NCBI GenBank assembly: GCA_964357615.1 | Contig: CAYHMC010000006.1 | Span: 7,144 to 71,143 of the forward strand | Reading direction: 5' to 3' | DNA length: 64,000 bases | DNA from: an uncultured Candidatus Saccharibacteria bacterium | Lineage (GTDB): Bacteria; Patescibacteriota; Minisyncoccia; UBA6257; JACOXY01 | In this document: piece after piece, positions 1 through 64,000 of the stretch | Position numbering within the stretch: the stretch's first letter is position 1 | Layout of the letters: the number at the start of each line of letters is the position of its first letter | Program-made: the position numbers and the translations under genes | Notes under the pieces: model-generated | Told to the model about the DNA's origin: nothing | Database searches by the model: none | What the model saw: only the letters and a program-made list of their open reading frames with translations

Positions 1-316
1 CTCCACCGAAAATGTAATCGAGGCGATCGTCTACCATTATTTCAATACGATGCTTTCGCATAAGTACAGATTTACATTTATCACCATGGTCTCCCCACTC
101 CCCACATAAAAGCCTCTTCTCGCTCCATGGAATATTATTTTTTGTGAGCAAATCTTTGGCAACATCACGAGGCATATCAGTTACAATATAAATTTCAATT
201 TCTGGAACTTTTGAAAGTGCTAGGAGCAAAAAACGAAACTCATCTGGATACTTACTAATCACTCCGCCAATATCAAAGCCTATACGCATTCTCTTATTAG
301 ATTTCTTTGGGCTCAT
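1..316 (-). CDS. HAD-like hydrolase family protein, partial (C-terminal part lies beyond window start)
   Basis: Minus-strand ORF starting at ATG 316-314 (MSPKKSNKRMRIGFDIGGVISKYPDEF...) and running off the window start. MRIGFDIGGV resembles the HAD motif I region. ATGA start/stop overlap with the upstream gene. Confidence 0.35.
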   Translation of the reverse strand, partial: MSPKKSNKRMRIGFDIGGVISKYPDEFRFLLLALSKVPEIEIYIVTDMPRDVAKDLLTKNNIPWSEKRLLCGEWGDHGDKCKSVLMRKHRIEIMVDDRLDYIFGG

Positions 317-708
317 CTAAGCAAATTCCTACCACTGCCCTTTCTCAAAACAACTCTTTTTATAACCGAAACTTTAATTTTTATACTCTTTTCCTCTGGT
401 CCTGCCTCTGCAACAGTTCTTTTACGATTACATTTTTTGCATTTATCCCGCACGCCATAGTTATTTCTTCGACAAAAATGGCAAAACCACACAGAAGTAA
501 GCTGTTCTATGGTGGTTCTGTTTTCAAAAAGCGGTGGTGGATCATATCGAATGTCTCCACTTTCATCTCTATAAGCGTCAATTGGCGAGGACCAATTACG
601 CTGTGCAGTTCCTCTAACCACAACTTTCAAGCTTTTGCCATTATCTTCGATTATTTTGCCACAAACGGGCATTTGGCTATCCCCAATATAGACAAAGACA
701 TCTTTCAT
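313..708 (-). CDS. hypothetical protein with Cys-rich zinc-ribbon-like segment and basic tail
   Basis: 131-aa ORF. CHFC...CKKC cysteine pairs. Translationally coupled (ATGA) to the downstream HAD-like gene. Confidence 0.4.
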   Translation of the reverse strand: MKDVFVYIGDSQMPVCGKIIEDNGKSLKVVVRGTAQRNWSSPIDAYRDESGDIRYDPPPLFENRTTIEQLTSVWFCHFCRRNNYGVRDKCKKCNRKRTVAEAGPEEKSIKIKVSVIKRVVLRKGSGRNLLR

Positions 709-786
709 TCCAGAATCCTTTTATAAAATTTTCTTTAACAAAGATAACACCTTCCTTATTTTTATTCAAATTTATACCATATATAA

Positions 787-2247
787 CTAGTAATAATCAT
801 TTGGAGTACTTGCGTAGCAATCATCTTCACGAGCATCAAGAACCGAAAGAGATTCTGAATTTATTAATTTAACTCCCTCAACATAAGCAGAAAAAGTAGA
901 TGTTCCTAAACTTTTTGATTTTATTGTAAATTCAATTGCGCCACTGCTATTGGTATAAAGTGCCGATGGAGTTATTGTGTCTTGTGATTTGTCAGACTTC
1001 AAATCTACTCTTTTGCCTTTTAATCCATAACCAAAATTATCAGCAACATAAACATTGGCATATGTATAACATAAACCATCATTTATGATTTCTTCATCAT
1101 CAAATTCAATCGAAGAAGTCGCGAGCGATATAGTTGGTTCGCTACCCAAAACATTCACATAAACTTTTGTGCTAGTTGATACAGAGTAATTAGATGAGAA
1201 AAGATATTTACCAGGCGGGACTGTTACACGAAAAGATTCTTGAAGATTGCTGGCTTTGGCTGAAAATGATTGCGATTTCTGACTGGTATTATTTTCCGGA
1301 GTAAGATAAAAATAAGCATAACTCATCTGACTCCCGCCTTGAACATTCCACTTAACCAAAAGGTTATCTCCACGATTTATAGTAACCGTATCAGACGGAC
1401 TGTACATTGAAATCTTAAGCGGAATATTTGGGCTCATTATTGGCTTTGGCGTCACCATTGGAACATAATAACCACCGTCAGAATTTGGCTCTTTTTGAAC
1501 TATTACATTTCCATTTTTAATCTCAACAGAAAAGAAAATATTAGGATTGCTTCCAGTCATAAATTCAAAACTATTCACATTTTCTGGAACTATAAAATAA
1601 ACTGGCTGATTCTCTGCGGTGTCGTTCAACTTAAGATTGCTTCCTCCCGTCGACGGAAATGTAAAATTTCTTATATTGGGCGTGATATAGTCCCCCTCTT
1701 CGTTTAAAACTCGACGCAAATTTAAATTAACATTATTATATTGGGAGTTTATGGTACTTGCGGCACCAGAAGATACCTTTAAGTACAAAACAACTGCATT
1801 GATTGATTCGCCAATCTTAAATTGATAACCAGGCCGAGATAAATCTACAAAATTTGAATTAGTATAAGCATTGGGACCAGTTTGTTGGGGTGGATAAATC
1901 GTAGTTGGAATGTTAACTCTGCCAACAGCAACTCTTGTTAAAGAAAATTTAATATTTTGTTCCTGCCACCAAATTGGGTATGGCGAATCAAACGATACTT
2001 CTTTAAATGATGCTGGAAATGGGGTCGGCAAAAGAGTAGGAATAATTTTTGGTGTTTGTATGAATGTAGGTATAGAACTAGTTGAATGCGGGCTCGGGGA
2101 ATATAAAATCGGCTCTGGAGTTGGAGTTCCTTGTTTTTCATCACTAGCTTTATTCAGATACACTGCGCCACCCCCAACAACAATTAAGGCGGTCGCCAAA
2201 GTGATAGCGAGTACAATGCCCACAGGTAAAAATCCTTTTTGATTCAT
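787..2247 (-). CDS. membrane-anchored secreted protein, Pro/Thr-rich linker, function unknown
   Basis: 486-aa ORF. N-terminal TM helix (VGIVLAITLATALIVVGGGAVYL) followed by a P/T/S-rich segment and a large extracytoplasmic domain. Confidence 0.5.
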   Translation of the reverse strand: MNQKGFLPVGIVLAITLATALIVVGGGAVYLNKASDEKQGTPTPEPILYSPSPHSTSSIPTFIQTPKIIPTLLPTPFPASFKEVSFDSPYPIWWQEQNIKFSLTRVAVGRVNIPTTIYPPQQTGPNAYTNSNFVDLSRPGYQFKIGESINAVVLYLKVSSGAASTINSQYNNVNLNLRRVLNEEGDYITPNIRNFTFPSTGGSNLKLNDTAENQPVYFIVPENVNSFEFMTGSNPNIFFSVEIKNGNVIVQKEPNSDGGYYVPMVTPKPIMSPNIPLKISMYSPSDTVTINRGDNLLVKWNVQGGSQMSYAYFYLTPENNTSQKSQSFSAKASNLQESFRVTVPPGKYLFSSNYSVSTSTKVYVNVLGSEPTISLATSSIEFDDEEIINDGLCYTYANVYVADNFGYGLKGKRVDLKSDKSQDTITPSALYTNSSGAIEFTIKSKSLGTSTFSAYVEGVKLINSESLSVLDAREDDCYASTPNDYY

Positions 2248-2301
2248 ATAATTATTATAACAGCATTACAAAACTACTAATTAAATGCGTTTGTGGATAA
2301 C

Positions 2302-2613
2302 TTATTTAATTTCAAAACTTTTTCTTAAAAATATTTTTTTAGACTTCATGGCAACTTTAATAATACTCAATGCCTTCGGTCCAATACCATGAAATCCACT
2401 GATTTGTTTTTCATCGTACTTATTTAAATCAGAAAGTTTTTTTATTTTATTATTCTTTAGAGCCGTTAGCGCTGGTCCGCCTAAATTTTTTGGAAAATCA
2501 CTCTGCAATTTTTTCCTGTAACCAGGCCAACATTTTGGACATACTGGACAATTGCTACTTTTATAAAATTTGTGTCCCCTGCTACAAATTATTAATTTTC
2601 TTAAATTTTTCAT
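2302..2613 (-). CDS. small zinc-ribbon / helix-hairpin-helix DNA-binding-like protein
   Basis: 103-aa ORF with a CxxC...CPxC N-terminus and a GIGPKALSII HhH-like motif. Confidence 0.4.
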   Translation of the reverse strand: MKNLRKLIICSRGHKFYKSSNCPVCPKCWPGYRKKLQSDFPKNLGGPALTALKNNKIKKLSDLNKYDEKQISGFHGIGPKALSIIKVAMKSKKIFLRKSFEIK

Positions 2614-2640
2614 CTTAAAGTAATTAAATACTAAACAATA

Positions 2641-2670
2641 AAAAATCCGCCGGAGAGGCGGATTTTTGCT
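2641..2670 (-). terminator. rho-independent terminator hairpin (AATCCGCC-loop-GGCGGATT, T-run on minus strand)
   Basis: A perfect 8-bp GC-rich stem followed by a T-run lies immediately downstream of the 2672-3637 gene on the minus strand. Confidence 0.6.
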
Positions 2671-2671
2671 T

Positions 2672-3637
2672 CTATAAACCTATACCAACTTTTAATTTAC
2701 CGTCCCCGCTTACACCAGAAGAACTATTTCCGGAATTAATCTTGGTGCTTGATTCAACTTTAATTGAAGCACCTGAGGATGTTCCATCGCCTGAGTTTGT
2801 AGTTGTTCCACCTCCGGAACCAACACCAACTCCTCCTAAATTAATATCTAGGTTAATTTTTGCTCCTCCAGTCACAAGAAGTTTTGCTTCTTGTGCGATT
2901 CGCATCGCCTCTTCAAAACTTGCAAAAGCCTTCCCATAAGAACTTGCCTCCAATTCTGCTTTTCCTCGAACTACGGCCTCTTCTGCAACCCTAATTCTCG
3001 TTTCTGCTTTAGCACTAGCATTAACATTGCTTGCAGATTTTGTTTTAGCAATAAAATCTTTAACCTCGCTTATTTTATTTTCTGTAGCTTTTAGCTTTCC
3101 TTCTGCAGCAACCTTTACATCAACTCCGACTCCCGCAGAAACCTTGGCTTCTGCATCGCTTCTACTTTTAACTGTTGTGCTTAATCTTGACCGAACTTTA
3201 ATTAATAGTGACTCAACTTCTGCGCGACCACTTTCTTTTTTATCAGCAACCCCAACCAATATCTGTTCATTCGCTTTTAGAGATGCTTCAAAATTTGAAT
3301 TTATCTCGAGAATTGCAGTTGAGCTTTCACTCGAATCAATATTTTTTAATTCCTCTTCAAATGCTTTTCCGTGTTCTTCGAACCTAGATTCAATGTTAGC
3401 TCTTGTTTCTGTAGTTAACTTTCCGTCTACAGCAAGTTTTTCTGCTTCTTCAAGTCTTCTCTCGGCGAGTCCAGCACTTAACCTTGCTTTAGCTTCGCTT
3501 CCAAAAGCAACAAAGCCTTGGACCTCTTCATTCAAATTAACTTTAACTGAATACAAAACATCTCCAGGTAAAGAATTTTGCGCGACATATGAAGTACCAC
3601 CGCCAATTAATAATGCTATGGCTAATATAATTGTCAT
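2672..3637 (-). CDS. secreted coiled-coil protein, DUF5667-like (LPGDxLYxxK N-terminal motif), Gly/Ser-rich C-terminus
   Basis: 321-aa ORF with an N-terminal TM/signal segment, a PGDVLYSVK motif, long charged helical repeats and a GS-rich tail. The DUF5667 assignment is from memory and unverified. Confidence 0.45.
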   Translation of the reverse strand: MTIILAIALLIGGGTSYVAQNSLPGDVLYSVKVNLNEEVQGFVAFGSEAKARLSAGLAERRLEEAEKLAVDGKLTTETRANIESRFEEHGKAFEEELKNIDSSESSTAILEINSNFEASLKANEQILVGVADKKESGRAEVESLLIKVRSRLSTTVKSRSDAEAKVSAGVGVDVKVAAEGKLKATENKISEVKDFIAKTKSASNVNASAKAETRIRVAEEAVVRGKAELEASSYGKAFASFEEAMRIAQEAKLLVTGGAKINLDINLGGVGVGSGGGTTTNSGDGTSSGASIKVESSTKINSGNSSSGVSGDGKLKVGIGL

Positions 3638-3761
3638 AATAAAACTTATATTAATTAATAATGGGGATTCGACCCCCTATATATAGAAGCCGTACAAGGA
3701 ACGCGCCTCTTACAAGTCGAAAGTCTTCGCGCCACCTACGAACAATTCAAATCTTACCTTC

Positions 3762-3835
3762 TGGTGGACCATGGGAGAATCGAACTCCCGTACCCCGGAT
3801 GCAAACCGGGTGCACTACCACTATGCTAATGGCCC
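3762..3835 (-). tRNA. tRNA-Ala (anticodon TGC), CCA encoded
   Basis: Reverse complement reads GGGCCATTAGCATAGTGGTAG...CCCGGTTTGCATCCGGG...GGGAGTTCGATTCTCCCATGGTCCACCA. Acceptor stem has G3:U70, anticodon loop is TTTGCAT, and the T-arm is canonical. Confidence 0.85.
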
Positions 3836-4002
3836 ATTTGATAATTATATCTATCTTTTTTTGACAAAAAACTTACTCCTAACTTTCTTTAAGCTAGTAT
3901 ACAACCCAATCCACAGCTTTTCAACACCACAAACCAAATCGCCACTGGCATCCATAAAACTAATTTGGTACAATTTAGGCATTGCGTAATTCGCACGACC
4001 AC

Positions 4003-5049
4003 ATGAACACAAAGATTGTCGTAGAAAAATTAGGAATTATATTAAAGCCAACAAAAAATAAATTTGAAAACAAGGCTGTTTTGAATCCGTCCGTGTACCA
4101 AGATGGAAAAACTTTGCACATGTTTTATCGCGCGATTGACGACAAAGGAATATCGCATATTGGATATGCAAAACTTAACGGGCCAACAGAAATTATTGAA
4201 CGACTCGACAAACCTTTTTTAACTCCAGAGTATAAATACGAAAGGAAGGGTGTAGAAGATCCACGAATCACAAAAATTGGTAAATATTATTATATGACCT
4301 ATGTTGCCCACGACGGCAAGCACGCTGTAACAGCATACGCCTATGGAACAAAAATCTTACAATTAAAAAAGAGTGGCGTAGTAACTCCGGAAATAAAATA
4401 CGACCAAGCTGCTAAATATTTTAGAGAAGGAAAACTGAAAGATAGATATTTCATGTTTGAGTCATATTATGAAGAGCAGGCTGGAAAAGATATTTATGTT
4501 TGGGATAAAGATGTAATGTTTTTTCCAAAAAAGTTTGGCAGCAATTTTGCAATGATTCACAGAATACTACCAGATATTCAATTAATTTATTTTAAAAATT
4601 TTAAAGAAATAAAAAGTGAATCTTTTTGGCGTGAGTACCTTAAAAAACTTTCAAAATATGTGCTCTTAGAAAATCGTTTTTGGTTTGAATCTAGAAATAT
4701 TGGAGGAGGAGCAGTTCCAATTGAAACTAAAGACGGTTGGCTTTTAATTTTTCATACCGTTGAAGAAGTTAATAAAGATAAAATTTATCACGCAAGCGCA
4801 GCACTGCTAGATCTTAAAAATCCGCTTAAGGTTATCGGGAGGTTAGATTATCCGCTTTTTTCTCCAACTGAGAAATATGAAAAAGGGAGGTTTCCTTTTA
4901 ATGTTGTTTTTCCAACTGGCACCGCTATTTTTGATAAAGATCTTTACATATATTACGGCGCTTCTGACAAATCAATTGCGGTTGCAAAAGTTAATCTACA
5001 AAATTTAATTGATGAATTAAAAAGAATTGGCAAAAATAAGACCAGTTAA
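4003..5049 (+). CDS. glycoside hydrolase family 130 protein (beta-mannoside phosphorylase/hydrolase family)
   Basis: MNTKIVVEKLGIILKPT...NPSVYQDGKTLHMFYRAIDDKGISHIGYA...EDPRITKIGKYYYMTYVA... is a typical GH130/DUF377 five-bladed propeller signature. The ORF track starts at 3982; the later ATG at 4003 is more likely. Confidence 0.75.
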   Translation: MNTKIVVEKLGIILKPTKNKFENKAVLNPSVYQDGKTLHMFYRAIDDKGISHIGYAKLNGPTEIIERLDKPFLTPEYKYERKGVEDPRITKIGKYYYMTYVAHDGKHAVTAYAYGTKILQLKKSGVVTPEIKYDQAAKYFREGKLKDRYFMFESYYEEQAGKDIYVWDKDVMFFPKKFGSNFAMIHRILPDIQLIYFKNFKEIKSESFWREYLKKLSKYVLLENRFWFESRNIGGGAVPIETKDGWLLIFHTVEEVNKDKIYHASAALLDLKNPLKVIGRLDYPLFSPTEKYEKGRFPFNVVFPTGTAIFDKDLYIYYGASDKSIAVAKVNLQNLIDELKRIGKNKTS

Positions 5050-5191
5050 AATAAATTTATTAAACAATGAATCCCGTTAGAGTTAGCCAAATAAAATCTA
5101 TGTTAAAATCAATATTTGTTAAAAATAAAGCGTCGGCTGTGAGTAAATTAAACGAGTTACGGTCATTTTTCATGACCTATCTCTAAACGGG

Positions 5192-7426
5192 ATGAAACTA
5201 TCCGGTTCACAAAGTGAATATATTCTATATTTAGCCTCTTTTCCTCCTAGAGAATGTGGTATTGCAACATTTACTCAAGATTTAAGCGTTGCTTTTGATA
5301 AAAAATTTAACCCAGCTATAAAGTCTCGAATAGCGGCACTAAACGACGAACGACACACCATTTATAACTATGGAAATAAGGTTGTAGATCAAATTGTAGC
5401 CACAGAACTGCATGAATATGTAAAGCTAGCTAAAAGAATTAATTCTAGAGACGATATTAAGGTTATAAATATTCAACATGAATTCGGGCTTTTTGGTGGC
5501 GAGTGGGGTGACTACATAATCCCCTTTCTACAAGCGCTCGAAAAACCAGTCGTAATAACTTTTCACTCTGTAATTTCGGAACCAGACGACCATCTAAGGA
5601 ATGTTGTGCGAGCTATTGCAGAACATTCAATGTCTTTAGTTGTGATGAACAAACTTTCAGAGAAAACATTAATTACCGATTACAAAATATCGAAACAAAA
5701 AATCATGGTTATCCCTCATGGAATTCCATCAACAGCATTTGAGCCCAGTGAAATTTCAAAAGAAAAACTTGGGCTATCTGGCAATACAGTGCTCTCAACA
5801 TTTGGAATGTTAAGCCCCAACAAGGGAATCGAATATGCTATTCGCGCGCTTCCAGAAGTTATAAAACAATTTCCAAATGTGGTCTATTTAGTGCTCGGCG
5901 AAACACATCCTCTAATTAGAAAATCAAACGGAGAAGAATATAGAAATTTTTTAATAAAAGAAGTTGGTCGTCTTGGTCTCGACAAACATGTAAAGTTTTA
6001 TAATAAATACCTAACTCTCGATGAAATAGTTTCATTTTTGAAGGCAACAGATATTTATATTGGACCATCACTAGACATGCGCCAGTCTGTTTCTGGAACT
6101 CTTTCTTATGCGCTGGGGTGTGGTAGACCAGTAATATCAACCGAGTCAGAATATGCAAAATATTTAATTGATAGCACTGTAGGTCTTTTAGTAAAACCAA
6201 AAAACGATAGAGCTCTAAGAGATGCGATACTTCAAATGCTTCAGGACCCAAAATGGATGAAAAGTCTAAGCGCACAAGCATATGAAAAATCTCGCCCTAT
6301 GACATGGCCAAATGTAGCAGCAGCACATATGAATTTATATAAGAAATTTACTGAATTTGGTGAAGAAGAAAAGAAGCTCCCCGAACTAAAACTAGATCAT
6401 CTAAAGAGACTGACTGATAAATTCGGCATTTTGCATTTTGCTAAATACAGCACTCCTGAAACTAGGTATGGTTACAATCTCGACGACAATGCTAGGGCCT
6501 TAATTGTCGCAACACAAAGTTACGCACGAAATCACACGGTTGAAATGCTAGATTATATCAAAATCTACTTAAGCTATTTTGAATTTGTAATGCGTTCTGA
6601 TGGAACTTTTGCAAATATTGTTTCTTCTAAGTTAGTAAGAGACAAAACGCGAGACGAAGATGTCCAAGGCAGAGCATTTTGGGCACTTGGATATGTGGCT
6701 GCACAAAACTCTCTTCCAAAGGAAGTTGTTGATAAAGCAACGATTCTACTTAAGAAGGGACTGCGCAATGTGAGGGGTCTTAAATCCCCTCGGGCCATAG
6801 CCTTTACAATGATTGGCCTTTATTACTTCATAAAAAGCAATCCACAAAAATCTTTAATGCAAATTTTTACTAAATTTGCAGACTCTCTCACCGCTTTATA
6901 TAAAGAAAATTCGGATGCCGATTGGCAATGGTTTGAACCGCACCTTACATACTCAAACGCCGCTCTCCCCGAAGCGCTATTTTATGCTTATGAGTTAGTT
7001 AAAGATAAAAAATATTTAAATGTCGCTGAAGAATCTATCGCTTTTCTTAAAGGAATAACTTTTCTAAAAAAGCATTACTCTCCTATCGGCCAAAAAGGAT
7101 GGTTCTTCAGAGACAAGGCTAGGGCATTTTTTGATCAACAGCCAGAAGATACCGCACACATGGTTCAAGCCAAACTCACAGCTTATAATGTAACTGGCAA
7201 GTCAGAGCACTTTGAAGATGCGTACCGTGCATTTCAATGGTTTCTTGGCAAAAACTTTTTAAATCAAGTTATTTACGATGAGGGAACGGGTGGGTGTCAC
7301 GATGGATTAGGACAAGATGGAGTCAATTTGAACCAAGGCTCAGAATCTACAATATCTTACCTCCTAGCAAGATTGGCATTTGAAAATATAAACAAACCTC
7401 AAACCGACCTAGTACAAGAAGCGTAA
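5192..7426 (+). CDS. glycosyltransferase family 4 (GT-B, group 1) fused to a C-terminal (alpha/alpha)6-barrel-like domain
   Basis: 744 aa. N-terminus YILYLASFPPRECGIATFTQDL plus a GT4-type C-terminal lobe (about aa 1-390). The following roughly 350 aa (FGILHFAKYSTPETRYGYNLDDNARALI...) look like a glycosidase/epimerase-type alpha-barrel. Confidence 0.65.
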   Translation: MKLSGSQSEYILYLASFPPRECGIATFTQDLSVAFDKKFNPAIKSRIAALNDERHTIYNYGNKVVDQIVATELHEYVKLAKRINSRDDIKVINIQHEFGLFGGEWGDYIIPFLQALEKPVVITFHSVISEPDDHLRNVVRAIAEHSMSLVVMNKLSEKTLITDYKISKQKIMVIPHGIPSTAFEPSEISKEKLGLSGNTVLSTFGMLSPNKGIEYAIRALPEVIKQFPNVVYLVLGETHPLIRKSNGEEYRNFLIKEVGRLGLDKHVKFYNKYLTLDEIVSFLKATDIYIGPSLDMRQSVSGTLSYALGCGRPVISTESEYAKYLIDSTVGLLVKPKNDRALRDAILQMLQDPKWMKSLSAQAYEKSRPMTWPNVAAAHMNLYKKFTEFGEEEKKLPELKLDHLKRLTDKFGILHFAKYSTPETRYGYNLDDNARALIVATQSYARNHTVEMLDYIKIYLSYFEFVMRSDGTFANIVSSKLVRDKTRDEDVQGRAFWALGYVAAQNSLPKEVVDKATILLKKGLRNVRGLKSPRAIAFTMIGLYYFIKSNPQKSLMQIFTKFADSLTALYKENSDADWQWFEPHLTYSNAALPEALFYAYELVKDKKYLNVAEESIAFLKGITFLKKHYSPIGQKGWFFRDKARAFFDQQPEDTAHMVQAKLTAYNVTGKSEHFEDAYRAFQWFLGKNFLNQVIYDEGTGGCHDGLGQDGVNLNQGSESTISYLLARLAFENINKPQTDLVQEA

Positions 7427-7661
7427 GGGATGCGGAGATATTTTTTAGACTCATAGGCCTTCGCAAAATGAAATCTCTCTCACTCATTGGGAGAAACTAT
7501 TTCGTAAAACATCGAACTCGACCTCGCTTCGCTTGGGACTCATACAGCGATGTTTTTCTGTTTCTGCCTCTTCGTTCTGAGATTTCTATTTTACTCCGAC
7601 AATATTCCCTAAAAAAATATCTCCTTATCTTTTGGTTGTGGTTGTTGTATAATTAATAGCA

Positions 7662-8825
7662 ATGACAAAAATAATTGATAAAGCATACGAAGAAGCTATA
7701 AAAACATTAGAACATTGCGCAAAACCAGTTGGTTTCTATGCATCAGGATTAAAAGGTGGTTACGAAGCAGTTTGGGCAAGAGATTCAATGATAACATCAC
7801 TCGGAGCTTCATTAGTTAATAAAAAATTTCAAACACCTTTTAAAAAAAGTTTAGAATCGCTTGGCAAAAATCAAGCGTGGCATGGAGCAATTCCAAATGC
7901 AGTTGGTTCTTGGAATGATGAGCGTAAGTCAGATGTAACATTTAACTCAATTGATTCTAGTTTGTGGTTTATTATTGGGCATTTCGTTTACGCAAAAGCA
8001 TATGGCGATAAATCACTACTAAAAAAATACAAAAAAAATATTGACGCCTCGTTGCTTTGGGTTAGATACCAAGATCCAAATAACGACGGCCTTCCAGTTC
8101 AGCAACCAACAATGGATTGGGAAGATATCTTTCCTCACAAATACGGCAGAGTTTTAAACACGCAGGCACTTTATTATGCTTCGCTTAAATTTCTAGGCGA
8201 GAATAAAAAAGCTGAACATTTAAAGAAAATTGTAAACGGAGAAACTCAAAAAACTATTTCACTCTATAGTAATAAGCTTGGTTACTATGTTCCTTGGGTT
8301 TGGAAATATCATGGACCATTGGGTCGAGAAGAAGAGCATTGGTTTGATACCTTGGGAAACTTACTAGCAATAGTAACTGGTCTTGCAACGCCAAATATCT
8401 CAAAAAGTATTTTAAATTACATAGAAAAAAATAAGATAAACAAACCCTACCCCTGTAAAACAATTTGGCCAACATTAAAAAAGGGTGACAAAGAATGGCA
8501 TTGGTATTTTGATTCAGCTGAATGCAAAGACCCATTTCACTATTCAAACGCCGGCATCTGGCCTTTCATTGGTGGCTTTTATATAGCAGCTCTGGTTAAA
8601 GACGGTCAATTTAAAAAAGCAGAGATTGAATTAGAAAAACTAGCTGAGGCAAATAAAAAAGTGCACCCCAAAGAAAAACGAGTTAAGGAATTCGGATTCC
8701 AAGAATGGCTCCATGGTAAAACCGGTGAAGCTAAAGGCGGTTCTTCCGCTTATCAAGCGTGGTCAGCGGGAGCATATATTTACGCTTACAAATGCGTAAA
8801 AAATAAAAAAACTCTATATTTTTAA
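7662..8825 (+). CDS. (alpha/alpha)6-barrel glycoside hydrolase-like protein (GH63/GH100/GDE-like; exact family uncertain)
   Basis: 387 aa. An AVWARDSMITSLGA motif is typical of GH15/63/100/GDE-type barrels. It sits inside the GH130 cluster. Confidence 0.5.
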   Translation: MTKIIDKAYEEAIKTLEHCAKPVGFYASGLKGGYEAVWARDSMITSLGASLVNKKFQTPFKKSLESLGKNQAWHGAIPNAVGSWNDERKSDVTFNSIDSSLWFIIGHFVYAKAYGDKSLLKKYKKNIDASLLWVRYQDPNNDGLPVQQPTMDWEDIFPHKYGRVLNTQALYYASLKFLGENKKAEHLKKIVNGETQKTISLYSNKLGYYVPWVWKYHGPLGREEEHWFDTLGNLLAIVTGLATPNISKSILNYIEKNKINKPYPCKTIWPTLKKGDKEWHWYFDSAECKDPFHYSNAGIWPFIGGFYIAALVKDGQFKKAEIELEKLAEANKKVHPKEKRVKEFGFQEWLHGKTGEAKGGSSAYQAWSAGAYIYAYKCVKNKKTLYF

Positions 8826-8832
8826 CATAAAC

Positions 8833-9876
8833 ATGTTTGCTCGCTCAAATAGTAATCCGATTTTAAAACCTAATACAAAAAATGAGTGGGAAAGTTTTAA
8901 AGTCTATAACCCAGGTGCATTCTACGAAGATGGCGTTTACCATCTTTTTTATCGTGCCATGGGCAAAAATTGGATATCATCTATTGGACATGCCGTATCT
9001 GGTGATGGTGAAAATTTTGAACGCTCTAAGAGTCCGCTTCTCGCTTCTCCTCATAATTCCTACAGCATAGAAGATCCACGGGTAACAAAAATAAAGGATA
9101 AATATTTTTTAACGTTTACTCGCTACGATAAACTAAATGTTACCTTAAATCTTGCAACATCTACAGATTTAAAAAATTGGAATGTACATGGCGAAATGAT
9201 TCCAAGTTGGGATTTTAAAAAAGCCAGTGGGTTTTTGGTTGACTGGGATCCAGCCCAAGTTGAAGCAGAAAAAAATCTGGAAGCTAGTCACAAATGGTGC
9301 AAGGCCGGTGGAATTTTTGGAGAAATAATTGGTGACAAATATTGGATGCTCTTCGGAGATAGGCATATTTGGTTAGCAAATTCTGATGATGGAATAACTT
9401 GGAATCCAATATGGGAACCATTTATCAAGGCGCGAGGCAAAAACTATTTTGACGAAGAACATATAGAAATGGGTCCACCACCTATAAAAACTTCAAAGGG
9501 GTGGCTAGTTTTATATCATGGAGTAAATGATAAAATTGTTTACCGTCTTGGATTTATGCTTTTGGATTTAAATGATCCAACAAAAATACTTTATCGATCT
9601 AAGGATGCAATCTTTGAACCTCAAGAGTCATACGAGCTAAAAGGAATTGTGGATATTTTACCAGGTGGCTCTAAAGCAATGGAGAAAATGAATACGGAAG
9701 AGCTTGCAGAGTTTATTCAAAGATACGAAGAGAAAGACAAAATGCCTCGAGTAGCTTTTGTAAATGGTGCAGTTTTGGTTGGAGACACTTTGCGTATTTA
9801 TTACGGAGCAAGCGATTCGGTAATTTGCACTGCAACGGCAAATATAAGTGCTATTTTAAATCTTACACAAAGTTAA
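8833..9876 (+). CDS. glycoside hydrolase family 130 protein (second copy)
   Basis: NPILKPNTKNEWESFKVYNPGAFYEDGVYHLFYRAMG...IEDPRVTKIKDKYFLTFTRYD is a GH130 signature. It is a paralog of the 4003-5049 gene. Confidence 0.75.
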   Translation: MFARSNSNPILKPNTKNEWESFKVYNPGAFYEDGVYHLFYRAMGKNWISSIGHAVSGDGENFERSKSPLLASPHNSYSIEDPRVTKIKDKYFLTFTRYDKLNVTLNLATSTDLKNWNVHGEMIPSWDFKKASGFLVDWDPAQVEAEKNLEASHKWCKAGGIFGEIIGDKYWMLFGDRHIWLANSDDGITWNPIWEPFIKARGKNYFDEEHIEMGPPPIKTSKGWLVLYHGVNDKIVYRLGFMLLDLNDPTKILYRSKDAIFEPQESYELKGIVDILPGGSKAMEKMNTEELAEFIQRYEEKDKMPRVAFVNGAVLVGDTLRIYYGASDSVICTATANISAILNLTQS

Positions 9877-9889
9877 AACAAAAAAGACC

Positions 9890-10834
9890 CTATTTTTCTA
9901 AAAGTTTTAATTTAATCTTATAAGCATTGCCGTGATGCAACATTCCCAAGTAAGAATTAGCTGCTTGAATATTTTCATTTCCTTTCATTCTTTTAAACAT
10001 TCTTCTTTTAGTAGCCGTGCGCAATACGCGATGACTAGGAAAGTGCACCCAACCTAAAAAATCAAGACCAGAAGCAAGAGTTTTCATATAAAGTTTTTGG
10101 GGATGTAATTCTAAGCCCAATCTATAATATAAAAAGTTTTTTATTGGTTCTATTTGATTTTCTAACCATTCCCTATTTTCCGACAAAATCACGAAGTCAT
10201 CTGCATAACGAATATAATAATTAGCTTTAAGCCTGTGCTTAACAAATTGGTCAAATTCATTCATATAGATATTCACAAAAAGCTGAGATGTTAAGTTGCC
10301 AAGCGGCAGACCAACTCCCGATCTAGTGAAAAAACTATCAATTATATTTTGAAGAAGCCTAAGTAAATCTTTGTCCTCAATTCTTGCGCACAAAATATCC
10401 ATCAAAACTTGGTGGTGAATATTAGCAAAGAATTTTTTTATATCACATTTTAGAATGAAGCAGGTTCGAGTATTGTTTTTACTAACTTTGTAGCCAAAAC
10501 TCTTAAACCTATCTAATGCTTTATGAGTTCCCTTATTTATTCTGCATGAATAAGAATCTGAAATAAAGGTTTTATCAAAAAATGGATATAGTTTTCTATA
10601 AATTGCGTGATGCAAAAGTCTGTCCCTAACAGAGGCTTTGTGTATATTTCTTGGTTTTGGATCAGAGATATTAAAAGCTTTATAATTTCCGTGACTGTAG
10701 GTTTTATTTAAAAGCTCCTCATACAGCAATAGAATATTGTCCATGAATTTTAAAGAAAATTCTTGAACATCTTTTCTATTATGCTTACCCTTTACAAATT
10801 CTCTCCAAGCTTCTAATATATTTTCCACTCCCAA
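9890..10834 (-). CDS. diversity-generating retroelement (DGR) reverse transcriptase
   Basis: 314 aa with RT motifs and YADD (IRYADDFVIL). Motif 4 reads LPLGNLTSQLFVNIY, the DGR-specific [I/L]GxxxSQ form. The compact size is typical of DGR RTs, and it lies next to a TR/VR pair. Confidence 0.85.
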   Translation of the reverse strand: MGVENILEAWREFVKGKHNRKDVQEFSLKFMDNILLLYEELLNKTYSHGNYKAFNISDPKPRNIHKASVRDRLLHHAIYRKLYPFFDKTFISDSYSCRINKGTHKALDRFKSFGYKVSKNNTRTCFILKCDIKKFFANIHHQVLMDILCARIEDKDLLRLLQNIIDSFFTRSGVGLPLGNLTSQLFVNIYMNEFDQFVKHRLKANYYIRYADDFVILSENREWLENQIEPIKNFLYYRLGLELHPQKLYMKTLASGLDFLGWVHFPSHRVLRTATKRRMFKRMKGNENIQAANSYLGMLHHGNAYKIKLKLLEK

Positions 10835-10873
10835 AACTTCTTCGAAATTTTAAGTAAACATAATTTTCATTAT

Positions 10874-10902
10874 AAAAAAAAAACTTTTAATCCCCCCCCC
10901 CC
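10874..10902. repeat. homopolymeric A10 and C11 tracts in the divergent RT/Avd intergenic region
   Basis: aaaaaaaaaa (10874-10883) and ccccccccccc (10892-10902), located between the RT start (10834, minus) and the Avd start (10931, plus). Confidence 0.9.
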
Positions 10903-10930
10903 ACGGAATAATATTTCAATTATTCAACAC

Positions 10931-11251
10931 TTGATACGTGCATATAAACTTTGGCACGGATTCTTGCCTCATATCCCAAAAGACGCACGCTACACTGTTG
11001 GCGCCAAAGTAGATTCTGCTTTTATTGAAACAGTTGAAGCGGTGTTCCGTGCAAGTATCACAGCTAAAGATAAAAAAATTGCCTACATCGAAGAAGCTTC
11101 GATAAAATTGGATATAGTTAAATTTTTCCTACAGATTATCTGGGAAATCAAAGCATTGGATACTAAAAAATATGCTCTTATCTCTGCAGAACTAAATGAG
11201 ATAGGCAGAATGATTGGCGGCTGGCTAAGACAAGCTATGAGCCGAAACTAA
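10931..11251 (+). CDS. Avd-like accessory variability determinant (four-helix-bundle protein, TIGR02436-like), TTG start
   Basis: 106 aa. The pattern ...IPKDARYTVGAKVDSAFIETVEAV...KIAYIEEASIKLDIVKFFLQIIWEIKAL...ISAELNEIGRMIGGWL matches the four-helix-bundle / Avd family. It is adjacent to the RT and TR. Confidence 0.65.
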   Translation: MIRAYKLWHGFLPHIPKDARYTVGAKVDSAFIETVEAVFRASITAKDKKIAYIEEASIKLDIVKFFLQIIWEIKALDTKKYALISAELNEIGRMIGGWLRQAMSRN

Positions 11252-11298
11252 CCACCAAACATTTTCTCCCTACTATTTTATAAAACATTTATTGCCAG

Positions 11299-11427
11299 TT
11301 GCCGGAAACTGCCACTCGACCGTTCGAGTTCTGATCATTGTCGAGCCAGTTCCAGTTGAGATACCAACGCTTGCCATCCTGATTGAGGTACGGGACGTTC
11401 CGGTTGCCGTTCTCGTTCACCACGATT
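11299..11427 (-). repeat. DGR template repeat (TR), about 129 bp, coding orientation on minus strand
   Basis: About 87% identical to 11768-11896. All 17 mismatches are T on the plus strand here (A on the minus strand). The minus-strand translation is Asn-rich (VVNENGNRNVPYLNQDGKRWYLNWNWLDNDQNSNGRVAVSG) with AAC codons. Confidence 0.85.
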
Positions 11428-11683
11428 GTACGAAAAATCACCCACGTCACCACCCCTTGAATTATCTTGAGGTTGTATATTATTCGGAATCTATAATTCT
11501 CTGATTTCTCGCACCAAGTAGCAAAAATGTGTAGCGTATAGATACAACTCTCTGGCAGAAAAATTTTCCGCTGCCATTCTCGTTTGTATTATCGCAGAGT
11601 TCAACCGCGTACAACCTTAGCCGTACGCGCAACGTCTACTATCTATATTTAAAATATCATAAGTTTAATAAATAAAAAAATTA

Positions 11684-11701
11684 CCCTTACTTTCGTAAGG
11701 G
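11684..11701 (-). terminator. rho-independent terminator downstream of DGR target gene (CCCTTAC-TTTC-GTAAGGG plus T-run on minus strand)
   Basis: A 7-bp perfect stem with a 4-nt loop is followed on the minus strand by TTTTTTT (A-run 11674-11680 on plus). It lies about 60 bp after the target stop. Confidence 0.6.
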
Positions 11702-11763
11702 ATTTCGGTCCAAGGGACCAAGGGACAAGAAGTCCCCAGGTCCCAAGGATCCGAATGCCAATG

Positions 11764-12378
11764 CTACTTGCCGGAAACTGCCACCCGACCGTCCGAGCGC
11801 TGACCATGGCCGAGCCAGTCCCAGTGGAGATACCAACGCTTGCCACCCTGATCGAGGTACGGGACGTCCCGGTCGCCGTTCTCGCGCACCACGACCAAGC
11901 CCGGAAAATCGATGTAGACTTTTCCGAGAAGAGCCATGAACTCGGGGAACTCGTCTTGATGGTCGACCAGCCAGACTGCTTGCTGATAACCGAGAGTTGG
12001 CAAAGAGATGATTCTTCGCTCGTATTCGACGCCACCGACCGAACCTTCGTCAGGCCGGAGAACCGTTCCGAGGGATAGCGTTACGGCTTCCGTCGGCGAG
12101 TTGTCGCGCTCGATGGATTTGATCCACGAGAACTTCGCTTGAATCTCTGCGATAGTCGGACGTGGAAGTGCGGGAATCTGAATCGCGACGTCCTCCATTT
12201 TCCGGAAGAAGCCTGCTGCAGCGATGAGCTTCGCGACGAACTCGTCGGTGAGCAACTTCAACGTATCCTCCGAAAGGTCGAGAACTGCTTCTTCTGATCG
12301 ACTGACCTTCAGTCCGCCGATGATGCGCGTTGTGATGGTCGTGAGAAACCCGAATGCCGAACCGATTTGTGACTTCAT
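11764..12378 (-). CDS. DGR target (variable) protein, 204 aa, GC-rich, VR-encoded C-terminus
   Basis: The minus-strand ORF ends 4 nt beyond the VR. Its GC content (mid-50s percent) is far above the flanking genes (about 33%). The C-terminal WYL.W.WL ligand-binding-like segment is diversified. Confidence 0.75.
   Translation of the reverse strand: MKSQIGSAFGFLTTITTRIIGGLKVSRSEEAVLDLSEDTLKLLTDEFVAKLIAAAGFFRKMEDVAIQIPALPRPTIAEIQAKFSWIKSIERDNSPTEAVTLSLGTVLRPDEGSVGGVEYERRIISLPTLGYQQAVWLVDHQDEFPEFMALLGKVYIDFPGLVVVRENGDRDVPYLDQGGKRWYLHWDWLGHGQRSDGRVAVSGK
11768..11896 (-). repeat. DGR variable repeat (VR) at 3' end of target gene
   Basis: Partner of the TR. It encodes VVRENGDRDVPYLDQGGKRWYLHWDWLGHGQRSDGRVAVSG at the target protein's C-terminus. 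The substitutions are AAC/AAT/GAT to CGC/GAC/GGT/CAC/CAT/GGC. Confidence 0.85.
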
Positions 12379-12651
12379 TGTACTACTCCTTTTTCCATGG
12401 TTTACCCCTCATTCTCGCACCATGCGAAAACCCCAGGCTCACCATTGTACTGCTTCTATTATACCATATTTAACCTATCTTTGCAATACCACACAAAACC
12501 TATAATTTATAACGCTTATATCTAAGCAGAATGTCGCGAAGGTCAAAAAGCTTGGTATCCGAAGGATTTTTTGACCGAGCGTCAAATTCCAACTTTTCGC
12601 AGGAAAAAGTTGGAATGTTTCTGCGTGATATAAGTGATATAAATTATCCCC

Positions 12652-13809
12652 CTACCTCAACTTATACCTTTCCTTTATAAGCTTAGTAATTTGTTTTGCA
12701 ATAGTATGATATTCAAATTTTGCTAGGGCATGCTCCGCTCCAGCTTTACCCATTTTTTCGCGCAAATCTTTATCTGTTAGGAGTTTAAGCAACGATTCTG
12801 CAAGAGAATTAACATCAGCACGATATGCAAATGTTTTTGGTTTATCAAAAATAATTTTATGGTCCTCTTCATAACCCATATCTTTATAAACCCATTCTTC
12901 ATCCAACTCTACAGTATCAGCCACAGGCGCTAAAAAACCAGTGACATCTTTAATGATTGTCTCCTTAGGCCCCATATGGTCAATTGAAATAACTGGTTTA
13001 CCACATGCTTGAGCTTCTACCTGAATCATTCCAAAACCCTCAAGACGAGATGGAGCTGCGTATATATCACAAGTGTTTAATAAAACATTCATAAACTCGT
13101 ATGACATTGGGCCTTCTGCAAATACAACGCGATCTTTATCCTCTCCTAATTCTTCAAGCAATGCTTGTTCGTCATCATAGTGTGAGTCCGCACTCTCCCC
13201 TCCCCAAAGTTTACAAATATATTTCCAAGAAATACCTTTCGTTCTTAACTCATCTTGTATTAACTTAAGAGCTTTAAAAACTTCTTGAGCTCCTTTTGAA
13301 GTAACATCTCCTCCGGCAGTTAAGATAACTACATCGCTATCTTCTATGCCAAGCATTGCCTTCATTGTCTTAATTTGCGGATCAGATTTTTTTAGTGGAT
13401 GACGACAAGCAGGATCGAAGCCAATATGTGCCACTTCAAAATTTTTAACATTTGTTCCGTCTCGCTTATAAGTTTCTTTCACCCACTCACTTGTAACTAA
13501 GACAAGTGGAAGTTCCCCTAAATCTTTTTGATAGTTTGCAACCCAGCCGTCAGCCACAAGCCAAGGCACAGAATTAATGCCAAATTGCTTTGCATGATGA
13601 ACAATGTCCGGTGTATTATTCCAAAACCCCACACCAACTGCAATATCTGGTTTAAAATATTTATAAGTCCATTCTTTTTGAAACTCAGCTCCTATACTAC
13701 ATGGCATAACATCTTCTCCGTTTTCTTTCATACCAGTATACAAAAAATGACCTTGCATCGAAAGACCATCGGGTTCAGGAGGATACGCATATAAAATTAC
13801 AGACTTCAT
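12652..13809 (-). CDS. glycosyltransferase family 4 (group 1) protein
   Basis: 385 aa with EGFGMIQVEAQACGKPVISID and a GT-B fold signature. Confidence 0.75.
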   Translation of the reverse strand: MKSVILYAYPPEPDGLSMQGHFLYTGMKENGEDVMPCSIGAEFQKEWTYKYFKPDIAVGVGFWNNTPDIVHHAKQFGINSVPWLVADGWVANYQKDLGELPLVLVTSEWVKETYKRDGTNVKNFEVAHIGFDPACRHPLKKSDPQIKTMKAMLGIEDSDVVILTAGGDVTSKGAQEVFKALKLIQDELRTKGISWKYICKLWGGESADSHYDDEQALLEELGEDKDRVVFAEGPMSYEFMNVLLNTCDIYAAPSRLEGFGMIQVEAQACGKPVISIDHMGPKETIIKDVTGFLAPVADTVELDEEWVYKDMGYEEDHKIIFDKPKTFAYRADVNSLAESLLKLLTDKDLREKMGKAGAEHALAKFEYHTIAKQITKLIKERYKLR

Positions 13810-14087
13810 CCCATACGAAATAGGAAGCGCTTTAAACGATATTTTATATATCGTTTGCCTTTCCCACTTTTTAAATATAATTCTCTCGACCTGGCATCAT
13901 CTTTATTCATACAAGCTTCGTAATAAATTACATTAAATGGTCCTCTGCCTTTGGTATAGGTTGATTTTCCAGCATTATGTTCTTTAAAGCGCTTCCGTAA
14001 ATCGTTAGTAAGACCAGTATATAATTTATTGTCCTTCTTGCTCTGTAAAATATAAGTATAGTACATAGGGATTTCGTACGGGATCAT
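13806..14087 (-). CDS. GIY-YIG nuclease domain protein
   Basis: 93 aa. YYTYILQSKKDNKLYTGLTNDLRKRFKEHN is the GIY-YIG/URI motif. ATGA overlap with the downstream GT4 gene. Confidence 0.7.
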   Translation of the reverse strand: MIPYEIPMYYTYILQSKKDNKLYTGLTNDLRKRFKEHNAGKSTYTKGRGPFNVIYYEACMNKDDARSRELYLKSGKGKRYIKYRLKRFLFRMG

Positions 14088-14088
14088 T

Positions 14089-14766
14089 TTATAATTTATT
14101 AAATTTTTCTACTCGCGCACAACTCTTGCTTTCAAATGAATTGAGCTCAAAGCCATAGAAATCATTAACAATTTTAATCTTCTTTTTGTAAACGTTTTTA
14201 CTTAGCTTTACCAAAAAATCAGATTTTTCTTTGGGTTGTGCATATTTATCGCTACTGTGCATTTTGTAAGCAAAGCAATAGCGACTATGAGCAGAAATAT
14301 TTTTATTTTTTAGAAGCTTAGAAACGGCTTGATTTACGCCCTTATGTCTTTGATTTCCATATTCGCCGTCTTTAGCATGAGTAAAGATATAATCGAAAGT
14401 TTTACTTTTAAGACCTTTTATAATAAGTTTTTCAGCCATTTGGCTAAGACTCTTTATGCTTAGACGATCATCATCATCTTCCAAGTCAGTCATTATGCCT
14501 TTGGCATTAAATAGTTTAGCAACTTGGTTAAACCTTGGACTGCGGTCAGGGTCATTTTTTTTGCATAACGCAAAGATTATCCAATTCACTTTTGGGTTAG
14601 CGATAATTGTGCCTCCCATCCAAATTGTTTCATCATCGGGATGAGCAACAACTACAAGCGCTCGCCCACTTTTAAGATTTAACTCCACAAGATTTATTAT
14701 AGCTCTCTTCTCTCTGCCTTGCAACTCACGCCTCGCGACAGACGCGCGAGAAAAAAGGCAAAACAA
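14089..14766 (-). CDS. PIG-L/LmbE family N-acetylglucosaminyl deacetylase
   Basis: VVVAHPDDETIWMGGTI motif. Confidence 0.7.
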   Translation of the reverse strand: MFCLFSRASVARRELQGREKRAIINLVELNLKSGRALVVVAHPDDETIWMGGTIIANPKVNWIIFALCKKNDPDRSPRFNQVAKLFNAKGIMTDLEDDDDRLSIKSLSQMAEKLIIKGLKSKTFDYIFTHAKDGEYGNQRHKGVNQAVSKLLKNKNISAHSRYCFAYKMHSSDKYAQPKEKSDFLVKLSKNVYKKKIKIVNDFYGFELNSFESKSCARVEKFNKL

Positions 14767-14767
14767 C

Positions 14768-15724
14768 TCAAGATAATATTATTACTTCTTCTTCTAAATC
14801 AATTCCGAATTTTTCTTTAACTTTATTTTTTGCAAGCCAAATTAAACTCTGCACATCTGTTGCGCTTGCGCCCTGAACATTAACAATAAAGTTGGGGTGT
14901 TTCGGGGAAATCATAGCTCCACCATAGGACACTCCTTTAAGTCCAGACTCTGAAACTAAATAAGCAGCCGGAACAACAGGAAATGGATCTGTTTTAATAA
15001 CATCTTTAAGCTTAGAAGCTACTGATTTTTGAATTAAATCAACTGGAACATTTTTAAATATACTACCAATACTTGGATACTCCATCGGATGGCGATTATT
15101 GCGATAGTCAATTTTTTCTTGAATTGCTTTTTTAATTTTTGTTTTTTCTCCTTTTTTTAGCAACAGCTCTGCTTCCAAAATTATATAGTCACTATTTTTT
15201 TTAAATAAACTATCGCGATAACCAAACCCACATTCTTTATTGGAGAAATTTTCCACAGCCATTGCTTTGTTATCTATTTTTAAAAATCGATTTAGAGAAT
15301 ATTTCAAAGCTGAAACAGATTTAACAATATCTTTAATTTCACCACCAAAACAACCTGCATTACCACGAATTGCGCCACCCAATGTTCCAGGAAGTCCACC
15401 AGCCCACTCAAGGCCAGATAGTTCATGGTTGATTGTATAACTTAAAAGTTCAGAGACTGGCGTTCCTGCACCAATTTTTAATTTTGTATTACTGATTTTC
15501 TTAATATAGGAAAGTGCTGGTTTAATCACTAGTCCATCAAAACCAGAATCACTGAATAAAATATTTGTTCCACCACCTAGCAAAAAAATATTTTGCTTAT
15601 CTTTAAGCGCACTAAGAAGCGACTCCTTTAAATCAGGGATTGTTTTGGCTTCGTAAAAAAATTTGGCGGTACCACCAATCAGATAATTGCTATGAGATGA
15701 GAGGCTAACATTTTTTCTAAACAT
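14768..15724 (-). CDS. murB: UDP-N-acetylenolpyruvoylglucosamine reductase
   Basis: 318 aa. FAD-binding PCMH-type N-terminus (GGGTNILFSD) and a MurB C-terminal domain. Confidence 0.8.
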   Translation of the reverse strand: MFRKNVSLSSHSNYLIGGTAKFFYEAKTIPDLKESLLSALKDKQNIFLLGGGTNILFSDSGFDGLVIKPALSYIKKISNTKLKIGAGTPVSELLSYTINHELSGLEWAGGLPGTLGGAIRGNAGCFGGEIKDIVKSVSALKYSLNRFLKIDNKAMAVENFSNKECGFGYRDSLFKKNSDYIILEAELLLKKGEKTKIKKAIQEKIDYRNNRHPMEYPSIGSIFKNVPVDLIQKSVASKLKDVIKTDPFPVVPAAYLVSESGLKGVSYGGAMISPKHPNFIVNVQGASATDVQSLIWLAKNKVKEKFGIDLEEEVIILS

Positions 15725-15751
15725 ACTTAGATAATATTTCTGTATTAAAAA

Positions 15752-16165
15752 GACTTCCGAAGCAGCTCGAGTTCATCTAAAAGATATCTCCGTTCGCGAT
15801 ATTAGCCAATTTCTTAAAGACCAAGAAGCGACGACAAAGATGTACTTACTGCTACATCAAGAAGGAGTCGACGACGGTATTTAAGAAATTGGCTTTATCC
15901 CTTTGGGTTTTGGCAGTTTTGCAAAGATACAGCGTTACTTCTCGGAGATGTAGCTCAAGCTACTAACCTCCTCGTCGCGTCTCGTATCTTTACAAAACTG
16001 CACTCAACGCGAACTGGATATATTTTTTAGATGAACTCTTGATCACCCTTTATGACCGCAGGGGTTGACCCCAATTCACAATGTTGTAAGAGGGTGCGCG
16101 GCCCACGGTCATAAAGAATGACCATAGAGCGCATCTAACCTTCTTAAGCTGCTTCGGAAGTCTGC
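15752..16165. other. about 415-bp highly structured non-coding region closed by a 17-bp perfect terminal inverted repeat (candidate large ncRNA or DNA element)
   Basis: AGACTTCCGAAGCAGCT (15752-15768) pairs with AGCTGCTTCGGAAGTCT (16149-16165). Inside are a nested 20-bp stem (15769-15788 with 16021-16043), a roughly 230-bp imperfect palindrome (15790-16020) and a second branch with an 11-bp stem (CTTTATGACCG / CGGTCATAAAG). Confidence 0.5.
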
Positions 16166-16254
16166 TTATATAATAACATATTTGATCAATTATTTGAAAA
16201 TATTGAATCTGATTCAATATTCTAATGTAATGTTGGTTAAAATAAAAACACAAA

Positions 16255-16277
16255 ACCCCCGTTTGACGGGGGGCTAA
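16255..16277 (-). terminator. rho-independent terminator (CCCCCG-TTTGA-CGGGGGG, T-run on minus strand)
   Basis: A GC stem is followed on the minus strand by TTTTGTGTTTTTATTTT. Confidence 0.6.
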
Positions 16278-16473
16278 GTGCTTGTGAATTGGAGTAATTC
16301 CTTTACCCGAAGGCAAAGGCATTCGCCCACTTACTTAATCATTATACACCAACATAGCATATTTTGTCAAGTGAGAATGCGGAAAACTGTCAATTATATA
16401 TGACAAATATAATAAAACCCCGAACTTAAGTCGGAGTTTTGATAGTTTTTACAAATATAATCTAGTAATTTAC

Positions 16474-17589
16474 TCAAGTCTTTTTCAACACATGTTCATC
16501 AGAAACAGCTCCAAGAATTTTTTCGATTTTCATAGAAGCTCCAACACCAATTAAACTGCCGAATACGCTACCAGAGACATACGCTGGCGCATAAGATGGT
16601 TGCATATCTGCTTGTGTAATATGTCTAAAAACCAAATACCATATTCCGTTTGAAAAAATTGATGCAATGGCATGATAGGCTATATTGTTTCTATTTCGAG
16701 ATCTACTAACCAAAGAAAAACTTATGCTTTGTGCAGAAGCAAAAGCAAACATTAAAGAAGGTCCTGCGAAATTTCCAAACCAGAAAGTTAATGCTACGCC
16801 CAAAAATAAAATTGTAATGACCGGAACAAAAATTGAGGGATGCTCATCTTCAAGATGACCATCTGCAGTTGCACCAATATAAGACTCTATCCACATTGAA
16901 ACTTTTTGACCAGACATTCCGCCAATAATATTACCAAGCATATACGGTGGCAAAAGTTCATAAGAGAGATTTCCCAAAACAAGTTCACGGAACACCAGAT
17001 ACCACAAAAATCCATCAATGGATGCGGATATTGCGTGATACCATGGCTTGCTGGTATTGCGTGACCTGCGCACCAAAGAAAAACTCATATTCTTTAAAGA
17101 CGCCAAACAAATTAATAAAATTTGTGTTTTTGTATCACCACCACCAAGAATAACGGCAAATATTATTAGTATAAAAAATAATAATAAGAACTTTCGGCTT
17201 GTCCTCTGAGTTATATCCCCCTTCTCTCTGGGACGAGTCGTTATATTAAATCTCTTTTCAATTTTAGATGAAAGCTGTGACCCAGTAACACTTCCTAAAA
17301 CAGTTGCCACAACATAAGGTCCAAAAAACCAAAGTGACATTTCTTGGCTAAGCAATAATCGCATCGTAGTATAAAATGCCACACCCGAAATCAAACTACC
17401 TAACGCATAATAGAGATAACTATTTCTTGTGCCACCTCGACTCTCTATGGAGTAAGAGGAGTTCTGGACATATGCCACTACAGCAATTAGAATGGCAAGC
17501 TGAGGATTTTTAATAAATGCGGCAATAACTATCAAAGAAATAAATATCAAAAACCAGCGAAATGTCTTTAGTTCACTCCAGTCAACCAT
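16474..17589 (-). CDS. polytopic membrane protein with internal tandem duplication
   Basis: 371 aa with about 10 predicted TM segments. Two repeats each contain SLV(R/S)RSRN...YHAI(S/A)...WYLVFR. Confidence 0.5.
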   Translation of the reverse strand: MVDWSELKTFRWFLIFISLIVIAAFIKNPQLAILIAVVAYVQNSSYSIESRGGTRNSYLYYALGSLISGVAFYTTMRLLLSQEMSLWFFGPYVVATVLGSVTGSQLSSKIEKRFNITTRPREKGDITQRTSRKFLLLFFILIIFAVILGGGDTKTQILLICLASLKNMSFSLVRRSRNTSKPWYHAISASIDGFLWYLVFRELVLGNLSYELLPPYMLGNIIGGMSGQKVSMWIESYIGATADGHLEDEHPSIFVPVITILFLGVALTFWFGNFAGPSLMFAFASAQSISFSLVSRSRNRNNIAYHAIASIFSNGIWYLVFRHITQADMQPSYAPAYVSGSVFGSLIGVGASMKIEKILGAVSDEHVLKKT

Positions 17590-17688
17590 TTTTATTCCTC
17601 ATTAAAAAACTAGCTTCATGATACATTCTGCACTTTAATTGTCAAAAAAAAGCCCCGCAAGATACGGGGCTAAAAATATATTTAAAAC

Positions 17689-20463
17689 TTATGCAGGATT
17701 AGGAAGGAATTGATTCCAATTAAACGGTTTTGGATTCTTAAACCAATCACGCAAAAAGTCAAAACGGAGCATTCGGAAAAGTACAGGACCCGAATCTGGT
17801 CCATCTACCGGTAAGCCGACAAACCCAACGCCGGTATTATTGGGTGGAAATCCACGATGACCATAAAGATCAGTATGGGTATGTGCCGCACACATAAAGT
17901 AAATAGAGTAAGGCGTTTCTACTCCGGCAAAAAAGTGTTTATCGCCATAGAGACGCAAAGCAACGCGACCCTTAAGATGTCCAAAGGGGTCACCACGTTG
18001 ACGATCATTATTTACAACAGCTCCGAGCGGATCAGCCCAGCTAGAAAGTCTAGCCGGTGAACTCGTGAAGTTTAATGCCCATTCATAACCACCAGGCATT
18101 TTGACTGTACCTTCAGCGAAATATGCATTACCTTCTAGTGGAGCTTTAACATGTCTCTCAACAAAGTCAGAGTGCTTTTGCCAAAACGGCAATTGCCCCA
18201 ACATAGCTTTTAGATAGTAGGCATAGAAAACACCTTCTGTTAATGTTCGGTCCACCGAGCTCTCAAAGTGATTGCCCGATCCAAAAGTGATAGCACCAAC
18301 GTCACGAGCATCAAACGGAACTCCAGTAATCTGGCTAAGTCCACGAAAGACTAGCTTGGATCTCATAGTGTGGTCAAGCAGAGCACCGTAATAATCAATG
18401 TTTGGACCAATCAGACGAGTAAAGACTTCAAGCATTTGTGGCTGAACCCAATCCAAACCACGAACCAAAATCTGTCCTAAATTAAAAGTTCCAAGGCTCA
18501 TCATAAGTTGCAAGGCCCCAGTAGTATCGCCCTTCTTAACAAGGCGCTCCATATCTTCTTGAGATTTTGACCAATGACGCTCAAGATCAACATACGACAT
18601 TTCTCTTGGATCTGGTTGCTTATGAGTTTCAAAGTGATTACCCTGTGTGGGATCATCGGGAACTGCAAAAATATGAATAGGCATATTTGAGCCTTTGAAC
18701 AAGCCTTCACGACGCATCATTTCCATAGACGCTTCGGCCATACCAAGATATCGTTTATTCTTTGAGTCCCAAATATGTTCACGAGCACGACTACCAAAGT
18801 GCAAATCAGTAGCTTCGTGTACCCAAATGTACTTAGTCTCAGGATATGGATAACAGCCATTAATTTTCTTTTTCCTAGTATTATCAAGCTTAGCGATAGG
18901 AAACGCATCAGCTGAAACATTTTCACTCACACAATTCAAAACCAAAACACCCGGTTTAAATTGTTCGCTCTTTAACACCTTAGAAATCGGATGCACAGAC
19001 TTAGTAGAATCCTTAAGTTGATGACGCAAGAAAACTTCATCCACACATATTGGTGCAACATACACTACGCTTGAATCTCGCTGCCCTGCCGTATAATCAT
19101 CACGACCAACAAATCGACGATTTAAGGCGTATGGATGACAAATTACAACTGTTCTAGGCATTTGATCACGAAAGACCTTGGCACCATATTCATTCGCATA
19201 TGAAGAAAGCACACCATCAGAAACTCTGACATTACCAGGAATATGAATTTCCGTAGTTTTACTCTTACCAATTTTCACATAAGCAGTTCCCTGACTGATA
19301 ACCTTACAGTTAGGAATCATCTCCTCTAATTTTCTTGCAAGAAGAGCGCGAATACGACGACGACGCCGTTCTAAATCTTCATCGCTTACATTTGTAATAA
19401 TGGTCATAGCGCGCTGTTGGCGAAGAGCCTCTAATTCGCTCTCGCATTTTGCAACAGCCTCATCATCTGCATCTTCTTCTGCTTCAGCAAGCTGACGCTT
19501 AGTAAAACCAATCCTAGCATTCAACTGTTGTTGTTTAAGAATGGTAATATAGCGAACCTCAGAATAGGCCGCGGAATTAATCAACTCTTCTTCGTTGTAA
19601 CCCAAGACATACAGAACCCTGCCAGAAAACTCTGGTAATCCATTTGGTCTGTGCGTTATCTTAAACCAAGCATCAAGGTAGCCCAGGAATTTTGATTCCA
19701 TAGGCATGTATATAACTTCATCGAGGGGTTTCTCTTTTTGAATTCGTCTAGCCTCACCGCGATAAGAAATTGGTAAGTGCTCAATTTTTACATGCAAGCC
19801 AGAAACTTGAGCTCTATAAACTTTAACTGGACCAGCTGCTTTCTTTTGATCAATTGAAAGTCCATTAGTTAGAATAACTGCTACGTCACCTCTTCTCTCA
19901 GCATCAGAAAGCGCACGACGAACAGGGTTGTCTTTAATAACACGATTATGTTTAAGACCAATATTAGCACCATTAATTACTGCGAGCGTCCAATCATCTG
20001 GAGCTTCAATCACATACGGATGACTGTAACTTGTCTTGGGAAATTCAAAGAGCTCTGCATCCTCAGAAAGCGTCTCCGTAGACAATCTTCCCATTCCAGC
20101 AATAAAATCTGCACTAGCCCTAGAGTCAGTTACACCAGTTAAAAATTTTACCTTCCTCTTGAATAAATCAAGCGGAATATAAGAGCAGTATCTCTCGCGA
20201 TAACTATCGAGAGGAATACCATGCTTAATTGCCTTTCTTAGTTCATCAAGAACATCTCTAGTCCAAACAAGCTTAGAAAGTGTGGACTTTAAACTCTTAA
20301 GTGTAAGAGTTGATCCCTTAGGTAAACTAGTCGAAAATTCTTTATTTACAATTTCACATATTCTTTCAGGATGACCCTTAAGGAGCATGCCATCTCTAAT
20401 AAGTCGTTGAACTCTACTAGTAAGACCAGGAACTTTCCAGATATCTTTATTCGTTTTTTCCAC
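17689..20463 (-). CDS. large hypothetical protein (924 aa) with possible C-terminal metallophosphoesterase-like motifs; GTG start
   Basis: Long ORF with GC content well above its surroundings. DLHFG, GNHFE (twice) and AAHTHTD motifs resemble calcineurin-like phosphoesterase motifs. An AAGGTG ribosome-binding site lies 8 nt upstream of GTG. Confidence 0.55.
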   Translation of the reverse strand: MEKTNKDIWKVPGLTSRVQRLIRDGMLLKGHPERICEIVNKEFSTSLPKGSTLTLKSLKSTLSKLVWTRDVLDELRKAIKHGIPLDSYRERYCSYIPLDLFKRKVKFLTGVTDSRASADFIAGMGRLSTETLSEDAELFEFPKTSYSHPYVIEAPDDWTLAVINGANIGLKHNRVIKDNPVRRALSDAERRGDVAVILTNGLSIDQKKAAGPVKVYRAQVSGLHVKIEHLPISYRGEARRIQKEKPLDEVIYMPMESKFLGYLDAWFKITHRPNGLPEFSGRVLYVLGYNEEELINSAAYSEVRYITILKQQQLNARIGFTKRQLAEAEEDADDEAVAKCESELEALRQQRAMTIITNVSDEDLERRRRRIRALLARKLEEMIPNCKVISQGTAYVKIGKSKTTEIHIPGNVRVSDGVLSSYANEYGAKVFRDQMPRTVVICHPYALNRRFVGRDDYTAGQRDSSVVYVAPICVDEVFLRHQLKDSTKSVHPISKVLKSEQFKPGVLVLNCVSENVSADAFPIAKLDNTRKKKINGCYPYPETKYIWVHEATDLHFGSRAREHIWDSKNKRYLGMAEASMEMMRREGLFKGSNMPIHIFAVPDDPTQGNHFETHKQPDPREMSYVDLERHWSKSQEDMERLVKKGDTTGALQLMMSLGTFNLGQILVRGLDWVQPQMLEVFTRLIGPNIDYYGALLDHTMRSKLVFRGLSQITGVPFDARDVGAITFGSGNHFESSVDRTLTEGVFYAYYLKAMLGQLPFWQKHSDFVERHVKAPLEGNAYFAEGTVKMPGGYEWALNFTSSPARLSSWADPLGAVVNNDRQRGDPFGHLKGRVALRLYGDKHFFAGVETPYSIYFMCAAHTHTDLYGHRGFPPNNTGVGFVGLPVDGPDSGPVLFRMLRFDFLRDWFKNPKPFNWNQFLPNPA

Positions 20464-20682
20464 TTCTTTTCACCTTTTTAAAATGACAAAATTCTGACTT
20501 TAGTATCACAGATGTTAAAAGCTCGCGCAAGTTCTTGCAATTAAAATAATATGTGGCGAAATAATCCCGTACGAAGCAAATCGCGATACCTATCCAAAGC
20601 TACAATTATTTTATTGGTATTTTGAGTACAGGGAATATTTTTATATATGCGACGCGTTTGCGGCTCCGTACGGGATAAAAAA

Positions 20683-20700
20683 AGCGTAAAATTTTACGCT
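20683..20700. terminator. perfect 18-bp palindrome AGCGTAAAATTTTACGCT overlapping IMPDH stop, flanked by T/A runs (bidirectional terminator)
   Basis: A perfect hairpin with TTTTTT on the plus side and AAAAAAA on the other side. It separates the IMPDH gene from the 924-aa gene. Confidence 0.55.
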
Positions 20701-22211
20701 CTATTTTTTGTGCCTTCGATAAGTCCAGCACGAGACTGTAATCTATCACCAAAACGACCATTCTCCCTTAAGTCATCGAGTGTTTTGTGTCCGCAATAAG
20801 TCATCGCAGATGAAAGAGTTTTAAAAAGTCCCTGAATTTTGGGAGTTACATTTCCAGTAAGTGGTACATATTCCCAATCACCTTCTGGTTCGCGCAAATC
20901 ATCCAATGTCCCTTCTACAATTCGTTTCTTCTGTGCCTCTAAAGATGCTGAGCCTTCATACTTTTTGACTAAAAATTCTTTACCATCATACTGGCGTGGA
21001 GCAACTTCAGCCGGAGATTCGTGCGTACCAGCAAGCATAGATCCAGTCATAACAAAATCGGCTCTGGCAATAAATGCTTTAGCAATATCTCCTGGGCTTT
21101 TCATTCCACCATCAGCCATAATTTTGCCACCATATTTTTTAGCCATAACAGAGCATTCTGCAATTGCAGTAATTTGTGGCTGTCCAATACCAGTCTGAAG
21201 AGAAGTAAGACACTGACTTCCTCTTCCTTGGTTAACTTTTACAATATGTGTCCCCCATTCAAAAAGTGCTTTAGCACCCTCTGCGGTTGATACATTACCG
21301 GCAACAATTAAAACTCCGGGAAATTCTTTTCTTAAAAACACAACAATTTCTCTGAGATTAATTGCGTAAGCCCTTGCGGTATCCACCAAAATAATCTTGG
21401 CACCAATCTTAACCTGTTCTTCGATTTCTTTTCTTGTGTCGGACGTTAAAGCTTTGCCAACGCGAACACTTCCAAAAATTGGAAACTGTCCAAAAGAATT
21501 TCTTGTTGCCATAGGATGCCTCATTTCATAGAAAGCACCATGGGCAGTGTATAATCCAACAACCACACCAGCCTCATTAACCACGGGAAGCTTTTCGATT
21601 TTTTCTCTTTTCATAATCTTTTTTGCAGACTGAATATCGTCCATAGTTTTACAAGTCTTAACGGGATGACTCATTAATGCCGATATCGGGATGTCATCAT
21701 TAGTTTCATATCTCCAATCTCGACTAGAAAGCATTCCCATTGGTTTGTTTTCGGAATTAACTACCACTAAGCTCCATATTCCATATCTACTCATTTTTTT
21801 CTTTGCTTCTCCAAGCTTTGTGTAAACATCGACAATAAGCGGATCTTCAATGTAAGCGCAATCTGCTCGTCTTATACTTTCGAGCATTTTAAGCCTGTCT
21901 TCCAAATCAAGCATTTGTGGCAAGAAATATCCTCCACCGGACCTAATCATTGAAAGTGCCATATCAAGACCAGTTACAGACATCATATTGGCGCTGAAAA
22001 TAGGATAATTTAGAGAAATATCACTTGTAAGAATTGTACGAAAACTTAATTCTGGACTTCCCCAAACCTCAGAACGGCTTCTTGACTCACTATATCCTTC
22101 TGGAATCCAAACATCGCTAAATGTTACCGATGTTTCTGTTGGTAAATTTTTACTTAAAAGAAATTCATTTATATCTCTTCTGTCTTCTTGTGTAAGTTCT
22201 ATGCCAAGCAT
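20694..22211 (-). CDS. guaB: IMP dehydrogenase family protein with CBS pair
   Basis: 505 aa. A TIM-barrel IMPDH/GMPR signature (GRGSQCLTSLQTGIGQPQITAI) and an internal CBS domain region. Confidence 0.75.
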   Translation of the reverse strand: MLGIELTQEDRRDINEFLLSKNLPTETSVTFSDVWIPEGYSESRSRSEVWGSPELSFRTILTSDISLNYPIFSANMMSVTGLDMALSMIRSGGGYFLPQMLDLEDRLKMLESIRRADCAYIEDPLIVDVYTKLGEAKKKMSRYGIWSLVVVNSENKPMGMLSSRDWRYETNDDIPISALMSHPVKTCKTMDDIQSAKKIMKREKIEKLPVVNEAGVVVGLYTAHGAFYEMRHPMATRNSFGQFPIFGSVRVGKALTSDTRKEIEEQVKIGAKIILVDTARAYAINLREIVVFLRKEFPGVLIVAGNVSTAEGAKALFEWGTHIVKVNQGRGSQCLTSLQTGIGQPQITAIAECSVMAKKYGGKIMADGGMKSPGDIAKAFIARADFVMTGSMLAGTHESPAEVAPRQYDGKEFLVKKYEGSASLEAQKKRIVEGTLDDLREPEGDWEYVPLTGNVTPKIQGLFKTLSSAMTYCGHKTLDDLRENGRFGDRLQSRAGLIEGTKNRA

Positions 22212-22426
22212 TCTCTCGAACTTTCTAAAATTTCAAAAATCTAAAAAAAGTATATCCTTTTCCAAATTCAAATGCAATGAAAGTGCTATTTATATAGCTA
22301 AAATTAATTACCTTACATAATTTTAACCTATGATTAAATATAAATTAGGGAGTAAAACAAGAATCAAAAAAACCGCTCCGCCAGTTGGCGAATACGGTTT
22401 TTTTAATAAGTTAAACTTCTAAAAGC

Positions 22427-22903
22427 TTACCTTGTTACTTCAATAGTGCTTGTTGCAGGTGCTTCAAACAAAGGTGCAGCAACCGTTATTCTTTTGGTTG
22501 TAGCATCTTGTTTAACTGTATAACCAGTATCATAATTTGAAGTACAATCAGTTACAGCAGCTCCTTTGGTAGGATCTACTGGAAGAGATGAAACATATGT
22601 AGGCATAAGTAAGGCACAGATATTTAAATCTGCTTTGCTTAATGTCTTAGCTGTTGCATCAATACCTGCTGGTACTGTTCCTTTGTTATCAGCTATATAT
22701 TGGCCGATAGCATTCAAAATAGAGTTAACATTACTGGTTCTTTGAGTGTTATTTGCCTGAGCAAACTGTCTTGAAGGGTTAATTGCAACCAATACGATTC
22801 CCGCAAGGATTGCGATAATTCCAATAACCACCAAAATTTCTATAAGTGTAAAACCACTTGTTTTTGACTTTGAAACGCTTAATTTATTTGTTATTTTATT
22901 CAT
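22427..22903 (-). CDS. type IV pilin-like protein (prepilin-type N-terminal cleavage/methylation domain)
   Basis: GFTLIEILVVIGIIAILAGIVLVAI class III signal peptide. The likely start is MNKITNK. A terminator hairpin lies at about 22365-22400. Confidence 0.7.
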   Translation of the reverse strand: MNKITNKLSVSKSKTSGFTLIEILVVIGIIAILAGIVLVAINPSRQFAQANNTQRTSNVNSILNAIGQYIADNKGTVPAGIDATAKTLSKADLNICALLMPTYVSSLPVDPTKGAAVTDCTSNYDTGYTVKQDATTKRITVAAPLFEAPATSTIEVTR

Positions 22904-23057
22904 TTTTAATAAATACTTAATTTTTAAACAATTTATTCGTTTCGACCTTTTACAACCTAACAAGGCTACATTATACTACAGAACCATAAATAATTCAAGT
23001 CATAAAAAATCACCCCGAAAAGGGGCGACTTTAAAGCTTGCGGACATTCTTTATAAA

Positions 23058-25373
23058 TTATGCCTCAGTTGGAGTTATGTTATTTGATTCCATCTCAGCT
23101 TTTACTGGCATTACTACTCCTGGTAACTCAATTTCACAAACACCAGAGACGCAAGCGAGTTCTTTAGAGCCCTGTGTTTCATCATCTTTCTCATAAGCAA
23201 CAATATGAGAGAAATCTACCTGTGGAAGTTTTGAGACAAGCTCCTTATATCTCTCTTCTGTAATTTCTTCGTAGGGTGCAAGTTGATAAACATGGTCTTC
23301 TCTTGGCAAAAACGAAAGTCCGCCAAGAATGTCCCAATTTTTATAAAGCCAGTTTGAAGTTTCAATCCACTCGTCATTTCCAACAGAAATTGTAACTGAC
23401 GGATTATGTTCTGTATAATTTTCTTTAACCTTTTTCCAATACTCAAGTTGTTCCATGGCAGTGAGGTCATCTTTAAAGATTGAACCACCTGGTGCCTTTA
23501 CTGGAAACTCTAATACAAAAGTAGAAGCAAAATCAGCGCTCTGTCCCACCTCTGGTTGATATGGAAATTTCTGTTCTTTTAACATCTGGAAAAGCGAGTC
23601 TGATGCGGCAATGCGAACTCTTCTAATATAAAACTTTGAATGTCTTGGGTGCATACCAGAAGATGCGTCTACTAACTGCGAAACGGTTCCGGATGGTTTA
23701 ACACAAGTTATTGATACAGAGCGATTGATGCCAAAACGCTTAGCATAATCTTTGTTGACCTCAATTGCATACTCCTTTAGTTTAGATAGTGTTTTTGACT
23801 CTCTTGAAGCTGGAGAATCCCACTGACCTGTAATTGAAACTCCTAAAAGTCTCTCTTCATCGCAATTTTCTTTCCACTCTTTGGAAAGATACGGAAAATT
23901 AGTAAGAGAAGACTGGTAAGTCCCTAAAATAGTAGCTAATTCCATTTTCCTTAAAAGCGTTTTTTCCGTATCTTCTGCTCGAGCCACTATTTCAGTCAAA
24001 TTACAGAAGCTTTTTGAAGGTAGGATAATCTCTCCGCAAGGATTACAACCCGTTGTCGGTAAGCGCTTTTTTAACTTTTTATACCGTCGTTCCGGCATTT
24101 GAGCTTTGAGACCACCCCTATTAAAGATTCCACGCTCACCCGAACCACTTTCTGCCAAAGCTAGCCATTCACGCAAAAATTCAGTGGTAGAAGGCTTAGA
24201 ATTATAGGTAGCAGAATTATTTGCCATAGCCCTTTGAGGCTCTGTAAGATAAAATTTGCCAGCTTTTGCATCTCTCATTTTATCGTCGTCTAAATCTGAT
24301 AGCGATATAAGCGCTGTTCGTCTTACTCCACCCATAACCACAACTTCTCCTATTTTGCAGATGACATCGTGAACATCTACCGTTCCTAGTCTTTTACCTT
24401 GTCGCTCAAGTATTTTAGAGCGAGCAAAATCCAAAAGTGACCTAAGTGGCTCTGGGCCAGAACTCCTGCCACCCATCGTCATTAAACGAGCGCCTGCTGG
24501 ACGTAATTTTGAATAATCAAATTTAACATCATGTCCCGCATACCAAGTTTTTAGTCCATGAGTTAATGCGTTACCCCAACCCTCTTTACTGTCTTCAACA
24601 ACAAAAGTTTGAAGCACTTTTCCAGTTTGTCTTTTAATTATTGGAAGAAGACCAACTGTCTGACTTTCAACAGAAAAACCAACTCCTGCTCCACACATAG
24701 AAAGATACATAATCTCTGCAAAATCTTCGAGCTTTGAAGGCGCAACAAAAGAACAATTGTAGGCAGTAACATTTGTTTTTTTGGCAGCGTGCCCTGCTGA
24801 CCACATAAGCCTCATCGATGGCATTACTTCTTGTTTTAAAATTGCTTCGCGAATATCCTCGTATTCTTTTTCGCTTAATTTATTTCCCAAATTCTCCTTC
24901 ATGAAATTCATATAACGACCAACTGTTTCAATCCAAGTTTCGCGACGGCCCTCTTCATCCATCCATCTAGAATATGACCTATAGTAAATAAACTCTGACA
25001 ATGGGTTTCTAAAATATTTTTTGCTATCTTCTGCAAGCTTTCTTACATGTTCTGGAACATCTTGAGTTTTTTCACGCACTTGAGAGCGTTCACTTCTGTA
25101 CAAAATATAAGATTTAGCGACTTTAGGAAAATCAGAGAGAATCAAAACCTCTTCAACCATATCCTGAATTTCTTCTATGTGTGGTATATGGTCATTTGGA
25201 AAGTTTTTTTCTAAAGACTTCATGACTTTGTCGGTAACAGTTCCTGGGTCTCTCGAAAGTTCTCCTTCGCCAGTCGCCTGCATCGCTCGGTAGACTGCGT
25301 TGTAAATTTTCTGACGATCAAATGAAACTGTTCGACCATCTCTCTTTCTCACTGAATCAAATTTTGTTTTCAT
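23058..25373 (-). CDS. nrdJ: ribonucleoside-diphosphate/triphosphate reductase, class II (adenosylcobalamin-dependent) with N-terminal ATP-cone
   Basis: 771 aa. ATP-cone (KRDGRTVSFDRQKIYNAVYRA) followed by a class II RNR catalytic barrel. Confidence 0.75.
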   Translation of the reverse strand: MKTKFDSVRKRDGRTVSFDRQKIYNAVYRAMQATGEGELSRDPGTVTDKVMKSLEKNFPNDHIPHIEEIQDMVEEVLILSDFPKVAKSYILYRSERSQVREKTQDVPEHVRKLAEDSKKYFRNPLSEFIYYRSYSRWMDEEGRRETWIETVGRYMNFMKENLGNKLSEKEYEDIREAILKQEVMPSMRLMWSAGHAAKKTNVTAYNCSFVAPSKLEDFAEIMYLSMCGAGVGFSVESQTVGLLPIIKRQTGKVLQTFVVEDSKEGWGNALTHGLKTWYAGHDVKFDYSKLRPAGARLMTMGGRSSGPEPLRSLLDFARSKILERQGKRLGTVDVHDVICKIGEVVVMGGVRRTALISLSDLDDDKMRDAKAGKFYLTEPQRAMANNSATYNSKPSTTEFLREWLALAESGSGERGIFNRGGLKAQMPERRYKKLKKRLPTTGCNPCGEIILPSKSFCNLTEIVARAEDTEKTLLRKMELATILGTYQSSLTNFPYLSKEWKENCDEERLLGVSITGQWDSPASRESKTLSKLKEYAIEVNKDYAKRFGINRSVSITCVKPSGTVSQLVDASSGMHPRHSKFYIRRVRIAASDSLFQMLKEQKFPYQPEVGQSADFASTFVLEFPVKAPGGSIFKDDLTAMEQLEYWKKVKENYTEHNPSVTISVGNDEWIETSNWLYKNWDILGGLSFLPREDHVYQLAPYEEITEERYKELVSKLPQVDFSHIVAYEKDDETQGSKELACVSGVCEIELPGVVMPVKAEMESNNITPTEA

Positions 25374-25583
25374 AATTTTTTTTGAAAATTATAACCCGCG
25401 TTCGGGTTTTTAATTGGTTAATAATTTTTAACAATGACATTCATGTGTATATATTAGCACAAATAAACACCCCGCAAGGGGTGTTTATCCACAAAAAATA
25501 TTAACTTTTTATGACAATTAAACGGAATAGATAATGCTTAGAGAATATGTATATTTTGAAGTAAATCTTAAACTTTAAATATA

Positions 25584-26780
25584 CTATTTTCTCTTTTTTC
25601 TTCTTATAAAGGCTGGCACTTCCCAAACATCTCCTTCTTCTGTAGCTGGTTCTTCAAAAGTTTCTGTTTTTCCTAATTTAAAATCTAATTTTTCTACTGT
25701 ATCGCGCTCAATTTCAGCTCTCTTTAAATTATCTGTTCTAAAATCGGCTTGAAGCATCGACGCGACAGTTGATGGTTGTTTTTCTTTTTCATAAATACCA
25801 CTAAAAAGAGAATTGACTGGCTTTGTTCCGTTAAAACCAGTTGCGATAAGTGTTACTTTTATGTTTCCGGCACGAAGTCTTTTGTCGTGATATGCACCAA
25901 AAATTATTCGAGCCCCTGGGTCTACTGCTTCAGCCACCTGCCTAGCAATATCATTAATTTCAGTCATTCTAAGATCGCGTCCACCTGCAATTCCAAGCAA
26001 CACGCCTTTTGCGCCATCAATTGTAACTTCGAGTAACGGTGAATTAACTGCCTGTGTAACAGCGTTCTGCGCTCTATCTTTGCCAGAGGCGAGCCCAACG
26101 CCCACAATGGCTGCGCCAGCTTCTTCCATAATTACTCTTACATCGGCGAAATCTAAATTTATAATTCCAGGACTTGTAATAAGCTCAACGATTCCCGAAA
26201 CCGCATTTTTTAAAATCATATCGATTGCTTCAAATGCTTTTATGATTGAAGTATCTTGATTGATAATAGAAAATATTCTGTCATTTGGAATTACAATAAG
26301 TGCATCAACTTTATCTTTCAATTTTAAAATTCCTTCTTGTGCAATTCGACTTCTCTGTGAACCTTCGAAAGCAAATGGCTTTGTAACAACTGCGATTGTT
26401 AGCGCACCCGCTTGCTTGGCAACTTCGGCAATTATTGGTGCACCACCAGTTCCGGTTCCACCGCCCATACCTGCTGTAATAAAAACAAGGTCGCTTCCCG
26501 AAAGTGCCTCTGCGATTTCAGATCTATTCTCTTCTGCTGCTTGTCTTCCTAATTCTGGATTCATTCCAGTTCCAAGTCCCTTGGTTAGATTTCTACCAAT
26601 ATAAATTTTCTTTTTTACATGACAATAGTCCAAATCTTGAACATCTGTGTTTACTGCCAAAAATTCAACACCCCTAACAAAATCGTGACTCATTCTACTT
26701 ACTGCATTACCTCCTCCACCACCAACACCAACCACCTTAACAACGGCATTCCCTCCTTTTTGTAAAATTTTTTTTGCCAT
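25584..26780 (-). CDS. ftsZ: cell division GTPase FtsZ
   Basis: Tubulin signature GGGTGTGGAP and overall FtsZ architecture. Confidence 0.9.
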   Translation of the reverse strand: MAKKILQKGGNAVVKVVGVGGGGGNAVSRMSHDFVRGVEFLAVNTDVQDLDYCHVKKKIYIGRNLTKGLGTGMNPELGRQAAEENRSEIAEALSGSDLVFITAGMGGGTGTGGAPIIAEVAKQAGALTIAVVTKPFAFEGSQRSRIAQEGILKLKDKVDALIVIPNDRIFSIINQDTSIIKAFEAIDMILKNAVSGIVELITSPGIINLDFADVRVIMEEAGAAIVGVGLASGKDRAQNAVTQAVNSPLLEVTIDGAKGVLLGIAGGRDLRMTEINDIARQVAEAVDPGARIIFGAYHDKRLRAGNIKVTLIATGFNGTKPVNSLFSGIYEKEKQPSTVASMLQADFRTDNLKRAEIERDTVEKLDFKLGKTETFEEPATEEGDVWEVPAFIRRKKRK

Positions 26781-26982
26781 CTCTTAAATATTTTTTAATT
26801 AAAAACTAAATTGACTAATTGAATAGTCAATTTTTCAATAATAATTGCTCCTCCCTTCAAAACCAGAAAAATTAGTAAATATGAGGTACAGCTTTAATCG
26901 CTTAAATCCTACTACAAAAGGTTAGTATATTGCAACTCACAAAAATGCCACAATAAATGGCATTATTTCTAACGAAATTAAA

Positions 26983-28218
26983 CTATGGGAGCAAATTTTT
27001 CAAAAAAGACTTTACAAAACTTATCCATGAATCCCCCATGGCCATAGGCGAAAATGTACCAATATCTTGCAATGGAGCACCGAAAAGCATAAGACCAGCC
27101 GCACACACAAACTCTGGACTCTCAAGCTCTGCCTCATACGAAGCATCAGCAATTTCAAACCCTTGAAGCGGTATACCGATTTGTGTCGAGATGCGAAGTT
27201 CTTGTCGAGCTAAGTCTGCGATTCCAGGAAGCTTTGCTCCGCCACCAACCAAAACTAATCCTGCTGGCAATTCTCCGTTTTTTCCAAGCTCTTTAAGTCT
27301 GGTGTTCACGAATTCAAATATTTCAGCGAGACGCGATTGAACAATTTCTGCTAAAAACTTTTTGGAAATTGGATTTTTAAGAACGCTGGCCATAATTGCC
27401 TGAGGTTCTACCATTTCCTTTTGGGCGACATGACGAGAAAGTGCATAGCCAAAATTTAATTTCAATCCTTCAGCATCATCAACCGGGATTTTGAAACCAA
27501 CTGCCAAATCACTTGATATGTGTGCAGCGCCAACCGGAAGTACAGATACATGCATAAGTCTACTTTCTTCATAAACAGCAAGCGAAGAAGTTTGTGCTCC
27601 GATATCAAGAAGTGCCACTCCTAATTCTTTTTGTTTTTTTGTTAACGCCGAACGACCACCAGCTATTGAATTTAAAATAAATCCACCAACTCTTCCACCT
27701 CCAACTTCTATAACACGACTTAAATTTTTAAGATAAGTAGCAAATACATCAATAACAATACTTTCCACTTCTAATCTTGACCCAACAAGCCCAATTGGAT
27801 CTTGAATATCTTTAATTCCGTCTACAATATATTCTCGCGTGATTGTATGAATTATTCTTCTGTTTGGTGAAATATTTACAGCTTGAGATGCTTTAAGTAC
27901 TCTATCTAAGTCATCTTGATAAATTTCATTATCAGCTCGAGACACAGCAATTATTCCTTTTGAAATAGTGGATGTAACCTGTGGACCGTTCACTCCTACA
28001 TAAATATTCTTACTTGCTTGACGATGGTCTTTTCGCAGTATGTGCAAAATTTCACCAACAGCACCAGCCGCATCATCTAAATCATTAATGGTTCCTCTCC
28101 TCATTCCATTTGAGGGTGCTTTTAATATTCGCAAAAGTCTGATGGTTCCATTTTTTTGGAGTTCACCCACAAGTGCTTTTATATTTTGAGATCCGATGTC
28201 TATGGCGGCAATCTGCAT
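26983..28218 (-). CDS. ftsA: cell division protein FtsA
   Basis: 411 aa actin-like ATPase starting MQIAAIDIGSQNIKALVGE. It lies immediately upstream of ftsZ. Confidence 0.85.
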   Translation of the reverse strand: MQIAAIDIGSQNIKALVGELQKNGTIRLLRILKAPSNGMRRGTINDLDDAAGAVGEILHILRKDHRQASKNIYVGVNGPQVTSTISKGIIAVSRADNEIYQDDLDRVLKASQAVNISPNRRIIHTITREYIVDGIKDIQDPIGLVGSRLEVESIVIDVFATYLKNLSRVIEVGGGRVGGFILNSIAGGRSALTKKQKELGVALLDIGAQTSSLAVYEESRLMHVSVLPVGAAHISSDLAVGFKIPVDDAEGLKLNFGYALSRHVAQKEMVEPQAIMASVLKNPISKKFLAEIVQSRLAEIFEFVNTRLKELGKNGELPAGLVLVGGGAKLPGIADLARQELRISTQIGIPLQGFEIADASYEAELESPEFVCAAGLMLFGAPLQDIGTFSPMAMGDSWISFVKSFLKNLLP

Positions 28219-28289
28219 TTATATAATTTGAACAGAAATCAACAACTAAGAATTATCCTGTGTGCTTTTGCTTAATCTTAGTTTAGTTT

Positions 28290-28712
28290 TTAGTCCAATT
28301 TCATTAATTCTCTTAGAAGCTTTTGCTCTTTACTTTGCATAGTTATAGTATCACTTTTTTTATTATGATTAAACCCCAAAAGATGTAGATATCCGTGGAT
28401 AAGTAGAAAATTTATGTCTTCCTTTTTTGTTTTTATGTAATCAGGTGCAATATACATTTCTCCTAAATCTTTATAAGTTTTTGATGGTAAAACAAAACCT
28501 TTTGGTGGCACAAAGCTTAAAACATTAGTTGCCCTGTCTTTTCCTCTATGTTTACGATTTAACTTACGCATATTTAAATTATCCACCAGATATAGCGCAA
28601 CGAAATAATCATCCTTTTTAGTAAGCTTTATAAGCTTTTTTAGGTTATTCTCCAGATGGCGTTCTAATTCACCATATTTTTTACCAATACTTGCTACAGA
28701 AACTTTATTCAT
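28290..28712 (-). CDS. ybeY: rRNA maturation endoribonuclease YbeY
   Basis: HGYLHLLGFNH metal-binding motif. Confidence 0.8.
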   Translation of the reverse strand: MNKVSVASIGKKYGELERHLENNLKKLIKLTKKDDYFVALYLVDNLNMRKLNRKHRGKDRATNVLSFVPPKGFVLPSKTYKDLGEMYIAPDYIKTKKEDINFLLIHGYLHLLGFNHNKKSDTITMQSKEQKLLRELMKLD

Positions 28713-28768
28713 TTAGATACATTATCATAAAAAAGGCCGGAGACAAATGTTCCGGCAAAGCATGAAGC

Positions 28769-29074
28769 TTATTGAATAGCTTTGATTAAGAGAGAAAACA
28801 TTCCTACCAAGTACAGAATGCCCAAAATGGCTGTACCCCCGACACCAATATAGTAACCGAATTTAATGACATTCATAACATAAGGATTAGGGGTATTCGA
28901 TAGCACTGCTTTATCGCTACCATAAACCCATCCGCTTTCTCCACAATTTCTGCAAAACCAGAAAGTTCCGCCTCTTATTTGGTTATAACCTCTAATATTT
29001 ACTTTATTATGACAGACATTACATAATTGTTTCTCGTCAAAAGGAGAATTACTTAGCGACATTTTTATCTCCAA
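28769..29074 (-). CDS. zinc-ribbon protein with C-terminal TM helix, unknown function
   Basis: CNVCH...CRNC followed by a hydrophobic C-terminus. A terminator hairpin lies at 28733-28760. Confidence 0.4.
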   Translation of the reverse strand: MEIKMSLSNSPFDEKQLCNVCHNKVNIRGYNQIRGGTFWFCRNCGESGWVYGSDKAVLSNTPNPYVMNVIKFGYYIGVGGTAILGILYLVGMFSLLIKAIQ

Positions 29075-29184
29075 TAAAGCACTCTAAGATGAATATATAT
29101 AAAAAATTAAATAAATGCAATTTTAAAAATAAGTAAAAAATAAAAATACCGCACGAAATATTCGGCGGTCTAAATTTAATACTA

Positions 29185-29595
29185 CTAATCCTCTGGCATA
29201 CCAATCCAATCACAAAACTTTTCTTCTCCACCACGAACAGACCAATCTGAGTCAATTGTAATTCTAGAACTAAGTCCACCACGCGGCAAAAATTCCATTA
29301 CTAGACGCAATCTAACTGGCTTATAAGCAGACATTAGGTCGTCATAAATAACATTAATCAACCTTTCGTAAGAAATTATTTTATTTCTAAATTGATAAAA
29401 ATATAACTTAAGAGACTTAAGCTCTATCACTAAATCACTTGGATACATTGTAATAAAAATTGTTGCAAAATCAGGCTGATTAGATGCTCCAAGAAAAGTA
29501 ATTTCAGGATTTTTTATTTTAACCTCAAAACCTTTTCCGGTAGGATTTTTAATTGCTTTTAAAATGAGTGGATTGCTCCAGACCATTTCACTCAT
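29185..29595 (-). CDS. queF: NADPH-dependent 7-cyano-7-deazaguanine reductase
   Basis: 136 aa single-domain QueF (E.KSLKLYF..FR motif, T-fold). Confidence 0.7.
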   Translation of the reverse strand: MSEMVWSNPLILKAIKNPTGKGFEVKIKNPEITFLGASNQPDFATIFITMYPSDLVIELKSLKLYFYQFRNKIISYERLINVIYDDLMSAYKPVRLRLVMEFLPRGGLSSRITIDSDWSVRGGEEKFCDWIGMPED

Positions 29596-29666
29596 TGTTT
29601 AATCTCCAAAAACAATTTACTACAAGCAAAATAACAACATTTAAAAAACTAAGCAAGCTCAATGAA

Positions 29667-30308
29667 CTATTTCGTGAATTTAAGAGTAGTAAACATCTGC
29701 TCTACAAAGGATTCGTAACTTGGAGAATTGTACCAGTTAATATTCCACCAAATAGTAGATTTTCCATCTTTGCGGATTGTTACAATCCTACCAAACTCAC
29801 CATTTCCAAACACCAATTTATAAGCTAGTGGGTTGTCAGAAATTTTTATCTTTTCTTTTAGTAAATAAGTTTTGCCAGTTCTTATGTCCATATAATCATT
29901 AACTTGGTCAATAAATTCTAGCGGTGTACCGGCAATTTGTTGTTCTGCTACATCAAAACTAATTGATTCTTCTGCGTTCTGATTCTTATCAAACTTAGTG
30001 CCATCTTTCACAAAAACTAAGTTTAAAATTGATTCATATCTCCCAACTAATTCTTGATGAAGCGAAAAATTCAACGGATATTTAAATTCAATACCAACTT
30101 TTTCATTTCTATATGTTTTCCAGTCATTAGTAGCTGTTCCCAAAACAGACTCTTCTGCTGGTGTTGGAGTTGGAATTATTTTAGGAAGTGCGTCTTGCTT
30201 TTTCATCAACAAAAAATATCCGAGAATTCCAAATAAAATTACTATCGCTGACAATGAAATTATATTTACGGTACCAAGAGTATTTTGAAAGGTATTTTTT
30301 TTATTCAT
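29667..30308 (-). CDS. membrane-anchored secreted protein, unknown function
   Basis: Likely true start MNKKNTFQ with a TM segment. The longer ORF in the track overlaps htpX in another frame. Confidence 0.45.
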   Translation of the reverse strand: MNKKNTFQNTLGTVNIISLSAIVILFGILGYFLLMKKQDALPKIIPTPTPAEESVLGTATNDWKTYRNEKVGIEFKYPLNFSLHQELVGRYESILNLVFVKDGTKFDKNQNAEESISFDVAEQQIAGTPLEFIDQVNDYMDIRTGKTYLLKEKIKISDNPLAYKLVFGNGEFGRIVTIRKDGKSTIWWNINWYNSPSYESFVEQMFTTLKFTK

Positions 30309-30327
30309 ATTTTTGATTTGTATAATT

Positions 30328-31245
30328 TTAATTAGTATCTCGAGATCCCAAAAGTGCCTTAACTCTATCCTGGATTGGTGGGTGAGTTGAAAAAATGCGC
30401 ACAATCCAAGGAGATTCTTTTTTTTCTCTGTGGTCAGCACCAAATGGATTTCCAATAAATAAGTGCGCTGTGGCATTTGATGCAGTTTGCATCGGTTGAC
30501 TATAAGCTCCAATTTTTTGAAGCGCTGATGCAAGGCCTTCTGGATATCTTGTGAGAATTACGCCAGATGCATCAGCTAAATATTCTCGTTTTCTAGATAT
30601 CGCAAGCTGAATTAAAGTTGCAACAATTGGAGCCAAAATTGATAATACAAGTCCAATAACCATAACTAGGCCATTACTATTTCTATTTCTATCTCCCCCG
30701 AAAGATCTAAACATCATATTTCGTGTAAACATATTGGATAGTATGGAAATAAAACCAACGAGCACTACTACAGCGCTAGAAACTAACATATCGCGATTCC
30801 CAATATGAGATAATTCGTGAGCCAAAACCCCTTCGAGCTCAGTCCTATCTAATTTTTCGAGCAAACCAGAAGTAACGCAAACTATGGCGTGTTTCGCATT
30901 TCTACCAGTTGCAAAAGCATTCGGTGCTGGATCATTGATAAGAAAAAATCTTGGCATTGGAAGTCCTGCAGTAATAGACAAATTTTCCAAAACTCTATAA
31001 AGCTCGGGGTTAGATTTTAACTCAACTGGCACGGCTTTGTGCATAGCAAGTACAATTTTATCTGAATACCAATAGCTTGCTATATTCATAACAAAACTAA
31101 AACCAACAGCAAAATATAAAATAACGGGACTATTATAAACTTGCGCGAAAACAAAACCCACAGCCATAACCACACCAAAAAAAATAATCATCAAAAACCA
31201 TGTTTTTCTTATGTTGGAATCTTTGTGTGAATAAATTGATGCCAT
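30328..31245 (-). CDS. htpX: zinc metalloprotease HtpX
   Basis: HELSHI HExxH motif, four TM segments, peptidase M48 layout. Confidence 0.8.
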   Translation of the reverse strand: MASIYSHKDSNIRKTWFLMIIFFGVVMAVGFVFAQVYNSPVILYFAVGFSFVMNIASYWYSDKIVLAMHKAVPVELKSNPELYRVLENLSITAGLPMPRFFLINDPAPNAFATGRNAKHAIVCVTSGLLEKLDRTELEGVLAHELSHIGNRDMLVSSAVVVLVGFISILSNMFTRNMMFRSFGGDRNRNSNGLVMVIGLVLSILAPIVATLIQLAISRKREYLADASGVILTRYPEGLASALQKIGAYSQPMQTASNATAHLFIGNPFGADHREKKESPWIVRIFSTHPPIQDRVKALLGSRDTN

Positions 31246-31325
31246 AAACTTTTTAATAATTTTTATAAAATTTTCGGGTTATTTTAAAAACCTTATCTTA
31301 TATAATTTAATTTTTAAACTAACTA

Positions 31326-31883
31326 CTAAAAAGATACTTCAACTGGCTCTCTTTCTTCGTCACTCGTAACTTCAAAAAACTTTTCCTCGTGAAAGTTAAA
31401 AGCGCCAGCAACAATATTATTTGGAAAACTTTGAATGCTTGTGTTTAGATCTTGAACTGTGGAATTATAAAATCTTCGCGATGCCATTATTTTATTTTCA
31501 GTATCTGAAAGTTCGCGCTGTAATTCCAAAAAATTAGTATTGGCTTTTAAGTCTGGATAATTTTCCGAAACAGCAAAAAGTGTTTTAAGCGTGCCTGAGA
31601 GCATATTTTCTTGTTTAGCTTTCTCAAGTGGATTACCAGTTGTATCCATTGCACTTGTGCGAGCTTTTGTCACATTTTCAAGAACATCCTTTTCGTGCGA
31701 CATATAACCCTTAACGGTTTCTACTAAATTAGGTATGAGGTCATACCGTCTCTTTGTTTGAACATCAATATCAGAAAGTGCCTCTTTTGCACGATTGCGC
31801 ATTAGTATCAATCTATTATAAATTGCAATTAACCAAAGCGCAGATGCTACTATAACTAATGCAAAAATATATAATGGGGTCAT
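31326..31883 (-). CDS. lemA: LemA family protein
   Basis: N-terminal TM segment plus the conserved LemA core (RRYDLIPNLVETVKGY). Confidence 0.8.
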   Translation of the reverse strand: MTPLYIFALVIVASALWLIAIYNRLILMRNRAKEALSDIDVQTKRRYDLIPNLVETVKGYMSHEKDVLENVTKARTSAMDTTGNPLEKAKQENMLSGTLKTLFAVSENYPDLKANTNFLELQRELSDTENKIMASRRFYNSTVQDLNTSIQSFPNNIVAGAFNFHEEKFFEVTSDEEREPVEVSF

Positions 31884-32221
31884 ATTAGATAATATTTTTT
31901 AATTAATGCTAATTCTTCGATTATAGCACATTTTTCAAAACAATCCCAGCACCAAATTCCGAACAAAATTTATGCTAGTGCTAAGATTTACTCACGGAAA
32001 CCGCCTCAACTCCAAGCAATGAACTGAATAAGTTTCGGCTTTGTTCAGCGTAAAACTTTTAATTATTTATAGAATTGGTGCGGGATTCTATTGTTTGCAA
32101 CTCTATTTTGTCGTTTGACTCCAAGGCTGAGGTCGAGCAATTTACCCTCCTAAGTTTTGTAAAAACAAAATTTGGGGAGGGTAAAAAAGCCCTGCAAACG
32201 CAGGGCGAAATATCAATTTAC

Positions 32222-33850
32222 TTATCCAATTAAACCTAAAGCAGCTAACTTACTTTGATTCACTCGCTCAGCAGCAAGTCTAGCAAGTTCTGGGTCTTCT
32301 CCCATATTTACAAATTTCATTGCTGAACCCAAACGCGGGTGAACCTTACATAGGACATTATGCATTTCTTGAACAATCTTTCTGTATCCAGGATGTCCCT
32401 GTGGACCAGTACGAAGCTCGTGAATATGAAAGGCCTCTCTGGCATTTTCAATGAAAGTGTAAGGCAATTTATGTCCAAGCAAAGTTACATATTGAGCTTC
32501 TTCAGCAAGGCCAAGCGCCAAAAATTTATTAAATAATGATTCTGAAATTTCAAAACACTTTCTAAACTGTGATTCCAATCCTGCCTCAACGATAAGCTCT
32601 GGCACCTCATATCCATACATCGTAGTAAGGTTAGGCCACTCAAAAGCACTAACAAGTCTATGGCGTTGTAAATCTCTAAAAGTTCCGTAATCTCCAATTA
32701 TCTCCCATTCATAAGTAGCGGCCTCAAGCGCGCGTCCTGGCTTATGGCGTCTATTTAAGCGATTACCAATATAGGTGTGGAAAATTTGCTCTTTGAAATC
32801 TCTGGGCCAAATATTTGATTGTCTTTCTAGCTCTCTTAAAGTAATCGGAGCAACTGTTCTGCCGATTCCCTCAAAAAACATTCTTGGGGCAAGACTAAGT
32901 TCATCTTCTGGTCCATATTTAAGCAAGGTAACAGCAGGATAACTTACATCGCTAAATCCATCGCCTATAATATACAAACCAGCAATTTCTTTTAAGGCTC
33001 CCATGGTTTCAGTTCTATATAGAACCTTTGCCAATCCTCTATCTGGCATATCAGCTCGCTTTAAAAATGAACCGACAACTTTTCTAGATTCTAACAAAAC
33101 TTTTTTTCCGGTATCCTGACATTCATTAAGTGGCTCGGAAAGCAAAAACAAAATCATCTCTTCGATTGATTGAGCACTACCAACAATACCAACGGTAGAT
33201 TTAGTTGCGACAGGTAAAACTGGACGAACAGCATCACAAGCCTGTGCCTTTGTAGCAGCAAGCCAAGCAGAACGTTCAATTTTATTCTCTGGCTCTTTTA
33301 TCTTCTTTCTAAGATAATCTGTGAGATTACGAACCATATGAGAATAGAGATTGAAGATTGCATCAATATCCTTGCGATATTCCAAAAGTAAAGATTCTGG
33401 AAGATTGGGCACATAATAAGGATAATTTCCATTTGCGTCTCGCTTATCAAAGAAAATATATCTAGTTGATTGCTCTAGATAATTTCTAAGGCGTCCACGC
33501 TCTAATTTTTTAGTTAAAAGATTTGAAGCTCCCTCAACGACCAATGCGACATTAATTAACTGAGAAACTGAGTCATCTCCATACCCGACGACAACTCTAT
33601 CAATTAGAGCATCTGCACTTTCTGTGCCACTTATGGCAAACTCATCAAGATAAATCTCACGGAGGTCACTTCCTCTACGCGAAAGTCTTGCCATTGCCGC
33701 TGCAGCAAGAAGCGGATTTGCTTCACTTTTAAACGCATAAACATTGCTTTCTGTATTTGTAATAACCGAATCCAAAAATATCTTTCCATCTTCTGTAATG
33801 ACGATTTGATCTCCATCTCTTCTAATATATGGGTTTTCTGCTTTTGCCAT
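32222..33850 (-). CDS. ThyX-like flavin-dependent thymidylate synthase, tandem-domain form
   Basis: 542 aa. The C-terminal half has the RHR...S ThyX signature (DLQRHRLVSAFEWPN). The N-terminal half looks like a degenerate second ThyX-like domain. Confidence 0.45.
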   Translation of the reverse strand: MAKAENPYIRRDGDQIVITEDGKIFLDSVITNTESNVYAFKSEANPLLAAAAMARLSRRGSDLREIYLDEFAISGTESADALIDRVVVGYGDDSVSQLINVALVVEGASNLLTKKLERGRLRNYLEQSTRYIFFDKRDANGNYPYYVPNLPESLLLEYRKDIDAIFNLYSHMVRNLTDYLRKKIKEPENKIERSAWLAATKAQACDAVRPVLPVATKSTVGIVGSAQSIEEMILFLLSEPLNECQDTGKKVLLESRKVVGSFLKRADMPDRGLAKVLYRTETMGALKEIAGLYIIGDGFSDVSYPAVTLLKYGPEDELSLAPRMFFEGIGRTVAPITLRELERQSNIWPRDFKEQIFHTYIGNRLNRRHKPGRALEAATYEWEIIGDYGTFRDLQRHRLVSAFEWPNLTTMYGYEVPELIVEAGLESQFRKCFEISESLFNKFLALGLAEEAQYVTLLGHKLPYTFIENAREAFHIHELRTGPQGHPGYRKIVQEMHNVLCKVHPRLGSAMKFVNMGEDPELARLAAERVNQSKLAALGLIG

Positions 33851-33978
33851 TCACTATTCTCCTCTTTATTTGGAACTGCGTAAATAATAAACAAAAAGAA
33901 ATTTTAAGTAAAGGATAAAAGTTTGACTTCAGAATTAAAGTTGATATTATCTGATAAGCATATTCTGGAGAGGACACA

Positions 33979-34458
33979 ATGAGCAAAAGCTTGAAACGAC
34001 GCCTTATTGAATGCATAGAAAATTCTGTTCCGATTAAAATCAGAGCCGACAACAAATCTTCATTAAGAAACTTAATCAATAGACAAGGGTTTGATGAAAT
34101 AGATCCATTTTTTCTAAATTTGAAACATAAATTAGAATCATCGAAAAGATCAAAAATCTATCTACTTCCCACCACTCCATTGGGTCATAACTATGATACC
34201 GTAAGTACGAACATTGATTCCTTACGAGAAGAATTTCCAAAAATTCGTGGAGCAGATTTACGAGAGACGATTACTCTTCTTGCATCAACCAACCTAAATC
34301 TTAGATTTCCCATAGTTGCTGTTGGTTCATTCGATAACTTAAGTCCAGACCCACAATTTCCCATGATTGGTGAAAGTCATAAAATAGGCACCTATTTAAA
34401 GCTTATTCATGGAACTGGTTTTGTGGGTTGTCACATTGCTCTTTCAATTCCGTATTAA
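33979..34458 (+). CDS. hypothetical protein
   Basis: 159-aa ORF followed immediately by a palindromic terminator. Confidence 0.4.
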   Translation: MSKSLKRRLIECIENSVPIKIRADNKSSLRNLINRQGFDEIDPFFLNLKHKLESSKRSKIYLLPTTPLGHNYDTVSTNIDSLREEFPKIRGADLRETITLLASTNLNLRFPIVAVGSFDNLSPDPQFPMIGESHKIGTYLKLIHGTGFVGCHIALSIPY

Positions 34459-34490
34459 AAAAATCTACTATTTAAAGTAGATTTTTTATT
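34457..34490. terminator. palindromic bidirectional terminator AAAAAAATCTACTATTTAAAGTAGATTTTTTATT (copy 1 of 2)
   Basis: An 11-bp A/T-flanked stem. A nearly identical copy lies at 35337-35369. Confidence 0.6.
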
Positions 34491-34518
34491 AGAATTTCAG
34501 TCATCGAAAGTTCAGTTG

Positions 34519-35262
34519 TTAAAAATCGCAAACTGAAATCATAAAACCATAACTACTTAAACCCTTCGAATAAGATAGCTTACTCGCATAAAAGGCCCCA
34601 GAAGCTTCTCCGGGTTTGTCGTCCGAGATAGTTAAACCATACCAATTGTTAATTAATTTAGTTTCAACAGAATCTCCATTGATTCCGGTTTTATTACCTG
34701 CAGCAAAATACCATGCTTCATTACTACTTTGCTGACGATAAATTATTGGATATTCACGAAATGAGTCAATGCCTCCTAATTGTGTAGTTGAAAATCTTAC
34801 CACTTTTATTGTACAACCAGACATATCACTGCATATATTTTGCCCATCATTACTTTTAATTAAAGAAATATCTCCATAACCATTTCCTCCACCGCCAGTG
34901 CCGATAACAACATTACTACACGCCGCTTGTTCTGGAGTTAAAGTACCGGCCGGCCACAATTGCGAACGACAATCATTGTTAATACAAAATGAACTGGCTT
35001 TAATTTGTCCTACAAAACTCAAATTTTCTATATTAGAACTATCTTTGTAATATGTAAGGTTCGTTAATCCACCTAAAGTGGTTGACCCCGTCCAAAAAGC
35101 TGCCTGTCCAGATACGCCACCACCATAAATAGGCTTGTTTTGACCACCAGTACTAATTAGAGTGAGAAAATTTACCGGATTTCCAAAATATAAAGCCATC
35201 AAACCAACAAGAGCCACTCCCACAATTGCTATTATGATTGTTAAGTTTTTAGTATGGGCCAT
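34519..35262 (-). CDS. secreted/membrane-anchored protein, unknown function
   Basis: 247 aa with an N-terminal TM segment, Gly-rich. Confidence 0.45.
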   Translation of the reverse strand: MAHTKNLTIIIAIVGVALVGLMALYFGNPVNFLTLISTGGQNKPIYGGGVSGQAAFWTGSTTLGGLTNLTYYKDSSNIENLSFVGQIKASSFCINNDCRSQLWPAGTLTPEQAACSNVVIGTGGGGNGYGDISLIKSNDGQNICSDMSGCTIKVVRFSTTQLGGIDSFREYPIIYRQQSSNEAWYFAAGNKTGINGDSVETKLINNWYGLTISDDKPGEASGAFYASKLSYSKGLSSYGFMISVCDF

Positions 35263-35336
35263 TTATTAAATAAAATTTAATATTAATAATTTAATAATAG
35301 CATATAAATCTCTCTCTATTGTGGATAACTTATATC

Positions 35337-35369
35337 AAAAAATCTACTATTTAAAGTAGATTTTTTATT
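35337..35369. terminator. palindromic bidirectional terminator (copy 2 of 2), downstream of groEL
   Basis: Same 33-bp sequence as 34457-34490. Confidence 0.6.
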
Positions 35370-35559
35370 TGTAAAATTATTAGGAGAAAATTTTACATCA
35401 TACCGCCTCCCTTACCTTTTGCTTTTATAATTTTTTTAACAATTAATTTTGTGCGCGAAACGCCTTCGGCTTTATTTTGTGGCTTTCTACGTCAGTGCAG
35501 CAAAAAATTAGGGACTTCGTTCGTCCACCAATTGGTGGCCACACTGCGCATTACAACAA

Positions 35560-37233
35560 TCACATCAAGCCACCTCCCAATCCCCCCAAACCACCCGGCA
35601 AACCACCACCCCCTGGCTCATCTTTCTTTGGAATTTCAGTTACCGCTACACCAATTGTTAGATAATTAGATGCAACGGAAACAGAGTTTACTAATGCAGT
35701 TTTTACAACCTTTAGCGGATCAATGATTCCTGCTTCTTTAAGGTCTCCGGTTTTATTTGTTCTAGCATTAAATCCTATCCACTCGGCTTTCTTTTTATCT
35801 TTGACTTCGCTCTTTTCCTTTTTGATTTTTTCGATTACAGATTCTGGCCTCTCGCCACTATTTTCTATTATTGACATTAAAGGCACTATCATTGCTTTTG
35901 ATAAAATAATTTGTGCAGCTTTTAAAACATCCACATCGCCCTCATCAGATATCGTAGAGGTACTTATTGCATTGAATAAAGCAATTCCTCCACCTGGAAC
36001 TATTCCCTCTTCCATAGCTGCACGAGTTGCCGCAACTGCATCCTCCACTCTTTGCTTTAACTCTTTTTGAGTAGACTCGGTTGGAGCGCCAACTTTAATA
36101 ACTGCAACTCCCCCTGCAAGCTTACCTAATCGCTCTTGAAGTTTTTCTTTATCAAATTCAGAATCGGATTTTTGAATTTGAGATTTAATTTGTTTGATAC
36201 GATTATCTATTTCCGCCCTATTTCCTTTTCCACCAACGAGAGTTGTATTGTCTTTATTTGAAACAACTCTACCAACATGACCGAGGTCAGCAATATCTGC
36301 TGAAGTAAGCTTTCTACCAAGGTCGCTTGAAATCACTTTCGCTCCAGTTACGATTGCTAAGTCTTCCAACATTTCTTTTTTGCGATCACCAAACCCAGGG
36401 GCTTTAACAGCTAAAATGTTAAACACGCCACGCAATTTATTTACAATCAAAGTAGCAAGTGCTTCTCCGTCTATTTCATCAGCAATTATTACCATTTCCT
36501 TTTTACCACCTTGGACAACTTTTTCAAGCAAAGGAAGTAATTCTTGAATTGAAGATATTTTCTGGTCTGTAACCAAAACATAAGGATCCTCTAGAGAAGC
36601 TTCCATTCTCTCCTGATTTGTAATCATATATGGAGAAATGTACCCTCTATCAAACTGCATACCTTCGACTATCTCAAATGTATTAGAAATGGTATTAGAA
36701 TCTTCAATTGTAACCACTCCATCAGCACCAACTTTATCCATAACATCGGCTATTAATTTGCCAATTTCTTTGTCTTTTGCAGAAAGCGTGGCAACTTCTT
36801 CGATTCTTTTATTATCATTAATAGGCTCACTTTGTTTTTCAAGAGCCTTTATAACTTCTTTGATTTGATTTTTTAACTCTTCAGCAAGCTGAATAACATT
36901 AAAACCCTTGCTTGAAATAGCCTTTTCACCTTCTTCTATAATAGCGTGAGTTAAAACAACTGATGTAGTTGTACCATCTCCTACATTATCATTGGTTTTA
37001 TCTGCCGCTTGTTTAATTAATTCGGCTCCAAGGTTTTCAAATTTATCCTCGAGTTCAATTTCTTTTGCAACCGTAACACCATCAAAAGTTACTTGTGGTG
37101 CACCATATCCTTTTTCTATAACAGCGGCGCGTCCTCTTGGACCCAAAGTCATTCTTACTGCTCCCGCCAATTTATCTATTCCCTTTTTTAAAGCTTGTCT
37201 AGCTTCTTCATTAAATAATATTTGTTTTGCCAT
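35560..37233 (-). CDS. groL: chaperonin GroEL
   Basis: 557 aa with a GroEL signature and a GGM-like Gly-rich C-terminus. Confidence 0.9.
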   Translation of the reverse strand: MAKQILFNEEARQALKKGIDKLAGAVRMTLGPRGRAAVIEKGYGAPQVTFDGVTVAKEIELEDKFENLGAELIKQAADKTNDNVGDGTTTSVVLTHAIIEEGEKAISSKGFNVIQLAEELKNQIKEVIKALEKQSEPINDNKRIEEVATLSAKDKEIGKLIADVMDKVGADGVVTIEDSNTISNTFEIVEGMQFDRGYISPYMITNQERMEASLEDPYVLVTDQKISSIQELLPLLEKVVQGGKKEMVIIADEIDGEALATLIVNKLRGVFNILAVKAPGFGDRKKEMLEDLAIVTGAKVISSDLGRKLTSADIADLGHVGRVVSNKDNTTLVGGKGNRAEIDNRIKQIKSQIQKSDSEFDKEKLQERLGKLAGGVAVIKVGAPTESTQKELKQRVEDAVAATRAAMEEGIVPGGGIALFNAISTSTISDEGDVDVLKAAQIILSKAMIVPLMSIIENSGERPESVIEKIKKEKSEVKDKKKAEWIGFNARTNKTGDLKEAGIIDPLKVVKTALVNSVSVASNYLTIGVAVTEIPKKDEPGGGGLPGGLGGLGGGLM

Positions 37234-37245
37234 AGTGTTTATTTT

Positions 37246-37536
37246 TTATTCTATAATAGCTAATATGTCGTCCTCGTCTCCGACTAAGTATTTCTTTCCA
37301 TCTACTTCTATTTCATCAGGACCATATTTTTTAAATAATACTTTGTCGCCGACCTTGACTGACATTGCTACTCTCTCTCCTTTTTCATTTAACTTTCCAG
37401 GGCCTACTGCTGTAACTTTCCCTTGCTGTGGCTTTTCTTTATCTGCTGTGTCAGGAATTATTATTCCCGACTTAGTTGTTTTATCTTCAACAACTGCTTC
37501 TATGAATAAATGGTTTGATAATGGTTTAAAATTCAT
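37246..37536 (-). CDS. groS: co-chaperonin GroES
   Basis: 96 aa Cpn10. Confidence 0.9.
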   Translation of the reverse strand: MNFKPLSNHLFIEAVVEDKTTKSGIIIPDTADKEKPQQGKVTAVGPGKLNEKGERVAMSVKVGDKVLFKKYGPDEIEVDGKKYLVGDEDDILAIIE

Positions 37537-37597
37537 TATTTTTTATAATTATTTATATTTTAATTTTTGGCACTCCCGACGTGACCCTTAAATTATT

Positions 37598-37624
37598 TTG
37601 GCACTGTAGGGTCTAGAGTGCTAA
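37598..37624. promoter_or_regulatory. CIRCE operator (HrcA binding site) TTGGCACTG-N9-GAGTGCTAA upstream of groES-groEL
   Basis: Matches the CIRCE consensus TTAGCACTC-N9-GAGTGCTAA. An extra half-site TTGGCACTC lies at 37568-37576. Confidence 0.8.
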
Positions 37625-37728
37625 TAGGCATAAGTTTAGTGTAGTAATCAACTTGAGTCAAGTACAATAAAAAAGAGGGTTTTGCCCTCAGTTATAAATT
37701 CATAATATCAATATGATTAAATAACTAT

Positions 37729-38067
37729 TTAGTCTGAATCACCCATTTCCCCTATTGAATCAAGCTTTATTTCTGGAGTACCTTTTGCCGGAATTGCAGA
37801 GCCATTTTCCGCCAGAAGATAATAAGTGCCATCATCAAATTTAATAGCGTAGCGGTCTTGAACCCTACCATTAGAACCCATTGGACCAATTCTATTAGTG
37901 CCAAGCTCCGCATCAGCACGAGTAAGATAATATGCGTAGTCAATCGGACTACCAAAATTCCAACTATTAAGATCGGTATTGCTTACAGCAGCATAAATCT
38001 TTACAACTCTAGCATTCCCATATTTCCCGATTGGAATGTCAGCTTCAGCGCTCATTCTAAACTCCAT
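37729..38067 (-). CDS. hypothetical protein
   Basis: 112-aa ORF with a terminator hairpin (GAGGG-TTTTG-CCCTC) downstream at 37677-37692. Confidence 0.4.
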   Translation of the reverse strand: MEFRMSAEADIPIGKYGNARVVKIYAAVSNTDLNSWNFGSPIDYAYYLTRADAELGTNRIGPMGSNGRVQDRYAIKFDDGTYYLLAENGSAIPAKGTPEIKLDSIGEMGDSD

Positions 38068-38187
38068 TTCAAAACTGCGCTAAATATAACTTATTTTATT
38101 TTTTTAATCAAATAAAAATCTCGATGCGTTACACGCACATCGAGATACAAAAAATAACTACTCTCTGTCTAAAATGGAAATTGAAAC

Positions 38188-38622
38188 CTATTCACGAATA
38201 CCAGCAAAGGCACTGTCTTTGCCCCAAAGTCCACGAGCATGACCAAGACTGATAATCCTCCTGGGATGATGAATTCCGCCATAGAGAACCAACACAAGAT
38301 CTTCATCATCAACTTGAACTGGCTCATGAAGAAATGGCAAACGAAGCCTTAATTGTTCGTCTGGATACTCAGCGCCAAAAGTAAGTGCATCCTCATAAGT
38401 AGGACGGACGAGTTTGCGATGAGCAAACTCAGCGAGCACTTCCTTAGAGTTGGGATCATGATCAAATTCAACGAATTCAATAATTCGAGAGAATGGTGCA
38501 TGCTCTTCAATCGGAAAAAGATCATCATTAATGGGCACGCCACTATAGTCGTATTCTCCGCGCCTCAAAAGCTCGGAAGTCTTAATTCCCAAGCAAACCA
38601 TATTGAAAATTCTCGCTTCCAT
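38188..38622 (-). CDS. hypothetical protein (GC-rich relative to flanks)
   Basis: 144-aa ORF with atypical composition. Confidence 0.4.
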   Translation of the reverse strand: MEARIFNMVCLGIKTSELLRRGEYDYSGVPINDDLFPIEEHAPFSRIIEFVEFDHDPNSKEVLAEFAHRKLVRPTYEDALTFGAEYPDEQLRLRLPFLHEPVQVDDEDLVLVLYGGIHHPRRIISLGHARGLWGKDSAFAGIRE

Positions 38623-38682
38623 CCGTATCCCGCCCTTCTTTTTTGCGCCTCAAGGTAATCTAAATGCAGTTCAAATCATAAA

Positions 38683-40086
38683 CTACTTTAACTTTTTTGT
38701 CAAATAATTTTCTAGTTCTTTTATTTCAATCCTTTCTTGAGCCATAGTGTCTCTATCTCTCACCGTTACTGCATTATCTTTAAGCGAATCAAAATCAACC
38801 GTTACACAATATGGGGTTCCAATTTCGTCTTGTCGTCGATAACGCTTACCAATGCTTTGCGTTTCGTCGTATTGGCACATCCAGTTTTTATTTAATGTTC
38901 GTAAAATTTCTTCCGCAGGCTTTGTTAGTTCTTCTTTTTTAGAAAGTGGCAAAATTGCAACTTTAATTGGCGCAATTGCTTTGGGCAGTCTTAAAGTTAC
39001 TTCTTTTTCATGTACTGCATCTTCTTTGCCAGACCTTGCATCGGATTCCGAATAACATGAGAGTAATACCGCAAGCACTGTTCTATCCACACCCAAAGAT
39101 GGCTCAATTACATGTGGTAAAAATTTTTCATTTGAAATTGGGTCCTTATATTCCAAATTTTCTCCAGAAAATTTCTGATGTTGACCCAGATCGTAGTCCC
39201 CTCTATATGCAAGACCATATAATTCTTTTTGTCCAAAGGGGTATTCAAATTCAAAGTCGATTGTACGCTTAGAATAAAACGCTCTATCTTCTTCTCCTAT
39301 TTCATTTTCTTTTACACGACTTTCATCGATACCCACAGCCTTAATCCATCTCTTCATTTCTCCTAACCAATGTTCAAATTGCTTTTTCCAGTCTTCTGGT
39401 TTAATGAAATATTCAATTTCCATCTGCTCAAATTCGCGAGTACGAAAAATAAAATTTCCAGGAGTAATTTCATTCCTAAAGGCTTTACCGATTTGAGCAA
39501 CGCCAAATGGAATTCTCTGTCGCGAAGTCTCTAGAATTTGTTTAAAATCTACAAAAATTGCTTGAGCTGTTTCTGGTCGGAAATATACCTCATTTGCTTT
39601 TTCTTCTGCAGGACCAAGAAAAGTTTTTAGCATTAAGTTAAATTGTTTAGGCTTTGTAAAATGCTCTTCAATTTTAAAGCTCCCCACAGCAATTTTAGGA
39701 TGATGCTTAAGCCAATGTGCCCCCGTTTCTCTTGTTGCTTCTGGTGAATAGGGATCATCGCAACGAAATCTTTCATGGCATTCTTCACACTCAACCAATG
39801 GATCTGAAAAATTTCCAAGATGCCCCGATGCCTCCCACACCTTTGGATTCATTATTAAAGCCGCATCTAGCCCAACCATATCAGCGCGTTCTTGAACAAA
39901 CATTTTCCACCAAAGCTTTTTTATATTATTTTTCAGCTCAACTCCCAAAGGACCGTAATCCCAGGAATTTTGTAATCCTCCATAAATTTCTGAGCCAGGA
40001 AAAATAAAACCTCTCCTTTTTGCCAAAGAAATTACTTTATCCATTAGGTCGCTTTCATTTTCAATTTTTTGATTTTTTTTAGCCAT
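38683..40086 (-). CDS. glyQS: glycine--tRNA ligase (dimeric class II type)
   Basis: 467 aa with a GlyRS N-terminal signature (FIFPGSEIYGGLQNSWDYGPLG) and an anticodon-binding C-terminus. Confidence 0.85.
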   Translation of the reverse strand: MAKKNQKIENESDLMDKVISLAKRRGFIFPGSEIYGGLQNSWDYGPLGVELKNNIKKLWWKMFVQERADMVGLDAALIMNPKVWEASGHLGNFSDPLVECEECHERFRCDDPYSPEATRETGAHWLKHHPKIAVGSFKIEEHFTKPKQFNLMLKTFLGPAEEKANEVYFRPETAQAIFVDFKQILETSRQRIPFGVAQIGKAFRNEITPGNFIFRTREFEQMEIEYFIKPEDWKKQFEHWLGEMKRWIKAVGIDESRVKENEIGEEDRAFYSKRTIDFEFEYPFGQKELYGLAYRGDYDLGQHQKFSGENLEYKDPISNEKFLPHVIEPSLGVDRTVLAVLLSCYSESDARSGKEDAVHEKEVTLRLPKAIAPIKVAILPLSKKEELTKPAEEILRTLNKNWMCQYDETQSIGKRYRRQDEIGTPYCVTVDFDSLKDNAVTVRDRDTMAQERIEIKELENYLTKKLK

Positions 40087-40087
40087 T

Positions 40088-42022
40088 TTATGGTCTTACT
40101 CTTACATCTGCAAATTTTAGCGTTGGATCATTATTATTTAAAGTTGTATCAAAATTTGGCGCGCTACTATTTAATTGAACATTAGTAAACAAATCAAGGG
40201 CTGTTATAGAAGTCTCGCCAATTAACGGCATAATTGTATCTGCTTGATTTACGGCTGGAAGAGCTTCAATTTGAAATATTCCTTCAATTGGCTCACCTAA
40301 GACTCCACGCGCAGCTTGAATCTTAGAAATATTCCATACTATTTCTTGAGTTCTATCATTATAAATTGGCGTAGTTTCTATATTACTTTTTACAATTCCA
40401 GTTCCCCTAACTCCAGGTTTTAAAAATGCTCGTATTTCGATATTTGAAACATCGGTTGCGTAATTGGTTATCACCCAATGAACAGTATAATTTGTTGCTG
40501 TATTAACCTTAGGTGGCATTGGTCCGCGATTTACAATGCCAGAAGCCGCATCTCTAAACAACCCAAGTGACTTTATTTTAATTTTACCAGCAACTTTTGT
40601 AGTTAATGAATCAATGCTTATAGTTCTCTCTGAATCAACAAAAGACGGCACTGTTGGAGAATCAATCTGCGCATCAACTTTGAGAGTATAATTCTTATCA
40701 CTTAAGAGCGCAATTGGAAAATCATCCAAAATATTAACCTTAAAATTAATAGAGCCGGATGCCCCTGGAGCAAGAAGACCAAGCGACTCTAATCTAGATT
40801 TATTCCAAGTAAGTTCATGAGTTACAGAATTAAAATCAACACTTGTATCAATTGACTCAAAATCAAACATCACGCCGATTAATTTGGCTTTAAGAACAAC
40901 ATCTTGAAATCCTATATCAGTATTATTTTTAAATTGAAGAGTATAGTTAATGCTCCCGCCCGGCTTTATAACATTTTCAATATTTGTGTCCGCTAATACC
41001 GTGATTGAAAGTGGTGGTGGTGAAACAGAAATTGATACAGATTTTTCGGTAACAACATATTCGCTAGATAAATTTTTAGATATTAATTTAATTTTAATTT
41101 CAAAGAATGAATCGGCTTGCGCAATAACGCTACCCTGAACTGTTATTATGTTTGACGAACCTGGCCTTAAATCTCCTAGTCTCCAAATGTTATCCCCAAG
41201 GTCTGGCTTTGTTGATGCATTTTGAAAAGTATAATTTTGTGGATATTCAATCCTAAGCTCAAGATTTTTTAGAGATTCCTGTGAAATATTTTTGTAGTCA
41301 ATTTTTAAATCGAAAGTTTCATTGCTATAAACTTGGTTCGGATTAAATATATTTAAGGCCACTGCCGAACCACCTATACAAACACTTCTGGTTACACTCT
41401 TATCAAAACTAGATGCAACACCTGTCGAATTATATTTAATATTTGTAGTAATGTCTGCGCAAGTTCCTTCACCTCTCATGGCAGTAAGCTTTATAACCTG
41501 CTGTCCTGTATTGCCTGGACCAACTGTTCCAATGTCTTCTGTTTTTATTCTGCTAGAATTATTTTCACCAACAAATGTAAACTCTGGGGGAAGTGTTAGT
41601 GATAATTTTGCATTACTTAAAACAGAAGGAGAATTATTGCCATATTTTATAGTTACATCAAACGGAACTCCTGCTAAAACTGGTTCGTCCAGTGATACTT
41701 GAAGCGAAACTCCACTATATGTAAAAGCTTGATAAACAAAATAACCAGCAACCAAGACTACTCCCGTAGCTATCCAAACTATTCCCCAAAAAATAATTTT
41801 CTTAACAGGAAATCTATCTATTCCAAGCACATCACTAAAATCAGTTCTCCCGCCAGGCTTAGTTCCTCCCCACACAGATGGAATAAAATTTTGATCCTTT
41901 GCTTTCTTATCTTTGTCTTCCTTATTCTTTAAGCTTAATTTTTCCTCCTCTTCATCCCCATCAGCTGGATCAACTTTCTTATCAACCATATAAAGTTTTT
42001 TTTCTAGTTCTTCAAAAGCCAT
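40088..42022 (-). CDS. large membrane-anchored extracytoplasmic protein with repeated beta-rich domains, unknown function
   Basis: 644 aa. A charged N-terminus, one TM segment, then a long Asn/Ser/Thr-rich ectodomain. Confidence 0.5.
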   Translation of the reverse strand: MAFEELEKKLYMVDKKVDPADGDEEEEKLSLKNKEDKDKKAKDQNFIPSVWGGTKPGGRTDFSDVLGIDRFPVKKIIFWGIVWIATGVVLVAGYFVYQAFTYSGVSLQVSLDEPVLAGVPFDVTIKYGNNSPSVLSNAKLSLTLPPEFTFVGENNSSRIKTEDIGTVGPGNTGQQVIKLTAMRGEGTCADITTNIKYNSTGVASSFDKSVTRSVCIGGSAVALNIFNPNQVYSNETFDLKIDYKNISQESLKNLELRIEYPQNYTFQNASTKPDLGDNIWRLGDLRPGSSNIITVQGSVIAQADSFFEIKIKLISKNLSSEYVVTEKSVSISVSPPPLSITVLADTNIENVIKPGGSINYTLQFKNNTDIGFQDVVLKAKLIGVMFDFESIDTSVDFNSVTHELTWNKSRLESLGLLAPGASGSINFKVNILDDFPIALLSDKNYTLKVDAQIDSPTVPSFVDSERTISIDSLTTKVAGKIKIKSLGLFRDAASGIVNRGPMPPKVNTATNYTVHWVITNYATDVSNIEIRAFLKPGVRGTGIVKSNIETTPIYNDRTQEIVWNISKIQAARGVLGEPIEGIFQIEALPAVNQADTIMPLIGETSITALDLFTNVQLNSSAPNFDTTLNNNDPTLKFADVRVRP

Positions 42023-42028
42023 AATCTA

Positions 42029-42556
42029 CTATTTTAAATATGTAACTAATTTTTTAGGAATACTAAAACTGCAATTTTCGCACATAAATTCTTGATCTGG
42101 ATGATAAAGCGTTACGGCCGGCGAGTTACAATTTACACAAGACTGCTCGCCACCAAACCCACACAAAGTTAATATTGCTTTTTTATCCGTATTTCCAGTT
42201 AACAAAAAATTCCAAAGTGTTTGATCAGCTTGAGACAAAAGCATCATCTGAGATACCATTTCTAAAAAGGTGTGGTCGATAAATATACGATGATCCAAAA
42301 GGGCATCTACAACTTGAAAATGTGACCTATTCCCCAAAGTTCCTTTTTTTGCCACCAATCTTATTTGAGAAAGAAGTCCAGGCTCAAGATGCGCCGAAAG
42401 TCTTGATGTAATTTTTCTAACACTTGTGGCTCTAGCGGTAACCTTGCCCACATCTTTAGTAAAAAAAGTATAGGTAGCATTAAAATCGCCCAGTGGTTCT
42501 TTTTTAAGAATAATAGCCTCGGTTACAAAATCTAACATACATAAATTATAGCACAA
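42029..42556 (-). CDS. recO: DNA repair protein RecO-like
   Basis: 175 aa. An N-terminal OB-fold-like region (EAIILKKEPLGDFNATYTFFT) and a C-terminal CxxC...CxxC zinc finger. Confidence 0.5.
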   Translation of the reverse strand: MCYNLCMLDFVTEAIILKKEPLGDFNATYTFFTKDVGKVTARATSVRKITSRLSAHLEPGLLSQIRLVAKKGTLGNRSHFQVVDALLDHRIFIDHTFLEMVSQMMLLSQADQTLWNFLLTGNTDKKAILTLCGFGGEQSCVNCNSPAVTLYHPDQEFMCENCSFSIPKKLVTYLK

Positions 42557-42606
42557 TCAAAAAAACCGAAGATATTAATATAAAAATAAACTGATATAAT
42601 AAAAAT

Positions 42607-43077
42607 ATGATAGAAATCTATGCTCATGAACATCCGAAAAGTGAAAATGAATTAAGTATTTTTCTAGCTGGTCCAAGCCCGAGAGGAAAAGAAGATTACA
42701 ACTGGAGAATTAAAGCACTAGAATACTTAAACAATAAAAAGTTTAAAGGAATGGTCTATATTCCCCTACCAAAAGACAATAATTGGTTAGAAAATTATGA
42801 CGCACAAATTGATTGGGAGCTTATGTACTTAAACAAAGCGAATGCTATAGCCTTCTGGATTCCTCGTGACCTTGTTCATCTTCCAGGATTTACGACCAAT
42901 GTTGAATTTGGAATGTTTTTAAAATCGGACAAAATTGTTTTAGGATACCCAAAAAATGCAAGAAAAATGCGCTATCTTCACTACCTAGCAAATCTCAATA
43001 ATGTTCCTGTTTTTGATACCCTAGAAGAAACATTGGATAGTTCAATTTTTTTAGCAAATAAAAAATCCGCCATTTAA
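42607..43077 (+). CDS. nucleoside 2-deoxyribosyltransferase-like (Rossmann-like) protein
   Basis: An IFLAGPSP N-terminal motif and TNVEFGMF are characteristic of the PF05014-like fold. Confidence 0.5.
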   Translation: MIEIYAHEHPKSENELSIFLAGPSPRGKEDYNWRIKALEYLNNKKFKGMVYIPLPKDNNWLENYDAQIDWELMYLNKANAIAFWIPRDLVHLPGFTTNVEFGMFLKSDKIVLGYPKNARKMRYLHYLANLNNVPVFDTLEETLDSSIFLANKKSAI

Positions 43078-43115
43078 AATAGCGGATTAACTTTGTTGTT
43101 AGGAAACCATCATTA

Positions 43116-43457
43116 TTACCATCTAGAAAAACTTACTTCAAAATCAGGAAATGCCAGCTTAATCATTCGAACAGTTTGTTCTCTATCGGGCTCTACTCCA
43201 TATTCACCACTCAAATCATATACACGAATTACTTTATTGCTTGAATTCATATTAATTCTACCACCACCAAGACACACAACGCCTACAGCAATTCCATTTA
43301 ATTCTCGTTTCAATAAAGAAAATATATCTTTGTGGTACTTACACCACACATCACCTCTTACAACTATCTTCTTGTTGTCGCCACCAATTACTTCGGCAAC
43401 TATATATTTTTGATCACAATCAGCATCTATAACTACTTCCTTTATGCCTTCGAGCAT
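43116..43457 (-). CDS. conserved hypothetical protein, 113 aa (intact paralog of the poly-G interrupted gene at 46393-46732)
   Basis: MLEGIKEVVIDADCDQKYIVAEV...VCLGGGRINMNSSNKVIRVYDLSGEYGVEPDREQT... It aligns with the 46526-46732 ORF and its frameshifted continuation. Confidence 0.55.
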   Translation of the reverse strand: MLEGIKEVVIDADCDQKYIVAEVIGGDNKKIVVRGDVWCKYHKDIFSLLKRELNGIAVGVVCLGGGRINMNSSNKVIRVYDLSGEYGVEPDREQTVRMIKLAFPDFEVSFSRW

Positions 43458-43579
43458 TACTAACTGCCCTTCTTGGAGTTAATTTTCTATTACTTTAATT
43501 TTTTTAACATAACAATTACATTTTTGTCAAATTAAATTATCGAATAAAAAACCGTTCAAAAATTGAACGGGAATCGTAA

Positions 43580-43879
43580 CTATCTATCCGCAGAAGAAAA
43601 ACTTAAACAAAGTGTTTCTGATAGAGTGTCATTGCCTCTTGTGCACCTAACCCCAATTGATCTCATGTTTTTAATATCATCACAATCTTTGGGCTCAAAG
43701 ATTACAGTGCTTGCAAAGACACATTCAGTGCATTGGCAAAAACATCTTGGCTCTTTTTTGTATTGCTTAATTTCAATTTCAAAACTTAATCTATCACCCA
43801 AAAGATGAACGCGATGACGCCCAGTTGCTCTTAATTGATTATCTATAACAGCTAATTCCTTAGTTATTAGTGTGCGCAT
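43580..43879 (-). CDS. hypothetical Cys-rich protein
   Basis: 99-aa ORF with a CFCQCTEC cluster. The competing plus-strand 81-aa ORF is judged less likely. Weak call. Confidence 0.3.
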   Translation of the reverse strand: MRTLITKELAVIDNQLRATGRHRVHLLGDRLSFEIEIKQYKKEPRCFCQCTECVFASTVIFEPKDCDDIKNMRSIGVRCTRGNDTLSETLCLSFSSADR

Positions 43880-44019
43880 TTCAAGTCCTTATTTAAAACA
43901 CAAATATCTGAATCAAAGATATCATATAGTTATTAAATTTACAAAATGAAAAATAAAAAACCCGCAAAAGGTTTTAGGATATAGCGGGTCGGCAATAATT
44001 TTGCCTATATATTTTTAAA

Positions 44020-44550
44020 CTAAATAGAAAGAGCATCGCGAAATGAGCAAAGCCCATCCCTTGAAAGCTGATGGGCCGTAACGATATCTTCGATACGCGC
44101 CTTAAGCCCAACTCTAATGTCTTCCTCGTCTCTTATTCCACACGAGAGCATAACGGCAATTTTCAATCGATTGCCACCAACAAGAATTGGCGCCAATGCC
44201 GTAATGAAAAAGGGCATGCCACTAACTTCCTTTGACATACGCTCGAAAAATGTAAGCGTCTCACCAACTATTAGCTCGCTGAAGTTTTCGCCTGCCTCTG
44301 TGTAGAGACAGGCAAGCTCGACGACTGGTCGCATTTCCAGAGCAGTTCCCTCGAAAATCGCGGTGTCGAGACAAGAAAGTACCTGCGTCTGCACCTTGAT
44401 TCGAGTTTCACTCATCTCTACAACCTTTCCACCAAAGCCAAGCTCAACCCTTGCAAGGTGAAGCATTGCTTCGTGTGAGTCGTCGAATGTTCTGGGGTTT
44501 TGTTCGAAATGCTCCCCATCCCTATCTCGATACTGCGTTACCGTAATCAT
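44020..44550 (-). CDS. hypothetical protein (GC-rich island gene)
   Basis: 176-aa ORF with GC content well above the genome background. Confidence 0.45.
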   Translation of the reverse strand: MITVTQYRDRDGEHFEQNPRTFDDSHEAMLHLARVELGFGGKVVEMSETRIKVQTQVLSCLDTAIFEGTALEMRPVVELACLYTEAGENFSELIVGETLTFFERMSKEVSGMPFFITALAPILVGGNRLKIAVMLSCGIRDEEDIRVGLKARIEDIVTAHQLSRDGLCSFRDALSI

Positions 44551-44580
44551 CGCACCCTCCTTTCTGAATCCACTCTTAAG

Positions 44581-44949
44581 TCATGACAGTTTGGTAAAAT
44601 GACCATCTTCTGATGTAACTCCCTCTGGTCCAATCTGCAATATCCAGTCATTGATTTCAATAAAAACGCTGGGTGAATTAGCCTGTTTTGTAAGCTCGTG
44701 AAATTTAAACCACAAATCAATAATCCCGTAGTGTGGAGAAGCTTGAGCAACACTCTCATAAGTATAAGGATTATCCCTGCTCCCATCACCTTCTATTGAA
44801 TAACTTTCGCTATATCGACGATTTTCATAAAGATGGTCGATACTACTTGGAGCAAGAATAGTTACTCCACCACTACTCGACTTACTTAGTGGAATAAAAA
44901 CATGGATACTCGGTACAGCTCTTCGAATCTGCGCGAAACTTGCAGTCAT
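44581..44949 (-). CDS. hypothetical protein (GC-rich island gene)
   Basis: 122-aa ORF. The upstream promoter-like TTGACAAAAATG motif is shared with the 43457 gene. Confidence 0.4.
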   Translation of the reverse strand: MTASFAQIRRAVPSIHVFIPLSKSSSGGVTILAPSSIDHLYENRRYSESYSIEGDGSRDNPYTYESVAQASPHYGIIDLWFKFHELTKQANSPSVFIEINDWILQIGPEGVTSEDGHFTKLS

Positions 44950-45158
44950 CGCTTGATTCTTTCTTGACTAAGCTTAGATATAATTTATGCTTTAAATAAA
45001 TTATCATAAAAATGCATTTTTGTCAAATTTAATATATAAATACTGCTTAAACTACTTCGCATCACAAAAAACCACTGAAATTAATAACGATAAATATATA
45101 TTGACAAACGATAAACAATAAATTAAGATAAAAGTATTATAATTTATAAAAACCAATA

Positions 45159-45641
45159 ATGAAAAAAAGTTCAATAATATTTCTTCAGCTAGTCATTGTG
45201 CTCATTGGCGTCGGAGCTGGTGCCCTCCTGCTTTGGGAACCTCAGCTCGAAGGCGTAAACGCAAACGCCACTACGCTCTATCAGATATATTTCGACGATC
45301 CTTTTTTGGCGCTTGTATACATCGGTTCGATTCCTTTTTTCTTAGCGCTCTACCAAGCATTCAAGGTATTGGGATACATTGGACAAAATAAAATATTCAC
45401 ACTAAATTCCGTTAAAGCTATGCGAACTATAAAATATTGTGCGATAGCCATCATTAGTTTTGTTGTAATAGAGGAAATTTTCATAATGTTAAACCACGGT
45501 GATGATGATGCTGCTGGTGCGATTGCTATAGGAATCCTCATAACCTTTAGTTCAATTGTAATTGCAACTGCCACAGCCATATTCGAAAAACTTTTACAAA
45601 ATGCTGTTGATTTAAAATCCGAAAATGACCTAACTGTTTAA
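45159..45641 (+). CDS. DUF2975-like membrane protein
   Basis: 160 aa with four TM segments, followed by a small XRE HTH gene (a conserved gene pair). Confidence 0.6.
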   Translation: MKKSSIIFLQLVIVLIGVGAGALLLWEPQLEGVNANATTLYQIYFDDPFLALVYIGSIPFFLALYQAFKVLGYIGQNKIFTLNSVKAMRTIKYCAIAIISFVVIEEIFIMLNHGDDDAAGAIAIGILITFSSIVIATATAIFEKLLQNAVDLKSENDLTV

Positions 45642-45645
45642 ACAT

Positions 45646-45849
45646 ATGGCAATTATCATAAACATCGACATTATGTTAGCTAAGCGAAAAATGAGCGTCA
45701 CCGAACTCGCCCTTAAAGTCGGAATTACAATGGCTAATATTTCTGTATTAAAAAACGGAAAAGCGAAGGCTATCCGATTATCAACATTAGAGGCGATTTG
45801 CAAAGCGTTAGAGTGCCAGCCCGGAGATATTTTAGAATATAAAAAATAA
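45646..45849 (+). CDS. XRE-family helix-turn-helix transcriptional regulator
   Basis: 67 aa with an LAKRKMSVTELALKVGITMANISVLKNGK HTH. Confidence 0.75.
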   Translation: MAIIINIDIMLAKRKMSVTELALKVGITMANISVLKNGKAKAIRLSTLEAICKALECQPGDILEYKK

Positions 45850-45909
45850 AAAGTATTACCTTTAAATCTCCATCGATATCAAAAAGATATTTTTATTTCA
45901 TACGCTAGC

Positions 45910-46026
45910 GGAGGAGGAAGGATTGAACGCACTCACCTTGTTCGCTTCACAAAACCCACGGTTTCGTGAACTTCCTACACGGGAAAACTAGAGTTTTCCC
46001 GACCCCTTTCCTGTTCGAATCCTTCC
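45910..46026 (-). ncRNA. tRNA-linked structured element, copy 1 (candidate novel ncRNA or mini mobile element), immediately 3' of tRNA-Ser
   Basis: Bounded by an inverted copy (46013-46026) and a direct copy (45910-45928) of the tRNA-Ser T-arm/acceptor 3' end. Internal conserved hairpins at 45950-45968 and 45981-46000. Paralogous to 46991-47135. Confidence 0.5.
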
Positions 46027-46060
46027 ATTAAAAAATAGCATAAAGCCATTTTTTAATTTG

Positions 46061-46147
46061 CGGAGGAGGAAGGATTCGAACCTTCGATACCATTTCTGGC
46101 ATACCTGATTTCGAGTCAGGCCCATTCGGCCACTCTGGCACTCCTCC
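46061..46147 (-). tRNA. tRNA-Ser (anticodon CGA), type II with long variable arm
   Basis: Reverse complement reads GGAGGAGTGCCAGAGTGGCCGAATGGGCCTGACTCGAAATCAGG...GAAGGTTCGAATCCTTCCTCCTCCG. Anticodon loop is CTCGAAA. Confidence 0.85.
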
Positions 46148-46255
46148 AAAGATTAGTTTTAGTTTATATCAAATAAAATAATAAAAAAAGCGCCAGAAAA
46201 AGCACAGCGCGTACTTAGTAATAAAAGTTCTAAATCTCAATAAAATTAAACAAAA

Positions 46256-46277
46256 GTCCGACCCTTTCGAATCGGAC
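46256..46277 (-). terminator. terminator hairpin GTCCGA-N10-TCGGAC downstream of the 46393-46732 gene
   Basis: A 6-bp GC-rich stem followed by a T-rich run on the minus strand. Confidence 0.45.
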
Positions 46278-46392
46278 GAGGTTCTGCTCCCTCTAGGCTC
46301 TCCATTCATTTTACAGATGAACGGGGACAACTAACTGATTTCCCTTGTTATTTGGGAAACTAAGAAAAGGCAGCGCTATTCATCCGCGACTG

Positions 46393-46732
46393 CTACCACC
46401 CAACCTGGAACTCGGGAAACGCCACTTGAAGCATCTTGGCAGTCTGCTCTCGGTCCGGCTCCATTCGGTAATCAGTGCTCCTATCCCAAATGCGGATTGC
46501 CTTCACCGCGGGATTAATCGCGATTCTACCCCCCCCCAATACATCGAGCTCTCAGACCTTTCGGCTGAACCTCTTCACAAAGTTTCTCGAGAATATCTCG
46601 GTGATATTCGCAATCCTTATTGGCACGGATCACTACCTTTGATGCGCCGATTCCGTCGGTGACTTCGGCGACGATGAACTTATAGCCACCAGTGGAATCG
46701 ATAACTACTTCCTGTAGGGTTTCAAGATTCAT
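46393..46732 (-). pseudogene. poly-G interrupted (candidate phase-variable) paralog of the 43116-43457 gene; currently truncated after CIGGG by a G9 tract
   Basis: The 46526-46732 ORF ends ...CIGGG-stop at a nine-G run (C9 on plus, 46539-46547). With 8 or 11 G the frame continues as RIAINPAVKAIRIWDRSTDYRMEPDREQTAKMLQVAFPEFQVGW-stop (to 46393), which aligns with the intact paralog. Confidence 0.65.
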
Positions 46733-46990
46733 CAGCCTTCTCCTTTGTTGTGGTGTTAAGTGCTAGACATAAAGCTTCTATCATTAATTATAACAAATTA
46801 TTATCTATATGTCAAGAGTAATAAAAATAACCTTATTTCAGGCCAATTTTGTATAGCTCTTATAATTAAAACTTTTGCACCCCAATTGCAATCATCAATA
46901 AGTTTTTGCTTCCAGAAATTCAATTCGAAATAACCACCAAACGAAACGAAACGAGACTAGGTTAATTAAAGCTCTTTGATTTTTCCTACG

Positions 46991-47135
46991 TGGTGCCCTC
47001 GAGAGGAATCTCACGCGCTCTTCGCCTCCGCCAGTCGGCGGATGGCGAATCGCTTTACGAAACCCACGGTTTCGTAAACTTCCTACACGGAGGGGAACTA
47101 TCCCCTCCGACCCTCCCCTAGTTCTATTCCTCTCG
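46991..47135 (-). ncRNA. tRNA-linked structured element, copy 2, immediately 3' of tRNA-Arg; 3' end mimics tRNA-Arg acceptor with encoded CCA
   Basis: Inverted copy (47121-47135) and direct copy (46991-47010, ...GATTCCTCTCGAGGGCACCA) of the tRNA-Arg 3' end. Hairpins at 47057-47075 and 47089-47108, plus an extra GC hairpin at 47023-47047. Confidence 0.5.
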
Positions 47136-47164
47136 ATGACAAAAAATATTCAACTGAAGCCATG

Positions 47165-47236
47165 TGCCCTCGAGAGGAATCGAACCTCTATTTTATCCTT
47201 AGGACGGATCTATTCTATCCATTGAATTACGAGGGC
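47165..47236 (-). tRNA. tRNA-Arg (anticodon CCT)
   Basis: Reverse complement reads GCCCTCGTAATTCAATGGATAGAAT...GATCCGTCCTAAGGATA...AGAGGTTCGATTCCTCTCGAGGGCA. Anticodon loop GTCCTAA, discriminator A. Confidence 0.8.
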
Positions 47237-47329
47237 AATGAATTCAGCTTACAATTTTATTATCAATTTATCAAATCAATTTTTGCCTAAATGTTTGCAC
47301 ATGGTTGAGTGCTGGAGTACAATGAATAA

Positions 47330-48007
47330 ATGATTGGGAATAATTTTAAAGAAAAAGCTCTGGTCTTAAGAAGTAGGGGCTATACATTTAGAGAGATCGA
47401 AAGAAAATTAAATACTTCAATCCCAAAGGGAACTCTCTCTTACTGGTGTAAAAATGTAGCATTACCAAAATTCTATAAAGAAAAAATTAATAAACTCAAT
47501 AAAGAAAATCTTACAAAAGGAAGAGGTATTGCTCACAAAAACAGACAAACTGAACAGAATGAATACCATGAGGAACTTCTTACTAAAAATAAGCACTTGC
47601 TGAAGATACTCAACAAAGATACAAAAAAGTTAATTTTAGCCATGCTTTATTTAGGAGAGGGTGCCAAATGGAAGGGCCACAGAGGACTTATGTTGGGAAG
47701 TTCAGATCCTTTGATTATTCAATTATATATAAAATTACTAGAACAGGTATATGACATCAAAAAAGAATTTATGAGGGCAAGAATTTCATATAGAGCTGAT
47801 CAAAATATAGTTAAATTAACTTATTTTTGGTCAAAAATAACGGGACTACCAAAAAAACATTTTTATAAAACTATTCCTGATCCCAGGAGTATTGGAAAAA
47901 TAACAAAGAATTCTAGCTATAAAGGGGTATGCGTTATAACTTGTGCTGGCACAAAAATTCAATTAGAATTAGAATCGATTGCAGAATTAATTTCAAGGGG
48001 CCTATAA
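47330..48007 (+). CDS. LAGLIDADG-like homing endonuclease candidate with N-terminal HTH
   Basis: 225 aa. LILAMLYLGEGAKWKG resembles the LAGLIDADG motif, preceded by an HTH-like N-terminal segment. It is free-standing between tRNA genes, and its stop overlaps the first 10 nt of tRNA-Ala(GGC). Confidence 0.4.
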   Translation: MIGNNFKEKALVLRSRGYTFREIERKLNTSIPKGTLSYWCKNVALPKFYKEKINKLNKENLTKGRGIAHKNRQTEQNEYHEELLTKNKHLLKILNKDTKKLILAMLYLGEGAKWKGHRGLMLGSSDPLIIQLYIKLLEQVYDIKKEFMRARISYRADQNIVKLTYFWSKITGLPKKHFYKTIPDPRSIGKITKNSSYKGVCVITCAGTKIQLELESIAELISRGL

Positions 48008-48071
48008 TTCAGTGGTAGAATATCTGCATGGCATGCAGAAGGCGCGAGTTCGATTCTCGCTAGGTCCACCA
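47998..48071 (+). tRNA. tRNA-Ala (anticodon GGC), CCA encoded
   Basis: GGGCCTATAATTCAGTGGTAGAATATCTGCATGGCATGCAGAAGGCGCGAGTTCGATTCTCGCTAGGTCCACCA. Acceptor stem has G3:U70. Confidence 0.85.
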
Positions 48072-48081
48072 TTTCAGATTT

Positions 48082-48663
48082 ATGTCAAAACAAAAAAATG
48101 TTCTCATAATACATGGCTGTCCCTCAAAAACAGAAAGGGCTATGAGTCCAGAAACCAGAACTTATGATAAGCATTGGATACCTTGGTTAAAAAAAGAACT
48201 TATCGCACTAGGCATAAAAACCGAAACGCCAATCATGCCAACTCCTTGGGAACCTAATTATGAAAAATTTAAAAAAGAATTTGAAAAATATTTGGTTGAA
48301 GAAAGTACAATTTTGATTGGTCATAGTTGTGGATGCTCTTTTTTAGTTCGGTGGCTTGGGGAATCTAAGAAAAAAATTGCAAAACTAATTCTTGTTGCTC
48401 CGTGGAAGATTCCTGATAAAAATGACGAATTTAGACAGGCATTTTACGATTTTAAAGTTGATGGTAGTATTAAATCAAGAGTAGATAAAATCTTAATGTT
48501 TACCTCGTATAACGAAGCAAGCGCTGGAAAAGAAAGCTTGAAAATTTTCCATAAAGCGCTGGGTGGAGAAATTATTGAATTGGAAAAACATGGTCATTTC
48601 ACATGCAAAGACATGGGAACAGAAAAATTTCCTGAATTATTAAATATTGTAGCATCCAAATAA
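48082..48663 (+). CDS. alpha/beta hydrolase (YdeN/RBBP9-like serine hydrolase)
   Basis: 193 aa with a GHSCG nucleophile elbow. Confidence 0.6.
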   Translation: MSKQKNVLIIHGCPSKTERAMSPETRTYDKHWIPWLKKELIALGIKTETPIMPTPWEPNYEKFKKEFEKYLVEESTILIGHSCGCSFLVRWLGESKKKIAKLILVAPWKIPDKNDEFRQAFYDFKVDGSIKSRVDKILMFTSYNEASAGKESLKIFHKALGGEIIELEKHGHFTCKDMGTEKFPELLNIVASK

Positions 48664-48664
48664 T

Positions 48665-48991
48665 ATGAACTATTTAAAATTTATTAAACTTGGTTTTCTA
48701 AGCGCCGCTGGTGTTTTTATTTATGTATCGGTAATAGCTTTGTTTATGTTTAATGCAGAAGATATTTTTGGAGAAGAAGACACATTTATTATTCCAGTTT
48801 TTATGTTGCTTCTTTTTGTAGTATCTGCATCTATTACTGGTCTTTTAGTTTTAGGAAAGCCAGTTCTCCTATATCTAGACGGTCATAAAAAAGATGCGCT
48901 TATGTTGTTCTTTGCAACATTGTCGTGGCTTATTTCATTTCTAATCGTAATTGTAGCGACTCTACTTTTTAATCTTTACCTCAGCGAATAA
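48665..48991 (+). CDS. small membrane protein (3 TM)
   Basis: 108-aa hydrophobic ORF. Confidence 0.4.
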   Translation: MNYLKFIKLGFLSAAGVFIYVSVIALFMFNAEDIFGEEDTFIIPVFMLLLFVVSASITGLLVLGKPVLLYLDGHKKDALMLFFATLSWLISFLIVIVATLLFNLYLSE

Positions 48992-49020
48992 ATTACTCGT
49001 TACTAATTTACTCTAGAAAA

Positions 49021-49725
49021 TTACAAAATAAATTTTGTAATTCCTATGTCGTAGATAATAGAAGCACCTATTAAAATACTTAATATTCCCGCCATCGCCC
49101 TTCCCCAATAATCAATAATTGGTAATTGTTTAGAAAAAATAAACGGCAAACTAATCAATGAACTAATAAGTAACATACCAATAGTAGATCCAATTCCAAA
49201 AATAATTACGAACAACAATCCCTCCAAAATTGATGAAGTCGTGGCAAAGACTAAAAGCATTAGCGCCCCACTCCCCGCTAAACCATGCAACATACCAACA
49301 AGAAAAGATAAGTGCTTATGATTATGAATCTTTGCATCCTTATGTGAATGAAGATGCATATGCTTATCGCCACCATGTTCGTGGCTATGAATATGAATTT
49401 TTTCTCTTCTTATTTTAAGCAAAACATTAACACCTAAAAAAACTAGTAATACACCCACCAATAACTCAAATGATACTGCCATTTTATCTGGAATTCTTAA
49501 CTTAAAAACAAGTACCAATAAACCAAAAATAAATAAAGTTGTGGTATGCCCTGCGCCCCAAAAAAATCCCAGAGTCGAAGATTTCTTAATGCTCTTTGTT
49601 TGGCCTACAAGTGTTGAAACTGCCGAAATATGATCAGCGTCAAGTGCGTGTTTTAAACCCAAAGCTAATCCAAGCCCAAATAATAAAATTAGGTTCTGTG
49701 ATGATGAAAATAAAATATTTTCCAT
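49021..49725 (-). CDS. nickel/cobalt transporter, NicO/RcnA-like with His-rich loop
   Basis: The LGLKHALDADHISAV signature motif and an HSHEHGGDKHMHLHSHKDAKIHNHKH loop. Confidence 0.7.
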   Translation of the reverse strand: MENILFSSSQNLILLFGLGLALGLKHALDADHISAVSTLVGQTKSIKKSSTLGFFWGAGHTTTLFIFGLLVLVFKLRIPDKMAVSFELLVGVLLVFLGVNVLLKIRREKIHIHSHEHGGDKHMHLHSHKDAKIHNHKHLSFLVGMLHGLAGSGALMLLVFATTSSILEGLLFVIIFGIGSTIGMLLISSLISLPFIFSKQLPIIDYWGRAMAGILSILIGASIIYDIGITKFIL

Positions 49726-49782
49726 TCTAATTTAGGTAGTATTATTCTGTAAGTTCGAAACCATCTAACAAAAAGTGTTAAA

Positions 49783-50316
49783 TCATCTATCAAATGCCTT
49801 AAGTGGTTTTGACTTGATTATTTCTTCGACTTCTTCAAATCCTGTCGGAAAAGAATAATTATATCTTGCGGGAAGTGCAAAAACATATTTTTTATTTCGC
49901 CCTAACTCACTTGGGTTGATTGGAGCGGCTCCAATATGAAAAATATCCTTTTGTAATGCATCCCACTCCTCTAAAGTAAAAATCATTATCGGAATATCTT
50001 GATATGTATTTTCACTCACCGAGCTTGGGTGATGAATTTGGAGTAATGGACCCTCAAAGGTCTCTCTATTCATTTCCCCGTCACTAGTTTTATCACCACT
50101 CCATTTTTTATGCTCTACCATATATCCATTCCAACTATTGGGCAGATGAAAACTAAAACCATAATTCATGTTTTTATATTCAATACCCATTGTGGTTTGT
50201 GTTGATGATGGCTGTAAAACAAATTCTGGTTTTTGAATTATAAATTTATACCCAGCAACTACTGCCATGAAAATCACTATAAATCCAACAATCTTTGTAA
50301 ATGTTTTATTTTTCAT
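49783..50316 (-). CDS. membrane-anchored hypothetical protein
   Basis: 177 aa with an N-terminal TM segment. Confidence 0.4.
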   Translation of the reverse strand: MKNKTFTKIVGFIVIFMAVVAGYKFIIQKPEFVLQPSSTQTTMGIEYKNMNYGFSFHLPNSWNGYMVEHKKWSGDKTSDGEMNRETFEGPLLQIHHPSSVSENTYQDIPIMIFTLEEWDALQKDIFHIGAAPINPSELGRNKKYVFALPARYNYSFPTGFEEVEEIIKSKPLKAFDR

Positions 50317-51229
50317 ACTTAAGATAAAAACTATATGTGCTTTTTATAAATTCCACAATTTTGGGAGCAAGAAGGTCGCTTGAGCCACCAAACCTAACAA
50401 CCATAGCCTCGTGAATATATTCTGGCGCCACAAAGTATTCAACGGATTTACCAAGCTCTACAAGTTTATTTTTAGCCATTAGGGCCTGATTTTTTAAATA
50501 TGGATAATCTTTACCACCCACGGCAATAAAGATTGGTTTATGAATATTATCTAAGAAGCGACTTGGGGAATATTTTTCTTGCTCCGAAGCTTTTATTCCA
50601 AAAATTGGTTGGACTGTATTTTTATTGAAAGAATTACTTGTATTTTTAGCCATATCAGGAATATCCCAAACAGCAGAAAGTGCGATATATCCTTTAATAT
50701 TTTCCATATTTATTGCTTTTAATTTATTATTTTCTAAAGAAGCAATTAAAGCGATAATATTACCCCCTGCTGAATGACCTGCGAGAAATATCGCGCCACC
50801 TCCTCCATATTCTTTGATATTTTTTTCTGTCCATATAACACCATCGCGCACATCTGCAATTTCTTCATCAATGCCAACTTCTGGATACAATCTATAATTT
50901 TGAATAACAACTCCAATACCTTGCTTTGCTAGTGAGATTCCTATATTTGCATATAATCCGGTTAGCCACTCATAATAATTTTTATTCCCGCTATTCCAGT
51001 TTCCCCCATGAATAAAATGAGCGGTAGGAAAATTTTTTGTATCTTTTGGCAAATAGATATCGAGTGTATGTCTGTAATTTTGACTATCATCTTTATAAAC
51101 AATATTTTTTACAATCTTTACATCTCCCCTATTTTTATAATAATAAAAAAACGCCGTTCGCACATTTAATAAATACATTGCAATAACTATTAAAATAAAC
51201 AAAAGTAAACTTATTAAAAATAATTTCAT
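50306..51229 (-). CDS. alpha/beta hydrolase, esterase/lipase family
   Basis: HGGNW oxyanion-hole-like motif and a GHSAGG nucleophile elbow. Confidence 0.65.
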   Translation of the reverse strand: MKLFLISLLLFILIVIAMYLLNVRTAFFYYYKNRGDVKIVKNIVYKDDSQNYRHTLDIYLPKDTKNFPTAHFIHGGNWNSGNKNYYEWLTGLYANIGISLAKQGIGVVIQNYRLYPEVGIDEEIADVRDGVIWTEKNIKEYGGGGAIFLAGHSAGGNIIALIASLENNKLKAINMENIKGYIALSAVWDIPDMAKNTSNSFNKNTVQPIFGIKASEQEKYSPSRFLDNIHKPIFIAVGGKDYPYLKNQALMAKNKLVELGKSVEYFVAPEYIHEAMVVRFGGSSDLLAPKIVEFIKSTYSFYLKYEK

Positions 51230-51254
51230 ATGATAAAAACTTTTTACTTAATAT

Positions 51255-52322
51255 TTATCCAAATGTAAACGCATAAAATCTGACACCACTACCCTCAACT
51301 TTTAATTCAAGGGTATGTTCACCATGCGTTTTGTTATTAATTAATTTATATAATCTACTTTTTTGAATTACAACACTTCCTTTTGCGTCCACATCAACAC
51401 CAGCGGAATCAAAAACCAATTTGCCGTCTTGAAAAACTTTAACAACTGAAGACACATCAGACTCAGCTACAATATACACCTCTTTTGCATTATAGCGGTA
51501 TATTATTTTTGATTCAGAAACTGTCTCAGCAAATTCATTTTTAATATTCCACGCTCCATCAAGATACAAAGCGTTCTTAGTATAAGATGTAGGCACGATA
51601 AAACTCTGTTCTCCTGATTTACCACTAACACCATTTTTTAAATATTCATTCCTTTCTGAACCAAAATAAGTTTCTGGGCTTCTAGGGTTATTAGCGCCAT
51701 TGGATTTAGAATCTACTACTAATAAATTATCTCTATTTTCCAGTGTAGTACCCAATAACTTTGCGCGCTCTTCAAGTAATTCACGAATTTTCATCTCTGT
51801 TTCTTCATACGCGCCCTCACCAATATGGTCATAAACAATATTACCGTTTATATCAATAAGGTATTTTCTAGGCCAATAATTATTATTGTAAGCTCCCCAG
51901 GTTGCGTAATTATTATCTAAAACAATTGGATGCATTATTCCATATCCTTTCATCGCCTCTCGTACATTATTAATATCTTTCTCAAATGCAAATTCTGGCG
52001 TATGAATACCAATAATTTCCAATCCTTGGTCTTTATATTTAGCATACCAAGCATTCAAATACGGAAATGTTCTCTGACAATTTATGCAACTATAAGTAAG
52101 AAAATCTACTAAAATTACTTTCTTACCAATAAGCTCTTTAATTGTAATTCCATCGGTATTTACAAAACCAGATGGATTTACTATTTCCACATAAGGTTTC
52201 CCATTAGACTTTACTCCTAATTGAGAAAATTCTTTATCTATAACGGGAAACAAAAATAAAAAAGCGAGTCCAAGACCAACAAGAAAGAAAATTATAAATG
52301 CGATTATGTATTCTATTTTCAT
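51255..52322 (-). CDS. TlpA/ResA-like thiol-disulfide oxidoreductase with N-terminal TM and C-terminal extra domain
   Basis: A thioredoxin-fold CINC (CxxC) motif. The probable start is MKIEYIIAFIIFF. Confidence 0.55.
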   Translation of the reverse strand: MKIEYIIAFIIFFLVGLGLAFLFLFPVIDKEFSQLGVKSNGKPYVEIVNPSGFVNTDGITIKELIGKKVILVDFLTYSCINCQRTFPYLNAWYAKYKDQGLEIIGIHTPEFAFEKDINNVREAMKGYGIMHPIVLDNNYATWGAYNNNYWPRKYLIDINGNIVYDHIGEGAYEETEMKIRELLEERAKLLGTTLENRDNLLVVDSKSNGANNPRSPETYFGSERNEYLKNGVSGKSGEQSFIVPTSYTKNALYLDGAWNIKNEFAETVSESKIIYRYNAKEVYIVAESDVSSVVKVFQDGKLVFDSAGVDVDAKGSVVIQKSRLYKLINNKTHGEHTLELKVEGSGVRFYAFTFG

Positions 52323-52323
52323 A

Positions 52324-53049
52324 TTATTCAGCTTTTTGCAGTAGCAACTGCTCAATTTTTGTAATGTCAAAATATCCACTATCTAAAATTGCGATTTCTA
52401 ATTTCTTTTCATACCCAGTAGCGATTGCTAAACCAAGAATAACAAAAAGTAAACCAATACCCCGCTTAAAATATCCTTGTGAGTCTGATAGAGCGTCTAG
52501 TTTATTCGTAAACCTTTGACCCAAAAGTGCAATTAAAATAAGCACAAGGGAAAGTCCTAATGTATATGAAAAAAGATATAGGGTGCCAAGAAAAAAACTT
52601 GCAGGCAACACAGATGCCAAAATTACAAAATAAGTTGGAGAACAAGTTGAAAAAACTGGACCAAGCGCCGCTCCAATAATTACATCTCCCCAAAAACTTT
52701 TTTTCTGATATCCTGAACCAACAAGTTTATTTGAACTTCCAGCAATTTTTGCAATACCTGGAATTTTTTCCCACAAAACTGGAAAGAGGAGTGTGAGCCC
52801 AAAAAATAATAAAATCCCCCCAGATAAATAAGTCCAAACGGAAGGTGGAATCATTATAAAAGCAGTCGATGCTTTTAATGCATATGTGAAAACTATAATT
52901 GATAAAGCAAGCGATATAACAACCACATAAGGAGTTGCACGACTTCGCCCAGATGCAGAAGCGCCAATAACAACAGGAAGTAGCGGCAAAATACAGGGTG
53001 CAAGCACAGTTAAGGTGCCGGCGATAAATGAAACAATAAGAAAAGTCAT
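52324..53049 (-). CDS. ccdA: cytochrome c-type biogenesis protein CcdA (DsbD-like transmembrane electron transfer protein)
   Basis: 241 aa polytopic protein with a TLTVLAPCILPLLP cysteine motif. Confidence 0.7.
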   Translation of the reverse strand: MTFLIVSFIAGTLTVLAPCILPLLPVVIGASASGRSRATPYVVVISLALSIIVFTYALKASTAFIMIPPSVWTYLSGGILLFFGLTLLFPVLWEKIPGIAKIAGSSNKLVGSGYQKKSFWGDVIIGAALGPVFSTCSPTYFVILASVLPASFFLGTLYLFSYTLGLSLVLILIALLGQRFTNKLDALSDSQGYFKRGIGLLFVILGLAIATGYEKKLEIAILDSGYFDITKIEQLLLQKAE

Positions 53050-53050
53050 A

Positions 53051-53551
53051 TTATTTTATTTCAGAAACTAAGGCTGAAAGAGTTGGACTCCCCTGCCATT
53101 TTTTAATCATATTTCCCTGTGCATCAACCTGCACAAATGTATGTTGATAAGTTACACCATATTTCTGTTTAAGTGCAGTTCCACTATCATAGTCAACATC
53201 TAGTATTGTGAGACTAGAAGGAATTTTTGTTAAATTAGCTTTTATATCAGCATCTACTGCTCTACAGGTTGGACACCACGGAGCCCTAAAAAACAAAACA
53301 ACATTGTGACTAGCAGATGCTAGAGCAACCTTTTCTGGTGCATATGCTTCATATGTTCCTGCTTTCTTTATTGCATCACTTTCCTTCGTCATGGGTTTTT
53401 CTTCCGTCACCTCTTGCTCTTCTATAGTTTTCATTTCCATTTCTTCATTAATTACCATTTCACCACTATTGCCATCCAGCAATATAAAGGCCCCTCCCAA
53501 TATAACGACAAGCACAATAGCACCAATAATAATATTTATATTTTTATTCAT
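53051..53551 (-). CDS. membrane-anchored thioredoxin-like protein
   Basis: An N-terminal TM segment and a WCPTC active site. Confidence 0.65.
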   Translation of the reverse strand: MNKNINIIIGAIVLVVILGGAFILLDGNSGEMVINEEMEMKTIEEQEVTEEKPMTKESDAIKKAGTYEAYAPEKVALASASHNVVLFFRAPWCPTCRAVDADIKANLTKIPSSLTILDVDYDSGTALKQKYGVTYQHTFVQVDAQGNMIKKWQGSPTLSALVSEIK

Positions 53552-53571
53552 AAAATATATTAAATTAATAA

Positions 53572-53895
53572 TTAGTTTCTTTTTTCGATTTCATATTCAT
53601 TCCCAATAACCTCGGAAATAGCTTCGAGTATTTTTTCATCATCTCTCTTGCCATATTCTTTTATAAACGCAATTTCGATTCTCGAACCACGATTGCTTAC
53701 ATCCCATTCATTGCCCAATATTTCACGCAAAGAAATACAAATTCGCTCTGGTATATTCTTTTTATAACCATCAAAGTCATCTAAATTTAACATATATTCA
53801 CCAGAATGCCCTGGGCCACCAAAAGTAAGTCTGGCTCTTTTCTTTTCCACTAACTCGTTTACATCTTTTTCGTTTTCCATTTTTTTATAAAACAA
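53572..53895 (-). CDS. hypothetical protein
   Basis: 107-aa ORF. Confidence 0.35.
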   Translation of the reverse strand: MFYKKMENEKDVNELVEKKRARLTFGGPGHSGEYMLNLDDFDGYKKNIPERICISLREILGNEWDVSNRGSRIEIAFIKEYGKRDDEKILEAISEVIGNEYEIEKRN

Positions 53896-53965
53896 TAAAC
53901 ATTAATATTGCGCGTCTAATAACTAAATTATATGATACATAAAGATAAAAGATAGGGGGGTTCAT

Positions 53966-54211
53966 GTGAAGCTGAAAGAATTAGAATCGCTCATTAAAAA
54001 TAAAAAGGGTCCTGACAATGAAGTTTATAAGGCAATCAAAGAATTAATAGCCGACAAATTTGATAGAAGTGGGAAAATTATTCCTCCAGGCGAAAAAGTA
54101 ATATTATTAGGAAAATTGACACGCAAATTAAGACCCAAAGTTATGGAGCGATTACGCAAAGATATAATGAGACAACACAAAAAATGTTGTGGACATGGAC
54201 CCGGGACATAA
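53966..54211 (+). CDS. hypothetical small basic protein, GTG start
   Basis: 81-aa ORF with an AGGGGGG Shine-Dalgarno 5 nt upstream. Confidence 0.35.
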   Translation: MKLKELESLIKNKKGPDNEVYKAIKELIADKFDRSGKIIPPGEKVILLGKLTRKLRPKVMERLRKDIMRQHKKCCGHGPGT

Positions 54212-54233
54212 CCGCACTATACGCGGTTTTTTA

Positions 54234-55004
54234 TTATAAATACAAAAATATAAGTAACACAGCAAAAACAACTCGATAAACTCCAAACCAAACAAAGTTA
54301 TTTCTTTTAATAAATGCGAGTAAAAACCTAATTGAGATTAGAGCAACAAAAAAAGAAACTAGAAATCCTGAAAGTAGCACACCAAATTGATCCGAGGAAA
54401 AACTATATCCATTCTTTAATAAATCGTAGCCAGTTGCCGAGAGCATTGTTGGTACTGCGAGTAAAAAAGAAAACTCTACAATTATTTTTCTTTTGAGACC
54501 GAGAAACAATCCCCCCAAAATTGTGGCAGCCGCACGAGATACACCGGGCACAATTGCAACAGCCTGAAAAACACCAATTAAAAAACATTTAGCATAAGAA
54601 ATTTTTTCTATATTATCTATTGCTTCAGGTTTTTCTTTATGCCAAAGCTCAAAAATAATTAAAAATATACCACCCAAAAGCATTGTCCAAATTATGGTTT
54701 CTGTGCTTTCTAGTAAAAAACTTTTAACAATTTTATAAAAAGCAAAACCTAAAACTGCAGTAGGTATAAAAGCAGAGATTATTTTCTTACCAATTTCTTT
54801 ATTTAAAAAAATCTCTTTGTGGTAATACCAAACTACTGCCAAAATTGCGCCAAGCTGAATGGCAATCTCAAAACTTTTCACAAATTCTGTTTGTGGAATG
54901 TCTAAAAATTTTGCCGTCAAAACCAAGTGAGCAGTAGAAGAGATTGGCAAAAACTCTGTAAAACCTTCTACAACCCCCATTATTAGGCTCTGTAGATAAT
55001 TCAT
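54234..55004 (-). CDS. uppP: undecaprenyl-diphosphatase
   Basis: The N-terminal EGFTEFLPISSTAHL motif and eight TM segments. Confidence 0.8.
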   Translation of the reverse strand: MNYLQSLIMGVVEGFTEFLPISSTAHLVLTAKFLDIPQTEFVKSFEIAIQLGAILAVVWYYHKEIFLNKEIGKKIISAFIPTAVLGFAFYKIVKSFLLESTETIIWTMLLGGIFLIIFELWHKEKPEAIDNIEKISYAKCFLIGVFQAVAIVPGVSRAAATILGGLFLGLKRKIIVEFSFLLAVPTMLSATGYDLLKNGYSFSSDQFGVLLSGFLVSFFVALISIRFLLAFIKRNNFVWFGVYRVVFAVLLIFLYL

Positions 55005-55007
55005 ATT

Positions 55008-55433
55008 TTATTTTGTAGTACTCACGAGACCAGGAGACTTAGACGCTCTAATTAAAACCTTCTTAAATTCTGGCAAATTTATATCATTAATCTTTTTAAA
55101 TCTTATACAACTTTTACCAACGCTAACCTTACCAAGCTCACTTTTGTATTTTTCGGCAATGTATTTTCCATTTTCCAAAGCACAAACATATACTGATATA
55201 TAGTTTTTTTGATTTGCTAAACCAATTACTGGCCAATCAATTTTTTCTTTTTTGTAATTTAAATATTTAAAAGAACCGTATCCTAACATATTATAAGCGA
55301 AATGTGATTTAAGTTTTGGCACAGCTTTCATAATAAAATTATGCAAAAAAACCATATCTTCTTTTTGAGCTTTAGGCACAGCATCTAAATACTCTTTAAC
55401 GGTATTCGCCTTTACTGATTTAAACATGTTCAT
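55008..55433 (-). CDS. DUF1801 (YdhG-like) domain protein
   Basis: 141 aa with a typical DUF1801 layout. Confidence 0.5.
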   Translation of the reverse strand: MNMFKSVKANTVKEYLDAVPKAQKEDMVFLHNFIMKAVPKLKSHFAYNMLGYGSFKYLNYKKEKIDWPVIGLANQKNYISVYVCALENGKYIAEKYKSELGKVSVGKSCIRFKKINDINLPEFKKVLIRASKSPGLVSTTK

Positions 55434-55487
55434 GTATAAAGTAATAATAACATAAAATAAAAAAGTGCCTCTAATGGCGCTTTTGCT

Positions 55488-55796
55488 TTACTGTATTTTT
55501 AAAATAATCATCCATCTTTCCATACCAGCAATATGCTCGGGAGTTAAAGTAATCTCTCTATTCAAAAATCTTAGTCCGCATCCAGCGCAAATATCGCCAT
55601 CGTCAGCCCAAATAGTCTTAGGCAAGTGACATATTACACAAGCAAGCATTTCTCCGTTGCATATAGGATTATTGCAACTGCATTGATATACTTTTCTACC
55701 ACTATCTAAGGTTTTCGTGTGTACTATATCTCCGCCACACTTACATACAAAATATAAATCCCTGCCGTCATCCGATGTTGGCGCCATATCTATCAC
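55488..55796 (-). CDS. Cys-rich zinc-finger protein, unknown function
   Basis: Multiple CxxC pairs. Confidence 0.4.
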   Translation of the reverse strand: MIDMAPTSDDGRDLYFVCKCGGDIVHTKTLDSGRKVYQCSCNNPICNGEMLACVICHLPKTIWADDGDICAGCGLRFLNREITLTPEHIAGMERWMIILKIQ

Positions 55797-55886
55797 CTCA
55801 GCTAAAAAGCTAGCGATATATTATTACGATTTTTCAAAAAAGTCCAGAGGCCTACAAAACAATAACTTGTCTCAAAATCTATCTAA

Positions 55887-56630
55887 TTATTTCACATTCT
55901 TCTGTTTCATCTTCATATAAAATTCCTTTTGTTTATTATCAAGTTTCTCTATTGAATAACGAAGCGTGGTACGAGGCATTGTTGAGGCGTAAGTATTCAA
56001 AAAATCCAAAAGAGCTTTTTTATTTTTAGTTCCGGAAGAGCGAAGCATCCAACCAGTCGCTTTGTGAATTAAATCTTCGCTATCGTGCAAAAGAATTTTA
56101 GCAATGGCAAATGCATCTTTTGTGTCTCCACTTTTACTAAACGCCCAAGTGCTAACTATCGCAGTTCGGCGTTCCCACATATTTTTTGACTTTGCGAGCT
56201 TATAAAGTATTGCTCTAGACTTATCAGAAAGATATCGTCCAACCACATTATATGCTGATAAATCAACCAAATCCCAGTTATTTATATGTTTATGATTGCG
56301 TATATAAATCTCATAAAATGCCTTAAGTTTCTCTGGTGTTAATTTATTTTTTGGTGTCGCTTTGCCCATAATGCTAAGTGCCCCCACACGCGCTTCGTGA
56401 ATACTACTTTTAAGTAGTATTTCAATTTCTGGCAACGACATATCAACATATTCTTTTGCAAGCGCAAATACATTGCCCATTCGCACACCAATAAATTTAT
56501 CTCCCTCGGCATACTGACCTTTCCCCGTCTTAAAATACCGCTTAGTTTTTTCTAGCTCAATTTTAGAACTTAACGCCTTGAGTCGTTTCTCAAATGATTT
56601 TGCTGTGAGTATTTTTTTTATTTTAGTCAT
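55887..56630 (-). CDS. DNA alkylation repair enzyme (AlkD/AlkC-like HEAT-repeat glycosylase)
   Basis: 247 aa. The N-terminal segment and helical repeats match the DNA alkylation repair family. Confidence 0.65.
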   Translation of the reverse strand: MTKIKKILTAKSFEKRLKALSSKIELEKTKRYFKTGKGQYAEGDKFIGVRMGNVFALAKEYVDMSLPEIEILLKSSIHEARVGALSIMGKATPKNKLTPEKLKAFYEIYIRNHKHINNWDLVDLSAYNVVGRYLSDKSRAILYKLAKSKNMWERRTAIVSTWAFSKSGDTKDAFAIAKILLHDSEDLIHKATGWMLRSSGTKNKKALLDFLNTYASTMPRTTLRYSIEKLDNKQKEFYMKMKQKNVK

Positions 56631-56636
56631 TTAAAT

Positions 56637-57437
56637 TCAATCCAGCTTAATATCAACTTCGACAGGACAATGGTCAGACCCTAAAACATCTTTATAAATC
56701 GTCGCTTTAGTAATTTTTGATTTTAATATTTCGCTTGCAAAAATATAATCTATTCTCCACCCAACATTACGCGCCCTAGCATTTGCAAAGTGACTCCACC
56801 ATGTATAATGGCCATTACCCTTTGTAAACATACGGAAAGTATCAACAAATTTGTTTTTAACAATGTTATCAATTCCTTCGCGCTCCTCGGCTGTAAATCC
56901 TTTATTATGAATATTTTCTTTTGGCCTCGCTAAATCATCTTCGGTATGTGCAACATTTAAGTCTCCACAAAATATAACTGGCTTCTTTTTTTCTAACTGC
57001 AACATGTATTTTAAAAACGCTGGGTCCCACTTTTTCTGCCTAAGCGGAATGCGCGAAAGGTCGTCTTTGGAGTTTGGTGTGTAAACCGTAGTTATATAAA
57101 ACTTTGGATACTCAAGCGTTGTAACTCGCCCCTCTGTATTCGGGTCACCATAGCCGTCACTATCCATTTTATATGGTGCAGTGATTTCTTCTGGAATACC
57201 TAAAAAAACTCCTAGTGGTTTTGTTTTGGTAAAAATAGCAGTTCCGCTGTAACCTGGTCTTGTAGCAGAATTCCAATACTCTTCATAATCTGGTAAATCA
57301 ACTTCGCTTTGATTCTGCTGGGCCTTAGTCTCCTGCAAGCATAAAATATCTGGTTTATATTTTTCTATAAATGGCAAAAATAATCCTTTTCTGTGCACCG
57401 CTCTAATACCATTAACATTCCAAGAAATTATTTTCAT
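56637..57437 (-). CDS. xth: exodeoxyribonuclease III
   Basis: MKIISWNVNGIRA and a complete EEP nuclease motif set. Confidence 0.85.
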   Translation of the reverse strand: MKIISWNVNGIRAVHRKGLFLPFIEKYKPDILCLQETKAQQNQSEVDLPDYEEYWNSATRPGYSGTAIFTKTKPLGVFLGIPEEITAPYKMDSDGYGDPNTEGRVTTLEYPKFYITTVYTPNSKDDLSRIPLRQKKWDPAFLKYMLQLEKKKPVIFCGDLNVAHTEDDLARPKENIHNKGFTAEEREGIDNIVKNKFVDTFRMFTKGNGHYTWWSHFANARARNVGWRIDYIFASEILKSKITKATIYKDVLGSDHCPVEVDIKLD

Positions 57438-57446
57438 AAATATAAA

Positions 57447-58040
57447 TTATACAAATATATAATGCAGAATACTATCAGCATGAGTGGCAAAATACGCAAG
57501 CGTCACATCAAACACAATATTGCCAAGCACAAGAGGAATCATAACTCTCCAAACAGGATATCTTGCAAGTCCGGCGGGGATAGTTAAGAAATCATTTGAC
57601 GCAGGGATAATACTACTATACAAAAAGCAGACCAGCATAAATAATTTTGGATTTTCTCTGGCAAGATGATTGATTCTATCAAACCACTTACCCATTTTTT
57701 CTGGCAAAATCATCCGCCCCTGATAACCGACAAAATATGAGGTTGAATCCCCAATCGAAACCCCAGTAGCCGCCAAAAATCCGAGTATAAATGGATTGAG
57801 TCCTCCGACAGCAAGCGTTACAAGGAGTACATGATAAGGAATAATATTAAATGTAGTAAACCCACCAAAAATTGCGGTTATAAATAGAAGTAGGTAAGCG
57901 TTTTGCACACCCACTAGTTCCACTATATAATCTGGATCCGAATGATTTAATAAAAATAGTGATACTCCTACCAAAAATAAAAACGGTGCTATACCAAGCA
58001 CATATTTTAATAGTTTCTTATTTTTTATTAAGGTCACCAT
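57447..58040 (-). CDS. DedA/VTT-domain membrane protein
   Basis: 197 aa polytopic protein with a DedA-like core. Confidence 0.6.
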   Translation of the reverse strand: MVTLIKNKKLLKYVLGIAPFLFLVGVSLFLLNHSDPDYIVELVGVQNAYLLLFITAIFGGFTTFNIIPYHVLLVTLAVGGLNPFILGFLAATGVSIGDSTSYFVGYQGRMILPEKMGKWFDRINHLARENPKLFMLVCFLYSSIIPASNDFLTIPAGLARYPVWRVMIPLVLGNIVFDVTLAYFATHADSILHYIFV

Positions 58041-58456
58041 TGTCGTGATTTATTAGGAGGAAATATTCTAATAATTCTTGCTTCGATTTGATTTTTGGAA
58101 TTGATGGAGCCGACAACAAGTACATAATCACTAAGTTTCAAGAAATCTATCGCAACAATCTGTCTGCCTTGAAAAATTTTAGTTTCGTTATTTAGAATTA
58201 TATTTCTAACATTACTGCCCCGGTCTGCAATATTAAATCCATTATCACGAATCTCTGTTATTACTCCAAAGTATTGTTCTTCGGCCCATTGGTGAAATAA
58301 AAATGTTTTAAATCCACCAGTAAATAAAAACAAATTGCTTATTACAACCAAAACTAAAATACCAACAGAAGTTAAAATAATATTTTTAAAATAACGATGG
58401 TCTCTTAACTCTTTTTTGCCTTCTGGTATTGGTTTTAATTCAATCTTGTTATCCAT
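58034..58456 (-). CDS. membrane-anchored hypothetical protein
   Basis: 140 aa with one TM segment. Confidence 0.4.
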   Translation of the reverse strand: MDNKIELKPIPEGKKELRDHRYFKNIILTSVGILVLVVISNLFLFTGGFKTFLFHQWAEEQYFGVITEIRDNGFNIADRGSNVRNIILNNETKIFQGRQIVAIDFLKLSDYVLVVGSINSKNQIEARIIRIFPPNKSRQW

Positions 58457-58598
58457 AATAATTTTTATATTGAAGCAGAAAATCTATGCTTATTAACCCT
58501 AACGGCTCTGAATTTTAATGTAAAATTCTTTGGCATTTTTACAATTACTAACTGGTATTGATGCGTGCGCGATCATGGTTTTTATAAATTATTAAATA

Positions 58599-59804
58599 CT
58601 ATATTTTTTTAAATATTTCCGGATTTTCCGCTCCGGAAACTTCTAAGACTGCCCAAGCTCCTTTATTCATTCTTGCTAAAGCGTGATCTACTAAAAGATA
58701 TTTTCCTGGAACATCCAATGTAAACTCAACAATGCTCGCTCCTCCCGGCAAGACAATCGCGGTTTGAGTATTACGCTCCAAAGCTCCACCTATACTGGCA
58801 TTCGGATAAACAATATTAAAAATTTCACCAATAACATGGAAAGAGGAAATGAGATTTACTCCTCCATTGCCTACATAAATACGAATTTTATCACCAACTT
58901 TTGCTTGCATCCTAGGTGTACCTTCAACACGACCATTAAATGTTACATAGTTAGGTATTCCGGAAAGTAATGCATCTGCATCAAAAACTGTAAGGCCCCG
59001 CTTGCCAAGCTGACCTTTTGTATAAAGTTCACCTTGCACAATATAAAATTCTTTATCAACTTTCGACAAACCTCCTTTTGGCTCGACAAGTATTAGACCG
59101 TATTGACCGTGAGCATTATGAGTTGAAACATTCGCAGTTGCACAGTGATAAACATAGAGACCGGGGTTTAATGCTTTCCACCTGAAAGTTTTTGTTTCTC
59201 CCGGTGCTACATTAGTAAGAGTTGCGCCACCGCCAGGACCGGTAACCGCGTGAAGATCTATATTGTGATTATGTAAACTTGTAGGATCATTGGTTAAAGA
59301 AAGCTCAACAGTATCTCCTTCTTTTATTCGAAGCATCGGCCCCGGCGCTTTTCCATTAAATGTCCAGTAATTAAAATAAATATCCGGTGCAACCTCACCA
59401 ATAACTTCTTTTGCTGTAATATTAAATCTTACTATTCCATCCGAATCAGGATTCATTGGTTTTTCTGGAACTTCATTTGGATCCGTTCCAATATCCGAAA
59501 CTATTTCAAAATTGTTAGAGTTTTTAAAAAAATCCCATATTTTATTAAAAGGCAAAGAAGGTGCCATGCCACCCATTGCTTCCGAATGCATAAACGGGGG
59601 CATCGCAAAATTTGGAGGATATGTTCTATTTGAAATTAAACCGGAAAAAAATACTATGACCAAAATTATTGCCGGTATATAAAATAACTTGTTTAACAAA
59701 AACTTTCTTATTTCTTTTTGTCTAAAAGCGAAAATTAAAATTGAAACTAAAGAAATTGCTCCAATGACCGCAGAAATTGCTTCCCAAAAAAGATAGTTAT
59801 ACAT
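58599..59804 (-). CDS. nirK: copper-containing nitrite reductase-like two-domain cupredoxin protein
   Basis: HNHNIDLHAVTG and YVYHCA...H copper-ligand motifs, with an N-terminal TM/signal segment. Confidence 0.6.
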   Translation of the reverse strand: MYNYLFWEAISAVIGAISLVSILIFAFRQKEIRKFLLNKLFYIPAIILVIVFFSGLISNRTYPPNFAMPPFMHSEAMGGMAPSLPFNKIWDFFKNSNNFEIVSDIGTDPNEVPEKPMNPDSDGIVRFNITAKEVIGEVAPDIYFNYWTFNGKAPGPMLRIKEGDTVELSLTNDPTSLHNHNIDLHAVTGPGGGATLTNVAPGETKTFRWKALNPGLYVYHCATANVSTHNAHGQYGLILVEPKGGLSKVDKEFYIVQGELYTKGQLGKRGLTVFDADALLSGIPNYVTFNGRVEGTPRMQAKVGDKIRIYVGNGGVNLISSFHVIGEIFNIVYPNASIGGALERNTQTAIVLPGGASIVEFTLDVPGKYLLVDHALARMNKGAWAVLEVSGAENPEIFKKI

Positions 59805-59859
59805 TTGCCTCTATTTTACCAAACTTACAGTAAGAAACAAAATTTTAAAGTCGGATAAA

Positions 59860-60555
59860 CTATTGAATTTTATCTGACTTCTGGAGATTGTGTTTCATGC
59901 AAAGCAACCTTACATTTTTTGCAGATAAACTAGTGCCTCCCCGAGAAAATGGAAGATCATGATCAAAGTGAAGATTTTTTGTTTCTCCACATGTAACACA
60001 TTTACCCTGATCTCTTTTCCAAACTTCCCTTTTAACTTCTGAGGGAATTAATCGTGTATGTTCTACTGATAATAATTTAGCGTTATTTTCTTTTCTATCC
60101 GAAAGCTTCAAAATAAACCGATATACATTTCGTCTTCCATCGTATACCTGATTATAGTCAATGAGATCAAAATATCCCTTAAGAGACCACACTCCGGGGA
60201 ATATTTTTTCATAAACTTTAACTAGCTCTGATGCATTTTTATTTTCTTTATATTCTTTTACCGCATCAATAAAACGACCATTTTGGGTAGATCTACCAGT
60301 TGGTAATTTTTCAGGTTGATCATCGTTTTTTGGATTATGATTATGCCCCCTCCTTGAAACATCATGACCTTCATATTCAATAGTTATTCCATCTTCGTGA
60401 ATTCTATCCTGATACGGAGCATTAGTTCTCTGAGACATTAGAATGACAGAATATGAATGATTCATTCTAAAATTCATACCACGCTGGAGGGTTTGTACAT
60501 TCTCAGCATCACACATTTCCCTGTAACTTAAGATGTCGTCTTGAATTTTAGTCAT
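59860..60555 (-). CDS. HNH endonuclease with N-terminal recognition-like domain (possible type IV restriction-like enzyme)
   Basis: The C-terminal CVTCGETKNLHFDHDLPFSRGG...HN HNH motif. About 170 aa of N-terminal domain of unknown specificity. Confidence 0.6.
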   Translation of the reverse strand: MTKIQDDILSYREMCDAENVQTLQRGMNFRMNHSYSVILMSQRTNAPYQDRIHEDGITIEYEGHDVSRRGHNHNPKNDDQPEKLPTGRSTQNGRFIDAVKEYKENKNASELVKVYEKIFPGVWSLKGYFDLIDYNQVYDGRRNVYRFILKLSDRKENNAKLLSVEHTRLIPSEVKREVWKRDQGKCVTCGETKNLHFDHDLPFSRGGTSLSAKNVRLLCMKHNLQKSDKIQ

Positions 60556-60564
60556 GTTGTTTAC

Positions 60565-60870
60565 TTACTTAAACTTCGTTACTTTAACCACTTTGCCTTT
60601 GCTATTATAAGTAGTCCAATCACCAGTTTGCTTACCATTTTTAAAATATCCCGAGCGCATTTTGGAACCTTTCTCTCCTCCTCGGCTGGCGGGCTTTCTA
60701 AACCATACCCAAAGGCCTTCCATTTTGCCATCGATCAAAGTTCCCCTTGCCCATAAAGATCCGTCATTATGGTATTTTACATATTTTTCTTTTTTAAGTT
60801 TTTTTATAGGCATAGATTTATTGTACCAAATTTTTATTACTCTCTTCCCAATAATAAGCCTCTCTTTCAA
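60565..60870 (-). CDS. MORN-repeat protein
   Basis: Repeated G.W..Y..G (MORN variant) motifs. Confidence 0.5.
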   Translation of the reverse strand: MKERLIIGKRVIKIWYNKSMPIKKLKKEKYVKYHNDGSLWARGTLIDGKMEGLWVWFRKPASRGGEKGSKMRSGYFKNGKQTGDWTTYNSKGKVVKVTKFK

Positions 60871-61378
60871 TTTGATCTAAAAAAGAAGATTTTGCATATC
60901 TATATGCCAGATAGTCGTTAGGATATTTTTTAAAATTAGTTTCTTTTAAATCAGAATATTGTTTAGCTTTTTCCGGAAAAGCTCTGAAAAAATCTCTCAT
61001 CACTAAAAACTGCCTAGTTTTAGGAGCATCTCTTTCGCAAACATGAATATGCTCTAGCCTTTCACCATCCTTGCCAAGCCTAAAGAATATTACTGTGTTC
61101 GGTGCAATATAGTTATCACCCCAATCATATCCAGCTTTTAACATTTCTTCTTTTTCTTTGGTGAAATCTTCAATTTTTTCTATAACAACTAAAACATCAA
61201 TAATCGGTTTTGCTTTCATGCCAAAAATTGCAGTGCTCCCTACATGCTCAATTCGAATCGCTTTATCACCAAAAACTCCTAACAAAAGTTGTCTAATAGA
61301 ATTAAACTGATTAACCCAATTTGAATCGTAATTAGAAAGGGAATATTTTCTTTGTATGTTTCTATCGAGTTCCTTCAT
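60818..61378 (-). CDS. GrpB/UPF0157 family nucleotidyltransferase-fold protein
   Basis: IRIEHVGSTAIFGMKAKPIIDVLVV motif. Confidence 0.6.
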   Translation of the reverse strand: MKELDRNIQRKYSLSNYDSNWVNQFNSIRQLLLGVFGDKAIRIEHVGSTAIFGMKAKPIIDVLVVIEKIEDFTKEKEEMLKAGYDWGDNYIAPNTVIFFRLGKDGERLEHIHVCERDAPKTRQFLVMRDFFRAFPEKAKQYSDLKETNFKKYPNDYLAYRYAKSSFLDQIEREAYYWEESNKNLVQ

Positions 61379-61401
61379 TGCAATCTTAGAGTTTATACCT
61401 T

Positions 61402-61791
61402 TTAACTTTTTGCCTGAAGTAAGCTCACACGATTACCTTCGGTGTCATCAAAAGAAACATATTTACCTATACCAGGAATTTCAATTGGTATACCAAGAAC
61501 CCTACCTCCGCTAGCTGTGACTTTTTTTATTGCTTCTTCAATATCAGTAACTGAAATTACTACAGAAGGATGTTGCGCTGAATCAGTTTTTTTAGGAAAG
61601 AAACCACCATTAATTGCGCCTGGGGTTTTTACCATTCTATTTTCGTCTGTTTCTGCAGTAGTGGCAGTAACATAACCGCCCATCTCCTCTCCAAACTTAG
61701 TCATATCCCAACCAAAAGCTTCTTCGTAAAATTTTGCTAATCTATCTTTATCTTCATAAGGCATTTCAAAATGTACTACTGAATTCTTCAT
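61402..61791 (-). CDS. VOC family (glyoxalase/bleomycin resistance) protein
   Basis: 129-aa paired beta-alpha-beta-beta-beta fold signature. Confidence 0.6.
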   Translation of the reverse strand: MKNSVVHFEMPYEDKDRLAKFYEEAFGWDMTKFGEEMGGYVTATTAETDENRMVKTPGAINGGFFPKKTDSAQHPSVVISVTDIEEAIKKVTASGGRVLGIPIEIPGIGKYVSFDDTEGNRVSLLQAKS

Positions 61792-62224
61792 ATTGTTTTA
61801 TTAATAATATTTGTTCTTATCTTAAACGATATTTATACGGTTGTGAAGATGTCCTTCTAGAACGGCTTTTTGTGATTTTCATTTAATACTTCATCATGAA
61901 ATAAAAAAGGCTCAACAAATATGTTAAAAGCCTCTCTAAGTTTTAATCAATCATTCATAATCAGTTAAATCATCGTCTATATCTTCTACTAGCAAACCAG
62001 TTTTCTTGTCTACGCATAATATTCTTCCTTCGTCATCAACGATAGCGAAGACCAGAACACCCTGTGGTGTTCTAAACGATCCGTCATCTGCTAGTCCTGG
62101 CGGTTTTTGCCCGATTGAATATCCCTCCATTAATTTTCCTTTCTTTTATCAACCTGCAAAATATACTTCTGAAACTATAGCTTTAAAAAACGTAAGAGTC
62201 AATAATTTAGGTTGATATTTTTAT

Positions 62225-62521
62225 TTATAGCAGTTCAATGCTTTTTGCGAGAGTTTTGAATCGCTCCCCATTTGGTTGAACTACCGTTATCGTAAGAATG
62301 CCAGTCTTGCTCGTTTTAATGTCTCTTACAATACCGGATTTTCCTGCGTGAGTGCCGGCCATTACCTTACATTTTGCGCCATCTTTAAGATTTTTATTTG
62401 AAGTAGGTTTTACACTTTTATTTTCACCATGCTTAAAACAAAAATCACTCCCCTCTTTTGCGGGAACAACACATTTCTTTCCTTTTGTATTCATTGCTCT
62501 ACAAATTTTTTTAGATGGCAT
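62225..62521 (-). CDS. zinc-ribbon plus KOW-like domain protein
   Basis: An N-terminal C..C...C..H segment, then a Gly/Lys-rich KOW-like segment. Confidence 0.35.
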   Translation of the reverse strand: MPSKKICRAMNTKGKKCVVPAKEGSDFCFKHGENKSVKPTSNKNLKDGAKCKVMAGTHAGKSGIVRDIKTSKTGILTITVVQPNGERFKTLAKSIELL

Positions 62522-62535
62522 AATTTTACTTTGAT

Positions 62536-62916
62536 TTAAGACGAAACAACAGCCTCAAAACCGCCATAAGCCATTTTACTTACTTCAAACGGCATTGGCA
62601 TATCTTTTTGGTCTGCATATTTCATACCCATATATTCCATTACTTTTTTATTTACCATATCGCGATGTGCTTTACTTTTGAATACTATAAAAGAAAACCA
62701 AACGGTATCATTTTTGCTTGCCTTAGCCATTTCTCTAAACGATCTTGGCTTCATACCACCAGTCGATTTTGTTACTAGATCATTTCCCTTGCACTCGTAG
62801 TATTCAAGTGCGCCAAACTTTTTCCAAACCTTACCTCCCTCTTTAGCCATTTTTATATATGCGGACAAATTCTTCTTTGAAACTGGAAACACAAATCCAT
62901 CTACGTATTTAGCCAT
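62536..62916 (-). CDS. DUF1428 family protein
   Basis: The MAKYVDGFVFPV N-terminus is typical of DUF1428. Confidence 0.55.
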   Translation of the reverse strand: MAKYVDGFVFPVSKKNLSAYIKMAKEGGKVWKKFGALEYYECKGNDLVTKSTGGMKPRSFREMAKASKNDTVWFSFIVFKSKAHRDMVNKKVMEYMGMKYADQKDMPMPFEVSKMAYGGFEAVVSS

Positions 62917-62960
62917 AGTTTTATAAATTGATTATTAATATATTTTAATCTTAATTTATC

Positions 62961-63185
62961 TTATCGATGTGGACAACCCACCCAGCAACAAGGCCTGCGC
63001 ATTCCGCCCTTCATCTTTGAAAGTGCTTTCTCTATACGAATGTTTCTTGTCTCCAATTTTTTACCAGATATAACCCAGCAAATCCACTCATTCTTAGCAA
63101 GCGGCGTAATATCATTCCATAATGCTTTTACTTTAGGGAGAGAAACAATTGCCTTTTTAAAATCAGCTGGAAGTTGGTGTGCCAT
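62961..63185 (-). CDS. YdeI/OmpD-associated family small protein
   Basis: LP.DF..A......A...W.....L....W...........ETR..RI.K pattern. Confidence 0.5.
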   Translation of the reverse strand: MAHQLPADFKKAIVSLPKVKALWNDITPLAKNEWICWVISGKKLETRNIRIEKALSKMKGGMRRPCCWVGCPHR

Positions 63186-63208
63186 ATAGGTGGAGATTCC
63201 TTTTTTGT

Positions 63209-63616
63209 TTATAAGATTATTTTATCAGATCTTTTATTCTGCGAACGAATGCCTTTGAAAAGCGGGTAGCCAAAGAGCATCATAAGCGCAATGTCCACTC
63301 CGACATTAATAAAAACTCCGTAGTAGATTGAGAACGCGGCTTCAACGATAAGCCAAGAAAACACACCATATAATAACGCCTTCATTAATTCCGTATCATT
63401 TTTGCGAAATGCATATCGCCCTACAAAGAAAAGCACTACGCTAAAGCCAATAAAAGCTGACCCATAAAGTCCGTTGCTCCAATCATTGTATACGTCGCTA
63501 GGGACAAATTTTTTATATACAGGAAGACCTTCTAGTCCGAATAGAGCATAGAATATGCCAAAAAGCACACCTATTGTTCCCACCACACTAAACCAATTTA
63601 TAAATTTCTGATTCAT
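63209..63616 (-). CDS. small membrane protein
   Basis: 135 aa with 4 TM segments. Confidence 0.4.
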   Translation of the reverse strand: MNQKFINWFSVVGTIGVLFGIFYALFGLEGLPVYKKFVPSDVYNDWSNGLYGSAFIGFSVVLFFVGRYAFRKNDTELMKALLYGVFSWLIVEAAFSIYYGVFINVGVDIALMMLFGYPLFKGIRSQNKRSDKIIL

Positions 63617-63625
63617 ACTACTATT

Positions 63626-63982
63626 CTACCAAGCTCCGATTATAGCGCCCATTGCAAGACAAGATACGAGCGATGAACAAGCTTCAAACAACCATAATTT
63701 ATATGATCTGCCCATCCAAATAACTTCTATTGAACTTGTTGTGAAAATAAATCCAAGCCAAACCCAAAAGGCAACAATCATTCCGTTTAGCGCACCACTG
63801 CCACCCATAAGCGGTGAGGTGGAAGCAAACAAATATACCATAGCCAAAACATAGGCAAAGAGAACATTCCCTAAATAATTCTTGAGCATCTGTGGCCACA
63901 TGTTAGATAGCTTTTCATTTCCTGTTGGATGAATATTGGAAAGCTCCATCCATACTTTCCCAAATAATTGCCCGTGAAACAA
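63626..63982 (-). CDS. small membrane protein
   Basis: 118 aa hydrophobic protein. Confidence 0.4.
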   Translation of the reverse strand: MFHGQLFGKVWMELSNIHPTGNEKLSNMWPQMLKNYLGNVLFAYVLAMVYLFASTSPLMGGSGALNGMIVAFWVWLGFIFTTSSIEVIWMGRSYKLWLFEACSSLVSCLAMGAIIGAW

Positions 63983-64000
63983 AAATCCAATTATAAAGTT

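Follow-up and report, generated by a model that had tools for sequence, protein, structure and literature searches.

Gene-less folded inserts at tRNA gene 3' ends in an ultra-small CPR bacterium look like a new, miniature type of site-specific mobile element

Described systems and the architecture of the family

In 2002, Williams reportedly described prophages, ICEs and IMEs that use tyrosine recombination to enter tRNA genes at the 3' end, with a sublocation at the T-loop. Recombination sites that act as folded single strands are known from attP(+) of the Vibrio phage CTX (IMEX elements) and from integron attC, and RNAs of tRNA 3' external transcribed spacers are known as well, e.g., 3'ETS-leuZ of E. 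coli. Group I introns occur in tRNA genes of Patescibacteria, where they lie in the anticodon loop at position 35/36, exceed 200 nt and match group I models (PMC13011429). In the literature we found no description of the elements reported here, the nearest being these introns of Patescibacteria tRNAs.

We analysed a window of 64,000 nucleotides (the whole stretch of DNA under study) from an ultra-small CPR bacterium that carries a family of gene-less, tightly folded DNA inserts of ~150-190 nt at tRNA gene 3' ends; the family appears to be a new type of site-specific mobile element in miniature form. An earlier note on this DNA had claimed two paralogous structured elements 3' of tRNA-Ser(CGA) and tRNA-Arg(CCT) with flanks matching the local tRNA, and had proposed looking for further copies beside matching tRNAs. 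Alignment and the repeats confirmed the pair (E1 and E2), and three further copies were found (E3 in the source genome, L003 and L025), giving five copies in three organisms and four different tRNA genes, with every testable copy standing 3' of a tRNA that matches its own flanks. Scores with model R1 are 100-136 bits (E 1e-26 to 1e-36). In the source genome at least three copies lie within ~18 kb, each at a different tRNA.

On the tRNA-sense (minus) strand the order is tRNA, a short spacer folding into a hairpin of its own, X' (the T-loop-to-3' end of the same tRNA in inverted orientation), a core of three hairpins, and X (a direct copy of that 3' end, exact over 17-18 nt in E1 and E2). Taken together, X' and the 3' arm of the spacer repeat the tRNA 3' end and its flank in inverted orientation, and closure of the core gives a four-way junction of the stem P1 and hairpins A, B and C. 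The element contains no ORF. On the plus strand the GC skew is negative throughout, so the tRNA-sense strand is the lagging-strand template here.

The elements share with tRNA-gene integrative elements and their integrase-less derivatives (CIMEs) a tRNA 3' end directly repeated on either side of the insert, a supplied working end with a displaced native end, and empty sites in relatives; they differ in being only ~150-190 nt long, without genes, with an inverted target copy and a covarying four-way junction, and in forming one family in four tRNA genes. Direct repeats of the att type were found in E1, E2, L003 and L025, together with empty targets in which the native end equals the distal repeat. 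No integrase, transposase or HUH enzyme was seen in or near any copy (including the flanks of L003 and L025) or among the scanned subset of the 72 ORFs of the window.

As in CTX attP and attC, an inverted repeat within one strand can form a double-stranded mimic of the target or partner site, structure is conserved more than sequence, well-paired arms flank a middle with imperfect pairing, and the topology after insertion is X, body, X', variable structure, X. An intrastrand inverted repeat was found in P1 and in the long proximal hairpin, and the structure is maintained by compensatory change. The target here, however, is a tRNA gene end and not dif or attI, outer R''/R' boxes are lacking, the T-loop GTTC/GAAC is placed at the inner end of the stem, and the core is conserved in sequence, whereas the terminal structure of attC is variable. 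A XerCD/IntI-type enzyme and dif-like arms or outer R''/R' boxes (RYYYAAC...GTTRRRY) were not found.

MITEs are likewise short and ORF-less, present in several copies per genome, bounded by terminal inverted repeats (here X'/X) and disruptive to short-read assemblies; the short-read contigs of the source organism end at or beside the element copies. Unlike in MITEs, the terminal repeats differ by copy and match the local target, and the 17-22-nt "target duplication" is a functional gene end; neither terminal repeats common to all copies nor a short target duplication of fixed length were found. We know of no parent transposase for the element.

The copies in the window and in other genomes

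The two elements of the window are composed as follows.

E1, downstream of tRNA-Ser(CGA):
46060..46147, minus strand: tRNA-Ser(CGA), working gene, no encoded CCA
46027..46059, minus strand: spacer, AU-rich hairpin AUUAAAAAAUGGC / GCUAUUUUUUAAU, beginning directly after the discriminator
46013..46026, minus strand: X', tRNA-Ser T-loop and 3' T-stem strand, inverted (14/14 against 46068-81)
46002..46012, minus strand: junction J1/A, purine-rich, AGGAAAGGGGU, containing GGGGUC
45980..46001, minus strand: hairpin A, 9 bp, variable in sequence with full compensation between copies
45971..45979, minus strand: A-B junction, single-stranded, GUGUAGGAAG..., holding AGGAAG
45946..45970, minus strand: hairpin B, 11 bp, UUCACGAAACC-GUG-GGUUUUGUGAA, best conserved of all parts in the family
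45929..45945, minus strand: what is left of hairpin C, a 3-bp stem (GCG/UGC) and a loop of 11 nt
45908..45928, minus strand: X, GTTC-AATCCTTCCTCCTCCGC (45908-45924 identical to 46060-76, 17/17, plus GTTC)

E2, downstream of tRNA-Arg(CCT):
47164..47236, minus strand: tRNA-Arg(CCT), working gene with the proximal repeat copy, followed by CAT and not CCA
47142..47163, minus strand: spacer, weak hairpin with a central TTCA-GT-TGAA
47121..47141, minus strand: X', tRNA-Arg T-loop through discriminator, inverted (18/21 against 47165-85)
47110..47120, minus strand: junction J1/A, UAGGGGAGGGU
47088..47109, minus strand: hairpin A, CGGAGGGGA-UAGU-UCCCCUCCG
47079..47087, minus strand: A-B junction
47054..47078, minus strand: hairpin B
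47015..47053, minus strand: hairpin C, GCG/CGC base, internal loop and a 6+6 bp GC-rich arm
46991..47014, minus strand: X with CCA (46993-47010 identical to 47164-81, 18/18; the remainder of the CCA follows)

The last ~17-22 nt of tRNA-Ser(CGA) (T-loop to one base past the discriminator) are the proximal repeat copy of E1, whose X' and X form the 5' and 3' strands of the closing stem P1; by analogy with the tRNA-Arg(TCG) sites, this X is read as the displaced native tRNA-Ser 3' end and would be attR-like. The fold z-scores of the tRNA-sense strand were -2.95 for E1 and -6.87 for E2. Both the direct and the inverted tRNA-end copies described earlier were borne out, the inverted copy of E2 being longer than first described and reaching the discriminator. 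The GC hairpin that had been noted as extra in the second copy is hairpin C; in this form it is common to E2 and E3 and is ancestral-looking, and its long arm, present in the other copies, is deleted in E1.

A 40-nt degenerate pattern of the shared core matched exactly twice against 0 expected, and the spacings between the conserved blocks are fixed at 20 and 21 nt in E1, E2, E3 and L003. The GGGGUC of junction J1/A is invariant across the family whatever the local T stem, AGGAAG is conserved in 5/5 copies, and hairpin B and AGGAAG are nearly invariant between distant genomes. The spacers of E1, E2 and L003 show no mutual homology.

E3 (on L009/L013) lies ~110 bp beyond the right end of the window and is partly decayed: its X is interrupted by an insertion of 9 nt, and there are two C.A mismatches. 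L003, in a second carrier organism, was recovered as a true match of an 18-base core pattern searched in one genome per species; among the matches listed, one was true (L003), one was doubtful at a contig end (L005) and four were chance. With a junction-anchored pattern in JGI metagenomes, the true copy among the matches listed was L009, i.e., the source organism itself. L003 and L025 share a locus and keep X in 27/27 nt (including CCACGTA), X' in 24/26 and the spacer arms, whereas the loops and the intergenic DNA nearby have diverged to about 50%. The proximal flank of L003 (CATACAAAACT) is similar to the native flank of L024 (CATAAAAACT).

Rfam returned only tRNAs, at the gathering threshold for the whole window and credibly at E up to 10 for 45700-47400; ribozymes, group I/II introns, tmRNA, Y RNA and retron msr were within its scope and gave no credible match. 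There was no blastn match to phage and plasmid collections, and two pattern scans of viral contigs yielded no true match. Several candidates were rejected: a degenerate copy downstream of tRNA-Ala(TGC) at 3638-3761 (no R1 match), a structured RNA at 46230-46530 (the 3' part of a frameshifted Janus/PHPT1-like gene), a hammerhead, twister or hairpin ribozyme core (none by eye or in Rfam), X' as a primer-binding site for the tRNA 3' end, and X' as a direct copy of the 5' T-arm half (which fails for E2, the reverse-complement model fitting 14/15 and 18/21).

Filled and empty tRNA sites

The empty sites in relatives that the earlier note had suggested looking for were found. In L020, L021/L022 and L019, tRNA-Arg(CCT) is followed directly by tRNA-Ser(CGA) with gaps of 74, 53 and 14 nt, respectively, and model R1 detected no element in these genomes (the neighbouring ORF and tRNA-Ala(GGC) are also shared by L020 and L021). 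Around the second carrier, L003, the tRNA-Arg(TCG) site is filled in L003 and L025 and empty in the relatives L024 and L026, where the gene is uninterrupted and ends in ...GAGCGCA-CCA. At the filled sites the working tRNA ends in ...GAGCGCA-CAT or -CAC, and it is the distal copy that ends in ...GAGCGCA-CCA-CGTA. E2 follows the same pattern, with CCA after the distal copy and not after the working tRNA-Arg gene; CCA is absent in E1 and E3. Because the filled working tRNA lacks CCA and the distal copy carries it, the "direct copy" represents the native 3' end after displacement, and X with CCA of E2 is read accordingly as the displaced native end of tRNA-Arg. The distal T-loop has a 1-nt deletion of the element type (GTTC-AAT) in E1, L003 and L025, which is what the side of attR derived from the element should show. 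The direct repeat is an attL/attR-type duplication around a tiny ORF-less insert, the sites are polymorphic for insertion and empty state, the CCA end is displaced, and several copies occupy different tRNAs. The earlier view that the locus is unlike an att duplication is not supported, and a reading of the CCA as a functional acceptor mimic or an RNA-derived copy is unneeded, the CCA being genomic in the native gene. Elsewhere, these genomes also contain orphan fragments of tRNA 3' ends (L024, ~11390-11415).

The CCA bears also on a retro-origin, in which a reverse transcriptase would have produced the tRNA-end copies as cDNA from mature tRNA, as with a primer-binding site or a retroplasmid. 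That X is followed by CCA in E2, L003 and L025 though the adjacent working genes have none, that the copy begins near T-loop position 57/58, and that the window encodes a reverse transcriptase would all fit such an origin. It is nevertheless very improbable, since the native empty tRNA-Arg(TCG) genes encode CCA in DNA and make an RNA intermediate unnecessary, E1 and E3 have no CCA, and the only reverse transcriptase of the window (9890-10834) is that of a canonical DGR, 35 kb distant, which also has bAvd and a TR/VR pair (15/17 mismatches at TR adenines). No reverse transcriptase was found adjacent to the elements of the window or near the L003 and L025 copies, in agreement with the earlier judgement that this is not a retron.

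Pairing, folding and possible mobility

In the 8-bp hairpin (GGGAAAAC/GUUUUCCC versus GGAGGGGA/UCCCCUCC) six of eight positions differ and 6/6 are compensated; this covariation, already pointed out for the two copies, survived re-alignment and grew as copies were added. Across the five copies, 15/39 core base pairs have changed on both sides and 95% of cells are paired, and 0/500 shuffles reached the observed values of core pairing and covariation. Selection therefore acts on intrastrand pairing. As the sequence of hairpin A has wholly changed, it is not a conserved protein-binding palindrome. The exceptions in the per-pair table are about equally sense-strand wobbles (5 cells) and C.A mismatches (4 cells), which in our own reading fits a constraint on DNA, or on either strand, better than one strictly on RNA.

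The covariation bears on the idea that the elements are inert scars, i.e., attL-attR remnants of larger integrase-carrying prophages or islands that lost their interior, as in cis-mobilizable elements, and have no activity of their own. Direct repeats with a displaced CCA end are the classic signature of tRNA-gene integration, and the orphan 3' fragments such as that in L024 point the same way. We regard scars as improbable, however, because one compact architecture with fixed spacings recurs in five copies, four tRNA genes and three organisms, to which separate deletions would not all lead; neutral scars would not preserve their pairing through extensive compensatory evolution, and no int gene fragments were found.

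For full-length transcripts of tRNA plus element, two near-isoenergetic global folds are predicted. In the alternative fold, predicted to be 5.5-13.4 kcal/mol lower, distal X takes up the 5' acceptor strand of the tRNA, and X' holds the proximal 3' half in a hairpin of ~30 bp. The elements could thus be a functional cis-acting RNA or a processed tRNA-trailer RNA, co-transcribed with the tRNA, in which X' pairs with the tRNA 3' half or with X as a decoy, either as a two-state transcript controlling tRNA maturation or as a stable small RNA. Besides the two folds and the strong covariation, this would agree with the lack of a predicted promoter or terminator between tRNA and element, with the retention of X, X' and spacer arms in L003 and L025 while loops diverged, and with the near-invariance of hairpin B and AGGAAG in distant genomes. 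We consider a trailer RNA rather doubtful all the same: presence is patchy in close relatives, with ordinary tRNA genes at the empty sites, four different tRNAs carry copies and E3 is degenerate, G.U and C.A cells show no strand asymmetry (in our reading), and a two-state fold is automatic given three copies of one segment. The family is, within reach of the two patterns, extremely narrow in 185,579 species genomes and the JGI metagenomes, and it matches no Rfam family. Like the 3'ETS RNAs, the elements stand immediately 3' of a tRNA and are probably co-transcribed, but they bear no relation to them in sequence or structure and are insertions absent from close relatives.

In the minimum-free-energy folds, J1/A base-pairs with the 3' strand of the distal T-stem, and the 5' strand of the tRNA does so with the distal acceptor strand. 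This invites comparison with an intron-like intervening sequence in the native T-loop, whose purine-rich junction would serve as 5' T-stem strand for distal X in a giant tRNA ending in the native CCA, to be used or processed; tRNA introns are abundant in Patescibacteria (PMC13011429), and group I introns are structured RNA-like insertions in tRNA genes of the same phylum. The elements, however, sit at the T-loop/3' end with a complete, canonical tRNA upstream, so that removal is unnecessary, and they match no group I model and bear no group I signature; GGGGUC is constant whatever the T stem, and in our reading the J1/A-X register varies by copy (a covarying J1/A-distal X helix was rejected for this reason). 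An intron-like origin is thus highly improbable.

A miniature mobile element targeting tRNA 3' ends, one of the options raised in the earlier note, is favoured by the empty sites in relatives and the several copies per genome. We give a probability of roughly one half to a non-autonomous, tRNA-3'-end-specific integrative mini-element that is moved in trans, possibly as a folded single strand. Such an element would integrate site-specifically into the 3' part of tRNA genes, by recombination within the 17-22-nt identity block from the T-loop to one base past the discriminator. It would bring its own CCA-less copy of the block, which would now complete the working tRNA, and the native 3' end with its encoded CCA and flank would be shifted 150-170 nt downstream as X. 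The element proper would then consist of the replacement 3' end with a short flank, a loop, X' (the inverted copy of both), the purine-rich junction and hairpins A, B and C. Catalysis would be supplied in trans by a putative recombinase, and the substrate may be a folded single strand in which X' paired with the tRNA-end copy mimics the target duplex; a folded-strand substrate would explain both the tRNA-matched inverted repeat of each copy and the hairpin covariation.

Against the mini-element, no excised form or circle junction was observed, and the model has no account of the way in which X' and the replacement end would be refitted to a new tRNA. The conservation of X, X' and arms between L003 and L025 could mean in-situ selection for a host function and not repeated homing, and the likeness of the L003 proximal flank to the L024 native flank would require, in a simple model, an attP whose mimicry of the target extends past the tRNA. 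One recombinase recognising four different tRNA ends would also be unusual. Tentatively, and with a good deal of doubt, the mini-element may be taken further: the whole body of a ~170-nt gene-less element might be a recombination substrate, a folded strand that imitates the target tRNA gene end in base-paired form (X' with its own copy of the end), is inserted by a host or helper recombinase and is retargetable to other tRNA genes by changing two complementary arms, i.e., a minimal nucleic-acid-addressed integration module that repairs the gene it interrupts.

For annotation and assembly, the consequences are broken short-read contigs, orphan tRNA 3' ends with CCA and an altered encoded-CCA status of tRNA genes. 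Were the elements functional trailer RNAs instead, they would constitute an unusual cis switch that competes with tRNA folding. If mobile, they would be the smallest kind of site-specific integrative element, gene-less, placed in essential single-copy tRNA genes and carrying just enough sequence to restore the gene. The tRNA-matched arms around one conserved four-way-junction core suggest that the target is set by base-paired structure and not by a dedicated protein-DNA code, and such structure-based addressing would be of interest for the biology of CPR mobile elements and possibly for programmable insertion.

Element architecture and intrastrand pairing

The same layout was found 3' of tRNA-Ser(CGA) and tRNA-Arg(CCT), both of which were identified by ARAGORN and Rfam and are read here on the minus strand.

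46060-46147, minus strand: tRNA-Ser(CGA)
47164-47236, minus strand: tRNA-Arg(CCT)

Parts of the element, 5' to 3' (X', inverted copy, and X, distal direct copy, of the local tRNA 3' end)
1: spacer of 22-33 nt, itself a hairpin
2: X', the tRNA's T-loop, 3' T-stem strand and acceptor strand in inverted orientation
3: purine-rich junction, its 3' end the invariant GGGGUC
4: hairpin A
5: junction with AGGAAG
6: hairpin B, ACGAAACC-GUG-GGUUUYGU
7: AA, then hairpin C
8: X, the tRNA 3' end repeated in direct orientation

The local tRNA is matched by X' at 14/14 positions in E1 (the copy after tRNA-Ser) and 18/21 in E2 (the copy after tRNA-Arg), and exactly by X (17/17 and 18/18, respectively). X reaches one base beyond the discriminator; in E2 the rest of CCA follows directly, and the sequence after the tRNA-Arg gene itself is CAT. 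Neither element-bearing tRNA gene encodes CCA; both element-free tRNA-Ala genes of the window, at 3762-3835(-) and 47998-48071(+), do. A 40-nt core pattern common to E1 and E2 has exactly two matches in the window (0 expected), and Rfam searches that admitted hits up to E 10 gave no match to the element. Taken with the spacer hairpin's 3' arm, X' becomes an inverted copy that covers the tRNA 3' end and about 12 nt of its flank. One segment is thus present three times: as a proximal direct copy, as an inverted copy and as a distal direct copy.

The closing stem (P1) that X' and X form by pairing makes a four-way junction of each element, with fold z-scores of -2.95 for E1 and -6.87 for E2. The earlier note had described a fully compensated 8-bp hairpin, and this holds: E1 and E2 differ at 6 of the 8 positions, and all 6 are compensated. 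Over the five copies now known, 95% of cells are paired and 15 of 39 core pairs changed on both sides; none of 500 shuffles matched this covariation, and the signal collapses once partners are slid. Intrastrand pairing is under purifying selection. Our reading of the per-pair covariation table gave 5 G.U wobble cells on the tRNA-sense strand and 4 C.A mismatch cells, which would be wobbles on the opposite strand, and thus no clear strand asymmetry of the RNA type.

The three segment copies allow two global folds for full-length transcripts. The first is predicted to comprise a normal tRNA, the spacer hairpin and P1; in the second, the tRNA 3' half would be held by X' in a hairpin some 30 bp long and the 5' acceptor strand would pair with the distal X. 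For tRNA plus element (window 45898-46147(-) and 46983-47236(-); 5783-6032(-) in L003 and 6312-6581(-) in L025, two further loci with the element), the second fold is lower by 5.5-13.4 kcal/mol and is the predicted minimum-energy fold, not the cloverleaf. Single-stranded DNA would have the same two alternatives.

Further copies

Among the matches listed for an 18-base core pattern (one genome per species), one true relative was found, L003, a CPR-like MAG, in which the copy lies directly 3' of tRNA-Arg(TCG) and has an X' and an X that correspond to it; CCA-CGTA follows X, and CAT follows the tRNA gene itself. At the end of an Akkermansiaceae contig (L005, 7290-7361(+)), GGGGTCG...GTAGGAAGTTTACGAAACC occurs without the rest of hairpin B, the contig end truncating the match; it could be a distant relative or chance. 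A junction-anchored pattern run against JGI metagenomes gave, among the matches listed, only L009, which overlaps the right end of the window and is therefore from the same organism (Hainich groundwater). It carries a third copy, E3, about 110 bp past coordinate 64000 (about 64110-64280; L009 2650-2829(-); L013, a further contig of this organism, 1-125(+)). Hairpin A of E3 is E1-like and hairpin C E2-like; X has a 9-nt insertion, two C.A mismatches are present, X' and X disagree over the acceptor portion, and the upstream tRNA is truncated by contig ends. Short-read contigs of this organism stop inside or beside element copies, as expected of a repeat.

A covariance model search, which the earlier note had proposed, returned only E1 and E2 in the window and recovered a fifth, more divergent copy in L025 (106 bits; model built from four copies). 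That the elements are inert scars of larger islands is improbable, being contradicted by five copies of identical architecture and by compensatory evolution.

Empty sites and the displaced CCA

Empty sites, which the earlier note had suggested looking for, exist in relatives of this genome and of L003. The conserved 225-aa protein encoded beside tRNA-Arg led to relatives of the window locus that share the synteny tRNA-Ser(CGA) <- tRNA-Arg(CCT) <- / -> ORF -> tRNA-Ala(GGC), with the two tRNAs adjacent (74 nt apart in L020, 53 nt in L021/L022). In L019 the distance is 14 nt, and the covariance model found no element in any of these. In the window the two tRNAs are kept apart by E2 and about 840 bp more. 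The relatives lack this block between the two tRNAs; it contains a promoter, two terminators and a frameshifted Janus/PHPT1 paralog.

46380-46740, minus strand: Janus/Ocnus (PHPT1-like) paralog between E2 and tRNA-Ser, compared with 43116-43457(-)
46533-46541: run of 9 G, site of its frameshift
46815-46787: its promoter, perfect -35/-10

Relatives of L003 were found via the neighbouring RlpA.

Relatives of the L003 locus (identity to the L003 RlpA protein)
L024, 76%, empty: tRNA-Arg(TCG) 3' end ...GAGCGCA-CCA-CATAAAAAC
L025, 65%, filled: working (complete, upstream) tRNA ...GAGCGCA-CAC...; distal copy ...GAGCGCA-CCA-CGTA
L026, 45%, empty: ...GAGCGCA-CCA-AAAT

Since the uninterrupted genes of L024 and L026 carry CCA, the native tRNA-Arg(TCG) of this clade encodes it; at filled sites the working tRNA has lost CCA and the downstream copy retains it. 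This pattern is expected of an insertion in the 3' part of the gene, with the element bringing a replacement end and the distal X being the displaced native end. The distal T-loop of E1, L003 and L025 has an element-type 1-nt deletion (GTTC-AAT), and the left part of X is thus element-derived. With several copies, spread over four tRNAs and three organisms, the elements are lineage-specific insertions in tRNA gene ends with att-type duplication. Filled and empty states interleave along the identity order of the neighbour protein, which suggests gains and losses, as judged from one protein and not a species tree.

A retro-origin of the CCA is highly improbable: it is unnecessary, CCA being genomic in the empty genes, and the sole reverse transcriptase in the window is part of a canonical, complete diversity-generating retroelement (DGR; 9890-12378), whose template and variable repeats differ at template adenines in 15 of 17 mismatches.

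9890-10834, minus strand: DGR reverse transcriptase
10931-11251, plus strand: DGR bAvd
11293-11425: DGR template repeat
11762-11894: DGR variable repeat, C-terminus of ORF 11764-12378(-)

An intron-like insertion in the T-loop is equally hard to credit, as the proximal tRNA is complete and there is no ribozyme signature.

Other insertions were observed in relatives. In L024 an orphan inverted tRNA 3'-end fragment, which reads GAGTTCAAATCCTGGTGGGCGCA on the opposite strand, lies at about 11390-11415, immediately upstream of the promoter of tRNA-Arg and inside an insertion of about 700 bp (11340-12037) between tRNA-Lys and tRNA-Arg that is absent from L003 and L025. In L021 (7001-7200(-)) and L020 (about 9550-9830(-)), a CCA-encoding native tRNA-Ser(CGA) is split at anticodon position 35/36 by an ORF-less insert (158 nt, measured in L021) carrying a complete, different tRNA-Ser(CGA) without CCA; removal of the insert restores a perfect tRNA (aragorn). 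Position 35/36 is a site reported for group I introns (PMC13011429), and Rfam gave no group I signal in the insert. This second kind of insertion likewise breaks up a tRNA gene and supplies a substitute for it.

Mobile module or functional RNA

We give about even odds (0.5) to the element being a miniature, ORF-less, site-specific integrative element mobilised in trans. Its active form may be a folded single strand, the simplest account of the matched inverted copy and covarying hairpins, in which X', paired with the tRNA-end copy that the element carries, would imitate the duplex target. A folded single strand imitating a duplex site is also how phage CTX attP and integron attC work, and the proposed pairing would follow the same principle. 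GC skew of the plus strand is negative throughout, which makes the tRNA-sense strand of E1 and E2 the lagging-strand template, transiently single-stranded; this is compatible with a single-strand mechanism and is not evidence for one.

The mobile reading is weak in several respects. Neither the flanks of the copies nor the scanned window ORFs yielded a recombinase, no free form of the element was observed, and retargeting between tRNAs is hard to explain, since E1, E2 and L003 have spacers that share no homology. The window also contains a free-standing HNH endonuclease-like ORF (59860-60555(-)) and a GIY-YIG ORF (13806-14087(-)); no link of either to the elements was found. Between L003 and L025, X (27/27), X' (24/26) and the spacer arms are conserved amid diverged loops, which could also reflect a host function. 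A functional trailer RNA or switch would be compatible with the co-transcription context and the two-state fold, and is rather unlikely given its poor fit to a distribution that is patchy, to the degeneracy of E3 and to the missing strand asymmetry.

No prior description of the element was found in the searchable literature. Known tRNA-gene integrative elements share its duplication logic; new here are its size, its gene-free make-up, an inverted arm matched to the target and the use of one conserved junction core at several tRNAs. Tentatively, and with considerable doubt, the element may represent a structure-addressed minimal integration module.

Follow-up and report, generated by a model that had tools for sequence, protein, structure and literature searches.

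The 64,000-nucleotide stretch of DNA analysed here (the window) carries two genes of the PHPT1/Janus type, one of which is interrupted, within the codons of an invariant glycine triplet, by a run of nine Gs followed at once by a stop codon. This poly-G interruption was confirmed to be real. We read the interrupted copy as a redundant xenolog, silenced recently and in principle reversibly and only beginning to decay, rather than as a switch maintained by selection, and give this reading a probability of roughly 0.55. Under it, a complete expression cassette made of consensus promoter, Shine-Dalgarno sequence, coding sequence and terminator would encode a PHPT1/Janus-type phosphohistidine phosphatase acquired from a GC-rich lineage. 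Its invariant Gly-Gly-Gly would have been coded GGG GGG GGT, yielding a G8 run to which slipped-strand mispairing during replication, the presumed mechanism, would have added one G. The shifted frame meets TAG immediately, such that only a 68-residue fragment could be made; the native paralog is kept intact, and no length other than OFF was seen in the sampled population.

The interrupted gene runs on the minus strand from 46732 to 46393, starting with an ATG at 46732 and encoding a protein that begins MNLETLQEVVID..., and it divides as follows.

46526 to 46732, minus strand: N-terminal open reading frame of 68 residues followed by TAG; matches PF05005, carries K18, R36 and H44 (the equivalent of the catalytic His) and has CIGGG at its C-terminal end

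46529 to 46537, minus strand: G9 homopolymer (C9 on the plus strand), spanning the codons of the invariant Gly66-Gly67-Gly68; the in-frame length is G8

46393 to 46528, minus strand: C-terminal 44 codons and stop (RIAINPAVK...FQVGW, then stop), which need a one-base shift and hold R69 (equivalent to human R78) and half of the fold

The context of the tract is ...TGT ATT GGG GGG GGG TAG, with TAG directly 3' of the run, in agreement with the original prediction, which had placed C9 at 46539-46547, off by 10 from its actual position, and had given the N-terminal part as 65 rather than 68 residues. Also as predicted, editing of the tract in silico to G8 or G11 yielded a single reading frame ending at 46393 (112 and 113 residues, respectively); G7, G9 and G10 each yielded a truncated product. 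The repaired protein aligned with the intact copy at 45% identity over 110 residues (E 2e-34), with one single-residue gap in the N-terminal half and none beyond the tract; the proposed resemblance of the downstream frame to the paralog thus held upon exact alignment. The 44 codons beyond the tract contain neither a stop nor an indel and retain the invariant I70, E91, R94, T97 and A104. With the downstream frame intact and homologous, the view of the interruption as a state of homopolymer length was upheld as well. Dinucleotide shuffling of the window gave an expectation of 0.13 G9 runs, and the tract was the only one of 81 homopolymer runs in the window to split a gene; two other candidates for such a split turned out to be adjacent genes or non-genic.

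The profile search proposed in the original prediction assigned both copies to PF05005, the Janus/Ocnus family of PHPT1, the 14-kDa phosphohistidine phosphatase, with scores of 80 bits (repaired copy) and 83.6 bits (intact copy) for a cut-off of 23 and coverage of profile positions 2-107/108. Searched against the PDB, the repaired protein matched human PHPT1 over its full length (E 6e-12, about 30% identity), its EYH falling on the human EYH of the catalytic His53 region and the GGGRI motifs of both proteins coinciding. In PHPT1, His53 has been described as catalytic (PMC11277029). In an alignment of 26 sequences, K18, H44, G66-68 and I70 were invariant and R36 and R69 nearly so. An AlphaFold2 model of the repaired protein built on this alignment (pLDDT 93.6) was superimposed by Foldseek on human PHPT1 (2nmm_A) with a TM score of 0.93, an rmsd of 1.1 Å and an E value of 2.5e-12. 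Both copies are thus members of the Janus/Ocnus (PHPT1) family by sequence and predicted fold, and phosphohistidine phosphatase activity is predicted for them. In the model, the frameshift falls within the long central strand (residues 61-73), immediately ahead of the near-invariant Arg69, and the 68-residue fragment would therefore lack half of the fold. This fragment, the only product expected from the frameshifted G9 template, would be devoid of the phosphate-binding Arg and probably of function. PHPT1 has been described as eukaryotic or mammalian (PMC4389004, PMC4817053), and our literature search found no paper on bacterial PF05005 members. No NCBIfam model fitted either copy or the neighbouring unknown reading frames. 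A role in a defence system was discarded, PADLOC returning no match for either copy.

The second family member is the following.

43116 to 43457, minus strand: intact paralog, 113 residues, PF05005, of native composition, with the motif coded GGT GGT GGT and no tract

As had been noted in the original prediction, the interrupted copy is richer in GC than the intact one (50.9% vs 35.4%; window, 36.2%). Its GC3 is 0.54, compared to 0.24 for the intact copy and a window mean of 0.27 (sd 0.07), the mean being taken over 48 reading frames of at least 150 residues. It is 68% identical to foreign GC-rich copies versus 45% to the resident paralog, and its closest relatives are metagenomic proteins (59-68% identity). 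In a neighbour-joining tree, it was placed within the GC-rich clade, and the intact paralog on a deep branch of its own, so that a recent duplication does not account for the two copies. GC3, identities and tree together support the earlier guess of a xenolog, which most probably entered the genome by horizontal transfer from a lineage of the family rich in GC, and the presence of the intact native paralog makes the acquired copy dispensable or redundant. Relatives of the interrupted copy for which DNA was available consist of genes of 53-61% GC in flanks of 39-45% GC. The genomic contexts of five of them (L007, L009, L016, L027 and L031), with genes of 55-61% GC in genomes of 39-43% GC, differ, and each has a near-consensus promoter and an AAGGAG of its own. 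The occurrence of a GC-rich gene with its own promoter in several low-GC CPR genomes suggests horizontal spread, that is, a small GC-rich cassette spreading among CPR bacteria. The viral contig collection contained no relatives of this cassette and PHROGs gave no match for either copy, on which grounds a phage origin was rejected. Matches to the family in the genome collection came from Yanofskybacteria and Saccharibacteria MAGs, and the window itself matched Hainich groundwater contigs.

Adjoining the intact paralog, the region 43580-44949 holds three reading frames (99, 176 and 122 residues) for which no Pfam, NCBIfam, PHROGs or PADLOC match was found. The 176-residue frame (44020 to 44550) is compositionally foreign (48% GC, GC3 0.47), and the same gene order as in this region was observed in contig L001.

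The signals of the interrupted gene and its immediate neighbours are the following.

46787 to 46815, minus strand: sigma-70-type promoter, TTGACA-17 nt-TATAAT, with TG before the -10 box

46740 to 46745, minus strand: Shine-Dalgarno sequence AAGGAG, 7 nt before the ATG

46256 to 46277, minus strand: intrinsic terminator hairpin with T run, downstream of the gene

46250 to 46355, minus strand: conserved, hairpin-rich 3' element of ~100 nt, ending in the terminator

46060 to 46147, minus strand: tRNA-Ser(cga), downstream neighbour

47164 to 47236, minus strand: tRNA-Arg(cct), upstream neighbour

The promoter is the only 12/12 consensus match in 42500-48500. A near-consensus promoter occupies the same place in all subclade relatives aligned, and near-consensus TTGACA-17-TATAAT is found in six of the seven tract-bearing cassettes, that of the window included; in L009, the -35 and -10 boxes are each one base off. 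AAGGAG is unchanged across the six-cassette alignment and present in all seven tract-bearing cassettes. The 3' element is ~85% identical to the sequence downstream of the L007/L008 ortholog (L007, 10385-10500), the coding sequences being only 67% identical, and two compensatory base pairs distinguish the two versions; the element is absent downstream of the L009, L016 and L027 copies. Only four tRNAs passed the Rfam gathering score; at E<=1, the other matches in 45850-47300 merely overlapped two tRNA genes, far below their gathering scores, and neither the 3' element nor the inserts described next had an Rfam match. The location of the interrupted copy between two tRNA genes, also part of the original prediction, was confirmed. 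GC-rich and hairpin-rich inserts of ~135-155 nt follow both of these tRNA genes (45908-46076 and 46993-47181), each delimited by a direct repeat that copies 17-18 nt of the tRNA 3' end exactly, with CCA after the Arg copy, and have in common a 41-nt stretch that is 93% identical (45942-45982 and 47050-47090). By these features, they look like small integrated elements targeting tRNA 3' ends.

ATT G9 TAG was recovered from three further, independently assembled samples of Hainich well H41, in contigs of the same population that are 99.7-99.9% identical to the window (L004, ERZ1292624; L005, ERZ1292633; L006, ERZ1292625), and the identical 68-residue product was called in all three assemblies. 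The four consensus sequences from this one well thus all have G9, the supporting contigs being at coverage 1-4. The paralog locus of this strain is also present in Logan run ERR3858121. Scattered single-base differences typical of such coverage separate the H41 contigs, in which the tract length never differs; these differences are single transversions, likely errors, and are uninformative on selection. No intact-frame (ON) allele was found at >=90% identity among 5.8 billion protein clusters.

The tract was then compared across seven tract-bearing lineages, the window included, which represent relatives at 59-68% identity and not strains of one species.

Window (P0004): ATT GGG GGG GGG TAG; G9, out of frame (needs G8)

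L007/L008 (P0002): ATC GGG GGG GGG TAC; G9, in frame

L009/L010 (P0001): ATC GGG GGG GGG CGT; G9, in frame

L015/L016 (P0007): ACG GGG GGG GGT CGT; G9 offset by one, in frame

L030 (P0029): ATT GGG GGG GGT CGG; G8, in frame

L031 (P0005): ACT GGG GGG GGT CGG; G8, in frame

L027 (no protein): ATA GGGGGGG CGT; G7, out of frame

The in-frame tracts that the original prediction had proposed to look for in related genomes are thus present in L007, L009, L016, L030 and L031. Of the seven lineages, five keep the frame, with G8 or G9, and the other two have lost it by different changes (+1 in the window, -2 in L027), which marks the run as a recurrent slippage hot spot; since the same run occurs both in and out of frame in related genomes, the change is reversible in principle. 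In L027, a 32-kb JGI contig, G9 restores a 116-residue protein with GGGRIEI, and G6 would delete an invariant Gly. No frameshift at the motif codons was found in copies without the run. The tract is broken or absent in clade members interspersed with the bearers, namely L032 and L017 (both GGG GGA GGG), L033 and L023. L033 (P0031), the nearest in the tree among those whose DNA was obtained, reads GGA GGA GGT AGA ATC; P0006 (64% identity), one of the two nearest relatives in the tree, was left out of this DNA comparison. From GGT AGA ATC in L033 and ATT GGG GGG GGT in L030, we infer that the ancestor of the window gene read GGG GGG GGT AGA ATC (G8) and that the lesion is one extra G, the direction of change probably being from G8 to G9. 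Insertion of a T after an ancestral in-frame G9 was considered in light of the in-frame G9 of L007 and L009 and is less likely given L033 and L030.

Three other family loci deserve mention. L020 has an in-frame G9 (3043-3051) at a different Gly-Gly-Gly stretch (LGGGYKF, gene nt 43-51), its catalytic motif being coded GGG GGT GGC. The L024 gene (568-855; P0062, 95 residues) has a different lesion, homology ending after residue 82 with unrelated sequence beyond, and the gene has evidently been lost in some lineages. In L012, a Yanofskybacteria MAG, a C9 run (3412-3420) lies in a GC-rich stretch without long reading frames ~600 nt downstream of a family member, and may be inside a structured RNA.

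The original prediction had set the interruption apart from decay, and this was not supported. Gly89, invariant in 27 relatives and a Gly in human PHPT1 as well, is an Arg in the interrupted copy; four of its five departures from columns conserved at >=85% are located downstream of the shift; and its intact paralog is in place. The ratio of C-terminal to N-terminal conservation is the third lowest of 28 in this copy. Small as these numbers are, they point to relaxed constraint on the part that would no longer be translated. The possible signs of a pseudogene are one frameshift, G89R and a low C/N ratio, with no second lesion and with intact expression signals. Silencing would be recent, judging from the 12/12 promoter, the intact Shine-Dalgarno sequence and terminator, and the 44 codons free of stops and indels. 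Several observations weigh against a recent null allele: the enrichment of GGG at the motif, described below, could mean that the tract is selected; such perfect expression signals are unusual for a dead gene; the consensus of contigs at coverage 1-4 could hide a minority ON subpopulation; and G89R may predate the frameshift.

That the gene is instead an evolved contingency locus, in which a selected G tract undergoes frequent and reversible slipped-strand ON/OFF changes and of which the sampled population happens to be in the OFF phase, is unlikely in our opinion, though by no means far-fetched. Such a locus would generate subpopulations with and without a second phosphohistidine phosphatase. 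The intragenic G9 lies above the usual bioinformatic cut-off for translational phase variation, a poly-G/C of at least 7 inside a reading frame (PMC6321876). Natural populations differ in the state of this tract, ON (G8, G9) in some and OFF (G7, G9) in others, with two of the seven tract-bearing lineages OFF and motif frameshifts confined to lineages with a tract. Furthermore, GGG is used at 14 of 24 motif codons versus 10 of 64 other Gly codons in the GC-rich clade (Fisher P 2.5e-4, one gene per lineage, tract or not, in a statistic that ignores shared ancestry), despite the preference of these genes for GGC at their other Gly codons; no GGG bias at the motif codons was found in low-GC family members. 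L016 even holds nine Gs by way of an ACG codon before GGG GGG GGT. Among deep lineages, four-fold sites are 42-63% identical, and of the 27 comparable four-fold columns the five unchanged in all five genes include two motif codons. From these codon patterns, selection may thus be retaining the tract, in the manner of contingency loci. The intact promoter, Shine-Dalgarno sequence, terminator and downstream frame fit a switch too, as does C11, another long G/C run of the window, which occupies a regulatory position.

On the other side, the tract has the same length in all four assemblies, no ON allele emerged from the protein clusters, the tract is missing from the interspersed L032, L033, L017 and L023, and Gly89, otherwise invariant, has become Arg. 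Rather than a surface or restriction-modification function, the gene encodes a cytosolic enzyme with a paralog as backup, and our literature search found no simple-sequence-repeat phase variation or homopolymer link in CPR/Patescibacteria. Of the ON/OFF switching put forward in the original prediction, the part that stands is the occurrence in relatives of G7, G8 and G9, in and out of frame; the part that does not is switching in the sampled population, with a G9 consensus in four of four assemblies and no ON allele.

Apart from the G9 tract, the window has a single long G/C run, this C11 (10892-10902), which adjoins an A10 run (region 10874-10902). The reverse transcriptase and Avd genes of a diversity-generating retroelement (DGR) found at 9890-12378 diverge from the intergenic region that contains it; C11 is 29 nt before the Avd start and is possibly a length-variable promoter or 5'-UTR tract. 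The retroelement comprises:

9890 to 10834, minus strand: reverse transcriptase (Pfam RVT_1)

10931 to 11251, plus strand: bAvd-like protein

11293 to 11425 and 11762 to 11894: template/variable repeat pair of 133 nt, assigned to the 3' end of the target reading frame

11764 to 12378: GC-rich target reading frame

Checked by eye, each mismatch between the two repeats fell at an adenine of the 11293-11425 copy.

Production of the full-length protein from the G9 gene by recoding, either through +1 ribosomal frameshifting or through RNA polymerase slippage yielding G8 transcripts, appears improbable. The ribosomal version would have a P-site tRNA-Gly slip on GGG GGG GGG UAG A while the stop codon occupies the A site and the G run serves as a Shine-Dalgarno-like stimulator, as in prfB. 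A +1 shift anywhere in the run would indeed yield exactly CIGGGRIAI..., the 0-frame stop abuts the slippery run, and the downstream frame is open and conserved. The frameshift itself, however, is not conserved: five of the seven tract-bearing orthologs and all tract-free copies are in frame, and L027 (G7) would need a -2 shift, a +1 shift deleting an invariant Gly there. The G run is Shine-Dalgarno-like but abuts the slip codon, and the RNA flanking the tract folds no better than shuffles (z 0.0, -1.2, 0.1 and 0.7). With most orthologs in frame and no stimulatory RNA structure found, programmed recoding is therefore unlikely, although leakiness at a low level is possible. The documented cases of efficient transcriptional slippage are mainly at A/T runs, which also counts against this explanation.

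A sequencing or assembly artefact, in which the true tract is G8 and the gene intact, is very improbable. Homopolymers are error-prone and the supporting contigs are at low coverage, but three further independent assemblies agree with the window on G9, which is therefore not an assembly error; the low-coverage contigs differ by scattered substitutions, never in tract length, and no other gene is split by any of the 81 homopolymer runs of the window. It is hardly credible that an active enzyme is built from two separately made pieces, the 68-residue fragment and a 48-residue fragment re-initiated at an overlapping TTG (46539-46537). Although this TTG, 13 nt before TAG in the downstream frame, opens a reading frame (46393 to 46539, MGGGRIAI...), no Shine-Dalgarno sequence precedes it, the break would cut the central beta-strand of the model, a small single-domain fold, through its middle, and none of 95 homologs is naturally split.

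Slippage is the mechanism that underlies phase variation, and the kind of event seen here is known; the host (CPR) and the gene family are unusual. A broader proposal, that CPR/Patescibacteria toggle a horizontally circulating, eukaryote-like PHPT1-type phosphatase by slipped-strand phase variation, is speculative and on balance rather unlikely. If true, subpopulations would differ in their histidine-phosphorylation state, in the manner of a phasevarion-like regulatory switch, and the tract would be selected inside the codons of the catalytic GGG motif. It would then be the first simple-sequence-repeat phase variation described in CPR/Patescibacteria and the first on a phosphohistidine phosphatase. 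Contingency loci, known mostly from host-adapted pathogens, would extend to ultra-small groundwater bacteria, with a signalling enzyme rather than a surface structure as their target. Were the gene simply inactivated, the locus would still draw attention to an uncharacterised bacterial branch of PHPT1 with two copies in one small genome, and the ON and OFF alleles that occur naturally at this one hot spot could serve for measuring how unstable homopolymers are in these uncultured organisms.

Among known systems, human PHPT1 and Drosophila Janus-Ocnus (PF05005) share full-length homology and a matching predicted fold with the window gene, and its repaired frame has counterparts of human K21, R45, H53, GGG and R78 without exception. 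The window gene differs from human PHPT1 in being bacterial and frameshifted, in the Arg at the invariant Gly89, in an identity of about 30% and in a function that is predicted from sequence. With the +1 frameshift of prfB (RF2) it has in common a slippery codon followed by an in-frame stop and a G-rich, Shine-Dalgarno-like stretch just upstream; it departs from prfB in that the frameshift is not conserved among orthologs and has no autoregulatory logic, and the spacing of the site differs from the prfB arrangement. Its likeness to the poly-G/C phase-variable genes of Campylobacter jejuni, Neisseria and Haemophilus resides in an intragenic G run of at least 7, in the toggling between full-length frame and immediate truncation by a one-base change, and in homologs that vary in run length, in and out of frame. 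In contrast to these contingency loci, its population consensus is one length (G9), its product is a cytosolic phosphatase with an intact paralog rather than a surface or restriction-modification function, its host is a groundwater CPR-type bacterium, and its tract, which several clade members lack, overlies an invariant motif of the catalytic site. Finally, it resembles the homopolymer-frameshift pseudogenes of reduced genomes in having a single homopolymer indel in a redundant gene and a conserved residue lost downstream, and stands apart from them by its one lesion, its perfect promoter, ribosome-binding site and terminator, and a tract that is intact and in frame in most relatives.
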